The position numbers and the translations under genes were made by a program. From the NCBI RefSeq assembly GCF_900083515.1, contig NZ_LT671858.1, positions 120,001 through 152,000 of the forward strand: a DNA stretch of 32,000 bases, written 5' to 3'. Source of the stretch: Cuniculiplasma divulgatum (GTDB lineage: Archaea > Thermoplasmatota > Thermoplasmata > Thermoplasmatales > Thermoplasmataceae). Below are positions 1 to 32,000 of the stretch, in pieces. Positions within the stretch are counted from its first letter, which is position 1. The number at the start of each line of letters is the position of its first letter. Under the pieces are notes generated by a model. That model searched no databases. It was not told the origin of the DNA and saw only the letters and a list, made by a program, of their open reading frames with translations.

Positions 1-1768
1 TGAATATGGTTCCATCTGGCTTTTCCTGAATTGCTGGACAGTGAAAATCATCAATGCAGTTTCTGCAAAGGCTGCATTTTTCAGTGTTGATCTGATACTT
101 CAGTCTCCGTGCCTTTTCTTCTCTGTTTATGAGGGCACATTCTCCTCTTGTTATAACAACTGTAATCCCAGAGGATTTTAACGCTTTCATGGTTGTAAGC
201 ATGAGCTCTTTCTGGTTATAACTGCTTGCAGTTATAACATCCTTTACACCGCATGCCCTGATCATTCCCTCAAGTGGAATTCCTGTGAATTCTTCACCGT
301 TTACAACCGCATCCTTCTCTGGTGTTGGTTCCTGACCAGTCATTGCAGTGGTGCTGTTATCCAAAATGAATATTAGCATGTTAGCTCCTGATCTTACTGC
401 ATTTGCCAGAGCGGTTATGCCTGAATGGTAAAATGTTGAATCACCGATGAACGATACCACTCTCTGTCCTGTGGCGAGGCTTATGCCTGAACCGGTGGAG
501 ATGGACGCTCCCATATCAAGCATCGTATCTCCAGCAGAGTATGGCTCATAGTAACCAAGTGAATAACATCCGATATCTGAGGTGATCACAGTCTGCGGCT
601 TTCCTGCAAGTTTTAGTGCCCTCTTTATTGTGTAGAAGGATGATCTGTGAGGACATCCGGGGCAGAAATCAGGTCTGGAAGCAGGCTTGGGGATTGATGT
701 GTCTTCAATATTAAGGCCAAGTATCTTCCTGATGCCATTTTTTACAATGTCCGGGTTCATCTCATATGACCATGGCATATATTCATCCAGCTTTCCGTGA
801 ATGATTGCACCACTGCCAAGAATATCCCTGTATGTCCTTATCTTTGTCTCAAGATATGGATCAAGTTCTTCAACAATAAGAACAATATCATTTTCCTTCA
901 GGAATTGAGCCGTTATTTCCTGTGGGATTGGATTGGTAAGCCCAAGTTTCAGCACATTCATTTCAATACCCATAGAAAAGATCGCATCAGTGGATTGGTT
1001 ATACGAGGACCCTGAGGTGATTATACCAATTCTGGAACTCCCATATCGCTCAATTCTGTTGAGTGAGGAGAAGAAGCTATCATTTCCTAGAAGAGCCATC
1101 TTATGCAGCAGATCATTTTTCAGAATACGTGCATTGGAAGGGATGGCCGTTGTCCTGTTTCTAATGCTTTTTACATCAATATTCTTCCTCTGAGCATTCA
1201 TGATTTCTCCAAGTTCCACTGGCGCTCTCATGTGGCTTACCCTTGTTGATGTCCTGTATAAGACAGGTATGGAATATTTCTCTGATATCTCAAAAACAAA
1301 TTTCACAAAGTCCTTGCATTCCTGCGGAGTTGACGGCTCTATCATCGGAGCATGTGCAAGATCAGCATATCTTCTGGAATCCTGTTCATTCTGAGAAGAA
1401 AACATTGATGGATCATCCGCAACCATTACCATCATCCCAGCGCCAATTCCAGTATAAACTGAACTGACAAATGGATCAGAGGCAACATTCAATCCAACGT
1501 GCTTCATGAACACAGAAGATCTTAGACCTGCAAGGGAGGCGCCATAGGCGGTCTCATATGCAACCTTCTCATTTATTGAATACTGGAAATAGGATCCATT
1601 CTTACTTCCATCCCGTGCCATAACATTCCCAATTTCGCTGGAAGGTGTTCCAGGATAGGTTGCAGAGAACCCATTTCCATTCTCCAGAAGACCTCTTGCA
1701 ATGGCCTCATTACCAAGCATTAGCTTTTTATTGCCATTTTCAACCCTCAAGGTTTCGGAAAGAATCAT
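1..1768 (-). CDS. iorA: Indolepyruvate:ferredoxin oxidoreductase alpha subunit; the C-terminus runs off the left window edge
   Basis: The minus-strand frame is open from the ATG at 1768-1766 to position 1. It is absent from the supplied track because no stop lies inside the window. My translation starts MILSETLRVENGNKKLMLGNEAIARGLLENGNGFSATYPGTPSSEI. It contains the TPP-binding-type motif FIGDSTFYHSG and a ferredoxin-like Cys cluster CSLCRNCIDDFHCPAI near the edge. This is the typical IorA architecture. Confidence 0.85.
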   Translation of the reverse strand, partial: MILSETLRVENGNKKLMLGNEAIARGLLENGNGFSATYPGTPSSEIGNVMARDGSKNGSYFQYSINEKVAYETAYGASLAGLRSSVFMKHVGLNVASDPFVSSVYTGIGAGMMVMVADDPSMFSSQNEQDSRRYADLAHAPMIEPSTPQECKDFVKFVFEISEKYSIPVLYRTSTRVSHMRAPVELGEIMNAQRKNIDVKSIRNRTTAIPSNARILKNDLLHKMALLGNDSFFSSLNRIERYGSSRIGIITSGSSYNQSTDAIFSMGIEMNVLKLGLTNPIPQEITAQFLKENDIVLIVEELDPYLETKIRTYRDILGSGAIIHGKLDEYMPWSYEMNPDIVKNGIRKILGLNIEDTSIPKPASRPDFCPGCPHRSSFYTIKRALKLAGKPQTVITSDIGCYSLGYYEPYSAGDTMLDMGASISTGSGISLATGQRVVSFIGDSTFYHSGITALANAVRSGANMLIFILDNSTTAMTGQEPTPEKDAVVNGEEFTGIPLEGMIRACGVKDVITASSYNQKELMLTTMKALKSSGITVVITRGECALINREEKARRLKYQINTEKCSLCRNCIDDFHCPAIQEKPDGTIF

Positions 1769-1893
1769 GGTTATAAATAAAACTTGAGATTATTTCTATT
1801 ACGAGGCTGATATATGAGGCTAAACCGGCATGCTCCTCATTCGCACGGCACAATAAATATGCAGAAAATCTTATCTCCCTGAAGTTTTATTCC

Positions 1894-2882
1894 TCACGAG
1901 TTTTCAATCCTTTCATTCAACCAGCTTAAAATATTATTGGGGGCTTCCTCATCAAGTATTCTATCTGAAGAATTATAGTTCAGAGAAACATACTGTGCTG
2001 ATAATTTTTCCAGAGGAAGCTCCTCATGTTTCAGCAAATGATTTGCATTCTCCGGAAAAACGAAAGAGGTGTTCATATTTTCAGAAAGCGACTTCTTTAG
2101 CATATTTCCATCATCATTCCAGCTTACCTGAATATCCTTCTTTCCAATCAGCACCATTATGGGATCCTTAACTATACTGATGTGATCACCAAGATTGTAT
2201 GCCCAAAATTCCCTAGAAAATGGTAAATTTATGGGTGTTTCTAAGCTGGAAATTAGTTGTTTCATTAGCAATGGCAGATCATCATTTACTGTAACAGGTT
2301 TCTCTGAGATAAATTCCCTTATGGCAAGATCATATGCTTTCATAATTGTATCTGCATTTGGCAGTTTTCCAAACTGTGACAAAAGCTGGCTTCTGGCAAC
2401 ATCTCCAACAGATCTTCCATGTGGACCTGTAAGAATGAAACCCCTGAAATTTTTTCAAAATTCCCAAGCTGGTAATTAACCGCATGTATGGCACCTTCAC
2501 TGTTTGTTAGAGCGAATATAAGGTCCATGTTAACTCCATCCTCCCCGGAAAGTTTTTCAAAAGCACCATGTAATTCATCTGCAAAATATTGCATATTTAC
2601 CCTGCCTGCAAACTTCTGAATATTCTCCTTTGCATGTACACCAGAACCGGCCTTATCGTATCTTAGGGTTACAAATCCATTTTCAGCCAGTCTTTCTGCA
2701 ATTAACCTTCCACTTCCATTAGATCCTGGAAGAAGCGGAGAGCACCAGTCCCTATCAGTAGATCCGCTGCCTGCCAGAAGGATCACAGCGGGAAGATTCT
2801 CTCCTGCGACTGGTCTGGTAATGGTCCCATAGATATCAATATCATGAACCCTCCACTGAACTTCCTTACTCTGTATCTCCAT
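1894..2882 (-). pseudogene. Alpha/beta-fold hydrolase broken by a single frameshift in a homopolymer run
   Basis: ORF 2340..2882 carries the N-terminal half (AVILLAGSGSTDRDW, nucleophile elbow LTNSEGA). ORF 1894..2382 carries the C-terminal half (LIGKKDIQV Asp strand, NANHLLKHEE His). The second frame reads back as GFILTGPHGRSVGDVARSQLL up to a TGA that lies inside the run GAAAAAAT (T6 at 2450..2455 on the + strand). Adding one A fuses the two halves in frame. Confidence 0.7.
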
Positions 2883-3055
2883 GGTATTCCTTTTATGCTT
2901 CTATACCCCTGTTAGGAATAAACATTTCCAAACCTGATTAATCGCATCAGAAATGAAAATTCATAACCAAAGTTCTATTTTATGGAAAATGATTGAAAAT
3001 CGAACCATGTTTAAAGGCACCAGAAAATTTAAGCCATGCCTGTCCATGTAAATAT

Positions 3056-4648
3056 ATGTCAAACAGGTATGAATTGACCATAGACAAGATATTGATAAGC
3101 TCAGTGAGAAACAACCCTGACCAGATCATTTCTTACCAGGGAAGGGAAAACATAACATATAAAGAATTCAATGATAGGGTAAGAAACCTTGCATTTTCAT
3201 TATTAAAAATGGGTATCAGGAAGGGTGACAGGATCGCTGTGATTGACTGGGACACCACAAGATATCTGGAAGCATACTATGCAATTCCCATGATTGGGGC
3301 TGTACTGCACACTGTAAATATAAGATATCCACCTGAAATGATATTCTATTCCATGCAGCATGCAGAGGACAGATATGTGATCATAAGGGATGAATTCGTA
3401 CCTCTTATTGCACAGAATAAGGCTATGTTTTCTTTTATCAGAAAGTGGATTGTATATTCAGAAAGTGGAAAAATTCCAGGTACTTTAGAGCCTTCTGTGA
3501 ATTTTGATGATCTTGTAAAAAGCCAGGACCCTGTGAAACTTCCAGAAATAACAGAAGACACAATCGCAACAACTTTCTATACATCAGGAACAACAGGTCT
3601 TCCCAAGGGTGTTTCATTTACACACAGGCAGATTGTGCTACATGCACTGGCTTCCATAGCAGGACTCAGCGATCAGCCCATTGGATTGAAGAGCAGTGAT
3701 GTTATGATGCCCCTTGTACCCATGTTCCATGTTCATTCGTGGGGGATTCCATATTCCACCATAATGAAGGGAATGAAATATATTCTTCCTGGAAGATACG
3801 ATGTACCACTGATTCTCAGTATAATGAAGAAGGAAAAGGTCACTGTAAGTGCCATGGTTCCCTCAATCCTATACATGATCATAAGTAATCCAGATGCTTC
3901 CGGGGCGTTGAAAGAAAATCACCTGAAAGTCATAGTTGGAGGAGGGGCCATTCCAAAAGGGCTTGCAGTTAAGGCAAGCTCTATTGGGATCGATACAGTG
4001 GCCGGTTATGGAATGTCTGAAACCGCTCCAATTCTAACTCTTGGAACATATACACAGAAAGTCATGGAAATGGATGAACAGAAGAAATCTGAGTTCAGGA
4101 TAAAGACAGGTGTACCAATAAGTCTTGTTGATCTAAGGGTTGTTGATAGGGAAGGTAAGGAGGTTCCATGGGATACAAAATCAATTGGCGAAATAGTAGT
4201 CAGGGCACCATGGTTAACTCAGGAATACGTAAAGGATAAGGAAGGAACAGAAAAACTCTGGAATAACGGATGGATGCACACTGGCGATCTGGCAGTTGTT
4301 GACAGTTATGGTTATATATCAATAGTGGACAGGGAGAAGGACGCAGTAAAATCTGGAGGTGAATTCATCCCAACACTTGTTCTGGAGGATCTTATCAGTA
4401 CTGCTACAGGTGTAAATGAGGTTGCAGTTGTGGGAAGAAGTCATGAGAAATGGGGTGAAAGGCCTGTTGCCTTCATAACAGTAAATGATAAGTTCAACCT
4501 TGAAAACCTGAAAAAACATATGGAGTCATATGTTGAATCAGGAAGGATAGCCAAATTCTGGCTGCCGGATGATTATATGGTGATAAAGGAATTCACAAAG
4601 ACAAGTACTGGCAAGATAGACAAAAAACCACTGAGGAAAAATCTATAA
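3056..4648 (+). CDS. AMP-forming acyl-CoA synthetase / fatty-acid-CoA ligase
   Basis: Contains the AMP-binding signature FYTSGTTGLPKGV, then GYGMSETAP, the hinge region WMHTGDLA, and a C-terminal TSTGKIDKK. The track ORF starts at a TTG at 2993. The in-frame ATG at 3056 (MSNRYELTIDKIL) is the more plausible start. Confidence 0.88.
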   Translation: MSNRYELTIDKILISSVRNNPDQIISYQGRENITYKEFNDRVRNLAFSLLKMGIRKGDRIAVIDWDTTRYLEAYYAIPMIGAVLHTVNIRYPPEMIFYSMQHAEDRYVIIRDEFVPLIAQNKAMFSFIRKWIVYSESGKIPGTLEPSVNFDDLVKSQDPVKLPEITEDTIATTFYTSGTTGLPKGVSFTHRQIVLHALASIAGLSDQPIGLKSSDVMMPLVPMFHVHSWGIPYSTIMKGMKYILPGRYDVPLILSIMKKEKVTVSAMVPSILYMIISNPDASGALKENHLKVIVGGGAIPKGLAVKASSIGIDTVAGYGMSETAPILTLGTYTQKVMEMDEQKKSEFRIKTGVPISLVDLRVVDREGKEVPWDTKSIGEIVVRAPWLTQEYVKDKEGTEKLWNNGWMHTGDLAVVDSYGYISIVDREKDAVKSGGEFIPTLVLEDLISTATGVNEVAVVGRSHEKWGERPVAFITVNDKFNLENLKKHMESYVESGRIAKFWLPDDYMVIKEFTKTSTGKIDKKPLRKNL

Positions 4649-4717
4649 AAATCCCAAAAAACACTTATCTAGAGGAAATACCAAAACATTATTTACTATT
4701 TTTTCGAATTCTCTGTC

Positions 4718-6358
4718 ATGAAATTACAAAACGGTTCGGATGGCATATATCTCCTGTATGAAAATTATGAAGCCATGAAGAAGGAAAGTCTCCATGGTAC
4801 AATCTATACTCTGAAGCCACTTTATGAATGCAGACTTGAAATACACATACCCCTAATTAATATACAATTTTCATGGTTCACCACCTCTGGAAGGAGCAAT
4901 GGGCTTGAACCAGACTGGAACGGAGAAGTGAAGATAAGGCCAAACATTAACATTCCAGTCATTTCATTCTATAATCAAAAAGGGAAAAACTCATGCACTG
5001 TAGCAATATCAGACTGCCTCAACCCCATTAATATATCCTATGGAGTAAGTGAAGAGGATAAAGAAATCATAATAAAAATAAAAAGAAAATCACAGGATTC
5101 TTTCAGCGTTCTCCTGAGCACATCAGGGGAAGAGATTACAGACGTCATATTTTCCGCATCCTCATGGGTTAGTTCATTTTATCCAAAGCCTGTTATCCCT
5201 AATGAATCGGAATCCATAGTATATTCAACATGGTACTCCATGCACCAGAATGTTAGTCAGGAAGCCGTGGAGCAAGAAGCTAAGTTAGCAAAAAAAATTG
5301 GGTTTGAATCTGTATTTCTAGATGATGGATGGCAGACATCGGACAACAGAAGAGGGTATAAATATACAGGTGACTGGGAATTCGACAGGTCAAAATTTCC
5401 AGATCCTGTAGGTCATGTAAAAAGGATACACCAATTAAATTTAAATTACGTAGTCTGGATTGCACTTCCATTCATTGGCAAGGAATCAAAAATATTCAAT
5501 AAATTTAATAAGAAACTGCTGAGAGTCAATGAAGGATGGGGCACAGGCATAGTGGACCCTTTAGATCAGGAAACGACAGATTATATTAAAGAAAGGGTAA
5601 ATTATCTTGTAAAACTGGGTTTTGACGGTCTAAAGGTTGATTTTATAGACTCAATAATAGATCCTGATGACAGGGATGATGTTTACAGGAAAATACCAGA
5701 GTTTCTGAGAGAGACACTGGGTCCAGCCAATGGGAAGTTAATAGAGTTCAGGCAGAGATACATCTCTCCCATAATGCTGCAATATTGCAATATGATAAGA
5801 TCTGCAGATTGTCCAGGGGATCATATAGAAAACAGGATCAGATCCTTAAGCACAAGACTGATATCCGGTATAGTTCCGGTACACAGTGATCCACTTATGT
5901 GGAACAGTGAAGACTCAATGGAAAACATATCCTTTGCATTTATAAACGTGCTATTTACGGTACCACAGATATCTGTAATGCTGAAAGAACAGAAGAGTGA
6001 AAATCTGGAAGTTTTGAGAAAATGGATAGAATTCTGGAAGGAACACAGATTAACTTTACTCCATGGAAAGATAAGTGTTAAACATATGGAATTGAATTTC
6101 CCTACCGTCTCTTCAATAATAAACAATCAAAAGATCACTGTTTGTTATTCACCAATTCCAGTTAATGTGGATGGAAAGGAAGAAATCATAATTAATTCAT
6201 CCGGTAGTAATTTACTGCTTGAAAGCGAAACTGAGGCTGTATACACAGTTAAGGACTGCAATTTCCAGGAAGTTGGAAAAGGAAGGCTTTCGACAGGTTT
6301 AAATCGCATATCAACTCCATTTTGCGGTCAGATTTATATTGAAACCTCAAAGATTTAA
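4718..6358 (+). CDS. Glycoside hydrolase, alpha-galactosidase-like (clan GH-D / GH36-like TIM barrel)
   Basis: 546-aa ORF with FESVFLDDGWQ...YTGDWEFDRSKFPD followed by LGFDGLKVDFID. This resembles the DDGW and K-x-D catalytic regions of melibiase-type enzymes. Family assignment is by motif resemblance only. Confidence 0.5.
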   Translation: MKLQNGSDGIYLLYENYEAMKKESLHGTIYTLKPLYECRLEIHIPLINIQFSWFTTSGRSNGLEPDWNGEVKIRPNINIPVISFYNQKGKNSCTVAISDCLNPINISYGVSEEDKEIIIKIKRKSQDSFSVLLSTSGEEITDVIFSASSWVSSFYPKPVIPNESESIVYSTWYSMHQNVSQEAVEQEAKLAKKIGFESVFLDDGWQTSDNRRGYKYTGDWEFDRSKFPDPVGHVKRIHQLNLNYVVWIALPFIGKESKIFNKFNKKLLRVNEGWGTGIVDPLDQETTDYIKERVNYLVKLGFDGLKVDFIDSIIDPDDRDDVYRKIPEFLRETLGPANGKLIEFRQRYISPIMLQYCNMIRSADCPGDHIENRIRSLSTRLISGIVPVHSDPLMWNSEDSMENISFAFINVLFTVPQISVMLKEQKSENLEVLRKWIEFWKEHRLTLLHGKISVKHMELNFPTVSSIINNQKITVCYSPIPVNVDGKEEIIINSSGSNLLLESETEAVYTVKDCNFQEVGKGRLSTGLNRISTPFCGQIYIETSKI

Positions 6359-6519
6359 TCGCAACTTTCATTTTCAAATTAAAGGAGTAAATATTCTAAA
6401 ATTTCTATATAAAAAATAGGAAAACAACTTTTGATTAATATGAACCTTTTATCCCACGATCAGTTACAGTTCATTCCACAATTTTTAGATAGAGTGGGAA
6501 AATTGAGTTTTTATCTGAT

Positions 6520-8694
<2,175 letters not shown>

Positions 8695-8733
8695 TCATAT
8701 TCAACTCCATTTTACAAGATTAACTTAGTATTA

Positions 8734-8752
8734 GATAATAATAATTATAATC
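8734..8752. promoter_or_regulatory. Fur/PerR-box-like 19-mer in the katG promoter
   Basis: GATAATAATAATTATAATC matches the classical Fur box GATAATGATAATCATTATC at 16 of 19 positions. It lies 40-58 nt upstream of the katG ATG. On the gene strand it sits just downstream of a TTTAAATA TATA-like box (8753-8760). Caveat: this is AT-rich, low-complexity sequence. Confidence 0.3.
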
Positions 8753-8824
8753 TATTTAAAGGTTGTCAGAATCTCTTCATCTTAATATATACCTAATATT
8801 TTTCAGGGAAAGTAATTAATGAAA

Positions 8825-9256
8825 TCATTTCTTTTTTAATGCGTTTTTCTCATTCATATCAATGATCTGCAAAATAACACTGGTAAGTTTTTTCTCATCA
8901 ATAGTATCATTCTCAAAATAATCAACCGCCCTTACAGTTTTGCTGTCCATTCTTGAATTGAATAATCCATCTTGGTCCACGACTTTTACTCCCTTAGGGA
9001 ATGTTAACCTTACCGAATTCTTCAAAATGTTACCAAAGCAGATTATGCCATTATATGACCATACAGGGATGCCTGCTGGATTGCTCGGCTTTTTCCATTT
9101 TACCTCTTCATATATTCTTGGATCTGTCTCATTTATGACCTTCCGGATCTTAATTAGGATTTCTCCCTTCCAGGTCCTCTCTTCTTTTATTATTTTATCT
9201 ATTTGCATTGAGGCAGATTTGTTTTCTTCAGGATTGTTAATACCTCCTTTATCCAT
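8825..9256 (-). CDS. DUF1801 (YdhG-like) domain protein
   Basis: 143-aa ORF. The pattern ...ILIKIRKVINETDPRIYEEVKWKKPSNPAGIPVWSYNGIICFGNILKNSVRLTFPKG... resembles the DUF1801 core (E-x-xKW..P.....G.i........v.l.F.kG). Resemblance recalled from memory, not searched. Confidence 0.55.
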   Translation of the reverse strand: MDKGGINNPEENKSASMQIDKIIKEERTWKGEILIKIRKVINETDPRIYEEVKWKKPSNPAGIPVWSYNGIICFGNILKNSVRLTFPKGVKVVDQDGLFNSRMDSKTVRAVDYFENDTIDEKKLTSVILQIIDMNEKNALKKK

Positions 9257-9474
9257 TATTCACATCGCCACTAGAGGAACAATCTTATTATCTATAAATA
9301 TTTGAATTTTTTACTAAATAAGGACTTACATAAAAATATACCTAACAAGACGAAGTGAATAAAGAGAGTTACCAAAAAGCATTGAAAGAAGAGGAAAAGA
9401 TGCTCTTATGAACTGGGGTTCTAAAGCAACTTTGAAGCATTTGTCAAAATTAAATATTACTGGGTATGAGGTAC

Positions 9475-9530
9475 TTACAAAAAGTATTTCATTTGTAAAC
9501 GAAAGTGTGAGTCTACTGCCTCACACTTTC
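9475..9530 (-). terminator. Two adjacent stem-loops at the 3' end of the 119-aa gene
   Basis: GAAAGTGTGAG-tctactgc-CTCACACTTTC (9501..9530) is a perfect 11-bp stem that overlaps the stop codon. TTACAAA-aagtatttca-TTTGTAA (9475..9498) has a 7-bp stem, and its loop reads CTTTTTG on the gene strand. Confidence 0.4.
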
Positions 9531-9872
9531 TACCTTGTGGAATTTCTTCTCTGAGAATTTTCTGAAGTTTCTCAGCCCCTTGGAGAAATCCAGTGCACTG
9601 GGTTTCAGGTAGAGATCTATATATTCCACAATGTCCATCTCATTGTCCCTTGCCTCTTCTGAGATTTTTGCCACAAGGTATGGAATAATATTTTTTGCCT
9701 CCCAAATGGACAGATCGTACTTCCTGAAAACTTCGAAGATGTCCTCAGAAATTTCATCCATCTGGATCATTGTGTCCCTTGTCACAACATCTCTGGTATG
9801 GGTGGACTTACTCTCGCTGACCAAACTCTTTCCATCTTTTTCGGTTTCCTTTATCTCTTTTACTTCTGCCAT
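9513..9872 (-). CDS. Hypothetical small acidic protein
   Basis: 119-aa ORF preceded by a strong Shine-Dalgarno sequence (AAAGGAGGTGAAAAAATG on the gene strand) and followed by the stem-loops above. No family recognised. Confidence 0.6.
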   Translation of the reverse strand: MAEVKEIKETEKDGKSLVSESKSTHTRDVVTRDTMIQMDEISEDIFEVFRKYDLSIWEAKNIIPYLVAKISEEARDNEMDIVEYIDLYLKPSALDFSKGLRNFRKFSEKKFHKVESVRQ

Positions 9873-10055
9873 TTTTTCACCTCCTTTGAGGCAATATAGT
9901 AATTCTAAACTTCTATAAAAACATATCGCAAATTAGGCTTATTGTTAATATATTTTTCTTACTAATTTAAACATCATATCATTGAAATTAACAGTAATGT
10001 TATTCCATACACACAAGTACCGGAATGGATCAAAGGATTACAAAGAAAACTTGCC

Positions 10056-11135
10056 CTAAGAAACCTCAATGAGGTCTTTTGGGGGCTTCTGGGTAAGAAG
10101 TTCAAATCCATCATTCTTAACCAAAACGTCGTCCTCTATCCTCACGCCTCCGTACCCGGGGATGTATATTCCTGGTTCTACTGTAACAGCCATGTCTTTT
10201 TTCAAATCAAAATCATAACCACCAAATGCTGGGTGATCGTGAACATCAAGACCTATTCCATGTCCAACACCATGCATTAGCATCCCCTTATAGGGAGAAC
10301 TGTCTATAATTTCATATGATTTTGCATTGACATCCCTTCCATTTACCCCCTGTTTGATCATGTTCATGCTTGACTTCTGTGCATCAAACACTATGCTGTA
10401 TATCTCTTTTTGTTTCTCCGTTGCTCTTCCAAACACTGAAGTTCTTGTTGTATCTGCATGATATCTTTCAAACGCTGCTCCGTAGTCAGTAAGGACAAAA
10501 TCACCAGATTTTAATTTTCTATTTCCTGGAGAATGGTGTGGTTCAGATGCATTTGAACCAAAACAAACAATCGTGCTGAATGAAGGCTCTGATGCACCAT
10601 TTGACATCATTAGATATACCATATATGCTGAAAGTTCCGTTTCAGTCATACCTTCTTTCAGATGATTCATTGAAGCATCGTATATCTCACTGCTAATTCT
10701 GGCAGCTTCTCTCAGCTTTCTTATTTCAGTTTCATCCTTTATCATCCTTGCCTCCGCGATGTTCCTTGACACATCTACAAGCTCTGCATTTCCTGTTGTT
10801 TTCCTGACACTTTCAAACATGTTTACGGTTAGGGAATCTTTGTTAACACCTATTTTAGTTTGACCACGTAACTCCCTTTGAATCATATCATTCATCTGTG
10901 CTGAAGACTTTGCAACATGTACTTCATGGTCTGTTGACCTTGCTATCTGTTCCTCAAGTTCATATACGAACATCTGAATGTGATCTCTATCTGCAATAAT
11001 TGATGAACCCTCGAACAACCCTCCGTTTACCTGTGAAAGGTAGAAAAAAGAACGGTCAATGGCATTCTCACCACCGTTCTTTATGAGAATCTTTTCAACT
11101 CCATCCAGATTTTTAAAAATATCCTTAACTGTCAT
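10056..11135 (-). CDS. M24 family Xaa-Pro aminopeptidase / prolidase
   Basis: Metal-ligand motifs of the pita-bread fold are present: DYGAAFERYHADTTRT, HGVGHGIGLDVHD, VEPGIY and GGVRIEDDVLV. Confidence 0.9.
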   Translation of the reverse strand: MTVKDIFKNLDGVEKILIKNGGENAIDRSFFYLSQVNGGLFEGSSIIADRDHIQMFVYELEEQIARSTDHEVHVAKSSAQMNDMIQRELRGQTKIGVNKDSLTVNMFESVRKTTGNAELVDVSRNIAEARMIKDETEIRKLREAARISSEIYDASMNHLKEGMTETELSAYMVYLMMSNGASEPSFSTIVCFGSNASEPHHSPGNRKLKSGDFVLTDYGAAFERYHADTTRTSVFGRATEKQKEIYSIVFDAQKSSMNMIKQGVNGRDVNAKSYEIIDSSPYKGMLMHGVGHGIGLDVHDHPAFGGYDFDLKKDMAVTVEPGIYIPGYGGVRIEDDVLVKNDGFELLTQKPPKDLIEVS

Positions 11136-11682
11136 AGATTACAATTATTCATTGTTTAATTTATTTTCCTAAATTAAGTATGCAGGTACACTAGTTCAGC
11201 AAATCATTTGCCTCACACCATGATATAATAACTTAAAATATACTATAAAAATATTATCATACTGAAGTACTGTATTTCATCAGGTTTTAAATGCGTCTAC
11301 AGTCTGGTATGTTGGATAAATTCATTAAGAATACCATAAATAATAGAATTGCTGATAAGTTGAAGGATGAATATTATGTTTAATTGGGGCATTACCATTT
11401 AAAACGTAAAATTTCATTCTGGCAGAACTAACACCTATAAATGCATGACAATTCTTTCTATAGGAACCATCTTTAGTTTTTTTAGACCATCCTTAATTGT
11501 GATTCGCAAACGACAGAATATACCAGGTTGAAATATATCTAAGAGTAGTGATGATAGGGTAGGCAGTGCACTGTTCTTCACCGGTGTATGGCACAACGTG
11601 TTCAACATGGGCAAGTCTTAGAATAGAGTCACACACTTCTGTTCCAAGAAAAATATTAATACAACGAGTTGTTCATATATAT

Positions 11683-13617
11683 ATGAATAACAAAAAGCTG
11701 ACTTCTGTTTTAATTATCTCTGTGATGATATTCGCAGGAGCTATATCAATCACGGAATATTACAGGGATAACGGGAGTTCGCCAAATAACGCTGGTGTAA
11801 CTGGGGTGTTTGGACCGTCTGTTAACATATCCTGCCCCAATACTTTAGAAGGTGACGGGTTTCATCTTTCCAACAATACGACAATAAATATTCAGTTGTA
11901 CCTACCTGTTCCACAGGCAGTTCACAAAGGTCTGAACACAGTTGATATGTTAGGAATGAACAGGTATAACAACAGTGTTGAAGACCTTTTAATGAATATA
12001 ACAATATACCCACTGAATGACACCTACACAAAATTCTTCCTGCCAATAACATTTGACCGTGTATCACATGAATGGAGTAATATCACGAAGCACTACACGG
12101 GAAATACCGATCTGTCTATGACTGTTGAGGCAATAAAGACAGTTACTCATGATAATGGTACTTTGTACATATACCAATATTACAACAATGTACCTTTTAA
12201 TCCATTAAATGTACATATAGGAAAACTTTCAGCAGTTACAGAAGTTTCTGATTCATCAACAGGAGCTAGTATAAATGTGTTAAACAGGTGGTTCAATGGT
12301 AGTGATGTTAATGTGACACAATATTCACAGGTGGTTTATACACCTATTAATTTCAACGTAGGTCTTTCTTTTTCAGATAAGCCTTTAGAGATTGTACATG
12401 AAAAACATTCCGTTCCTAATATTTATGTTTCCAATAACAACATGAAGAACGAACAGATGAATGCTTTGATAACGCCTGTAAAATGTGGGAACCCAATAGT
12501 CAAATATGAATGCAAGTACTACAATGTGACATCCAGCATCATAGAAAATGTAACTGACTTCCACGGCATGTTGCCACTATCAATTGCACACATAGGAAGG
12601 AATGCTGATAATGGAAAATCATTAGTGGACACAGGTAACACCATTTCCCTTTCTGATTCAATCATAAATTTAAGTTCTAATCAGGTATATGAAAGTTCAT
12701 CAGGCCAGATCACCACTACCGTATCACCAAATCCTTCCGTTTCCAAAGTTTTTAGTTTTATAGGGGGTGGTTCAGCCACAGGGGCAAATGCTTATCCAAC
12801 AGCAATGTGGAATTCTCTTGTCAAAAACTCTACAGAAGGCAAAGCACTGAACCATACAACAGTAGTAATAGGAATTCATGGTGTTTCATACTACTTCGAA
12901 AGATATTCAACTTATACATATCTTCATAAAGAAAAACTGAAAATACTGGAGTGCCCAAATACAGGTTCTTATTCAATCAATGTTTTATCCAATAGCATAC
13001 TTAAAACCACCTTTGATGGCAGGTACACAGTAGGGCAGATCACCAATATAAATACAACAAATGGCCTCCAGTTGAGTTATTCAAACCTGCCGATAAGCGC
13101 TGTGTGGGTAATACAGCACTACTTGAAAACTAAGACAGGATCATTTAATCTCAATGACAGCGGGCGAGGAGACACCTATTCTACAGCAACATTTTACGAA
13201 CATTCAGCCGGATGGCTCAATGTATCAAGTGCCTACAAACAGGTATCGGACGGTCTTAAGATCTTCTCCGCCGCATTGGGGCTTGAACTTGCTATAGTAT
13301 CTGCAGAATCCGCTGCAAACGGCGCAGATATGGATGCAACAGAACCGGCTGTCATACTTGCAGTGACATCCATAATAGCACATGTGATAGGACTCAGTGG
13401 AGATATACTAGGAGACATGTCCTCAGTTGGATCATTTTCCAATACTGGAAACGCACAGATCTTTTCATTTATATCGAATTCACCAGCACCGGGATCAAAT
13501 TATACTGTGAATTATTTTGAATCAAATAATCCCATAGAACTGAATCTAAACGGACAAACATATTTCTTCCATGCACCTGACAACTTCTATAACGCAACTG
13601 AAATCACAACTGCATGA
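11683..13617 (+). CDS. Large secreted or surface protein with an N-terminal signal/anchor, rich in N-glycosylation sequons
   Basis: The track ORF begins at a GTG at 11566. The in-frame ATG at 11683 gives MNNKKLTSVLIISVMIFAGAISI, a positively charged N-terminus followed by a hydrophobic helix. I hand-counted about 20 N-x-S/T sequons. A hydrophobic segment AVILAVTSIIAHVIGL lies about 100 aa before the C-terminus. No family recognised. Confidence 0.7.
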   Translation: MNNKKLTSVLIISVMIFAGAISITEYYRDNGSSPNNAGVTGVFGPSVNISCPNTLEGDGFHLSNNTTINIQLYLPVPQAVHKGLNTVDMLGMNRYNNSVEDLLMNITIYPLNDTYTKFFLPITFDRVSHEWSNITKHYTGNTDLSMTVEAIKTVTHDNGTLYIYQYYNNVPFNPLNVHIGKLSAVTEVSDSSTGASINVLNRWFNGSDVNVTQYSQVVYTPINFNVGLSFSDKPLEIVHEKHSVPNIYVSNNNMKNEQMNALITPVKCGNPIVKYECKYYNVTSSIIENVTDFHGMLPLSIAHIGRNADNGKSLVDTGNTISLSDSIINLSSNQVYESSSGQITTTVSPNPSVSKVFSFIGGGSATGANAYPTAMWNSLVKNSTEGKALNHTTVVIGIHGVSYYFERYSTYTYLHKEKLKILECPNTGSYSINVLSNSILKTTFDGRYTVGQITNINTTNGLQLSYSNLPISAVWVIQHYLKTKTGSFNLNDSGRGDTYSTATFYEHSAGWLNVSSAYKQVSDGLKIFSAALGLELAIVSAESAANGADMDATEPAVILAVTSIIAHVIGLSGDILGDMSSVGSFSNTGNAQIFSFISNSPAPGSNYTVNYFESNNPIELNLNGQTYFFHAPDNFYNATEITTA

Positions 13618-13746
13618 TTTTTTATATTCATTCCCTTCATTAGCTCAACTTCACAATTAGTGGTTCCCAAAAGGTAAAAGGGAGTAACAGGAAATACAGT
13701 GAAATCTTAATTAGAGACTATTGTTCAGGAATTTCCTACTTGTTCA

Positions 13747-14631
13747 TCACAACTTTTGCTTTGAGTCATCATAATAATAGGTTTCTACGCCCTTGATCCC
13801 GGTATCTACTCTGAATATAGAACCTCCGATATCTTTCGGATCAGCTGGTTGATTACTGGTGAGTTTTGCCGAACTAACAAAGAGTTCTGTCATGTTTTTA
13901 CCGCCAAAAGTGCAGGATGTTACATTTGTAGCTGGAAAAATAATCTCGCTAAGTTTCTTTCCTGTTGAGGGGTTCCATCTTGATATCCTGTGTCCTCCCC
14001 AATGGGCAACCCATATCATTCCCTCTGTATCTATGTTCATCCCATCTGGAAATCCCACTTCTGTGGTAAAATCTACAGCTATCCTTTCATTCGTGAGCTC
14101 ACATTTCTCATTGTATGTGTATGATCTAACCTTTCTGGTTGGAGTATCTATGTGATAGAACATCATTCTATTCACATCCCATGCAAGGCCATTGGAAATG
14201 GTTTGTCCTCCAAGAACCTTTCTCAATTCGCCTGACTTTGTGTAGACATAGAGTGAGGCTACAGGCTCCTTCTCATTCATATCCATAGTTCCTGCCCAGT
14301 AGTTTCCATATGGATCCACCTTTCCATCATTGAACCTGTTATTTTCAAGAGAATTTTCAGTCTCCACAAGTACCTTTTCCTTACCAGTTGATGGATCGAT
14401 GGATGTAAACCTGTGGCCAATTGTTGCATACATCTTTCCTGATCGAGAGGGAACAAGAGAAGATATCATACCGTCTGTCTTCACAGTTTCTATCTTTCCG
14501 GTGGAAAGTTCAAAGGATCTAAAAAGATGACCCTTAATATCTACCCAGTAAACTTTGTTATTTCTCCTGTCCCATGTTGGCCCTTCGCCAAGTATCTCGG
14601 TTTGCTTTGAAATAATTTCAACGTCTTCCAT
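13747..14631 (-). CDS. SMP-30 / gluconolactonase / LRE-family beta-propeller (probable gluconolactonase)
   Basis: 294 aa with the N-terminal LGEGPTWD...VYWVDIKG motif and repeated blade motifs (NDGKVDPYGNYWAGT, SNGLAWD, PDGMNIDTEGMIWVA). Confidence 0.85.
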   Translation of the reverse strand: MEDVEIISKQTEILGEGPTWDRRNNKVYWVDIKGHLFRSFELSTGKIETVKTDGMISSLVPSRSGKMYATIGHRFTSIDPSTGKEKVLVETENSLENNRFNDGKVDPYGNYWAGTMDMNEKEPVASLYVYTKSGELRKVLGGQTISNGLAWDVNRMMFYHIDTPTRKVRSYTYNEKCELTNERIAVDFTTEVGFPDGMNIDTEGMIWVAHWGGHRISRWNPSTGKKLSEIIFPATNVTSCTFGGKNMTELFVSSAKLTSNQPADPKDIGGSIFRVDTGIKGVETYYYDDSKQKL

Positions 14632-14757
14632 AAATCCTTAAGACTTCACTTCATAAAACATGTGCGATTGAAATATTAATCAAAAATTTGTAATATAATT
14701 TTAGGCCAACTAACCGGTCATATGCCAGTCTACTTTTAAATGCTAATGTTGTTGTTA

Positions 14758-14813
14758 ATACATCTGTATATATGAATACTCATAATAGTATGTTTTAATA
14801 CATACAAATGTAT
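14758..14813. promoter_or_regulatory. Cluster of three related palindromes directly upstream of abiEi (candidate autoregulatory operator)
   Basis: ATACA-tc-TGTAT (14758..14769), ATACT-cataat-AGTAT (14776..14791) and ATACAT-acaa-ATGTAT (14798..14813). The last ends 8 nt before the ATG at 14822. All three share the ATAC(A/T)...(A/T)GTAT core. Confidence 0.35.
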
Positions 14814-14821
14814 AGAGTATT

Positions 14822-15493
14822 ATGAAAAGGGAGGACTTCCTAGAAAAGATAAACTATTTTCAACTGGAAGTTTTTAGCATACACGATGCAGCTAGAATCT
14901 TCGGCAAAAGTGAAAGGTATGTATCTAACAGGCTTTCTACTATTAAACAAATCAAGAGAATAATGAAAGGAATGTATTACGTAGAGGGTACGTCAGTATC
15001 CACCATTGCCTCAAGCATCATTTCACCTTCATATGTGAGTCTTATTTCTGCCTTCTATATTAGGGGCTCCACCACACAAATTCCTATAGAAATTCAGGTC
15101 ATTTCCCCTATCCAGCACAGGTCTCTTCTAATAGATCAGACAAGAATCATTTTCATTAAGTTGAGTAGGGGAAGAATATTTGGCTTTGAACGGACAGATG
15201 TTGGCATGGTAGCCACTCTTGAAAAGGCTATTGTTGATTCACTTTATCTGAACACCTTTATAGGTGAAACAGAAGAGGCTCTGCAAAACAATAGTGGATT
15301 GAATATTAACAGACTACTAGAATATGGAAAGCTCATGCATTCAGGTGCAACTGTAAACAGGTTAGGACACGTATTGGAGAAATTTGGATATGATTGTGAA
15401 GCTTTACTTAAATACAGATCAGAAAGGTACGTTAATTTTGGAGAATCAGGTAACCTAAAAGATTCTAAGTGGAGGGTAAAGTATGCTGAGTAG
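14822..15493 (+). CDS. abiEi: AbiEi-family antitoxin / transcriptional regulator (type IV TA system)
   Basis: 223 aa with an N-terminal wHTH-like segment (FSIHDAARIFGKSERYVSNRLSTIKQIKRIMKGMYY). This is followed by PSYVSLISAFYIRGSTTQIPIEIQVIS, typical of AbiEi proteins. The gene overlaps the downstream AbiEii gene by 11 nt. Confidence 0.7.
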   Translation: MKREDFLEKINYFQLEVFSIHDAARIFGKSERYVSNRLSTIKQIKRIMKGMYYVEGTSVSTIASSIISPSYVSLISAFYIRGSTTQIPIEIQVISPIQHRSLLIDQTRIIFIKLSRGRIFGFERTDVGMVATLEKAIVDSLYLNTFIGETEEALQNNSGLNINRLLEYGKLMHSGATVNRLGHVLEKFGYDCEALLKYRSERYVNFGESGNLKDSKWRVKYAE

Positions 15494-16226
15494 AGAGGAA
15501 CTATTAAGTGTACCCTTATCATTCAACGCCTACCAGAAAGAAAAAGACTATCTTCAGCATATAATTTTATCAAGGATATATGCAAATACAGGAAACCAAT
15601 TGATTTTCAAGGGTGGTACATCTCTCCAGAAATGCTGTGGCCTAAACAGGTTCTCAGAAGATCTAGATTTTACAGTTAAAGACAAATTAAGATCCGAGAA
15701 GATAGAACTCGCCTTGGCAGAAGTTAACCGTTACTATCCATCATCTTATTCAGGTTATAAAGCAGATCATTCAATGGGGTACATAATAAAGATTCATGGA
15801 CCTTTATATAAATCCCCCATATCATTGCAGACAATACGATTAGACATTAGCATGCGTGAGAAGGTAATCCTTCCATCTGTAAACTACAACATCATTCCCA
15901 TATATAGAGATCTTATGCCTTACTTGGTCATTGCAATGGACCTGAAGGAAGTATTCTCTGAGAAGATAAGGGCACTTTTGACAAGAAAAAAAGCAAGGGA
16001 CCTTTATGATATATATTTTCTGATAAAAAGAAACATAGCGCTCGACCTTAACTTAGTAGAAGAGAAAATGAAATTTTATAACAAAGCATATGAAGGAAAA
16101 GAAGCAGTTGAGAGGATCAGAAGCCTCAAAACTCAATGGGAAAAAGAAATTCCGGCACTGGTGTTTAACCCACCTCTGTATGACACTGTCTCTTCAGAAG
16201 TAATTGAATTTCTGCTTTCCTCTTAG
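15483..16226 (+). CDS. abiEii: AbiEii/AbiGii-family nucleotidyltransferase toxin (DUF1814)
   Basis: 247 aa with the family signature LIFKGGTSLQKCCGLNRFSEDLDFT (NTase G-G-[ST] plus DxD) and the later motif KIRALLTRKKARDLYDIYFL. An SD sequence, GGAGGGT, lies 5 nt upstream of the ATG, inside the abiEi coding region. Confidence 0.85.
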   Translation: MLSREELLSVPLSFNAYQKEKDYLQHIILSRIYANTGNQLIFKGGTSLQKCCGLNRFSEDLDFTVKDKLRSEKIELALAEVNRYYPSSYSGYKADHSMGYIIKIHGPLYKSPISLQTIRLDISMREKVILPSVNYNIIPIYRDLMPYLVIAMDLKEVFSEKIRALLTRKKARDLYDIYFLIKRNIALDLNLVEEKMKFYNKAYEGKEAVERIRSLKTQWEKEIPALVFNPPLYDTVSSEVIEFLLSS

Positions 16227-16261
16227 GATAATGAAAGAGTACTCTAGGTCTTAATTATGGA

Positions 16262-17149
16262 TCATGTGGTATTGTCTCCACTCCAGGACGGACCCTGAAC
16301 ACCACTGGCAGCCTTTTCCACAAGTTCAATTTCTTCCGGCGTCATTTTCCAGCCCATAGACCCTGCATTCTCCTTCACATGATCGGGATTTGATGCCCTA
16401 GGAATGGGATACACAAAGTCATATTTACTGAAAAACCAGTTGAGTGCAATTTGAGGCATGGTCTTCTTTCCATGATTCTTTTCAATTTCACTTAATACTT
16501 CCTTTCCCAGTGATGATTCAGACGTGAGCATTCCATGAGCAAGTGGATAATATGCAAGTATGGCAATACTGTTTTCCCTGCAGTACGGAACCAAATCTTT
16601 TTCTATATTTCTATGGGCAACGTTGAAGTTCATCTGTGTTGACTTGATCTCATATTTTTTCATGAACGAGACCGCCTCCTTTGTTTGCTCAAGATTGAAA
16701 TTGCTTATTCCTATGTGCCTAATCTTCCCCTCATCCTTAAGATGTTCCAGTCCTCTCAAAGCCTCCTTAACCTTATCGGCACTTGAATGCATATGAAGCT
16801 GGTACAGATCTATATAATCTGTCTGCAGTTTTCTCAGGCTCCTCTCACATGATTTGATAACTCCATCATATGAATAATGCAGTGGAAATACCTTGGTCGC
16901 TATAAAAAGTTCATCTCTTTTTCTTCCCTTCATGGCTTCAGCCACAAAGGGTTCTGTTTCATATATTTCTGCAGTGTCGATGAAATTAATGCCAGCATCT
17001 AAGGCAGCTTTTATTGCACTAAATCTCCTTTCCTTTCCGGGCCTTATCCTCAGAGTTTTTGCCAGACCTATCCATTTGAAATCATAATAGGTGCCAACAC
17101 CCATAGGTGTAATCATGGAATCAGTATTTCCAAACTTAACTTTCTCCAT
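16262..17149 (-). CDS. Aldo/keto reductase
   Basis: 295 aa. Contains GINFIDTAEIYE, the Lys region FIATKV, DLYQLHMH, and IRHIGISNF. This is the canonical AKR catalytic tetrad context. Confidence 0.9.
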   Translation of the reverse strand: MEKVKFGNTDSMITPMGVGTYYDFKWIGLAKTLRIRPGKERRFSAIKAALDAGINFIDTAEIYETEPFVAEAMKGRKRDELFIATKVFPLHYSYDGVIKSCERSLRKLQTDYIDLYQLHMHSSADKVKEALRGLEHLKDEGKIRHIGISNFNLEQTKEAVSFMKKYEIKSTQMNFNVAHRNIEKDLVPYCRENSIAILAYYPLAHGMLTSESSLGKEVLSEIEKNHGKKTMPQIALNWFFSKYDFVYPIPRASNPDHVKENAGSMGWKMTPEEIELVEKAASGVQGPSWSGDNTT

Positions 17150-17218
17150 GGTGGTTCATCTGTAAAGTACTTATAAAAGCTTTGTGAACTATTTTCTTAT
17201 TTAATATCAGGCATTGCT

Positions 17219-18119
17219 TTATACGTAAGATAAAAGTAGGTCACGGTTTTCCATGAGCCATTTTCTCTTTTCTTTCCAGTTCGGCATAATTTTTTCCACC
17301 TCATTCCAGAACAACTTTCCATGGGCAGCAATTTTTGTATGAACAAGCTCATGGATGATCACGTAATCTATTACTCCAACAGGAGCCATTGCCAGTAGAA
17401 GCGTGAATCTTAATATGGTTTTGTTACTACAGCTCCCCCACGTTCTTGTTGCACTTCCTACAGAAAATGAGGAGTAATTACAGTTTATTCTGCTGGAAAA
17501 TGCATTTAATCTCTCATCAAAATAACTTTGTAATGCATTACGGTAGAAATGCTTGAAAACCTTTCTTCCTTTGTCCTTACAGTTCTCTGAAAGATTGAAA
17601 AAACCATCGAAGGATAAACATTTACTATCCTTTACTATCTTAATCTCATACTCTTTTCCAAATAGCAGATGTTTCTCCCCATCCTCAAATCTGACATTTT
17701 TCTTCATTTCTATCGCTTTGTCAAATTTTTCCTTTGTTTTTCTCATCCAACTGGCGTTTGTGTCCAGAAAAATATCAATCTGAGTGCCTGTTACCACCGT
17801 TTAAGCAGAAAGCCCACGACTTAAGTCGTGGGATGAATGCGAAACTCTTAATATGGTAGAAAGTGTATCTAATCCAGTACCGCAGGGCATGCGGGATTTG
17901 AAGCCTGATAAGCTGCCCGAAAGGGATAGTGAGAGATGGAGTAAGCCCTCTGGATCGGATGAAAGGGGCACTGTCAATGAAGCAGGAACCTCACAAGCTT
18001 TAGCTGTGGGAGGATGTCAGATGACTGGATACTCTGAGAGAAAAGGCGCCATCACTTTTTAATCTCAGAACCATGTATTTCCTTTTCCCTCTCACTTTTA
18101 TAATCTCAACATTGATCAT
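17219..18119 (-). pseudogene. DUF45 / YgjP-like (M48-related, HExxH) metallopeptidase gene interrupted by a 238-bp insertion
   Basis: The N-terminal module MINVEIIKVRGKRKYMVLRLKSDGAFSLRV runs from the ATG at 18119-18117 to codon GTA at 18032-18030 (part of ORF 18000..18197). The remainder, TGTQIDIFLDTNASWMRK...VIIHELVHTK...FW, is in ORF 17219..17797, in a different frame. Deleting 17795..18032 joins them in frame into a 220-aa protein of typical DUF45 size. Confidence 0.7.
17795..18032 (+). mobile_element. Non-autonomous IS200/IS605-like insertion (PATE/MITE-like), GC-rich and highly structured; may encode an omega/reRNA-like RNA
   Basis: About 50% GC against mid-30s % in the flanks. On the + strand it is inserted immediately 3' of TTAC (17791..17794). 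A perfect hairpin CCCACGAC-TTAA-GTCGTGGG (17813..17832) begins 18 nt inside the left end, with AAAG directly 5' of its foot. The element ends in ATAC. No target duplication is needed for in-frame restoration of the host gene. Further helices: a CCC-GAAA-GGG tetraloop hairpin at 17916..17925, a hairpin at 17880..17894, and a long-range 7-bp pairing of 17872..17878 with 18024..18030. No ORF of plausible function lies inside. Confidence 0.45.
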
Positions 18120-18207
18120 CTTATTTCCTGTATAGAGGATCGGATAATTACAGGGTAAATAGGGTTTTTCATTGCTGTTACCATAATCAACCTGCACTGG
18201 GTGAAAA

Positions 18208-18543
18208 CTACTTCTCTTTGAAAATTAGTTTCATCAATTCAGCATAGGTGGAATATGCCTCCTTTCCCTTATCAGTAATTGTTACTGAGATACTGGGGCC
18301 TTTCCTCTTAAGAACAGTCTTCACAGACACCAATCCACTCTCCTGAAGTTTATCCAGATGATTGCTCAGACTCCCCTTTCCACAGGATGTAACTGCCATT
18401 AGTTCCTTGAGATTCATCCTTCCGTTGATTGCCAGTGAGAGCAGTATTATCAGTCTTGCAGTGGACTTCATAACTGGTTCCTTCAAGTTATTTCCCAGTT
18501 TCTCAAGGAGCTGTGCAACTCTCTCATCACCCAATTCAATCAA
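18208..18543 (-). CDS. Winged-helix (ArsR/MarR-like) transcriptional regulator, last gene of the ABC operon
   Basis: 111 aa. STARLIILLSLAINGRMNLKELMAVTSCGKGSLSNHLDKLQESGLVSVK is a typical HTH plus wing. It overlaps the upstream gene by 8 nt. The start is a TTG, so the exact start is uncertain. Confidence 0.72.
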   Translation of the reverse strand: MIELGDERVAQLLEKLGNNLKEPVMKSTARLIILLSLAINGRMNLKELMAVTSCGKGSLSNHLDKLQESGLVSVKTVLKRKGPSISVTITDKGKEAYSTYAELMKLIFKEK

Positions 18544-19216
18544 CCCTTAGACTTTCATCCGCTCCATTCACCATTTTCCTGTAGTCTCTCAGGGAGATGT
18601 ATCCAGATAGGAACCACATGGCTGAAGAAACCAGCCATAGTAGTCCGTATACCAAATAGCCATAGTTAAGGAATAAGGATACTGTACTCGACACAGCACT
18701 GAAGAGAAAGGCCCCAGATGACAGATAACCCTCAAATGGAATCTTTCCCATGCTTTGTTTTATACCGCCCAGCATACCAATATAAATCAGTACTAAAACA
18801 AAGAACAGTCCAATCACTCCTTCTGGGTATTTTAGAATACCTGAGGCAAGGAAAAGAATTAGGATGAAGAGCAACACGTTGATGGATATGCTCCTAATTT
18901 CGTTTCTCCTGTTTTTTCCTTTAAAACCAGAGTTTATCTGTCCTATCATATAGGCTCTCCTGAATAAAGTCATCGTAACAAATATTGCAACTATGAAAAC
19001 GATTCCGTAGGCAGTGAAAAAAAGTATATCCTGATATACTGTGTTGGATATATTTTCCAGAGGAATATATATGGTTGAAAAAAGTGTAATCGCTGTTGCC
19101 CAGATCATATAGTAAAAACCCCACGTCTTCTTGAGTATCCTCCTGTCCAGCCTTACTGCATTCATGCTGGCAGTTTTTATCTGATCTATTGCCTGAGTTA
19201 ATTCATTTTCAGTCAC
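18536..19216 (-). CDS. Integral membrane protein (about six predicted TM helices), unknown family
   Basis: 226 aa with a hydrophobic periodicity. GTG start inside a GTGTGA overlap with the upstream permease stop, and a GGAG-type SD upstream. Confidence 0.65.
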   Translation of the reverse strand: MTENELTQAIDQIKTASMNAVRLDRRILKKTWGFYYMIWATAITLFSTIYIPLENISNTVYQDILFFTAYGIVFIVAIFVTMTLFRRAYMIGQINSGFKGKNRRNEIRSISINVLLFILILFLASGILKYPEGVIGLFFVLVLIYIGMLGGIKQSMGKIPFEGYLSSGAFLFSAVSSTVSLFLNYGYLVYGLLWLVSSAMWFLSGYISLRDYRKMVNGADESLRVD

Positions 19217-20019
19217 ACTCTCCTCGCCTCCTCAATAGATCTGTACTTTATCCTCTTCACGAGAATCATATCCAGTCCCAACAGGGCAAGTAACCATATA
19301 ACCATAGACCCCACCAAAAGATAACCGTTTACGTTTCCACCTGCTAATGTCACCATGTTAAGTGGAAGTTCTCTTCCATAGAATGCCTGTAGGAACAGTC
19401 TCAGAATAGCAGTAAATGGTGAACCATAGACAATATATGACGGAAGGCCAACATCGAGAGCGCTAAATCCGAACAAATAGGATAATAGCTGCGGCAACAG
19501 CATTACAAATGATATATTTTTCAGACCAATGTAGTTGTTTGCTGCGATTACGAAGAACACTGCGAGCAGTAACATAAATACTCCCGTTAAAACAAAAAGT
19601 CCTATGGTCTCCGGTACTTCCACAGGATAGATCAAATATCCGGCCCTTAGGCTGAAAACAATAATTATAAGTGCTGTAAGAACAGCTCCAATAATAAGAC
19701 TCACTATGGCAGAAGATACCACAAAATTGTAAAGGTAATTAAACGGTTTCAAAACTGTAAATTTGAAGGAATATATCAGTGAGGAATTTGCATAGTATAC
19801 TGAATAGGCTATGGAGGTAGAGAGTACCGATCCGGCTATAAGTCCTATAAACGCAAACCATCCTGAAGTGTATTCCAGGCTACTGTTGTGTGTAGAAAAG
19901 CTAGAGGTACCATCAAGCAGGTAAGCCCCCATTACTATCCAGAAGAACATGAAGCCTATGGACCATCCCAGAAGGGATTTATTTGTGAGAAGGCTTTTTA
20001 TGTCATATCTGACTATCAC
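19213..20019 (-). CDS. ABC-2-type transporter permease-like membrane protein
   Basis: 268 aa, six or seven hydrophobic helices. GTG start overlapping the ATPase stop (GTGA), with SD GAGGTG 6 nt upstream. Position immediately after an ABC ATPase supports the call. Confidence 0.62.
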   Translation of the reverse strand: MIVRYDIKSLLTNKSLLGWSIGFMFFWIVMGAYLLDGTSSFSTHNSSLEYTSGWFAFIGLIAGSVLSTSIAYSVYYANSSLIYSFKFTVLKPFNYLYNFVVSSAIVSLIIGAVLTALIIIVFSLRAGYLIYPVEVPETIGLFVLTGVFMLLLAVFFVIAANNYIGLKNISFVMLLPQLLSYLFGFSALDVGLPSYIVYGSPFTAILRLFLQAFYGRELPLNMVTLAGGNVNGYLLVGSMVIWLLALLGLDMILVKRIKYRSIEEARRV

Positions 20020-20813
20020 AGGGACACCTCATCAAAGAGAGAGTTAAGATTACTGACAGATGAAATTGGTACATCTCCACCATTAATTGTTATGGAAAAT
20101 TTTCCAATATCAGATTCGATCAATCCCAGGTTTCCAGGAACATCTCCTTTCGATACGTAAAGTTCTTTCAGCATACCCGTATTGAATTTACCATAAATCT
20201 GCCCATCAAGTATGAAGTAGAGGGACCAACCATCAAGATAATTCAGCAGGTTTAATTCATGAGTGTTCAGAAGGATATCAGATTTCACTTCCTTCAGTAG
20301 TCTTATCAATTTTATCCTTCTTGACTGGTCAACATTATCGAAGGGTTCGTCCAGTAGTATTATGGAAGGAGAAAAGCTCATGGCAAGGATATTTCCTATC
20401 ATCTTCTGTTCTCCAGAGCTAAGCTGGAAAAGTTTCTTCCTTAGAATGCTTCCTAGCTGAAAATGGTCAATCAGTTTTAACGCATTAGAAGGATCACTAT
20501 TTTTTAGCTCTGCAAAGATCCCAATTGTGTCAGAAACTGTTCCACCCATTAATTTGTAAACATCGGCAAGATTTGTTGAAAGACCAAGGTAGTCATGAAT
20601 TTCATTCGTATCCACACCATCAACCGTGACTTCTCCCTCTGTTTTTTCAAGAATACCAAGAATAAGTTTTATAACGCTTGTTTTTCCAGAACCATTAGGT
20701 CCAATCACTACAGCCTTTTCCTTTCCAATGGAGAAACTTATGTTCTTAAGTGCTAACCTCTTTTCAGCACCCTCATATGAGGCCGTTACATTATGGATTT
20801 CAATCATAAACAT
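20016..20813 (-). CDS. ABC transporter ATP-binding protein
   Basis: Walker A GPNGSGKTS, ABC signature LSSGEQKM, Walker B IILLDEPFDNVD, and an H-loop-like NTHE. Confidence 0.9.
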   Translation of the reverse strand: MFMIEIHNVTASYEGAEKRLALKNISFSIGKEKAVVIGPNGSGKTSVIKLILGILEKTEGEVTVDGVDTNEIHDYLGLSTNLADVYKLMGGTVSDTIGIFAELKNSDPSNALKLIDHFQLGSILRKKLFQLSSGEQKMIGNILAMSFSPSIILLDEPFDNVDQSRRIKLIRLLKEVKSDILLNTHELNLLNYLDGWSLYFILDGQIYGKFNTGMLKELYVSKGDVPGNLGLIESDIGKFSITINGGDVPISSVSNLNSLFDEVSL

Positions 20814-20847
20814 GAAATATCATGGAATGTATTAAAAAGGTATATAA

Positions 20848-20862
20848 GTTCAAAATTTGAAC
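20848..20862. promoter_or_regulatory. Perfect 15-bp palindrome abutting the TATA box of the ABC operon (candidate operator)
   Basis: GTTCAAA-A-TTTGAAC at 20848..20862. On the gene strand it is followed at once by TTATATA (20841..20847), centred about 31 nt upstream of the ATG at 20813. That implies a leaderless or near-leaderless mRNA. Confidence 0.4.
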
Positions 20863-20906
20863 CAATAGCACTTAGAAAAATAAAAAAAAGTTATTGAAAA
20901 TATGGT

Positions 20907-22928
20907 TTACCAGATGAATATCTTCTTAGCCAGTCCCTTCTTGACCCTGGAAAGTTCAACAAATGAGGAATCAAATTTTTCATGATTCATAACAGGTATG
21001 GAACCCCTGAACACATTGGGAGAATGTGGATCTATAGATATTCTTCTCCTGATCTCTGGTTCCCTGTTGTTTCCTCTCCATATCTGAGCCCAGGATAAAA
21101 AGAACCTCTGCTCCGGTGTGAAGCCATCTATCTTCTTATTAAGTTCTGGGTTTTTCCTCAATCTTCTCTGTAATGCTTCAAACGCAATACTAACCCCGCC
21201 AAGATCTGCGATATTTTCTCCCAGAGTAAGTTTTCCGTTAACATGGAGACCAGGTAAAACCTCAAGAGAATCGTATAGTTTTACAACCTCGTCTGCTCTT
21301 TCTGTAAATTTCTTTGCATCTTCCTCTGTCCACCAGTCCTTTAGGTTTCCATCCATATCATATCTTCTTCCCTGATCGTCAAACCCATGGGTAATTTCAT
21401 GTGAGATAACTCCTCCAATTCCACCATAATTTACCGCATCATCCATGGTAGCATCAAAGAATGGTGGTTGAAGTATACCTGCAGGGAATACTATCTCATT
21501 TTCTGTTGGGGAAAAATAGGCATTTACTGTGGGAGGCGTCATTAGCCAGAGTTCTTTGTCAACCTGTTCACCGATTCTTGATGCCTCTCTTCTAAACTCA
21601 AAATTTTCAGATCTCATAACATTCCCAAGAAGATCATCCTTTCTTATATCAATGGACGAATAATCAATGAACTTCGATGGATACCCGATCTTTGCCCTGA
21701 ACTTACTGAATTTTTCAAGTGCCTTTTTCTTTGTTACATCACTCATCCAGGGCAAATTCTTAAGTTTCTCCTCAAAGACAGATCGTATATCATCTACCAT
21801 TGTTTGCATTCTTTCTCTTGCTTCCTTACCAAATTCCTGTTCCACATATAGTTCTCCAAGAGCCTCACCTATGGATCTGTCTACAATATTCACTGCTTTT
21901 TTCCATCTTTTTTCTGGCACTTCCTGTCCCAGTAGTTTCCTGTTGAAGAAATCAAAATGTTCCATCTCAGCGGCCTCGTGTAAATAAGGTGCAGCGTAGT
22001 TAATTGTGTTCCATTTGAGATACGTTTTCAGGTCTTCCAGAGAATACTCTTCCAGCATTTTTTCCATGGCATCTAGAACTTCAGGCTGCCCAACAACTAT
22101 GTATTCAGTTTTAGGTACCTGGGAAATTTCCAGGTATTTTACAAGGTTTAACCTGCTGAACTTTTCATTTAGTTCACTGTATGGTATTCTGTTATAGTTC
22201 TTTTCAGAATCTCTTAGATCTGCCTGAGGTCTGCTTGCCTTTGCTATGTAAGTTTCTATTTTCATTACCTTTTCTGCGGAATCCTTTGACTCCATAGGGG
22301 AGTATCCATACATGGTAAACATGTTCTGCATATGGGCTACAAACTCATCCCTTGTCTTCTGGAATGAATCCTGAATATAATAATCCCTGTTTGGCAGTGA
22401 AAGTCCACCCTGATAAATATAGAATGCGTAGACCGAACTGTTCTTTTCATCTGGCATTGAAAAGACTGAAAAGAAATTTCCTATGCCATTTGAATGGAGG
22501 TATTGAGAAACTTCCACCATCTCATTTTTATCCCTTACTTTGTTTATCTTTTCCATTATGGGCTTTATGGGATCAAATTTTTTCTCCTCCAGTTTCATCT
22601 GATCCATTATGGAAATATAGAAGTCACCAACCATTTTTTCTATACCTCTTTTCTTTCCATCATCAAGCGCACATTTTTCAAGTATCTTTCCCAGGATGTA
22701 TATATTTCTGTCTCTGAGCTCCATGAATCCTCCCCATGAGGATTTGTCAGGAGGAATTGGGTGTGTATCTATCCATTTTCCGTTAGCGAATCTGAAAAAA
22801 TTCGACATTGGGTCTTCGTTCGTATCCATGTTTTGGATGGAAAATTTCGCTTCTTCCGGCCTTTCTTTAGGGTCTATCCTTTCAATAAAACTATTACCAG
22901 CCATGTTACCTGTATCCACTAATTCCAT
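20907..22928 (-). CDS. M13 family zinc metallopeptidase (PepO / endothelin-converting-enzyme-like)
   Basis: 673 aa. Contains VNAYFSP, the zinc site VISHEITHGFDD, the third ligand in GENIADLGG, and a C-terminal tail ending in W. Confidence 0.92.
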   Translation of the reverse strand: MELVDTGNMAGNSFIERIDPKERPEEAKFSIQNMDTNEDPMSNFFRFANGKWIDTHPIPPDKSSWGGFMELRDRNIYILGKILEKCALDDGKKRGIEKMVGDFYISIMDQMKLEEKKFDPIKPIMEKINKVRDKNEMVEVSQYLHSNGIGNFFSVFSMPDEKNSSVYAFYIYQGGLSLPNRDYYIQDSFQKTRDEFVAHMQNMFTMYGYSPMESKDSAEKVMKIETYIAKASRPQADLRDSEKNYNRIPYSELNEKFSRLNLVKYLEISQVPKTEYIVVGQPEVLDAMEKMLEEYSLEDLKTYLKWNTINYAAPYLHEAAEMEHFDFFNRKLLGQEVPEKRWKKAVNIVDRSIGEALGELYVEQEFGKEARERMQTMVDDIRSVFEEKLKNLPWMSDVTKKKALEKFSKFRAKIGYPSKFIDYSSIDIRKDDLLGNVMRSENFEFRREASRIGEQVDKELWLMTPPTVNAYFSPTENEIVFPAGILQPPFFDATMDDAVNYGGIGGVISHEITHGFDDQGRRYDMDGNLKDWWTEEDAKKFTERADEVVKLYDSLEVLPGLHVNGKLTLGENIADLGGVSIAFEALQRRLRKNPELNKKIDGFTPEQRFFLSWAQIWRGNNREPEIRRRISIDPHSPNVFRGSIPVMNHEKFDSSFVELSRVKKGLAKKIFIW

Positions 22929-23072
22929 TATAACTCTTATCTGCTTTAATTAACGCAATGGCTGGCAATAGAATCGTATTTCTGCATTTCGAGATTAATA
23001 TAAAATATTATATGATCTAAGGAATATATTTTTTTAAAATTTACGGCACTCACTATATAAAAAATATAAGAC

Positions 23073-24080
23073 ATGTTTAGATTACCAAAGATGATTCTTT
23101 CAATAGACGGCGGAGCCACAAAAACATGTGCACTTCTTTTCGACGAGGGTTCCATGAAGTTATTATCTGTAGGTCTGGCTGGACCATCTAACTTTACAGC
23201 TGTACCTGAAACTACAGCCTCAGAAAATATACGAAGTGCAATTAAACAGATAGAAAATAAGAGTGGTATTAGTAAATCTGACAAGGTAAGAATTATAATA
23301 GGATTAGCAGGAATCGGAGATTCAACAGAAGCAACAGAACGGGGAGAAAAAATGCTATGGAGCATTTTTCAAAGGGAAGACCTGAGGATAGAGAATGATG
23401 GATTTGTTGCATACCGAATGTCAAACATGTTCAGTGATGGAGTAGTGTTTGCACCAGGTACTGGTAGTGTTGGCATGTTCCAGAAAGATGGAAAAATAAA
23501 AAGGATTGGTGGTTGGGGATGGTTTGCTGGTGATGAGGGTTCAGCCTCATGGATAGGAAAAGAAGCAATCAGAACCGCGGAAAGGCAGATGGATGGAATA
23601 CTGGAAGGAACTGACTTTGTTGACCTTGTGTCAGGGCATTTCGGTGAGGATTTCAAGGAAGTTGTGGGTTCACTTGAAAGAGATCGTAGCAAGAGAAAGG
23701 TAGCATTGCTAAGTCCAAAGGTAGTTGAAATGGCCAGAAATGGGGAAAAATATGCCATGGAAATCATTAAAAATGCAGCGGACTATGATGCGATGATCGT
23801 GAACTCAATGCTCAAATTTTTCGATGAATGTCCTGAAGTTTCTGTACTTGGAGGTACAATGATTGCCGGGTCCATAATCCGGGAAAGGATTTCTTCCAGT
23901 GTCAGGTGCAAAATCAAATTTTTCAACGGATATCATGTTGCAGTCGGAGGTATAGTACTTGGTTTAAATGAACAGGGAATCACACCAAACATTGCAATCA
24001 GAGACCGTATAATAAAAGATCTGGATGAAATAATCAAAAATTTCGATCACGAAATTAGGATAAATTCACTGGGTTACTAA
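23073..24080 (+). CDS. BadF/BadG/BcrA/BcrD-type ATPase (ASKHA fold; N-acetylglucosamine-kinase-like)
   Basis: ILSIDGGATKTCALL (phosphate-1 motif), GLAGIG, GTGSVG, and GGWGWFAGDEGSASWIGKEAI. The ATG at 23091 (MILSIDGG) is an equally good or better start, given the TATA-like box at about 23053-23070. Confidence 0.8.
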   Translation: MFRLPKMILSIDGGATKTCALLFDEGSMKLLSVGLAGPSNFTAVPETTASENIRSAIKQIENKSGISKSDKVRIIIGLAGIGDSTEATERGEKMLWSIFQREDLRIENDGFVAYRMSNMFSDGVVFAPGTGSVGMFQKDGKIKRIGGWGWFAGDEGSASWIGKEAIRTAERQMDGILEGTDFVDLVSGHFGEDFKEVVGSLERDRSKRKVALLSPKVVEMARNGEKYAMEIIKNAADYDAMIVNSMLKFFDECPEVSVLGGTMIAGSIIRERISSSVRCKIKFFNGYHVAVGGIVLGLNEQGITPNIAIRDRIIKDLDEIIKNFDHEIRINSLGY

Positions 24081-24205
24081 AAACAAATAATTTCATTATA
24101 ATAAAAGGCTTTTTGCGAAACAAAATTTCATAATGTGTTGAAAAATATATAAAATAAACTAATAAAAAACTTTATTATATAAGTGAAATATTTCAATAGT
24201 TTCCC

Positions 24206-25789
24206 ATGAATGCTGTCAAAGACATATTAAATTCAATTCGCTCAAAAATGAAGCCAAGAGTGATCATTTCTCTTTCACTGGTATGCGTACTAATCTTTCC
24301 AGCTATTCTCATAGAAAATAGTTCCATTCCAACAAGTGACTCAAACATGTTCCTTCTAAGCTGCCCTAATGGCCCTAATGATTTGAGACCCACATTCATA
24401 GGACTTTCCAATCTAAGCAGTAGTCCTCCTCAAACATATTACTTACTAAATAACAGACTGGATCCTGGTGTGAATTTGTCAATGAAACTTAACGTGTCTG
24501 TCCAAGCCCAAAATTTAATAGTCAAAAGCTTCACATCCTTCAATATATATTTCGTGCAAAAGACAGGCAATCAGGGTAATTTCACACTCAATAATTCATA
24601 TTTAATGTCACTTTCACCAAAGATATATGATAACAAGGAATATTCAATTTTATACTACTGTGTAGAAAACTATTCCGTGCTTAATACTAAGGGATATCAG
24701 TTGGCAAACCAAAAGGATGACAGATTCGGCTTCAGCTCTTATCAAATTATAAACACGAAAAATAAAAACACAACGAGTAACATGTACATAGCTTACCTGC
24801 CCTCTTATCTTTTAGGATATTACGGGCTTTCCCCAGTCATTTTAGTTCAGGGACCTAAAGGGGGAATTTACAACCTATCTTACCACCTGTATAATCCTCA
24901 GCAAAATAATTCAGTGGGACCAATGGTCTATCTGGGAAATTATTCATACAATAAGATTTATGCATTTAACTCAAACGAGCAACTTGTTCTATCAATGAAT
25001 GAAGCATACAATGTAACATTCTTTATTAATGGAACATTTATGAGTACTAATTTTAGAAGTAGTCTTTTTTCCTCATCATTATCAGTAATTTCCCTGGTGG
25101 GATTACTTGGCAATACCGGCTCTGAGATAATGCTTCTGGTAGCTGTTTTTATGGTGTTAATGCTATTTGTACCAATGTTCAACCCCTCTGTTTATAAGTA
25201 TTATCTGTCACTGCCCAGAAAGAGATGGCACACAGTAATGATTGAATTCACCTCATCCCTCATCACTATGTCAATATTTGAGGGTTTTGCGTTTCTTGCC
25301 ACATATGTCATTTCAGAAGCAGTGTTAAAATATTCTCTTTCAGGTCTTGCTTTTCTCTATATCTATTTATTTAGTCTTGCTGCATATACAGTATTTGCAT
25401 CCATTTATCTCCTCGTAGGTACCTATTTCATAGGCAGATCAACCCCTAAAACATTCCTAACATTATTCCTGGTATTGGGGTATCCCATAATCTCTTCTAT
25501 CCTGCAATCCATACTTGAATTAGGTTCTTTTTTGCCATTTAATACAGATAACTCTCTATTTAAGCCAGTGCTTGATAATATAAGAACCCTGAATGTGATG
25601 AGCGGCATATTACCCGTTCTCAATGTAGAGGAACTGAATAGCTATTTCCTTAGAAGTCCAACCAGTGGAGTTGTAATGTTGAATCATCTCTCAATTTTTG
25701 ATCTATCTCCCATAATATTCCTGTCATCCATAGTAGGAATTTCGGTGGCCTTATTTTACCTGTCAATCAGGAGATATGACAGGTATTGA
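24206..25789 (+). CDS. Membrane protein with an N-terminal anchor, a sequon-rich extracellular domain of about 270 aa, and a C-terminal multi-TM bundle (ABC-2 / YhgE-like topology)
   Basis: 527 aa. N-terminal helix VIISLSLVCVLIFPAILI, a dozen or so N-x-S/T sequons by hand count, and five or six hydrophobic helices from about residue 290. No partner ATPase is adjacent. Confidence 0.68.
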   Translation: MNAVKDILNSIRSKMKPRVIISLSLVCVLIFPAILIENSSIPTSDSNMFLLSCPNGPNDLRPTFIGLSNLSSSPPQTYYLLNNRLDPGVNLSMKLNVSVQAQNLIVKSFTSFNIYFVQKTGNQGNFTLNNSYLMSLSPKIYDNKEYSILYYCVENYSVLNTKGYQLANQKDDRFGFSSYQIINTKNKNTTSNMYIAYLPSYLLGYYGLSPVILVQGPKGGIYNLSYHLYNPQQNNSVGPMVYLGNYSYNKIYAFNSNEQLVLSMNEAYNVTFFINGTFMSTNFRSSLFSSSLSVISLVGLLGNTGSEIMLLVAVFMVLMLFVPMFNPSVYKYYLSLPRKRWHTVMIEFTSSLITMSIFEGFAFLATYVISEAVLKYSLSGLAFLYIYLFSLAAYTVFASIYLLVGTYFIGRSTPKTFLTLFLVLGYPIISSILQSILELGSFLPFNTDNSLFKPVLDNIRTLNVMSGILPVLNVEELNSYFLRSPTSGVVMLNHLSIFDLSPIIFLSSIVGISVALFYLSIRRYDRY

Positions 25790-25831
25790 AATAAAGAACA
25801 GGGAAATATAAACCTCTTCACATGGCAGGTC

Positions 25832-25852
25832 AATAGGACCTCCTATTTTTTT
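25832..25852 (+). terminator. Stem-loop followed by a T7 run downstream of the 24206..25789 gene
   Basis: AATAGGA-cc-TCCTATT followed by TTTTT (the T run spans 25846..25852), 43 nt after the stop. Archaeal termination typically uses oligo-T tracts. Confidence 0.5.
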
Positions 25853-26233
25853 ATTTGGCATCAGTTTTTGATTTCAACAACAAAGCCTATGTTAAACCTT
25901 TCAGATTTTCTGAAGATTTGTTGTTACATGTTATTCTCAATACAAAATCATAAAGCTTTCTTTATATTACTGCAAATTCTGTTTTAATCTTATAGCAATT
26001 TTATATCCAGTACTAGATTATCTCATTATATCTTGCAATTAACTTCTTGATGTTACTTGACCAAAGATCGTATATGGTTTCACATCAATTCCAAGCACCC
26101 GAAGATTCTCTTAATGGTCAAATTGGTTGTGTTTTATTTCATTTTTAAAATTAGATACAAACTCCTTGAGTCATCAAAGTCTGTCTTTCAGAGTAAGGGA
26201 TAGGTTTATTATGCACCTGTAAGTAATAACTCG

Positions 26234-26440
26234 ATGAAAAAGAGCATCTATGCAATTATTACTGTTGGCATAATTTCTATAGTTATTCTGGTTATCAATA
26301 TTCTTGCTTTCTTGAACAACGATGTTACTGAATATTTATACATACTGGACATGGTATATGTTATTGGGAACAGTGCACATCTTGTTGCTTTATCACTCTC
26401 CTCAAGCGGACTGGATATAAGCTCAAAATATGAAAGGTGA
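26234..26440 (+). CDS. Possible small hydrophobic protein (68 aa)
   Basis: This is the only ORF of 60 aa or more in an otherwise ORF-free 956-bp gap. It has one clear TM helix (IYAIITVGIISIVILVINILAFL). No SD sequence or homology evidence. Confidence 0.3.
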   Translation: MKKSIYAIITVGIISIVILVINILAFLNNDVTEYLYILDMVYVIGNSAHLVALSLSSSGLDISSKYER

Positions 26441-26493
26441 TTTTTTTAAAGAAAGAGCAATGTATACACAGCAGTTTTTAAGATGATGTGACC

Positions 26494-26508
26494 TGTGATA
26501 ATATCACA
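26494..26508. repeat. Perfect 15-bp palindrome TGTGATA-A-TATCACA
   Basis: Read directly from the sequence. It contains the hexamers GTGATA and TATCAC. It lies in the convergent gap between the small ORF and the 3' end of the AKR gene. Confidence 0.3.
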
Positions 26509-26745
26509 ACAGCACAAAAAATCTATTATTACAATAAAACGAGCAATTAAAAGAACCTTAAAATATCATAATTATAAGATATGTATTTCCTTTAAGATCA
26601 TCCTAGGAAGTTTTTTTTTGAAAATGCATTTATTTCAGAACCATGAGTGCTTAAAAAGGTTTCATTGAAAAAGAAACAAATTTAAGTAGACAATGGAAAA
26701 TAAATTATCAATTAACATCACATAGCCAACTGATAAATCCACTCT

Positions 26746-27729
26746 TTACCAGTACTGATGCACCAAGGGTTTTATTTTTTGTTCATACATCTCATTAACT
26801 ATTTTCATTGTATTATCATTTAAATCTGGCATTTCCGAGGCATGTGCATTTTCTAATATCTGTTTAATCGTTTTAGCCCCTGTAATTACAGTTGAAACCT
26901 GTCTGTGCATTAGAATCCATTTTAGAGCAAATTCAGTCATTGTAAATCCATTTGGTATGTATTTCCTTAGTTCATTCACAGTTTCTATACCAGTTTTGAA
27001 ATCAACACCTGCAAAAGTTTCTCCTCTATCGAAAGCCTCTCCATTCCTGTTAAATCTTCTGTGATCATCCTCCTCAAACTCCTCTTTTCCTGTAAATTTT
27101 CCGGTCAATAGTCCTGATGCCAACGGAACTCTAGCAATTATACCGATATTCTTCTTCTCTGCAAGGTTAAAGAAATAATCTGATGGTCTTTGTCTGAACA
27201 TATTAAATATAATCTGGACCGAAGAAACACCTGGATATTCTGAAGCTTTTATGGCTTCTTCAACCTTTTCAACACTCACACCATAATTCAGAATTAACCC
27301 CTCCTCCTTCAATCTATCCATGGAATCAAAAACTTCGGGATTATAATATACTTCCCATGGTGGGCAGTGTAGTTGAAGTAATTCAATTTCTCTAAGATTC
27401 AAATTTTTGAGACTTCTTTCAATAAATCCTTTTATATTTTCGTAGTTGTAACCTACAGCAGTGTGCGGATTTAATCTTCTTCCTGCCTTTGTAGCAATAT
27501 GGACCTGATCCCCATATTCTTTCTTTAGCTCTCCAACAAGTCTTTCAGATCTACCATCTCCATAAACGTCAGCAGTATCAAAGAAATTTATACCACTGTT
27601 CACTGCGGCATTAAGAGCCTTCCTTGATTCATCATCATTCACTTTCCCCCAAGTTCCACCTATGGCCCAGGCCCCAAACCCTATTTCTGATACTTTAATT
27701 CCCGTTTTTCCAATAGTCCTATACTTCAT
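26746..27729 (-). CDS. Aldo/keto reductase (second copy in the window)
   Basis: 327 aa. Contains GINFFDTADVYGDGRSE, HIATKAG, LLQLHCP and LNYGVSVE. An SD-like GAGGT lies about 10 nt upstream of the ATG. Confidence 0.9.
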   Translation of the reverse strand: MKYRTIGKTGIKVSEIGFGAWAIGGTWGKVNDDESRKALNAAVNSGINFFDTADVYGDGRSERLVGELKKEYGDQVHIATKAGRRLNPHTAVGYNYENIKGFIERSLKNLNLREIELLQLHCPPWEVYYNPEVFDSMDRLKEEGLILNYGVSVEKVEEAIKASEYPGVSSVQIIFNMFRQRPSDYFFNLAEKKNIGIIARVPLASGLLTGKFTGKEEFEEDDHRRFNRNGEAFDRGETFAGVDFKTGIETVNELRKYIPNGFTMTEFALKWILMHRQVSTVITGAKTIKQILENAHASEMPDLNDNTMKIVNEMYEQKIKPLVHQYW

Positions 27730-27788
27730 ACACTCTACCTCTATTTACACAGTATAAAAATGTTTTAAGTGTCCTAACATTTCCTATT

Positions 27789-29261
27789 TTATTTTACCAT
27801 CCATTCTAAATCTTCCGGTATGCCTCTGTGTTCAGAAATGTACTTAAAAACTAACGCGCTTGGTCGCATTTGAATCTTTTTAGTCTCTTGATCAACGCCA
27901 AGTAAACCAAATTTCATCCCAAAACCAGATGACCATTCGTAGTTGTCTAAAAGTGACCAATGAAGGTATCCTCTAATATCCATACCATCCTTAATTGCCT
28001 TTTCCACTTCGTAAAGATGACAAACAAGATATTTTGGTCGCAGCGAATCAGTTGAATCAGCAATACCATTCTCAGTTACGATCATAGGAAGCCCATAGTG
28101 TTCATGGTAATCTTTAAGAACGTGGTATAGTCCCTCTGGATACAATTCCCATCCAAAATCGCTCACTTCACGTCCAGCTTTACTTTTCATTCCAGCTACT
28201 GCGTTGTGACCATAACCTTTCACAGTTACATATCCACTTTCTTTGCTAGCTATTACGTTCCTGGTGTAATAATTCACTCCTATCCAGTCCAGTTTTCCTT
28301 TCAGGTCTTCTCTTCTTTCTTCTGATTTCTCTTTAAACTCTTTGGCTTCGTTTATGATTTTCGCCCATTTCATGTCTCCAAAAATCAGAGAATTAAAAAA
28401 TGAATGCCTTTCATTGAAAAGAGCCATTTTTGTAGCTTCCTTGTCATTCTCTTTCTCTGGTACCAGATCTGCGTTTGCGTAAATCAATCCAATTGGTTGC
28501 TTAGTAAACTTTTTCATTTCGTCGTAAGCTCTTCCAATTGCTTCTATAATATGTTTTTTAGCGAGGTTTCCTGCTTCAATTGAAGGGTATGCCGGTGGAA
28601 AACCAGTTTTGACGTTGAAATATCCATTTCCAAAAACCACGTTGGGTTCATTCATAATTGAAAACTGATCTGCTATATAATCAAATTTCCATGCCAAATA
28701 AGCTGAATACTTTACAAACTCAATAACAGTCCTGTGATTCAGCCAGCCATTCTGTTCATTCTTGAGTCCATTTTTTCTAGAAATTATTGGATCATGCAAC
28801 GAAAGAGGCAATGGCCAGTGATAAGCATTTATTATTAGCTTCATTCCATTTTCCTTAACGTTTTCAAATATTTCCTTATAGTGTTGCAGCGCTTTCTTAT
28901 TTACAACATTATCCATATCATTTAATATTTTTTCAGTTACATTTATGGATATTATATCGTCATTGTTTTGTTCAACGTCTACCTTAATCTCAGGAGTAGC
29001 TTTTGGAAAAAGTCTTGTCCACTCTACCCCTAACCTAAACGCATTAGAACCAAGTGACCTAGCCATTTGATTGTATGTTTTATAAAGATCCCAATATGCA
29101 ACACCAGTTTCTGGTTGGTCCCCAGAAACTAAACCTGTCTTTATGTTGTTTTCATCGTGAACCCATTTCCACCAGTCTGAATTTTCGTCATTATCACTAA
29201 TACCCATTTCAGATTGAAAACCTGCGAGAGAAAATCCAAGCAAAAAGCCATCCTTAAACAT
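27789..29261 (-). CDS. GH1 beta-glycosidase (beta-glucosidase / beta-galactosidase, LacS-like)
   Basis: 490 aa. The acid/base motif is FSIMNEPNVV and the nucleophile motif is IVTENGIAD. The C-terminal HWSLLDNYEW is typical of archaeal GH1 enzymes. Confidence 0.93.
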   Translation of the reverse strand: MFKDGFLLGFSLAGFQSEMGISDNDENSDWWKWVHDENNIKTGLVSGDQPETGVAYWDLYKTYNQMARSLGSNAFRLGVEWTRLFPKATPEIKVDVEQNNDDIISINVTEKILNDMDNVVNKKALQHYKEIFENVKENGMKLIINAYHWPLPLSLHDPIISRKNGLKNEQNGWLNHRTVIEFVKYSAYLAWKFDYIADQFSIMNEPNVVFGNGYFNVKTGFPPAYPSIEAGNLAKKHIIEAIGRAYDEMKKFTKQPIGLIYANADLVPEKENDKEATKMALFNERHSFFNSLIFGDMKWAKIINEAKEFKEKSEERREDLKGKLDWIGVNYYTRNVIASKESGYVTVKGYGHNAVAGMKSKAGREVSDFGWELYPEGLYHVLKDYHEHYGLPMIVTENGIADSTDSLRPKYLVCHLYEVEKAIKDGMDIRGYLHWSLLDNYEWSSGFGMKFGLLGVDQETKKIQMRPSALVFKYISEHRGIPEDLEWMVK

Positions 29262-29392
29262 ATTTTAGAATCGGTCTTTATCATAAATATATTTGCAAAT
29301 ACTACTAAGATTAATTGCTTCTGGTAATACTTGGGAGAAAAATGAAAAATTAACAACTGGTGATATTTTGTAATCTTAATCAAACACACAAA

Positions 29393-30412
29393 TTAATGTA
29401 TTATGTAAAAAGTGACATCGATCATCTTTACTTGTTCCAGTTTCCCATTTCTTCCTCCGACTGTAATTTCACCATTTTCACTCAAAATGTTAAATGATTG
29501 TATTTTACCAGGAATTCTTGTTATTGAAATAACATCACCTCCTATTGTTATAATTTCTTCATTCATCACTCCAAGTACCGTAGCTCGAAGACGTTTTCCC
29601 TTAGCCATTAGGTTCTCTATGGCATCACATGCTAGCCAAGAAGTGGTCACTTTAAATTCGTGTTTGTAGAAATTAAAATCGATAATATAATTTGCTGGAA
29701 GCCAGTTCATAAAAAAATAATAATAACTCATTATATCCATTAGTTCATCTTCCTGCAAGAAGACTGAATAGTTTGATTCGAGTGAAACGGATCTTCCATT
29801 AAAGAAAGAAATCTTTCTGTCAATTATTACCATCTCTGCGTTAGTCATTTCACTCGTTTTGAGTATTCCTATTTCTGAGATAATGTCAATTATCTTTCTA
29901 TCTAGGTTGTTATTTAAAACGAAACATAGGGTAACCCCATTCTGATGTGCCTTTTTTAAGCTAGATATAAGCGTCATTATTTTTTCGCTCGGTAAAGAAA
30001 AAAGAATCTCAGACTCTGCATTTTCTATAGCATTTTCTAATTTATTTTCAGCGGTGCTACTATTTTGGATAAATAGCATATTAGGAACCCTAACAGGGAA
30101 ATTCTTTCTACTTTTCTTAACGTAGTCTTCAAGGCTGGATAAGTATTTCTTCATATCATCCAGTTCTGACTTAAAAGCCTCCTCTGGCATGACTGCTTCA
30201 TAAGATTTTTTTAGTCTTGAACTAATAATTACCAACCCTTTCCTTTGAAGTTTACCAAGTATGTCGTAAATCCTAGGTTGTGGAATTCCCGTTTCTTTTA
30301 TTATATCCGTTGGTTTCATTGCACCGTTTAACAAAAGGCAGGAATAAGCTTTAATCTCATACTTTGAAAGATGGAACCTTTCAAGTTCTTCAAAAATTTC
30401 TTCTTCAACCAT
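29393..30412 (-). CDS. TrmB-family sugar-responsive transcriptional regulator
   Basis: The N-terminal wHTH is LSKYEIKAYSCLLLNGAMKPTDIIKETGIPQPRIYDILGKLQRKGLV. It is followed by a C-terminal effector domain of about 230 aa, as in TrmB/TrmBL proteins. Confidence 0.85.
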   Translation of the reverse strand: MVEEEIFEELERFHLSKYEIKAYSCLLLNGAMKPTDIIKETGIPQPRIYDILGKLQRKGLVIISSRLKKSYEAVMPEEAFKSELDDMKKYLSSLEDYVKKSRKNFPVRVPNMLFIQNSSTAENKLENAIENAESEILFSLPSEKIMTLISSLKKAHQNGVTLCFVLNNNLDRKIIDIISEIGILKTSEMTNAEMVIIDRKISFFNGRSVSLESNYSVFLQEDELMDIMSYYYFFMNWLPANYIIDFNFYKHEFKVTTSWLACDAIENLMAKGKRLRATVLGVMNEEIITIGGDVISITRIPGKIQSFNILSENGEITVGGRNGKLEQVKMIDVTFYIIH

Positions 30413-30797
30413 AAATTGATAGCCTTAAACAACCTAATAATATTTTGCAACCATTCGCGGAAATTTACTAAATAAATGTTCATAGAATTTAATCTCAGAG
30501 TCGGGAAAACCTTTAGGGTTTAAAGACTCTATCTTATTTAAACAATTCCAAATATATACTTACTTTATAATATGATTCTCCTATGGTTGCTTTTTAAAAT
30601 TAAAGAAAAAATCTTTATATATTCAAATATAAGTGAGCCTTTACCACGAGAAAAGTCGTTCACTGTTATTGGAAAAAGTTAGTTAGACTGATATTAAAGA
30701 TTCGTATGATATTTAAAAAAGCCTTAGCCTGAAAAAGCAATATTTTTCCATTTAAACTCTATAAAAAATGTGGCATGATCTTATGTTAAAAAGATTT

Positions 30798-31586
30798 TTA
30801 ACCTATTCTTTTGTAAGGATCAGGTGCAGCTTCTATTAGTTTCTTGGTATAGTCTTCACTTGGAGAGCTGATAACATCCGCTGTCTTACCAGATTCCAAA
30901 ATTCTGCCATCATTAATGATGTAAAGTCTATCAGTCAGGTAACTAACTGTGCTTAGATCATGGGTTATATACAGAATTGAAACTTTTCTTTTATTTCTTA
31001 GATATTTAAAAAGTTCTAAAATAGTTGCTCTAATAGAGGCATCTAGCATGGAAACCGGTTCATCAGCTATCAATAGAGACGGAGACGTTGCCAGAACCCT
31101 TGCTATGTATGCCCGTTGTCTTAAACCTCCTGAAAGTTCATGTGGCATTTTCCACCTGAAATTTTCCTGAGGTATTAGAGATACGTCTGCTAGAATATCA
31201 TTTATTGTTTCCTCGATATTTTGTGCATTTCTAAGTTTTAAAGGGCGTCTTATATGCCAGTCTACATTGTGTGTTGGATCTAGAGATGAGTACGGATCTT
31301 GAAAAATAAGCTGAACATTTCTCCGATATTCCTTTAATTCTTTTCCTTTAATATTTGTTATATCCTTTTCATTGTATAGCAATTTTCCTTCCGTAATTCT
31401 GTTCATCTTAAGTATTAAATTAGCTATTGTAGACTTTCCACTTCCACTTGCCCCTACCAAGCCAATTATTTCAGCCTTATCAACAAACATGTTAATGCCA
31501 TGGAGAACTTCCACAAAATTCTCAGATCCTCTTTTGCCCTTTACATCAAATCGTTTAACTACATCTTTAAGCTCTAGAACGTGCAT
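30798..31586 (-). CDS. Opp/Dpp-family ABC transporter ATP-binding protein (OppF/DppF-like)
   Basis: Walker A GASGSGKST, signature LSGGLRQRAYIARVL, Walker B LLIADEPVSMLD, and the family-typical C-terminal extension SPSEDYTKKLIEAAPDP. Confidence 0.9.
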   Translation of the reverse strand: MHVLELKDVVKRFDVKGKRGSENFVEVLHGINMFVDKAEIIGLVGASGSGKSTIANLILKMNRITEGKLLYNEKDITNIKGKELKEYRRNVQLIFQDPYSSLDPTHNVDWHIRRPLKLRNAQNIEETINDILADVSLIPQENFRWKMPHELSGGLRQRAYIARVLATSPSLLIADEPVSMLDASIRATILELFKYLRNKRKVSILYITHDLSTVSYLTDRLYIINDGRILESGKTADVISSPSEDYTKKLIEAAPDPYKRIG

Positions 31587-32000
31587 TGTTTATAGCCTCC
31601 TTTTTCCAATCTGGGTATCTTATGCAACTGTATTTAGTTCCATCTTCCTCTATTAGGATTGGTCTTCTTTCTCTACATTCATTAATCACAAAAGGACATC
31701 TTGCCGAAAAAACACAACCTTTCGGCGTTTCTGAGAAATCCAATGGCTCTCCCGGAATAGGATTTAACTTGTTTATTGACTTAGACATAGTGGGAATGCT
31801 ATCAAGAAGTAATTTAGTATATGGATGTTTTGCATCTGTAAGAAGTGCCTTATAAGGTCCCATTTCCATTATATTTCCACCATATAGAACCAGTACTCTA
31901 TCTGATATCTGAAAAAGTACCGAAATATCATGTGTAACTATAATTATAGACAATGACAGTTTTTTTTGAATCTCTTTTATAGTTTTTAAAATCTCATATT
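31567..32000 (-). CDS. Opp/Dpp-family ABC ATPase (OppD/DppD-like); the N-terminus lies beyond the right window edge
   Basis: The frame stays open to position 32000 (..EILKTIKEIQKKLSLSIIIVTHDISV, H-loop). It then reads HPYTKLLLDSIP and the Cys-rich tail CVFSARCPFVINEC typical of OppD. The M at 31953 in the track is a TTG inside this gene. The gene overlaps the OppF-like gene by 20 nt. Confidence 0.85.
   Translation of the reverse strand, partial: YEILKTIKEIQKKLSLSIIIVTHDISVLFQISDRVLVLYGGNIMEMGPYKALLTDAKHPYTKLLLDSIPTMSKSINKLNPIPGEPLDFSETPKGCVFSARCPFVINECRERRPILIEEDGTKYSCIRYPDWKKEAINNARSRA

What the first reader, a model, noticed from the sequence alone, without database searches (positions are those of the whole stretch)
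17219..18119. DUF45/YgjP-type metallopeptidase gene split by an insertion that can be removed cleanly in frame
Two minus-strand ORFs in different frames carry complementary parts of one DUF45 protein. ORF 18000..18197 holds the N-terminal strand module (MINVEIIKVRGKRKYMVLRLKSDGAFSLRV). ORF 17219..17797 holds TGTQIDIFLDTNASWMRK and everything through the HELVHTK zinc site. After RV the upstream frame reads only SSHLTSSHS and then a stop. Just upstream of TGTQ the downstream frame is closed by a TAA. Deleting exactly 17795..18032 (238 nt) joins codon AGA (18035-18033) to GTA-ACA (17794-17789). The result is ...AFSLRVTGTQIDIFL... and a 220-aa protein of normal family length. On the + strand both junctions carry TAC (cctgTTAC| on the left, ggaTAC| at the right end of the insert).
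Basis: partly seen in the sequence, partly recalled or inferred. Interest (0 to 1): 0.7.

Follow-up and report, generated by a model that had tools for sequence, protein, structure and literature searches.

The report
Miniature IS605-type transposon splitting a gene
A metallopeptidase-like gene of the acid-loving archaeon Cuniculiplasma divulgatum is interrupted by a 226-base, protein-less relative of IS200/IS605 insertion sequences that appears to carry only a guide-RNA gene; this is a well-known kind of mobile element, so the finding is real but ordinary.

Summary
The split gene is real. Three syntenic orthologues carry one uninterrupted 224-aa YgjP-like (DUF45) gene. They place the insert at 17795..18020 (226 nt), not 17795..18032. 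The restored protein reads ...FSLRVSSH|VTGTQ... and is 224 aa.

The insert is a miniature IS200/IS605-family element (a PATE), lying on the + strand, antisense to the gene:
- It sits immediately 3' of TTAC and made no target duplication.
- It has no terminal inverted repeats.
- It has similar hairpins just inside both ends.
- It has AAAG 5' of the left hairpin, the IS608 guide for TTAC.
- It ends in GATGTCAG.

Copies with the same ends occur in other Thermoplasmata genomes. Full-length elements with the same ends encode TnpB, and one sits 2 kb away in most sampled members of this population.

The interior (17876..18020) matches the tnpB 3' end plus right end of those elements and shows strong covariation. 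It is most likely an omega (guide) RNA scaffold with its own TATA-like promoter.

Removal would be by DNA excision, not RNA splicing. No TnpA transposase was found in the DNA I could inspect. This is a new member of a known kind, of low to moderate interest.

The parts
18021..18119 (-). 5' fragment of the YgjP-like (DUF45) gene: codons 1-33, MINVEIIKVRGKRKYMVLRLKSDGAFSLRVSSH. After the insertion the frame runs on for 6 codons (LTSSHS) to a TAA at 18000-18002.
   Evidence: It aligns with the N-termini of the intact orthologues P0001-P0003 and with their DNA.
17219..17794 (-). 3' fragment of the same gene: codons 34-224 plus the stop, VTGTQIDIFL...HELVHT...LLSYV*. Gene callers give it a 175- or 192-aa ORF. 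The 192-aa version starts at a GTG (17795-17797) supplied by the inserted element.
   Evidence: Pfam PF01863 YgjP-like, E=3e-46. Alignments. Gene calls. No additional stops or frameshifts, and no excess of lineage-specific changes.
17795..18020 (+). The 226-nt miniature IS200/IS605-family element (PATE), with its top strand on the window's + strand. It runs CACCGTTTAAGCAG...GGAGGATGTCAG. It has no terminal inverted repeats, made no target duplication, and is 49% G+C against 36% for the host gene.
   Evidence: Boundaries from the empty sites in L001-L003. Composition. Related copies in L062, L093, L108, L120, L008 and L061. The identical copy sits at the same site in L124-L127.
17791..17794 (+). 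TTAC target site, which belongs to the host gene (GTAA on the coding strand). It is the site 3' of which the element inserted, and the expected transposon-adjacent motif (TAM) for a TnpB nuclease.
   Evidence: Present in all three empty sites. TTAC also abuts the left end in L062, L108, the L008 IS, the L124 IS and the L130 IS. IS608 uses TTAC (PMC5027513).
17809..17812 (+). AAAG, the tetranucleotide immediately 5' of the left-end hairpin foot. It is the inferred left guide sequence that reads the TTAC target.
   Evidence: [quoted passage not shown] 5' to the LE hairpin foot' (PMC5027513). L120 has CAAG here and abuts TGAC instead.
17813..17832 (+). Left-end hairpin just inside the terminus, CCCACGACTT/AAGTCGTGGG. 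It is a perfect 10-bp stem, 18 nt in from the left terminus.
   Evidence: Compensatory changes among copies are seen in helix 1.
17848..17854 (+). TATA-like box TTAATAT (inferred archaeal promoter). It lies about 26 nt upstream of the start of the conserved structured block. In full-length elements the equivalent TTTATT/TTTATC box lies about 30 nt upstream of the tnpB ATG.
   Evidence: Sequence inspection only. This is inference; no transcription data.
17876..18020 (+). Conserved structured interior: the inferred omega (guide) RNA scaffold, homologous to the tnpB 3' end plus right end of full-length elements. The 69-aa ORF 17853..18062 that gene callers place here (CSP5_0144) is most likely a remnant or a spurious call.
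   Evidence: Covariance model R1, built from miniature copies only, hits the tnpB 3' ends full length in L008, L134, L127 and L130 (E 3e-12 to 4e-8). Covariation: 15 of 37 and 22 of 37 pairs change on both sides, and 93-94% of cells pair against 36-49% when partners are slid. No Pfam hit for the ORF.
17989..18013 (+). Right-end imperfect hairpin CCTCACAAGC-TTTA-GCTGTGGGAGG, preceded by AAGCAGGAA. It has the same layout and orientation as the left end and lies 7 nt from the right terminus (...ATGTCAG|).
   Evidence: (direct-repeat families D1 and D3). Compensatory changes in helix 6.
18021..18040 (+). Flanking host DNA, ATGACTGGATACTCTGAGAG. It would form the guide segment of a read-through omega RNA. 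It is identical to the sequence next to TTAC in the empty allele of L001.
   Evidence: The role is inferred from how TnpB/omega-RNA systems work (PMC8612924, PMC10055086).

Best explanation
The YgjP-like gene of this Cuniculiplasma divulgatum / G-plasma genome was hit by a 226-nt non-autonomous member of the IS200/IS605 family (a palindrome-associated transposable element, PATE).

Shown:
- The element lies on the + strand, immediately 3' of a TTAC in the gene.
- It made no target duplication and has no terminal inverted repeats.
- It carries similar hairpins just inside both ends.
- It has the AAAG guide 5' of the left hairpin.
- It shares both termini with 1.3-kb elements that encode TnpB.
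- Its interior is homologous to the tnpB 3' end plus right end and has a covarying secondary structure.
- A near-identical strain (L001) has the empty site.

Inferred:
- It moved by single-strand 'peel and paste' transposition, catalysed in trans by a Y1 (HUH) TnpA that recognises the hairpins and cleaves after TTAC and after ...GTCAG.
- The element is essentially a left end, the former tnpB promoter, an omega-RNA scaffold and a right end.
- Transcription from the TATA-like box would give an RNA whose 3' part reads into the flank (ATGACTGG...).
- That RNA could guide a TnpB supplied in trans to cut the empty TTAC-ATGACTGG... allele, which would favour retention or spread of the insertion.

Consequences for the host gene:
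- The N-terminal 33 codons are cut off from the catalytic part.
- Precise TnpA excision would restore the 224-aa gene exactly, which is why the insert 'can be removed cleanly'.
For: Boundaries, absence of a duplication and the TTAC target come from three empty sites.

End architecture: direct-repeat families D1 and D3 and hairpin I5, the end folds and exact coordinates.

Other copies share the GATGTCAG| terminus, have unrelated flanks, and abut TTAC.

Full-length parents with the same ends:
- L008 7-1300, whose TnpB matches Pfam HTH_OrfB_IS605, OrfB_IS605 and Cas12f1-like_TNB.
- The L124 IS, whose left end is 91% and right end 87% identical to the miniature element's.
- The L130 IS.

The same-population TnpB is annotated as IS605 OrfB of Thermoplasmatales archaeon Gpl.

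The covariance model built from miniature copies hits tnpB 3' ends full length.

A pattern derived only from the insert's two ends retrieved tnpB right ends in 63 bacterial and archaeal loci.

The insertion is present in many independent assemblies and in a C. divulgatum record. The empty allele is in L001, which is 100% identical to the window over 14850-16200.

Literature:
- AAAG reads TTAC in IS608 (PMC5027513).
- PATEs lack inverted repeats and target duplications, have near-terminal palindromes, and the distance from terminus to palindrome is longer at the 5' end (PMC3119063).
- PATEs 'often encode omega RNAs' used by TnpB in trans (PMC10055086).
- IS200/605 elements are listed in Cuniculiplasma genomes (PMC5155288).
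Against: No Y1 transposase (TnpA) was found:
- none in the window;
- none next to any of the tnpB copies inspected;
- none by a motif scan of the fetched archaeal loci.
The mobilising enzyme is therefore assumed, not seen.

Other weaknesses:
- No second copy of the element is present in the 32-kb window, and I could not scan the whole genome.
- The closest full-length parent of the interior was not found. Resident tnpB elements score only 42-59 bits against the model, against 158-174 bits for the closest miniature copies. The resident TnpB may not accept this RNA.
- The single-sequence folding energy of 17876-18020 is no better than that of shuffles (z=+0.30), so the structural support rests on covariation only.
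- Alignment A4 was fitted to the model's structure, which inflates its pair counts.
- No Rfam family matches.
- Transcription, RNA ends and excision are untested.
Confidence: 0.9

Rival explanations
1. The insert is an intron removed at the RNA level, either an archaeal bulge-helix-bulge intron cut by the tRNA splicing endonuclease or a small self-splicing group I intron. On this view the gene is still functional.
For: The insert length is 3n+1 and removal restores the frame. On the sense strand the upstream exon ends in U and the insert ends in G, as in group I introns. The two gene halves show no decay. The insert is richer in G+C than the gene.
Against: No bulge-helix-bulge motif forms at the junctions. 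No group I or II intron model, nor any other Rfam model, reaches threshold, and none appears even at E<=10 apart from a hairpin-only hit. The conserved covarying structure is on the antisense (+) strand and includes G-U pairs. Homologous copies lie in unrelated flanks and at the 3' ends of tnpB genes, always next to TTAC. A sense-strand fold is no better than that of shuffles.
Confidence: 0.02
2. The insert is a classical cut-and-paste MITE mobilised by a DDE transposase, or an unrelated repeat that merely resembles IS605 ends.
For: It is short, non-coding, and present in several related genomes.
Against: It has no terminal inverted repeats and made no target-site duplication. The two ends are direct, not inverted, copies of one motif (families D1 and D3). 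Insertion is always 3' of TTAC or TGAC. The ends and interior are shared with tnpB elements.
Confidence: 0.02
3. The element is an inert fossil: an IS605-derived insertion that can no longer move and makes no functional RNA. The gene is simply a pseudogene fixed by drift.
For: No TnpA was found. There is no second copy in the window. The insertion is identical and apparently fixed across many samples. Resident TnpB elements have a rather different 3' scaffold. Folding energy is unremarkable. At least one relative (L061) has clearly decayed, having lost its left hairpin.
Against: Both hairpins, the AAAG guide, the TTAC flank and the GATGTCAG terminus are all intact. The interior keeps its helices through compensatory changes across copies that are 73-85% identical, which implies selection on the structure in the lineage of elements. 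A same-population tnpB element with 87-91% identical ends is polymorphic, so it moved recently. The gene halves show no decay.
Confidence: 0.25
4. Assembly or sequencing artefact: foreign DNA joined into the gene by mis-assembly.
For: The composition of the insert differs from the gene.
Against: The identical insert sits at the identical site in L125-L127 and, up to its contig end, in L124. Further assemblies from NCBI, JGI and Logan show the same split gene in their gene tables. The boundaries are exact to the base and obey the family's target rule.
Confidence: 0.005

Closest known systems
PATEs (palindrome-associated transposable elements), the protein-less derivatives of IS200/IS605 elements first defined in Haloquadratum walsbyi (PMC3119063) and later seen in Geobacillus stearothermophilus (PMC10055086)
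   Same: No terminal inverted repeats, near-terminal palindromes at both ends, no target duplication, and too short to encode a transposase. The ends are shared with tnpB (IS1341-type) elements. The terminus-to-palindrome distance is longer at the 5' end (18 nt against 7 nt here). The interior is derived from the 3' part of the parent. PATEs are reported to often encode omega RNAs.
   Different: This is a different lineage (Thermoplasmata, acid mine drainage), with no detectable sequence relationship tested against the haloarchaeal or Geobacillus families. Here the retained interior appears to be a complete promoter-plus-scaffold unit, rather than only fused termini like the 52-bp Haloquadratum forms. 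The copy number in the host genome is unknown.
IS608 of Helicobacter pylori (the IS200/IS605 family model for single-strand 'peel and paste' transposition)
   Same: TTAC target at the left flank, AAAG guide 5' of the left hairpin foot, and seamless insertion and excision. The spacer between the cleavage site and the left hairpin is about 18-19 nt, with a shorter spacer at the right end. (The IS608 spacer values are from my own knowledge of the Barabas and Guynet work, not checked here.)
   Different: IS608 carries tnpA and tnpB and ends in TCAA (from my own knowledge). This element has no gene and ends in TCAG. No sequence similarity was tested.
IS1341-type (tnpB-only) IS200/IS605 elements of archaea, here the 1.29-kb element of 'Thermoplasmatales archaeon Gpl' (P0033) and its relatives in L008 and L130
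   Same: Same left and right termini (87-91% identical over the terminal 44-47 nt), the same TTAC target, and the same position of the TATA-like box. The 3' scaffold region is homologous and detected by the covariance model.
   Different: Those elements encode a 389-aa TnpB. The miniature element has lost the whole reading frame except a C-terminal remnant. Its scaffold is about 15 nt longer and diverged (42-59 bits against 158-174 bits for the closest miniature copies).
TnpB omega RNAs / reRNAs (ISDra2 and relatives; PMC8612924, PMC10055086; archaeal examples in PMC12558985)
   Same: Encoded at the tnpB 3' end and right end, structured, and followed directly by flanking DNA that would serve as the guide. 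The TAM equals the transposon's target site.
   Different: No expression or binding data exist here. No Rfam family matches. The RNA would be encoded without its nuclease and would depend on a TnpB in trans.

Membership tests
IS200/IS605 family (non-autonomous derivative, PATE) | No terminal inverted repeats; instead similar hairpins just inside both ends, in the same orientation on one (top) strand | tested here: met
   The repeat finder found no terminal inverted repeat. Direct-repeat families D1 and D3 link the two ends, and I5 is a perfect left hairpin. Both hairpins keep pairing through compensatory changes.
IS200/IS605 family (non-autonomous derivative, PATE) | Insertion without target-site duplication | tested here: met
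   Empty sites in L001-L003 read ...GTTAC|AT... (CCTGTTAC|ATGACTGG in L001). The window reads ...GTTAC[226 nt]ATGACTGG with nothing duplicated.
IS200/IS605 family (non-autonomous derivative, PATE) | Insertion 3' of a fixed 4-5-nt target that stays at the left flank | tested here: met
   TTAC abuts the left end in the window (the L124 miniature copy is the same insertion), L062, L108, the L008 IS, the L124 IS and the L130 IS. L120 abuts TGAC.
IS200/IS605 family (non-autonomous derivative, PATE) | Guide tetranucleotide 5' of the left hairpin foot that matches the target (AAAG for TTAC in IS608) | tested here: met
   AAAG at 17809-17812, directly 5' of the hairpin. The rule is from PMC5027513. 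L120 has CAAG with a TGAC target, which is suggestive of co-variation, but it is a single case.
IS200/IS605 family (non-autonomous derivative, PATE) | Termini shared with full-length elements that encode TnpB and/or TnpA | tested here: met
   The L008, L124/L127 and L130 elements have the same ends and a 389-aa TnpB with the three Pfam domains.
IS200/IS605 family (non-autonomous derivative, PATE) | A Y1 (HUH) TnpA transposase available in the cell to mobilise it | tested here: inconclusive
   None in the window, none next to the tnpB copies, and none by motif scan of the fetched loci. The whole genome could not be searched. IS200/605 elements are reported for Cuniculiplasma genomes without saying which genes they carry (PMC5155288).
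IS200/IS605 family (non-autonomous derivative, PATE) | Too short to encode a transposase | tested here: met
   The element is 226 nt. The only ORF (69 aa, running into the flank) has no Pfam match.
IS200/IS605 family (non-autonomous derivative, PATE) | Evidence of mobility (filled and empty sites among close relatives; excision) | tested here: inconclusive
   Filled and empty alleles exist (window against L001, which is 100% identical over 14850-16200). However, the local haplotypes differ by 6-10%, so this is not a very recent event. Excision itself cannot be tested with these tools.
TnpB omega RNA (guide RNA of IS200/IS605 elements) | Encoded at the 3' end of tnpB and the right end, ending at the transposon boundary | tested here: met
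   Model R1, built from miniature copies, matches positions 1-145 on the last ~130 nt of the tnpB elements and ends exactly at GATGTCAG|.
TnpB omega RNA (guide RNA of IS200/IS605 elements) | Conserved secondary structure supported by covariation | tested here: met
   15 of 37 pairs (A2) and 22 of 37 pairs (A4) change on both sides. 93-94% of cells pair, against 36-49% when partners are slid. 0 of 500 shuffles reach the observed value on four of five measures for A2 and on all five for A4. Caveats: few independent sequences, A4 was fitted to the model, and the single-sequence energy is not exceptional.
TnpB omega RNA (guide RNA of IS200/IS605 elements) | Transcribed, bound by TnpB, and directing cleavage next to the TAM | not testable with these tools
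   Only a TATA-like box at 17848-17854 at the right distance from the conserved block. No RNA data.
Archaeal bulge-helix-bulge intron | Two 3-nt bulges separated by a 4-bp helix, placing both splice sites | tested here: not met
   A fold of the joined junction contexts shows no such motif at either junction.
Group I / group II self-splicing intron | Match to the conserved catalytic core | tested here: not met
   No Rfam hit at the gathering threshold in the window. No intron family appears at E<=10 in 17600-18250.
Classical MITE (DDE transposon derivative) | Terminal inverted repeats and a target-site duplication | tested here: not met
YgjP-like / DUF45 metallopeptidase (the host gene) | PF01863 domain with the HExxH zinc motif, as a single polypeptide of about 220-250 aa | tested here: met
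   PF01863 E=1.5e-46 on the joined product. HELVH is invariant in the alignment. Orthologues are 224-250 aa and uninterrupted.

The most novel reading that the evidence does not exclude
The 226-nt element is a self-contained 'guide-only' selfish gene made of a left end, a promoter, an omega-RNA scaffold and a right end. It borrows both TnpA and TnpB from other elements. Its read-through guide (ATGACTGGATACTCTG...) directs TnpB to cut the empty TTAC-ATGACTGG allele that still circulates in a near-identical co-occurring lineage (L001). The filled/empty polymorphism in acid-mine-drainage Cuniculiplasma would then be a natural, observable case of RNA-guided drive by a protein-less element, in a cultivable archaeon.
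Probability: 0.3. Interest if true: 0.5.

Novelty: new member of a known kind. Interest (0 to 1): 0.25.

Why it matters
There is mainly an annotation lesson. The two ORF fragments and the 69-aa 'hypothetical protein' CSP5_0144 in Cuniculiplasma divulgatum records are one YgjP-like gene interrupted by a mobile element.

The element also adds a Thermoplasmata family to the known PATEs, with base-exact boundaries, target, guide tetranucleotide and a covariation-supported RNA structure. Because C. divulgatum is cultured, the site is a convenient natural test bed for three questions: whether a guide-RNA-only element is expressed, whether it is served in trans by a resident TnpB, and whether it excises precisely.

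It does not reveal a new mechanism.

Tried and rejected
- **Rfam:** a gathering-threshold scan of the whole window and a permissive scan of 17600-18250 found nothing but a hairpin-only partial match to Acido-Lenti-1, below threshold.
- **tRNA/tmRNA scan:** none.
- **Second copy in the window:** none found by blastn.
- **Single-sequence folding:** neither strand of the insert, nor the scaffold alone, folds better than shuffles.
- **Bulge-helix-bulge test:** negative.
- **Exact-product look-up of the 192-aa fragment:** not on record, because of a few SNPs.
- **Viral-contig scan for the right-end motif:** no hits.
- **Metagenome-contig scan with an interior pattern:** only one hit (L124), which turned out to be the same locus.
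- **Genome-contig scan:** I first took these for noise, then showed they are genuine tnpB right ends.
- **Search for TnpA:** the 136-aa ORF upstream of tnpB in L130-L135 is not a Y1 transposase (weak HVO_A0563_N match), and a motif scan found none.
- **Closer tnpB parent:** searching with the 69-aa remnant ORF returned only three short ORF clusters.
- **Relaxed selection on the split gene:** no signal.
- **Two paper runs** failed on a syntax rule.
Full report
**1. The observation**

On the minus strand, ORF 18000..18197 contains MINVEIIKVRGKRKYMVLRLKSDGAFSLRV (ATG at 18119). It then reads SSHLTSSHS and stops. ORF 17219..17797 reads (M)VTGTQIDIFL... through HELVHT to the stop.

The downstream ORF is a YgjP-like protein (PF01863, E=3e-46, profile positions 24-206 of 207). 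The 39-aa upstream piece is too short to score alone. However, any deletion of length 3n+1 between the two stops would do the same, so the exact boundaries needed outside evidence.

**2. The true junction**

A protein search found full-length homologues at 87%, 81% and 67% identity (P0001-P0003). The nearest named relative is from Cuniculiplasma.

Their contigs (L001-L003) have the same gene order as the window: ABC transporter, two membrane proteins, an HTH regulator, the YgjP-like gene, and an aldo-keto reductase. Each has a single uninterrupted gene.

The proteins read ...FSLRVSSH|VTG.... The DNA reads ...AGTCAT|GTAACAG... where the window has ...AGTCAT[226 nt]GTAACAG....

- The insert is therefore exactly 17795..18020.
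- The restored protein has 224 residues, like P0002 and P0003.
- On the + strand the empty site is CCTGTTAC|ATGACTGG, and nothing is duplicated.

**3. Anatomy of the insert**

The insert is 49% G+C, against 36% for the gene. Purine skew flips to the + strand inside it. It has no terminal inverted repeats. Both ends carry the same motif in the same orientation on the + strand:

| End | Layout on the + strand |
|---|---|
| Left | TTAC\|, 14 nt, AAAG, then a perfect 10-bp hairpin at 17813-17832 |
| Right | AAGCAGGAA, an imperfect hairpin at 17989-18013, then ATGTCAG\| |

This is the IS200/IS605 layout. In IS608 the TTAC target is read by the tetranucleotide AAAG 5' of the left hairpin foot (PMC5027513). 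The same four bases occupy that position here.

**4. Relatives**

A pattern fitting both ends retrieved copies in several Thermoplasmata MAGs.

- Four near-full-length copies (73-85% identical) and several partial ones share the terminus ...GATGTCAG| and then have unrelated flanks.
- Their left flanks end in TTAC, or in TGAC in L120, whose guide reads CAAG.
- L008 holds a full-length element: TTAC|, a similar left end, a 389-aa TnpB (Pfam HTH_OrfB_IS605, OrfB_IS605, Cas12f1-like TNB), and a right end ...GAGGATGTCAG|.
- L130 has another such element, again after TTAC.
- The many actinomycete hits of the same scan looked at first like noise. They are genuine tnpB right ends: in 63 of 64 loci with a TnpB C-terminal match, the motif lies just downstream, ending ...GGATGTCAA|.

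So a pattern taken only from this insert blindly finds tnpB 3' ends in both bacteria and archaea.

**5. The same population**

L124 (ACXJ01010619.1) and L125-L129, L136 and L137 are about 99% identical to the window.

- The 226-nt element is identical and at the same site in L125-L127. L124 carries it up to its contig end. The gene tables of L128, L129, L136 and L137 show the same split gene.
- The 69-aa ORF that gene callers place inside it equals 'hypothetical protein CSP5_0144 [Cuniculiplasma divulgatum]'. It is indexed in 103 sample blocks.
- An assembly artefact is therefore excluded. The organism is C. divulgatum / G-plasma.
- Those contigs also carry a 1.29-kb tnpB element inside the AbiEii-family gene 2 kb away, after TTAC at window 15670-15673. 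Its left end is 91% and its right end 87% identical to those of the miniature element. The window lacks that element.
- Its TnpB is annotated as IS605 OrfB of 'Thermoplasmatales archaeon Gpl'.
- IS200/605 elements are reported for Cuniculiplasma genomes (PMC5155288).

**6. The interior is most likely a guide RNA**

RNAalifold on eight copies predicts six helices, and 15 of 37 pairs change on both sides. With controls:

- 94% of cells pair, against 36-49% when partners are slid by 1-3 columns.
- No shuffle out of 500 reaches the observed value for four of the five measures.

A covariance model built from six miniature interiors alone (window 17876-18020) matches, over its full length, the last ~130 nt of the tnpB elements in L008, L134, L127 and L130 (E from 3e-12 to 4e-8). 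The matches end exactly at the transposon boundary.

On the combined alignment, 22 of 37 pairs change on both sides and 93% of cells pair. That alignment was fitted to the model's structure, which favours it.

G-U pairs make the structure specific to the + strand, which is antisense to the host gene. This is where TnpB guide (omega) RNAs are encoded (PMC8612924). PATEs 'often encode omega RNAs' that need TnpB in trans (PMC10055086).

A TATA-like TTAATAT at 17848-17854 lies about 26 nt before the conserved block. It corresponds to the TTTATT/TTTATC box upstream of tnpB in the full-length elements. This is inference only.

Caveats:
- The single-sequence folding energy is not better than shuffles (z=+0.30).
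- No Rfam family matches.
- The resident tnpB elements score far lower against the model than the miniature copies do.

**7. Mechanism**

Shown:
- Seamless insertion 3' of TTAC.
- IS605-type ends.
- Kinship with tnpB elements.
- A conserved RNA-like structure.
- Filled and empty alleles. L001 is 100% identical to the window over 14850-16200 but has the empty site.

Inferred:
- Single-strand transposition by a Y1 TnpA acting in trans.
- Transcription of a guide RNA that reads into the flank (ATGACTGGATACTCTGAGAG, identical in the empty allele of L001).
- Cutting of the empty site by a TnpB supplied in trans.

No TnpA was found in any DNA I could inspect. This is the main gap.

The host gene shows no further damage and no excess of lineage-specific changes. 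The window's lineage has 10 amino-acid changes against 12 for L001, and dN/dS against L002 is 0.29. The insertion is therefore either not old relative to the gene's divergence, or too recent to have left a mark.

**8. Rivals**

- **Intron (bulge-helix-bulge or group I):** there is no junction motif and no model match. The structure is on the wrong strand, and copies sit in unrelated contexts.
- **Classical MITE:** there are no inverted repeats and no duplication.
- **Artefact:** excluded (section 5).
- **Inert fossil:** this cannot be excluded for this particular copy. All its functional motifs are intact, and the element family keeps its structure by compensatory change.

**9. Comparison and verdict**

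The element meets the definition of a PATE: no inverted repeats, near-terminal palindromes, no target duplication, too short for a transposase, and a longer terminus-to-palindrome distance at the 5' end (PMC3119063). It also follows the IS608 target and guide rule.

It is a new member of a known kind. The boundaries and the hint at RNA-level joining were not.

Noticed in passing
window 15670-15924 (inside the AbiEii-family ORF 15483..16226); L124 2091-3382; L125-L129 about 2920-4210: In most sampled members of this population a 1.29-kb tnpB element sits after the TTAC at 15670-15673. Its right flank resumes right after another TTAC (15920-15923), so 251 bp between the two target sites is missing. 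The window and L001 have the intact gene. One possibility is two insertions followed by recombination between the copies. The first 10 nt of the right flank also carry 3 SNPs.
   Followed up: partly
window 14850-18310 compared with L001: L001 is 100% identical to the window from 14850 to about 16200. Identity then falls stepwise to about 90% next to the insertion site and is 94-96% on the other side. The filled and empty alleles are therefore distinct haplotypes in a mosaic (recombining) background, not a very recent insertion in an otherwise identical strain.
   Followed up: partly
L120 330-415: This copy abuts TGAC instead of TTAC, and its tetranucleotide 5' of the left hairpin is CAAG instead of AAAG. 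This may be co-variation of target and guide, as the IS608 model predicts. It is a single case. The sister copy L093 is cut off at the edge of the fetched chunk.
   Followed up: partly
L061 2756-2985 (minus strand): This is a copy of the L108-type miniature element that keeps TTAC and the first 14 nt but has lost the left hairpin by an internal deletion. It is presumably an immobilised fossil.
   Followed up: partly
L004-L123 (actinomycete loci, e.g. L012 6738-6767, L020 3056-3085): Dozens of Nonomuraea, Streptosporangium and Streptomyces loci carry ...GTGAAGCAGGAAnCC-hairpin-GTGGGAAT-second hairpin-GGATGTCAA| directly downstream of tnpB. The GAAGCAGGAA...GATGTCA(A/G) right-end signature is thus conserved between bacterial and archaeal tnpB elements.
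   Followed up: partly
window 17905-17910 with 18015-18020: An invariant long-range pairing CUGAUA/UGUCAG closes the predicted scaffold and includes the last six bases of the element, which is the right cleavage site. It never varies among the miniature copies, so covariation says nothing about it. In the tnpB elements it is partly broken.
   Followed up: no
window 17853-18062 (+): Public records annotate a 69-aa 'hypothetical protein' (CSP5_0144 in C. divulgatum) that lies inside the miniature element and runs 42 nt into the flank. It has no Pfam match and resembles a tnpB C-terminal remnant, so it is probably not a real gene.
   Followed up: partly
L130 2511-2935: A tnpB element inserted at a TTAC two codons before the end of a 136-aa ORF (weak HVO_A0563_N match). 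The ORF's stop codon is now supplied by the element's left end.
   Followed up: no

What the first reader, a model, noticed from the sequence alone, without database searches (positions are those of the whole stretch)
17791..18032. The insertion has IS200/IS605 (IS608-type) end architecture but carries no transposase or TnpB gene
Read on the + strand, the insert begins immediately 3' of TTAC. A perfect 8-bp hairpin, CCCACGAC-TTAA-GTCGTGGG, starts 18 nt inside. The four bases directly 5' of the hairpin foot are AAAG. As I recall the IS608 paradigm, the left cleavage site is TTAC, it is recognised by the guide tetranucleotide AAAG at the foot of a subterminal hairpin about 19 nt inside the end, and insertion makes no target duplication. 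All of these features are seen here, and the absence of a duplication agrees with the in-frame restoration of the host gene. A second segment, TAAG-CCCTC...GGGG (17942..17968), begins with the same AAGCCC as the left hairpin foot and could be the right-end counterpart. At 238 bp the element cannot encode TnpA or TnpB, so it would need to be mobilised in trans.
Basis: partly seen in the sequence, partly recalled or inferred. Interest (0 to 1): 0.78.

Follow-up and report, generated by a model that had tools for sequence, protein, structure and literature searches.

The report
Gene-less IS200/IS605 mini-transposon with guide-RNA module
A 226-bp gene-less derivative of an IS200/IS605 transposon, which keeps the two transposase-recognition ends and the guide-RNA (omega-RNA) region of a lost tnpB gene, has split a metallopeptidase gene in the acidophilic archaeon Cuniculiplasma divulgatum; this is a clear example of an already described kind of element, not a new one.

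Summary
A 98-99% identical contig (L121) carries the intact gene. It fixes the insert at window 17795..18020: 226 bp (not 238), with no target duplication and no terminal inverted repeats.

The ends match the IS608 design:
- Left end: TTAC|, then 14 nt, guide AAAG, then the hairpin CCCACGAC-TTAA-GTCGTGGG.
- Right end: guide GAAC, a bulged 8-bp hairpin (17990..18010), then AGGATGTCAG|.
- Both guide/cleavage pairs obey the published IS608 pairing rule.

Relatives share these ends. Sister G-plasma contigs carry a 1,291-bp tnpB-only IS 2.1 kb from the insert. Other archaeal tnpB elements and one tnpA+tnpB element have the same design.

The interior matches the region at and just after the 3' end of tnpB genes. 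It shares ordered blocks with that region and one stem-loop that covaries. It is therefore an omega-RNA scaffold whose guide would be the right flank.

Two diverged copies (~85%) lie at other loci.

Meers et al. 2023 already describe elements of this type (PATEs) that carry omega-RNAs. Not shown here: a TnpA in this genome, transcription, or activity.

A side finding is unexplained. The left hairpin is identical to the tip of a REP-like repeat widespread in Ignavibacteria and Bacteroidota.

The parts
17791..17794 (+). TTAC: left cleavage/target site (CL) in host DNA. It would also be the TAM for a TnpB-omega-RNA complex.
   Evidence: It lies directly 5' of the insert in the filled allele and is retained in the empty allele L121. 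TTAC is also found 18-19 nt 5' of the AAAG-hairpin in L128, L135, L138 and L144.
17795..18020 (+). The whole 226-bp non-autonomous IS200/IS605 element (PATE/MITE). The + strand is the top (active) strand.
   Evidence: BLAST break points against the empty allele fall at 17794/18021. There are no ORFs for TnpA or TnpB.
17809..17812 (+). Left guide tetranucleotide GL = AAAG
   Evidence: It lies directly 5' of the hairpin foot. It is identical to IS608 GL. A1:T-3, A2:T-4 and G4:C-1 pair with TTAC.
17813..17832 (+). Left subterminal hairpin (IPL): CCCACGAC-TTAA-GTCGTGGG
   Evidence: It is a perfect 8-bp stem. Sister elements have different but still paired stems at the same place.
17833..17856 (+). 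Conserved left-end segment 3' of the hairpin: ATGAATGCGAAACTC plus the TATA-like TTAATAT (17848-17854). In full-length relatives this is the region upstream of the tnpB start codon.
   Evidence: The same ATGAAT(T)GCGA...TTATT/TTAATAT segment follows the LE hairpin in L128, L138, L142 and L144. TAATATG is invariant in the 3 MITE copies. Its role as an archaeal promoter is an inference.
17876..17989 (+). Omega-RNA scaffold core derived from the tnpB 3' region. It comprises stem-loop S1 (17880-17894), the split GCCTG...GAGAG block, stem-loop S2 (17912-17930), GAGATGGAG (17933-17941) and TCAATGAAGCAGGAAC (17974-17989).
   Evidence: The blocks occur in the same order at or just after the 3' end of tnpB in L131, L152, L155, L164 and L229. 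S1 is 100% paired in 6 sequences, with 3 of 5 pairs compensatory. Long invariant runs occur among the 3 diverged MITE copies. The region aligns to the 3' ends of archaeal tnpB genes at z of about 5-9.
17986..17989 (+). Right guide tetranucleotide GR = GAAC
   Evidence: It lies directly 5' of the right hairpin. It pairs with CR TCAG by the IS608 rule, whose counterpart is GAAT/TCAA.
17990..18010 (+). Right subterminal hairpin (IPR): CTCAC(A)AGC-TTTA-GCTGTGGG, with a bulged A
   Evidence: Compensatory changes occur between copies: L127 has CCCAC(A)CCC/GGGGTGGG and L146 has CCTCGCCC/GGGCGGGG.
18011..18020 (+). 10-nt right tail AGGATGTCAG ending in the right cleavage site CR = TCAG (18017-18020)
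   Evidence: It is invariant in all MITE copies and nearly so in all archaeal tnpB relatives. IS608 has the same 10-nt distance.
18021..18040 (+). Host flank that would be read through as the omega-RNA guide (ATGACTGGATACTCTGAGAG)
   Evidence: In the empty allele the first 24 nt of this flank follow TTAC directly and without change. The guide function is inferred from the known TnpB mechanism (PMC10055086).
18021..18197 (-). 5' part of the interrupted YgjP-like metallopeptidase gene
   Evidence: Joined to 17794..17219 it gives a 250-aa ORF equal to the intact L121 gene, which matches PF01863 at E 1e-50.
17219..17794 (-). 3' part of the interrupted YgjP-like gene (carries the HELVH motif)
17853..18062 (+). 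69-aa ORF annotated as hypothetical protein CSP5_0144; most likely not a gene
   Evidence: It starts inside the element and runs 42 nt into host DNA. Its only homologues are the same ORF in the two other MITE copies, at 70-75% aa identity against about 85% nt identity.

Best explanation
Window 17795..18020 is a 226-bp non-autonomous member of the IS200/IS605 family, of the kind called a PATE (palindrome-associated transposable element) or MITE. It has IS608-type ends and has inserted into a YgjP-like gene of Cuniculiplasma divulgatum.

Shown:
- It is a seamless insertion 3' of TTAC, with no duplication and no inverted repeats.
- It has a subterminal hairpin at each end on the same strand.
- A guide tetranucleotide lies 5' of each hairpin and pairs with the cleavage site (AAAG/TTAC at the left, GAAC/TCAG at the right).
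- The same end design is found on tnpB-only and tnpA+tnpB elements of acidophilic archaea.
- The interior is homologous to the 3'-terminal region of tnpB elements, which encodes the omega-RNA scaffold.

Inferred:
- A Y1 (HUH) TnpA supplied in trans binds the two hairpins on the single-stranded + strand. It cuts after TTAC and after TCAG and releases a single-stranded circle. It reseals the donor exactly, which would regenerate the intact gene seen in L121. The circle is then pasted 3' of another TTAC.
- Internal deletion of tnpB has brought the left-end promoter region (TATA-like TTAATAT) to about 25 nt upstream of the scaffold. A transcript of about 145 nt plus the flank could then serve as an omega-RNA.
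- Loaded on a TnpB made by another element, that RNA would cut the empty site (TTAC followed by ATGACTGGATAC...). Recombination would then restore the element there.

My estimates: identity as an IS200/IS605 derivative about 0.9; interior is omega-RNA-derived about 0.85; omega-RNA still functional about 0.45.
For: Exact boundaries and the absence of a duplication come from the empty allele L121. They match the published IS608 values and the pairing rule A+16:T-3, A+17:T-4. The 'AT' that forms base triplets 3' of the left hairpin in IS608 is also present here (17833-17834).

The G-plasma 1,291-bp tnpB IS (TnpB P0004, 389 aa, Pfam OrfB_IS605 and Cas12f1-like_TNB) matches 41/49 nt at the LE and 41/47 nt at the RE. 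It lies 2.1 kb from the MITE (its RE joins window 15924) in the same orientation. The RE is shared by tnpB elements L138-L144 directly after the stop codon, and the LE design is shared as well. The autonomous tnpA+tnpB element L146 has GGGAAC-hairpin-AGGAGGTCAG|.

Two further MITE copies of about 85% identity lie at unrelated loci. Both end in GGAGGATGTCAG and both show hairpin covariation.

Omega-RNA evidence: the 16-mer TCAATGAAGCAGGAAC lies 2-70 nt downstream of a tnpB gene on the same strand in 7 viral contigs. The block order is shared. S1 covaries, with 0/500 shuffles reaching the observed score. TnpB tails such as ...SLKQEPPILQGGEDV match the element's frame +2, SMKQEPHKL*LWEDV.

Meers et al. 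state that PATEs often encode omega-RNAs that TnpB acts on in trans.
Against: No TnpA was found for C. divulgatum itself. The supplement of PMC5155288 lists only one IS200/IS605 OrfB (CSP5_1822) in strain S5. My TnpA search listed only 120 of 469 hits, and none came from this genome.

The nearest tnpB IS has a clearly different internal sequence; only the ends match by blastn and nhmmer. The cognate TnpB of this scaffold is therefore unidentified.

Only one copy is visible in this genome, and the family is low-copy. No second copy lies in the window. Only two other ORF-bearing copies exist in a 5.8-billion-protein collection.

No Rfam family matches. The fold z-score is modest, at -1.6. With three copies, most scaffold stems are invariant or only weakly supported. 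I set the S1 register by hand.

Transcription and promoter use are not shown.
Confidence: 0.8

Rival explanations
1. The element has the same origin but is now an inert fossil. It is an old internal-deletion remnant that is no longer mobilised, because the genome has no TnpA. Its omega-RNA remnant is neither transcribed nor used. The only consequence is a dead YgjP-like gene.
For: No TnpA was found for this species. The insertion is shared by strains from different sites: S5, Iron Mountain G-plasma and several ENA/Logan samples. Only one copy per genome is visible. The coding frame of the former tnpB tail is broken by stops and frameshifts.
Against: An empty allele exists at 98-99% identity, so gain or precise loss happened recently on the species time scale. 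In three copies that differ by about 15% overall, long runs of the scaffold and both guide/cleavage sets are invariant. These include 17876-17911 with a single substitution at 17905, and 17967-17991 with a single substitution at 17972. Hairpin changes are compensatory, which argues for continued constraint.
Confidence: 0.3
2. It is a self-splicing or enzymatically spliced intron (group I, group II, an archaeal bulge-helix-bulge intron, or an IStron) that is removed from the YgjP-like mRNA, so the host gene still works.
For: Read on the gene's sense strand, the upstream exon ends in U and the insert ends in G, as in group I introns. Removing the insert restores the frame.
Against: No intron or ribozyme family reaches even E=10, apart from a meaningless Hammerhead_HH9 hit at E 9.6. 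The conserved, purine-rich, tnpB-derived strand is antisense to the host gene. The ends are those of tnpB and tnpA transposons. The other copies are intergenic.
Confidence: 0.02
3. It is a REP/BIME-type repeat serviced by a RAYT (a domesticated Y1 transposase), because its left hairpin is identical to a REP-like repeat of Ignavibacteria and Bacteroidota.
For: The 22-mer identity extends to more than 120 bacterial loci. Three of them have a RAYT-like Y1_Tnp gene 150-190 nt away.
Against: Only the hairpin (22-35 nt) is shared. The window has one such hairpin and no RAYT. The element has distinct left and right ends, a tnpB-derived interior and tnpB-bearing relatives. Sister elements carry other stems.
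Confidence: 0.03
4. It is a small mobile protein-coding cassette whose product is the annotated 69-aa protein CSP5_0144.
For: The ORF is open in all three copies and was called as a gene by several pipelines.
Against: The ORF runs out of the element into host DNA, so its C-terminus differs at every site. Amino-acid identity (70-75%) is lower than nucleotide identity (about 85%). It has no other homologues and no Pfam domain.
Confidence: 0.02

Closest known systems
IS608 of Helicobacter pylori (IS200/IS605 family; the reference for single-strand 'peel and paste' transposition)
   Same: Insertion 3' of TTAC without duplication. Left guide AAAG directly 5' of a subterminal hairpin lying 18-19 nt inside the end. 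'AT' 3' of that hairpin. The right cleavage site 10 nt 3' of a bulged right hairpin. The same guide/cleavage pairing rule.
   Different: It has no tnpA and no tnpB. It is 226 bp against about 1.8 kb (my recollection). The right pair is GAAC/TCAG instead of GAAT/TCAA. The host is an archaeon. The stem sequences differ.
PATEs (palindrome-associated transposable elements): first named in Haloquadratum walsbyi (PMC3119063) and also found in Geobacillus stearothermophilus (Meers et al. 2023, PMC10055086)
   Same: Short elements with no genes that carry IS200/IS605-type left and right ends. They depend on a transposase in trans. According to Meers et al. they often encode an omega-RNA that needs TnpB in trans.
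   Different: This is a different lineage (Thermoplasmatales) and a different sequence. Here an empty allele fixes the ends to the base, and the left-end promoter region appears to be fused to the scaffold. I did not compare it with the published PATE sequences.
tnpB-only IS1341-type element of 'G-plasma' (TnpB P0004, annotated IS605 OrfB family, Thermoplasmatales archaeon Gpl)
   Same: Same species group, same genomic neighbourhood and same orientation. TTAC target. 84% identical LE (41/49) and 87% identical RE (41/47).
   Different: It is 1,291 bp and has an intact 389-aa tnpB. Its internal omega-RNA region is too diverged to be the direct parent.
TnpB omega-RNA (reRNA) of IS200/IS605 elements such as ISDra2
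   Same: Position at the 3' end of the element, running to the RE boundary. Overlap with the tnpB 3' coding region. The guide would come from the flank, next to a TAM equal to the transposon target.
   Different: There is no adjacent tnpB. Two extra hairpins are present relative to the phage-borne examples. There is no experimental RNA and no Rfam model to test against.
REP elements and RAYT (REP-associated Y1 transposases)
   Same: A hairpin substrate of a Y1 HUH enzyme. The 22 nt are identical to a bacterial REP-like repeat.
   Different: See the third rival explanation (REP/BIME-type repeat): only the hairpin is shared, and the window element has transposon ends and a tnpB-derived interior.

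Membership tests
IS200/IS605 (IS608-type ends) | Seamless insertion 3' of a fixed tetranucleotide, with no target-site duplication | tested here: met
   Empty allele L121 against the filled window...GTTAC|ATGACT... against ...GTTAC|CACCG...GTCAG|ATGACT...
IS200/IS605 (IS608-type ends) | No terminal inverted repeats; instead a subterminal hairpin at each end on the same strand | tested here: met
   The ends CACCGTTTAAGC... and ...GGAGGATGTCAG are not complementary. The hairpins lie at 17813-17832 and 17990-18010, and the stems covary between copies.
IS200/IS605 (IS608-type ends) | Left cleavage site about 19 nt 5' of the left hairpin foot; right cleavage site 10 nt 3' of the right hairpin foot | tested here: met
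   18 nt and 10 nt here. 18-19 nt in L128, L135, L138 and L144.
IS200/IS605 (IS608-type ends) | A guide tetranucleotide 5' of each hairpin pairs with the cleavage site (G1:C2, G2:C1, G4:C4) | tested here: met
   AAAG/TTAC and GAAC/TCAG satisfy all three pairs. IS608 has AAAG/TTAC and GAAT/TCAA. L152 has GAAT...TCAA. L127 and L146 have CAAG with TGAC, but those boundaries are not fixed by an empty site.
IS200/IS605 (IS608-type ends) | Encodes a Y1 (HUH) transposase TnpA, as an autonomous member does | tested here: not met
   There is no such ORF in 226 bp. The element can therefore only be a non-autonomous derivative. A relative with the same RE design, L146, carries tnpA (PF01797) and tnpB.
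IS200/IS605 (IS608-type ends) | Excision and integration catalysed on single-stranded DNA by TnpA | not testable with these tools
   This needs biochemistry or genetics.
PATE / IS200/IS605-derived MITE | Short, without protein genes, bounded by the LE and RE of a family whose full-length members exist | tested here: met
PATE / IS200/IS605-derived MITE | Repeated: several copies at different sites | tested here: inconclusive
   Three diverged copies lie at three unrelated loci in related metagenomes. Only one is visible in this genome, and I could not scan the whole genome.
TnpB omega-RNA | Encoded at the 3' end of the element, overlapping or following the tnpB 3' end and running to the RE boundary | tested here: met
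   The interior aligns with tnpB 3' regions at z of about 5-9. The 16-mer is linked to tnpB ends in 7 contigs. The block order is shared.
TnpB omega-RNA | Conserved secondary structure supported by covariation | tested here: inconclusive
   S1 is strongly supported (the register was set by hand). S2 and the RE hairpin each have compensatory pairs, while the other stems are invariant or weak with 3 sequences. There is no Rfam model.
TnpB omega-RNA | Transcribed, bound by TnpB, and guides cleavage next to the TAM | not testable with these tools
   The empty allele does carry TTAC followed by 24 nt identical to the flank. That is necessary but not sufficient.
REP / RAYT system | Many copies per genome of the hairpin alone, with a RAYT gene flanked by them | tested here: not met
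   The window has one hairpin and no Y1 gene. Only the hairpin is shared with the bacterial repeat.
Group I / group II intron or IStron | A ribozyme core on the sense strand of the interrupted gene | tested here: not met
   No intron family reaches E<=10. The conserved strand is antisense to the gene.

The most novel reading that the evidence does not exclude
The element is a guide-RNA-only selfish element in an archaeon. Deletion of tnpB fused the left-end promoter directly to the omega-RNA scaffold. The 226-bp element makes only a guide that points at its own empty site. It borrows both enzymes, TnpA for movement and TnpB for homing, from other IS200/IS605 lineages. The empty/filled polymorphism within a 98-99% identical population would then reflect ongoing excision and RNA-guided re-insertion. 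A weaker corollary concerns the exact identity of its left hairpin with a REP-like repeat spread across bacterial phyla. That identity would reflect a hairpin recognition code shared by Y1 HUH enzymes across domains.
Probability: 0.3. Interest if true: 0.5.

Novelty: new member of a known kind. Interest (0 to 1): 0.3.

Why it matters
It is a well-defined natural example of a known element type. It offers base-exact ends from an empty allele, both guide/cleavage pairs readable, tnpB-only and tnpA+tnpB relatives, and a retained omega-RNA module.

It shows that the IS608 end code, including the covarying fourth guide position, holds in acidophilic archaea. It also gives a concrete, testable archaeal case for the idea that gene-less PATEs persist by borrowing TnpB.

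On the practical side, it corrects two annotations. CSP5_0144 is most likely not a gene, and the flanking YgjP-like ORFs are two halves of one disrupted gene.

It does not change current understanding of the family.

Tried and rejected
- Rfam at gathering threshold on the whole window, and at E<=10 on 17600-18250, gave nothing usable. The only notable hit was a sub-threshold Acido-Lenti-1 match to the hairpin alone.
- tRNA/tmRNA scan: none found.
- blastn against the phage collection: no match.
- Repeat search for a second copy in the window: none found.
- I spent the single genome-contig scan on the left hairpin.
- The single metagenome scan, with a 22-mer of the core, returned only the same locus plus one chance match, L134.
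- A protein search with the frame +1 translation, aimed at finding a cognate TnpB tail, found only the ORF of the three MITE copies.
- The 136-aa and 134-aa ORFs upstream of tnpB in L138 and L144 are not TnpA.
- I considered a TA or CTGAG duplication, and terminal inverted repeats. The empty allele rejects both.
- An apparent alignment of the left-end segment with the NAAINI codons of tnpB is better explained as the family's own LE/promoter segment, so I do not count it as a deletion junction.
- Literature searches for the 13-mer and for the hairpin sequence found nothing relevant.
- Rfam on 16 of the bacterial hairpin loci found only rRNA.
Full report
**What is in the sequence.** The window comes from the acidophilic archaeon Cuniculiplasma divulgatum (Thermoplasmatales). 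The small ORF at 17853..18062 is identical to NCBI protein CSP5_0144 of that species.

On the minus strand, a YgjP-like metallopeptidase gene (Pfam PF01863) is split into two ORFs. TTAC lies at 17791-17794. A perfect hairpin CCCACGAC-TTAA-GTCGTGGG lies at 17813-17832, 18 nt inside the insert. AAAG lies directly 5' of the hairpin foot.

This is not a chance hairpin. It is the only perfect 8-bp hairpin in the window with at least 6 G/C per arm. Only 0.02 such hairpins are expected in Markov resamples.

**Exact boundaries.** Looking up the neighbouring aldo-keto reductase returned several contigs of the same locus. Four carry the insert (L122, L123, L125, L126). One, L121, has an uninterrupted 250-aa YgjP-like gene.

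L121 is 98.9% and 98.0% identical to the window on the two sides of the insert. The BLAST break points fall exactly at 17794 and 18021. The insert is therefore 17795..18020, 226 bp. The junctions read ...GTTAC|CACCG......GTCAG|ATGACT....

No base is duplicated and the termini are not inverted repeats. The frame argument still holds, since 226 mod 3 = 1. Joining 18197..18021 to 17794..17219 gives the same 250-aa protein as L121.

**The ends follow the IS608 code.** The published facts for IS608 are as follows (PMC3201880; PMC5934647):
- The left cleavage site TTAC lies 19 nt 5' of the left hairpin foot.
- The left guide is AAAG.
- The right guide is GAAT.
- A+16 pairs with T-3 and A+17 pairs with T-4, and an A and a T directly 3' of the left hairpin form base triplets.

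The window gives these values:
- Left end: TTAC, then 14 nt, AAAG, the hairpin, then AT.
- Right end: GAAC (17986-17989), a hairpin CTCAC(A)AGC-TTTA-GCTGTGGG with one bulged A (17990-18010), then the 10-nt tail AGGATGTCAG, which ends the element.

With the rule G1:C2, G2:C1, G4:C4, both pairs fit. Relative to IS608, the fourth right-end pair has changed on both sides (T:A to C:G).

**Relatives with genes share these ends.** The one metagenome scan re-found the locus in an acid-mine-drainage contig of 'G-plasma' (L133). That contig, and L135-L137, carry a 1,291-bp insertion in the neighbouring AbiEii gene. Its right end joins the host 2.1 kb from the MITE, and it has the same orientation.

The insertion encodes a 389-aa TnpB (P0004, annotated 'IS605 OrfB family', with Pfam OrfB_IS605 and Cas12f1-like_TNB). 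It starts TTTTAC|GATTATTTAAGCAGAAAG-CCCATGTC-TTAA-GTCATGGG and ends GGAAC-ACCACATGC-TTTA-GCTGTGGG-ATGATGTCAG|. Its first 49 nt match the MITE at 41 positions. Its last 47 nt also match at 41 positions. The interior is not detectably similar by blastn or nhmmer.

Other archaeal tnpB elements (L138-L144; 62-78% TnpB identity) show the same two features. The RE follows directly after the stop codon. The LE has the design TTAC, 15 nt, AAAG, a hairpin with a different stem, then ATGAATTGCGA and a TATA-like box.

A search with a Sulfolobus-type Y1 transposase fragment led to L146. This element carries tnpA (PF01797) followed by tnpB, and it ends GGGAAC-CCTCGCCC-TTTA-GGGCGGGG-AGGAGGTCAG|.

**Other copies.** A protein search with the spurious ORF found two further versions (P0002, P0003). 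Their contigs (L127; L128-L130) hold copies about 85% identical at the nucleotide level, at unrelated loci. One lies downstream of a vapBC pair. All end in GGAGGATGTCAG.

L128 sits 3' of TTAC with guide AAAG. L127 appears to sit 3' of TGAC with guide CAAG, which would be a compensatory pair, but its left boundary is not fixed by an empty site. The RE stems covary (AGC/GCT against CCC/GGG) and keep the bulged A.

The ORF is 70-75% identical at the protein level against about 85% at the nucleotide level, and it runs out of the element into host DNA. I therefore do not regard it as a gene.

**The interior is an omega-RNA scaffold.** Five lines of evidence support this.
1. The + strand is purine-rich, unlike its surroundings.
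2. The interior aligns with the last roughly 150 nt of the archaeal tnpB elements. Scores were 77-104 against 41-45 ± 7 for shuffles. Its frame +2 reads SMKQEPHKL*LWEDV, which matches TnpB tails such as SLKQEPPILQGGEDV.
3. The 16-mer TCAATGAAGCAGGAAC (17974-17989) occurs in 93 viral contigs. In 7 of them it lies 2-70 nt downstream of a tnpB gene on the same strand.
4. Those tnpB-linked sequences share the same order of elements with the MITE. The order is a 5-bp/5-nt stem-loop (S1), the block GCCTGTGGAG(AG), a variable hairpin, then the 16-mer. In the MITE the GCCTG...GAGAG block is split by an extra hairpin.
5. S1 is paired in all six sequences, with compensatory changes at 3 of 5 pairs. No shuffle out of 500 reached the observed covariation. 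I set the register by hand, so this leans towards the structure.

Among the three MITE copies, the scaffold shows long invariant runs while the LE linker and the variable stems differ. Rfam has no matching family. With three copies the remaining stems are weakly supported.

**How it most likely works.**

Shown: an IS200/IS605-type, gene-less element whose ends carry everything a Y1 transposase needs.

Inferred from the established IS608 mechanism:
- A TnpA supplied in trans binds both hairpins on the single-stranded + strand.
- It cuts after TTAC and after TCAG and releases a circle.
- It reseals the donor exactly, which is the state seen in L121.
- The circle then integrates 3' of another TTAC.

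Inferred from the TnpB literature:
- A transcript that reads through the RE would carry the flank ATGACTGGATAC... as its guide.
- The empty allele carries TTAC followed by 24 identical nucleotides. A TnpB loaded with this RNA would therefore cut the empty site and favour re-copying of the element.

Speculative: the conserved LE segment with the invariant TAATATG lies about 26 nt upstream of the first invariant scaffold base (A at 17876). This is the spacing expected for an archaeal TATA box. Deletion of tnpB may thus have fused the tnpB promoter to the guide RNA.

**What is missing.** I found no TnpA in C. divulgatum itself. The species paper lists IS200/605 among its IS families, and its supplement lists one 'IS200/IS605 family transposase OrfB' (CSP5_1822) in strain S5. 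My TnpA search showed Thermoplasmata hits but none from this genome, and only 120 of 469 hits were listed. The cognate TnpB of this scaffold is unknown. Transcription is untested.

**Comparison with what is known, and novelty.** Short gene-less elements with IS200/IS605 ends are known as PATEs. [quoted passage not shown]

This element is therefore a new member of a known kind. It meets the tested end-architecture criteria of the IS608 group. By definition it fails the 'encodes TnpA' criterion, so it should be filed as a non-autonomous derivative.

I rejected the following alternatives:
- Intron readings: no ribozyme match, and the conserved strand is antisense to the gene.
- A REP/RAYT reading: only the hairpin is shared.
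- A coding reading.

**Verdict.** Interest is modest. This is a precisely bounded archaeal example, not a surprise.

Noticed in passing
In those genomes it forms a composite unit: a small hairpin of the CCGTTnnnAACGG type, 24-30 nt, the core hairpin, 24-30 nt, then another small hairpin. Both small hairpins are present in 45 of 117 cases. There is no Rfam family and no tnpB nearby. RAYT-like Y1_Tnp genes lie 150-190 nt away in L045, L095 and L008. It is probably a REP-like family. Why an archaeal IS end has exactly the same hairpin is unexplained.
   Followed up: partly
window 15670-15927 (AbiEii gene 15483..16226 +); L133 2092-3382, L135 2420-3710: In G-plasma contigs a 1,291-bp tnpB-only IS sits 3' of the TTAC at window 15670-15673. 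The 250 bp up to and including the next TTAC (15674-15923) are missing, so the IS is flanked by sequence from two different TTAC sites. This looks like a deletion between two neighbouring insertion sites, or recombination between two copies. In the window strain the AbiEii gene is intact.
   Followed up: partly
window 17853-18062 (+): The annotated hypothetical protein CSP5_0144 (69 aa) starts inside the element and ends in host DNA. It is most likely an annotation artefact.
   Followed up: yes
L146 2900-4760: L146 is an autonomous-looking tnpA+tnpB element. Its TnpA (136 aa) is 92% identical to a fragment of the Sulfolobus solfataricus transposase of PDB 2f4f; its TnpB is 436 aa. It lies in a GC-rich archaeal contig and has the same RE design (GAAC-hairpin-AGGAGGTCAG). 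Its left guide is CAAG, next to a TGAC.
   Followed up: partly
L152 (viral contig IMGVR_UViG_3300031718_000040), about 110 nt downstream of the 16-mer: A phage-borne tnpB element ends GGAAT-CCCCCGAC-TTTA-GGCGGGGG-AGGATGTCAA. This is almost the same right tail as the archaeal MITE, but with the IS608-type GAAT/TCAA pair.
   Followed up: no
window 14822-16226 and 18208-20813: The insertion lies between an AbiEi/AbiEii-like toxin-antitoxin pair and an ArsR-type regulator with an ABC transporter operon. The related copy in L128 lies next to vapBC. These are accessory-gene neighbourhoods.
   Followed up: no
L134 1344-1365: The 22-mer GCAGGGCATGCGGGATTTGAAG also occurs once in an unrelated GC-rich metagenome contig, inside what looks like a transporter gene. 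It is a chance match.
   Followed up: yes

What the first reader, a model, noticed from the sequence alone, without database searches (positions are those of the whole stretch)
17860..18050. The right two-thirds of the insertion looks like a folded RNA ending exactly at the element boundary (candidate omega/reRNA-like guide RNA)
GC content rises to about 50-55% (hand count over 17881..18000) in a genome where structural RNAs are the usual cause of GC islands. On the + strand I can pair the following. CCGCA/UGCGG forms a hairpin at 17880..17894. CCC-GAAA-GGG, a GNRA tetraloop, lies at 17916..17925; on the opposite strand the loop would be UUUC, which favours a + strand RNA. An imperfect hairpin spans 17989..18013 (CCUCACAAGC...GCUGUGGGAGG). 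A long-range 7-bp helix pairs AUCCAGU (17872..17878) with ACUGGAU (18024..18030), enclosing about 145 nt and closing 2 nt before the element end. In IS200/IS605 elements the TnpB guide RNA scaffold occupies the right end, and its guide is read from the flanking DNA. Here that flank would be tctgagagaaaaggcg. The reconstructed empty site, TTAC|tctgagag..., would then present TTAC as an adjacent TAM-like motif. A TnpB-less copy keeping such an RNA would be an orphan guide usable in trans.
Basis: inference. Interest (0 to 1): 0.75.

Follow-up and report, generated by a model that had tools for sequence, protein, structure and literature searches.

The report
Protein-less transposon carrying a guide-RNA scaffold
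The GC-rich patch is the conserved, folded RNA module of a 226-bp protein-less IS200/IS605-type mobile element inserted in a Cuniculiplasma peptidase gene. It is most likely a TnpB guide (omega) RNA that depends on a nuclease encoded elsewhere, which is a known kind of element but a family not described before.

Summary
Empty alleles in related genomes show that the insertion is window 17795..18020 (226 bp), not ..18032. The junctions are TTAC|CACCG...GATGTCAG|ATGACTGG, with no target duplication.

The element is a MITE/PATE of an IS608-like IS200/IS605 family. It has a TTAC target, AAAG just before the left hairpin, and a right-end hairpin with a UUUA loop. Its ends match a tnpB-only IS found 2 kb away in G-plasma strains.

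I recovered ten diverged copies (223-229 bp, 58-95% identical). About 75 database "hypothetical proteins" are translations of further copies.

Positions 17875..18020 fold into a conserved + strand structure: five helices and a closing helix, CUGAUA (17905-10) with UGUCAG (18015-20). In this structure 94% of cells pair, against 38-55% in slid controls, and 14 pairs carry compensatory changes. There is no codon periodicity.

A covariance model built from the copies hits the 3' ends of real tnpB genes (52-64 bits).

The guide would be ATGACTGGATACTCTG, not tctgagag....

Verdict: an orphan omega-RNA module. It is a new member of a known kind. Expression and TnpB use are untested.

The parts
17791..17794 (+). 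TTAC target site, which is also the presumed TAM, immediately 5' of the left end
   Evidence: Nine of ten copies follow TTAC and one follows TGAC. The empty alleles L002 and L003 keep TTAC directly joined to the right flank. IS608 inserts 3' of TTAC (PMC3201880).
17795..18020 (+). Complete 226-bp non-autonomous IS200/IS605-type element (MITE/PATE) with no target-site duplication
   Evidence: Boundaries come from the empty sites in L002 and L003. Removing the element restores the YgjP-like reading frame. Ten copies of 223-229 bp occur in different loci and genomes.
17809..17832 (+). Left end: AAAG (17809-12) followed by the perfect hairpin CCCACGAC-TTAA-GTCGTGGG (17813-32)
   Evidence: The region is colinear with the left ends of the tnpB ISs in L001 and L037. 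In IS608 the TTAC-recognising guide is AAAG, and guide sequences lie 5' of the hairpin foot.
17840..17854 (+). BRE/TATA-like motif CGAAAC-TCTTAATAT, the candidate promoter inherited from tnpB (inferred)
   Evidence: It sits at the same distance from the left hairpin in the MITE copies and in the tnpB ISs. About 28-30 nt downstream lies either the tnpB start codon (ISs) or helix H1 (MITEs). The promoter role is an inference.
17880..17894 (+). Helix H1: CCGCA-GGGCA-UGCGG
   Evidence: All cells pair, and 3 of the 5 pairs carry compensatory changes. The hairpin is also present, with a fully different stem, at the tnpB 3' ends of L001 and L037: GGGAA-GGGCA-UUCCC.
17905..17910 (+). 5' arm (CUGAUA) of the closing, pseudoknot-like helix that pairs with the last 6 nt of the element
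   Evidence: This pairing appears in the minimum-free-energy fold of all three copies folded alone and in the RNAalifold consensus. It is nearly invariant, so it carries no covariation. The GCCUG motif is conserved even in distant tnpB loci.
17913..17929 (+). Helix H2: CUGCCC-GAAA-GGG(A)UAG
   Evidence: Four of the 6 pairs carry compensatory changes. Stem length and loop vary between copies.
17935..17975 (+). Extended stem H3 (GAUGG 17935-39 with CUGUC 17971-75) enclosing H4 (GCCCUCU 17945-51 with AGGGGC 17964-69)
   Evidence: Cells paired are 100% for H3 and 96.7% for H4. Each helix has one- and two-sided changes.
17976..17989 (+). Conserved single-stranded motif AAUGAAGCAGGAAC
   Evidence: It is nearly invariant in the ten copies and is shared with the tnpB IS 3' ends of L001 and L037.
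17990..18013 (+). Right-end subterminal hairpin (H5) with a UUUA loop
   Evidence: Five of the 8 pairs carry compensatory changes. The same hairpin closes the tnpB ISs of L001, L009 and L037. Archaeal sotRNAs carry an RE-like UUCA/UUUA tetraloop (PMC4615843), and ISDra2 omega RNA has a UUUA tetraloop at -20..-17 (PMC10097598).
18015..18020 (+). 3' arm (UGUCAG) of the closing helix and right terminus of the element (cleavage motif TCAG)
   Evidence: All ten copies end in GTCAG.
18021..18036 (+). Flanking host DNA ATGACTGGATACTCTG, which would be read as the guide (inferred)
   Evidence: It is identical for 24 nt to the sequence following TTAC in the empty alleles L002 and L003. The guide role is inferred from the TnpB/omega RNA paradigm.
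18056..18060 (+). T5 run, a possible archaeal terminator 36-40 nt past the right end (inferred)
   Evidence: Sequence read. The terminator role is an inference only.
17219..18197 (-). YgjP-like metallopeptidase gene split by the insertion
   Evidence: Pfam PF01863 matches the downstream part with E = 3e-46. An intact 250-aa gene is present in L002 and L003. The frame is restored when the element is removed.

Best explanation
Window 17795..18020 is a 226-bp non-autonomous IS200/IS605-family element (a MITE/PATE with IS608-like ends) inserted 3' of TTAC in a YgjP-like gene of Cuniculiplasma divulgatum. It consists of three parts: a left end with the TnpA-recognised hairpin and a retained tnpB-type BRE/TATA-like motif; a structured RNA module of about 141 nt (17880..18020); and the right-end hairpin.

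The RNA module is the omega/reRNA scaffold of this TnpB clade with the tnpB ORF deleted.

Proposed mechanism (inferred):
1. The + strand is transcribed from about 17875 through the right end into the flank.
2. The last 6 nt pair with CUGAUA about 110 nt upstream. This closes a three-way junction and presents the flank (ATGACTGGATACTCTG...) as the guide.
3. A TnpB supplied in trans loads this RNA and cuts the TTAC-flanked empty site left by TnpA excision, or present on an uninserted homologue.
4. Homologous repair then restores or copies the element.

The element would thus depend on both a TnpA and a TnpB encoded elsewhere.

Shown here: the boundaries, family membership, the conserved fold, and homology to tnpB 3' ends.
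Inferred: transcription, the promoter, TnpB loading and cleavage.
For: Boundaries and transposon type:
- The empty alleles L002 and L003 give the exact junctions and show no target-site duplication.
- Nine of ten copies follow TTAC.
- AAAG precedes the left hairpin and the terminus lies 10 nt 3' of the right hairpin foot. This matches the geometry described for IS608.

Link to TnpB:
- G-plasma strains carry a tnpB-only IS 2 kb away (389 aa; OrfB_IS605 plus Cas12f1-like TNB domains). Its left and right ends match the element.
- Covariance model R1, built only from protein-less copies, aligns over its full length to the tnpB 3' ends in L001 (51.7 bits, E = 6e-12), L037 (63.6 bits) and L009 (19.2 bits).
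- The shared parts are H1, GAAUUnAnGCCUG, AUGAAnCAGGAAC, the right-end hairpin and GAUGUCAG.

Structure:
- Ten copies, 58-95% identical, were compared.
- 94.3% of cells pair, against 38-55% for slid partners. Fourteen pairs and 39 cells carry double changes. None of 500 shuffles reached the observed covariation score (a model-fitted alignment gave the same result).
- About 13% of cells are G-U, including U-G in 10/10 copies at 17909/18016. These would be A-C on the - strand, so the fold belongs to the + strand.

Not a protein:
- Divergence is equal at codon positions 1, 2 and 3 (0.23, 0.21, 0.24).
- Paired columns vary more than unpaired ones.

Architecture compared with solved omega RNA:
- ISDra2 omega RNA has a 116-nt scaffold. 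Its guide-proximal nucleotides pair with a segment about 100 nt upstream, and it has a UUUA tetraloop at -20..-17.
- Here the 5' arm lies at -116..-111 and the UUUA loop at -22..-19.

Precedent:
- PATEs "often encode omega RNAs" that are acted on in trans (Meers et al. preprint).
- Expressed intergenic ncRNAs with RE-like tetraloops exist in Halobacterium.
Against: - No expression data exist for this RNA.
- There is no Rfam match.
- Single-sequence folding is not better than that of shuffles.
- No tnpB or tnpA lies in the 32-kb window.
- The nearest identified TnpB (P0099) was found only in G-plasma-type assemblies. It was not found on the 1.94-Mb contig that holds this element's ORF. A partner in this genome is therefore unproven.
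- The middle of the scaffold (H2-H4) has no counterpart in the tnpB ISs examined. A profile search of 1.84 billion proteins found no full-length TnpB whose tail matches the translated module. Compatibility with any known TnpB is therefore uncertain.
- The closing helix is invariant, so it has no covariation support.
- Only ten sequences were used, and the shuffle control is not a probability.
Confidence: 0.75

Rival explanations
1. The conserved helices are top-strand single-stranded DNA structures needed for TnpA-mediated excision and integration, not an RNA.
For: TnpA acts on the same (top) strand and recognises subterminal hairpins. The left- and right-end hairpins, which covary, are certainly TnpA sites. 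G-T wobbles are tolerated in DNA.
Against: In the IS608 work read here, TnpA was described as requiring only the two subterminal hairpins, the guide tetranucleotides and the cleavage sites. The internal helices H1-H4 and the conserved single-stranded motifs lie where tnpB ISs encode their omega RNA. They are homologous to tnpB 3' ends. The ~49-bp mini-elements lack the whole interior yet sit after TTTAC. This suggests the interior is not needed for transposition.
Confidence: 0.07
2. The module is a decaying, functionless remnant of a tnpB 3' end left by an internal deletion.
For: It is derived from tnpB 3' sequence, and the old reading frame is still open in 9 of 10 copies. No partner TnpB is shown in this genome.
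Against: All copies share the same deletion architecture and a near-constant length of 223-229 bp. They have diverged to 58% identity while keeping 94% of pairs through compensatory changes. That pattern indicates purifying selection on structure in protein-less copies.
Confidence: 0.07
3. The RNA is real but has a job other than transposon retention. It could be an antisense or regulatory sRNA against the host gene it sits in. Or it could be a domesticated guide for a nuclease-dead TnpB-like repressor.
For: It is antisense to the YgjP-like gene. TnpB-derived RNA-guided transcription factors exist (title and abstract listed). The scaffold middle differs from that of the tnpB ISs.
Against: Copies lie in unrelated contexts, mostly intergenic. 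They are polymorphic between strains and keep transposon ends and the TTAC target. These are features of a mobile element rather than a fixed regulator.
Confidence: 0.07
4. The region encodes a small protein: the annotated 69-aa hypothetical protein CSP5_0144.
For: An ORF at 17853..18062 is annotated in public genomes. HMMER finds 45-75 similar short 'proteins'.
Against: There is no third-position excess. Start codons and C-termini differ because the ORFs run into unrelated flanks. There is a stop or a frameshift inside the module in L025 and L031. Compensatory stem changes give radical residue changes, for example ALAVGG to PSGMRG. No Pfam domain matches.
Confidence: 0.03

Closest known systems
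PATEs/MITEs of IS200/IS605 that carry omega RNAs (Geobacillus stearothermophilus ISGst-related PATEs; Meers et al. 2023, preprint 10.1101/2023.03.14.532601)
   Same: A protein-less element with IS200/IS605 left and right ends and an omega-RNA region abutting the right end. It is presumed to rely on TnpA and TnpB in trans.
   Different: This one is archaeal (Thermoplasmata). It forms its own diverged family of constant ~225-bp size. The middle domain of its scaffold was not seen in the tnpB ISs sampled. An apparent tnpB-type BRE/TATA motif is fused directly to the scaffold.
ISDra2 TnpB omega RNA/reRNA (Karvelis 2021; Nakagawa 2023, PMC10097598)
   Same: The scaffold ends at the right end and the guide comes from the flank. 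The TAM equals the transposon target site. Guide-proximal nucleotides pair with a segment about 100-115 nt upstream. The last hairpin has a UUUA tetraloop about 20 nt from the guide.
   Different: There is no detectable sequence similarity and no Rfam hit. The TAM is TTAC rather than TTGAT. No tnpB is overlapped. The closing helix here is nested, 6 bp and predicted only, whereas the ISDra2 pseudoknot is experimentally solved.
Archaeal sotRNAs of IS1341-type tnpB genes and the intergenic RE-tetraloop ncRNAs VNG_R0052/VNG_R6334 of Halobacterium salinarum (Gomes-Filho 2015, PMC4615843)
   Same: These are archaeal RNAs at or from tnpB 3' ends, with an ~8-bp stem and a UUCA/UUUA loop near the 3' end. 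Two intergenic, tnpB-less examples are expressed. A Haloarculaceae tnpB IS (L009) has the identical right-end sequence.
   Different: Those were defined by RNA-seq in a haloarchaeon and were not described as mobile MITEs. Here there is comparative structure but no expression data.
IS608 (Helicobacter pylori) end architecture
   Same: Insertion 3' of TTAC. AAAG precedes the left hairpin. The hairpin lies about 18-19 nt from the left cleavage site. The right cleavage site lies 10 nt 3' of the right hairpin foot. There is no target duplication.
   Different: The right terminus is TCAG rather than TCAA. No tnpA or tnpB is present in the element. The host is archaeal.

Membership tests
IS200/IS605-family non-autonomous element (MITE/PATE) | Subterminal imperfect palindromes at both ends and no terminal inverted repeats | tested here: met
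   The left hairpin is at 17813-32 and the right hairpin at 17990-18013. Both are conserved, with compensatory changes across copies.
IS200/IS605-family non-autonomous element (MITE/PATE) | Insertion 3' of a specific tetranucleotide without target-site duplication | tested here: met
   The empty sites in L002 and L003 read TTAC|ATGACTGG. Nine of ten copies follow TTAC.
IS200/IS605-family non-autonomous element (MITE/PATE) | Ends shared with a protein-encoding IS of the family | tested here: met
   The left and right ends match the tnpB ISs in L001, L037 and L009.
IS200/IS605-family non-autonomous element (MITE/PATE) | No protein-coding capacity | tested here: met
   The element is 226 bp. The overlapping ORF shows no codon periodicity and has variable ends.
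IS200/IS605-family non-autonomous element (MITE/PATE) | Evidence of mobility (several loci, presence/absence polymorphism) | tested here: met
   Ten copies lie in different contexts. The same locus is filled in some strains and empty in others.
IS200/IS605-family non-autonomous element (MITE/PATE) | A cognate Y1 transposase (TnpA) available in trans | not tested
   No tnpA was seen in the window or in the loci fetched. The rest of the genome could not be scanned.
TnpB omega RNA / reRNA | Encoded at the 3' end of the element, ending at the right end on the tnpB-sense (top) strand | tested here: met
   The module spans 17875-18020 and ends at the right terminus. G-U pairs fix the strand as +.
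TnpB omega RNA / reRNA | Homologous to the tnpB 3' end or downstream region of TnpB-encoding relatives | tested here: met
   R1 aligns over its full length to L001 6622-6753 (51.7 bits), L037 1685-1814 (63.6 bits) and L009 (19.2 bits). The middle domain is not shared.
TnpB omega RNA / reRNA | Conserved secondary structure supported by covariation | tested here: met
   94% of cells pair and 14 pairs carry double changes, against slid controls with at most 6. Only ten sequences were used and no R-scape test was run.
TnpB omega RNA / reRNA | Guide-adjacent nucleotides pair with a distal 5' segment (pseudoknot core) | tested here: inconclusive
   The CUGAUA/UGUCAG pairing is predicted in every copy. 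It is invariant, so there is no covariation. Only CUG/CAG can pair in the tnpB ISs.
TnpB omega RNA / reRNA | TAM next to the guide-matching target equals the transposon target motif | tested here: met
   The empty alleles read TTAC plus 24 nt identical to the right flank.
TnpB omega RNA / reRNA | Transcribed and bound by a TnpB that then cleaves guide-matching DNA | not testable with these tools
   No transcriptome or biochemical data were available. TnpB P0099 is present 2 kb away in G-plasma strains only.
Any Rfam family | Match at the gathering threshold | tested here: not met
   There were no hits in the window. The best sub-threshold hit was an unrelated hairpin match to the left end.

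The most novel reading that the evidence does not exclude
This ~225-bp element family may be an independently evolving "guide-RNA gene on wheels". It would be a promoter plus omega scaffold that has diversified across Thermoplasmata and other archaea as a hyperparasite of both TnpA and TnpB.

Two observations fit this reading. The scaffold's middle domain (H2-H4) is found in no sequenced tnpB IS. The terminal hairpins swap to match whichever local IS lineage is present.

If so, orphan omega RNAs would compete with the IS's own RNA for TnpB. They could spread by RNA-guided homing between strains whose empty alleles match the guide.
Probability: 0.3. Interest if true: 0.6.

Novelty: new member of a known kind. 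Interest (0 to 1): 0.4.

Why it matters
This case shows selection on the guide-RNA fold in elements that encode no protein at all. That is indirect but clear evidence that omega RNAs are used in trans in archaea.

It supplies a ready test case:
- a 146-nt scaffold;
- a TTAC TAM;
- a natural 24-nt target present in sister strains;
- a candidate TnpB from the same species.

It also flags dozens of database "hypothetical proteins" (for example CSP5_0144) as mis-annotated RNA elements. And it provides a covariance model for an omega-RNA family absent from Rfam.

Tried and rejected
- **Rfam.** Searches at gathering and permissive thresholds gave nothing relevant.
- **Repeats in the window.** No second copy was found.
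- **Single-sequence folding.** Both strands were uninformative.
- **Exact right-end pattern scans.** These gave only 5 genome loci and 1 metagenome locus. The metagenome hit was the same G-plasma locus.
- **tnpB parent with the same tail.**
  - The word-index protein search with the translated module found only MITE ORFs.
  - The full HMMER scan of 1.84 billion representatives returned 45 hits, all short and none a TnpB.
  - The idea that the element is a simple internal-deletion derivative of the neighbouring L001 IS was therefore rejected, because the scaffold middles differ.
- **Viral contigs.** These gave only TnpBs at about 32% identity, with marginal model hits.
- **Intron.** I considered an intron in the YgjP gene. 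I rejected it because the element has transposon ends and a TTAC target, is antisense to the gene, and occurs in unrelated loci.
Rejected as chance.
- **Protein-coding reading.** Rejected.
Full report
**What is at the locus**

The window has 37.6% GC. Positions 17881..18000 are 53.3% GC.

The GC-rich patch lies inside an insertion that splits a YgjP-like metallopeptidase gene on the - strand (PF01863, E = 3e-46). Removing the insertion restores one open frame.

I looked up the neighbouring ArsR-like protein in public assemblies. This returned the same neighbourhood in three states:
- L002 and L003 have an intact 250-aa gene.
- L001 and L004 have the identical insertion plus a tnpB gene 2 kb away.
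- The window has the insertion but not that tnpB.

Aligning the empty alleles gives exact junctions...CCTGTTAC|ATGACTGGATACTCTGAGAG.... The element is therefore window 17795..18020, 226 bp, with no target duplication.

The organism is Cuniculiplasma divulgatum / "G-plasma". The ORF over the element is annotated as CSP5_0144 (SIM33004.1) and EQB69345.1.

**What kind of element it is**

The element is preceded by TTAC. It carries AAAG followed directly by a perfect hairpin, 18 nt inside the left end (17809-17832). An imperfect hairpin with a UUUA loop ends 10 nt before the right terminus. The terminus reads ...GATGTCAG.

IS608 shares several of these features:
- insertion 3' of TTAC;
- an AAAG guide, with guide sequences lying 5' of the hairpin foot;
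- cleavage 10 nt 3' of the right hairpin foot;
- a donor joint that keeps TTAC (PMC3201880).

The tnpB-only IS in L001 encodes a 389-aa protein with the HTH_OrfB_IS605, OrfB_IS605 and Cas12f1-like TNB domains. Its left end (TTTAAGCAGAAAGCCCATGTCTTAAGTCATGGGATGAATG) and right end (CTTTAGCTGTGGGATGATGTCAG) are nearly the same as those of the element. A Haloarculaceae tnpB IS (L009) ends with the identical right end.

The 226-bp element is therefore a MITE/PATE of an IS608-like, tnpB-carrying IS200/IS605 lineage. No tnpA or tnpB is present in the 32-kb window.

**A family, not a one-off**

Exact-pattern scans found a second full copy (L007) and two ~49-bp mini versions (L006, L008).

I translated the module in the old tnpB frame and searched 1.84 billion protein representatives. 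This returned 45 hits, all short (47-191 aa) and none of TnpB length. A profile search of the 5.8-billion set gave 75 hits, again all 39-104 aa.

These "proteins" are translations of further copies. They read from the left-end hairpin (SKKAPTFREEMNC) to the right terminus (GCQ = GGATGTCAG).

Fetching DNA for some of them gave ten distinct copies:
- They are 223-229 bp long and 58-95% identical.
- They sit in unrelated contexts.
- Nine follow TTAC and one follows TGAC.
- All end in GTCAG.

**The structure**

I compared the ten copies over window 17875-18020 using a MAFFT alignment that was not fitted to any structure. The following fold is kept:
- H1: 17880-84 with 17890-94.
- Closing helix: CUGAUA (17905-10) with the last six nucleotides, UGUCAG (18015-20).
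- H2: 17913-18 with 17923-29.
- H3: 17935-39 with 17971-75, enclosing H4.
- H4: 17945-51 with 17964-69.
- A conserved single strand: AAUGAAGCAGGAAC (17976-89).
- H5, the right-end hairpin: 17990-18010.

The support is as follows:

| Measure | Observed | Control |
|---|---|---|
| Cells that pair | 94.3% | 38-55% when 3' partners are slid by 1-3 columns |
| Pairs with compensatory double changes | 14 (39 cells) | at most 6 pairs (11 cells) in slid controls |
| Shuffles reaching the covariation score | 0 of 500 | n/a |

An alignment fitted to the model gives the same picture.

H1, H2 and H5 carry most of the covariation. H3 and H4 carry less. The closing helix is invariant, so it is predicted but not supported by covariation. 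It does appear in the minimum-free-energy fold of each copy folded alone.

About 13% of paired cells are G-U. One example is U-G in 10/10 copies at 17909/18016. The fold therefore works only on the + strand.

Divergence is flat across codon positions (0.23, 0.21, 0.24). Paired columns vary more than unpaired ones (0.28 against 0.18). L025 has a stop and L031 a frameshift inside the module. The annotated 69-aa ORF is therefore not a gene.

Single-sequence folding energies are unremarkable, and Rfam has no matching family.

**Link to TnpB guide RNA**

I built covariance model R1 from the protein-less copies only. It aligns over its whole length to the 3' ends of real tnpB genes:
- L001 6622-6753: 51.7 bits, E = 6e-12.
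- L037 1685-1814: 63.6 bits.
- L009: 19.2 bits.
- Marginal hits lie right after distant viral tnpBs (L013, L014).

The shared parts are:
- H1, with a fully different stem (GGGAA-GGGCA-UUCCC);
- the motif GAAUUnAnGCCUG, which encodes the conserved PEFTPVE of the TnpB tails;
- AUGAAnCAGGAAC;
- the right-end hairpin;
- GAUGUCAG.

The middle (H2-H4) is specific to the MITE family.

The left parts are colinear too. In both ISs and MITEs a BRE/TATA-like motif follows the left hairpin at the same distance. About 28-30 nt further on lies either the tnpB start codon (ISs) or H1 (MITEs). The MITE therefore looks like the tnpB promoter fused to the omega scaffold. This is an inference.

The geometry resembles the solved ISDra2 omega RNA. 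That RNA has a 116-nt scaffold. Its nucleotides just 5' of the guide pair with a segment about 100 nt upstream to form the pseudoknot, and it has a UUUA tetraloop at -20..-17 (PMC10097598). Here the distal arm lies at -116..-111 and the UUUA loop at -22..-19.

**Mechanism proposed**

The steps below are inferred:
1. Transcription of the + strand starts at about 17875, runs through the right end into the flank, and may stop at the T5 run (18056-60).
2. The scaffold folds.
3. The flank ATGACTGGATACTCTG... serves as the guide.
4. A TnpB made elsewhere binds the RNA and cuts TTAC-flanked empty sites.
5. Homologous repair restores or spreads the element.

The natural empty alleles L002 and L003 match the guide for 24 nt next to TTAC. 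A real target therefore exists in the population.

Meers et al. already state that PATEs often encode omega RNAs that must be acted on in trans. Gomes-Filho et al. found expressed intergenic RNAs with RE-like tetraloops in Halobacterium.

**Weak points**

- There are no expression data.
- The closest TnpB (P0099) is single-site. It was found only in G-plasma-type assemblies, not on the 1.94-Mb contig that carries this element's ORF.
- The scaffold middle has no tnpB-linked counterpart, so the partner nuclease is unknown.

Correct:
- the GC island;
- the three local hairpins;
- TTAC;
- + strand;
- the omega-RNA idea.

Wrong:
- the right boundary;
- the guide;
- the closing helix. Its 3' arm is host DNA. 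A 7-mer complement arises in about 10% of shuffled flanks, and it is absent from the nine other copies;
- the GNRA argument, because the loop is not conserved.

**Verdict**

This is a real, conserved omega-RNA-type module in an archaeal protein-less IS200/IS605 element. It is a new member of a known kind and of moderate interest.

Noticed in passing
window 15674-15924 compared with L001 6600-7915 (also L004, L010, L035, L036): In G-plasma-type strains the tnpB IS sits between TTTAC (window 15669-73) and sequence that in the window follows a second TTAC (15920-23). About 250 bp of the AbiEii toxin gene is missing. This is consistent with recombination between two IS copies inserted at the two TTAC sites, or with an IS-associated deletion.
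   Followed up: partly
L006 about 5429-5477 (+); L008 about 1975-2023 (-): These are ~49-bp mini-elements lying after TTTAC. The left-end start (GATCCTCTAAGCAGAAAGCCCAC) is fused directly to the right-end hairpin and GATGTCAG, with the whole RNA module absent.
   Followed up: no
L031 2926-2970: A solo left-end-like sequence (AAATAAAGTAGCAAGAAAGCTCAGATCTTCATAGAGGAG) abuts the right terminus of a full copy with no TTAC between them. It looks like an RE-LE junction or a tandem remnant.
   Followed up: partly
L028 2462-2686 compared with L030 9962-10186: Two near-identical copies share the same left flank but have different right flanks. This suggests a rearrangement or recombination at the element.
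   Followed up: no
L028/L030/L032/L033 and L037; window/L007 and L001: The terminal hairpins of MITE subfamilies match those of different local tnpB IS lineages, while the internal scaffold stays MITE-specific. The ends therefore appear to track the available IS partner.
   Followed up: partly
window 17853-18062 (+): The 69-aa ORF over the element is annotated in public genomes as a hypothetical protein (CSP5_0144 / SIM33004.1, EQB69345.1). About 75 similar database entries are likewise translations of MITE copies.
   Followed up: yes
L011 2116-2119: One copy is flanked by TGAC instead of TTAC.
   Followed up: no
L037 248-363 (-): There is a second, weaker match to the RNA model (19.5 bits) on the opposite strand, about 240 nt upstream of the tnpB gene start (601). 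It is possibly a decayed right-end/omega remnant.
   Followed up: no
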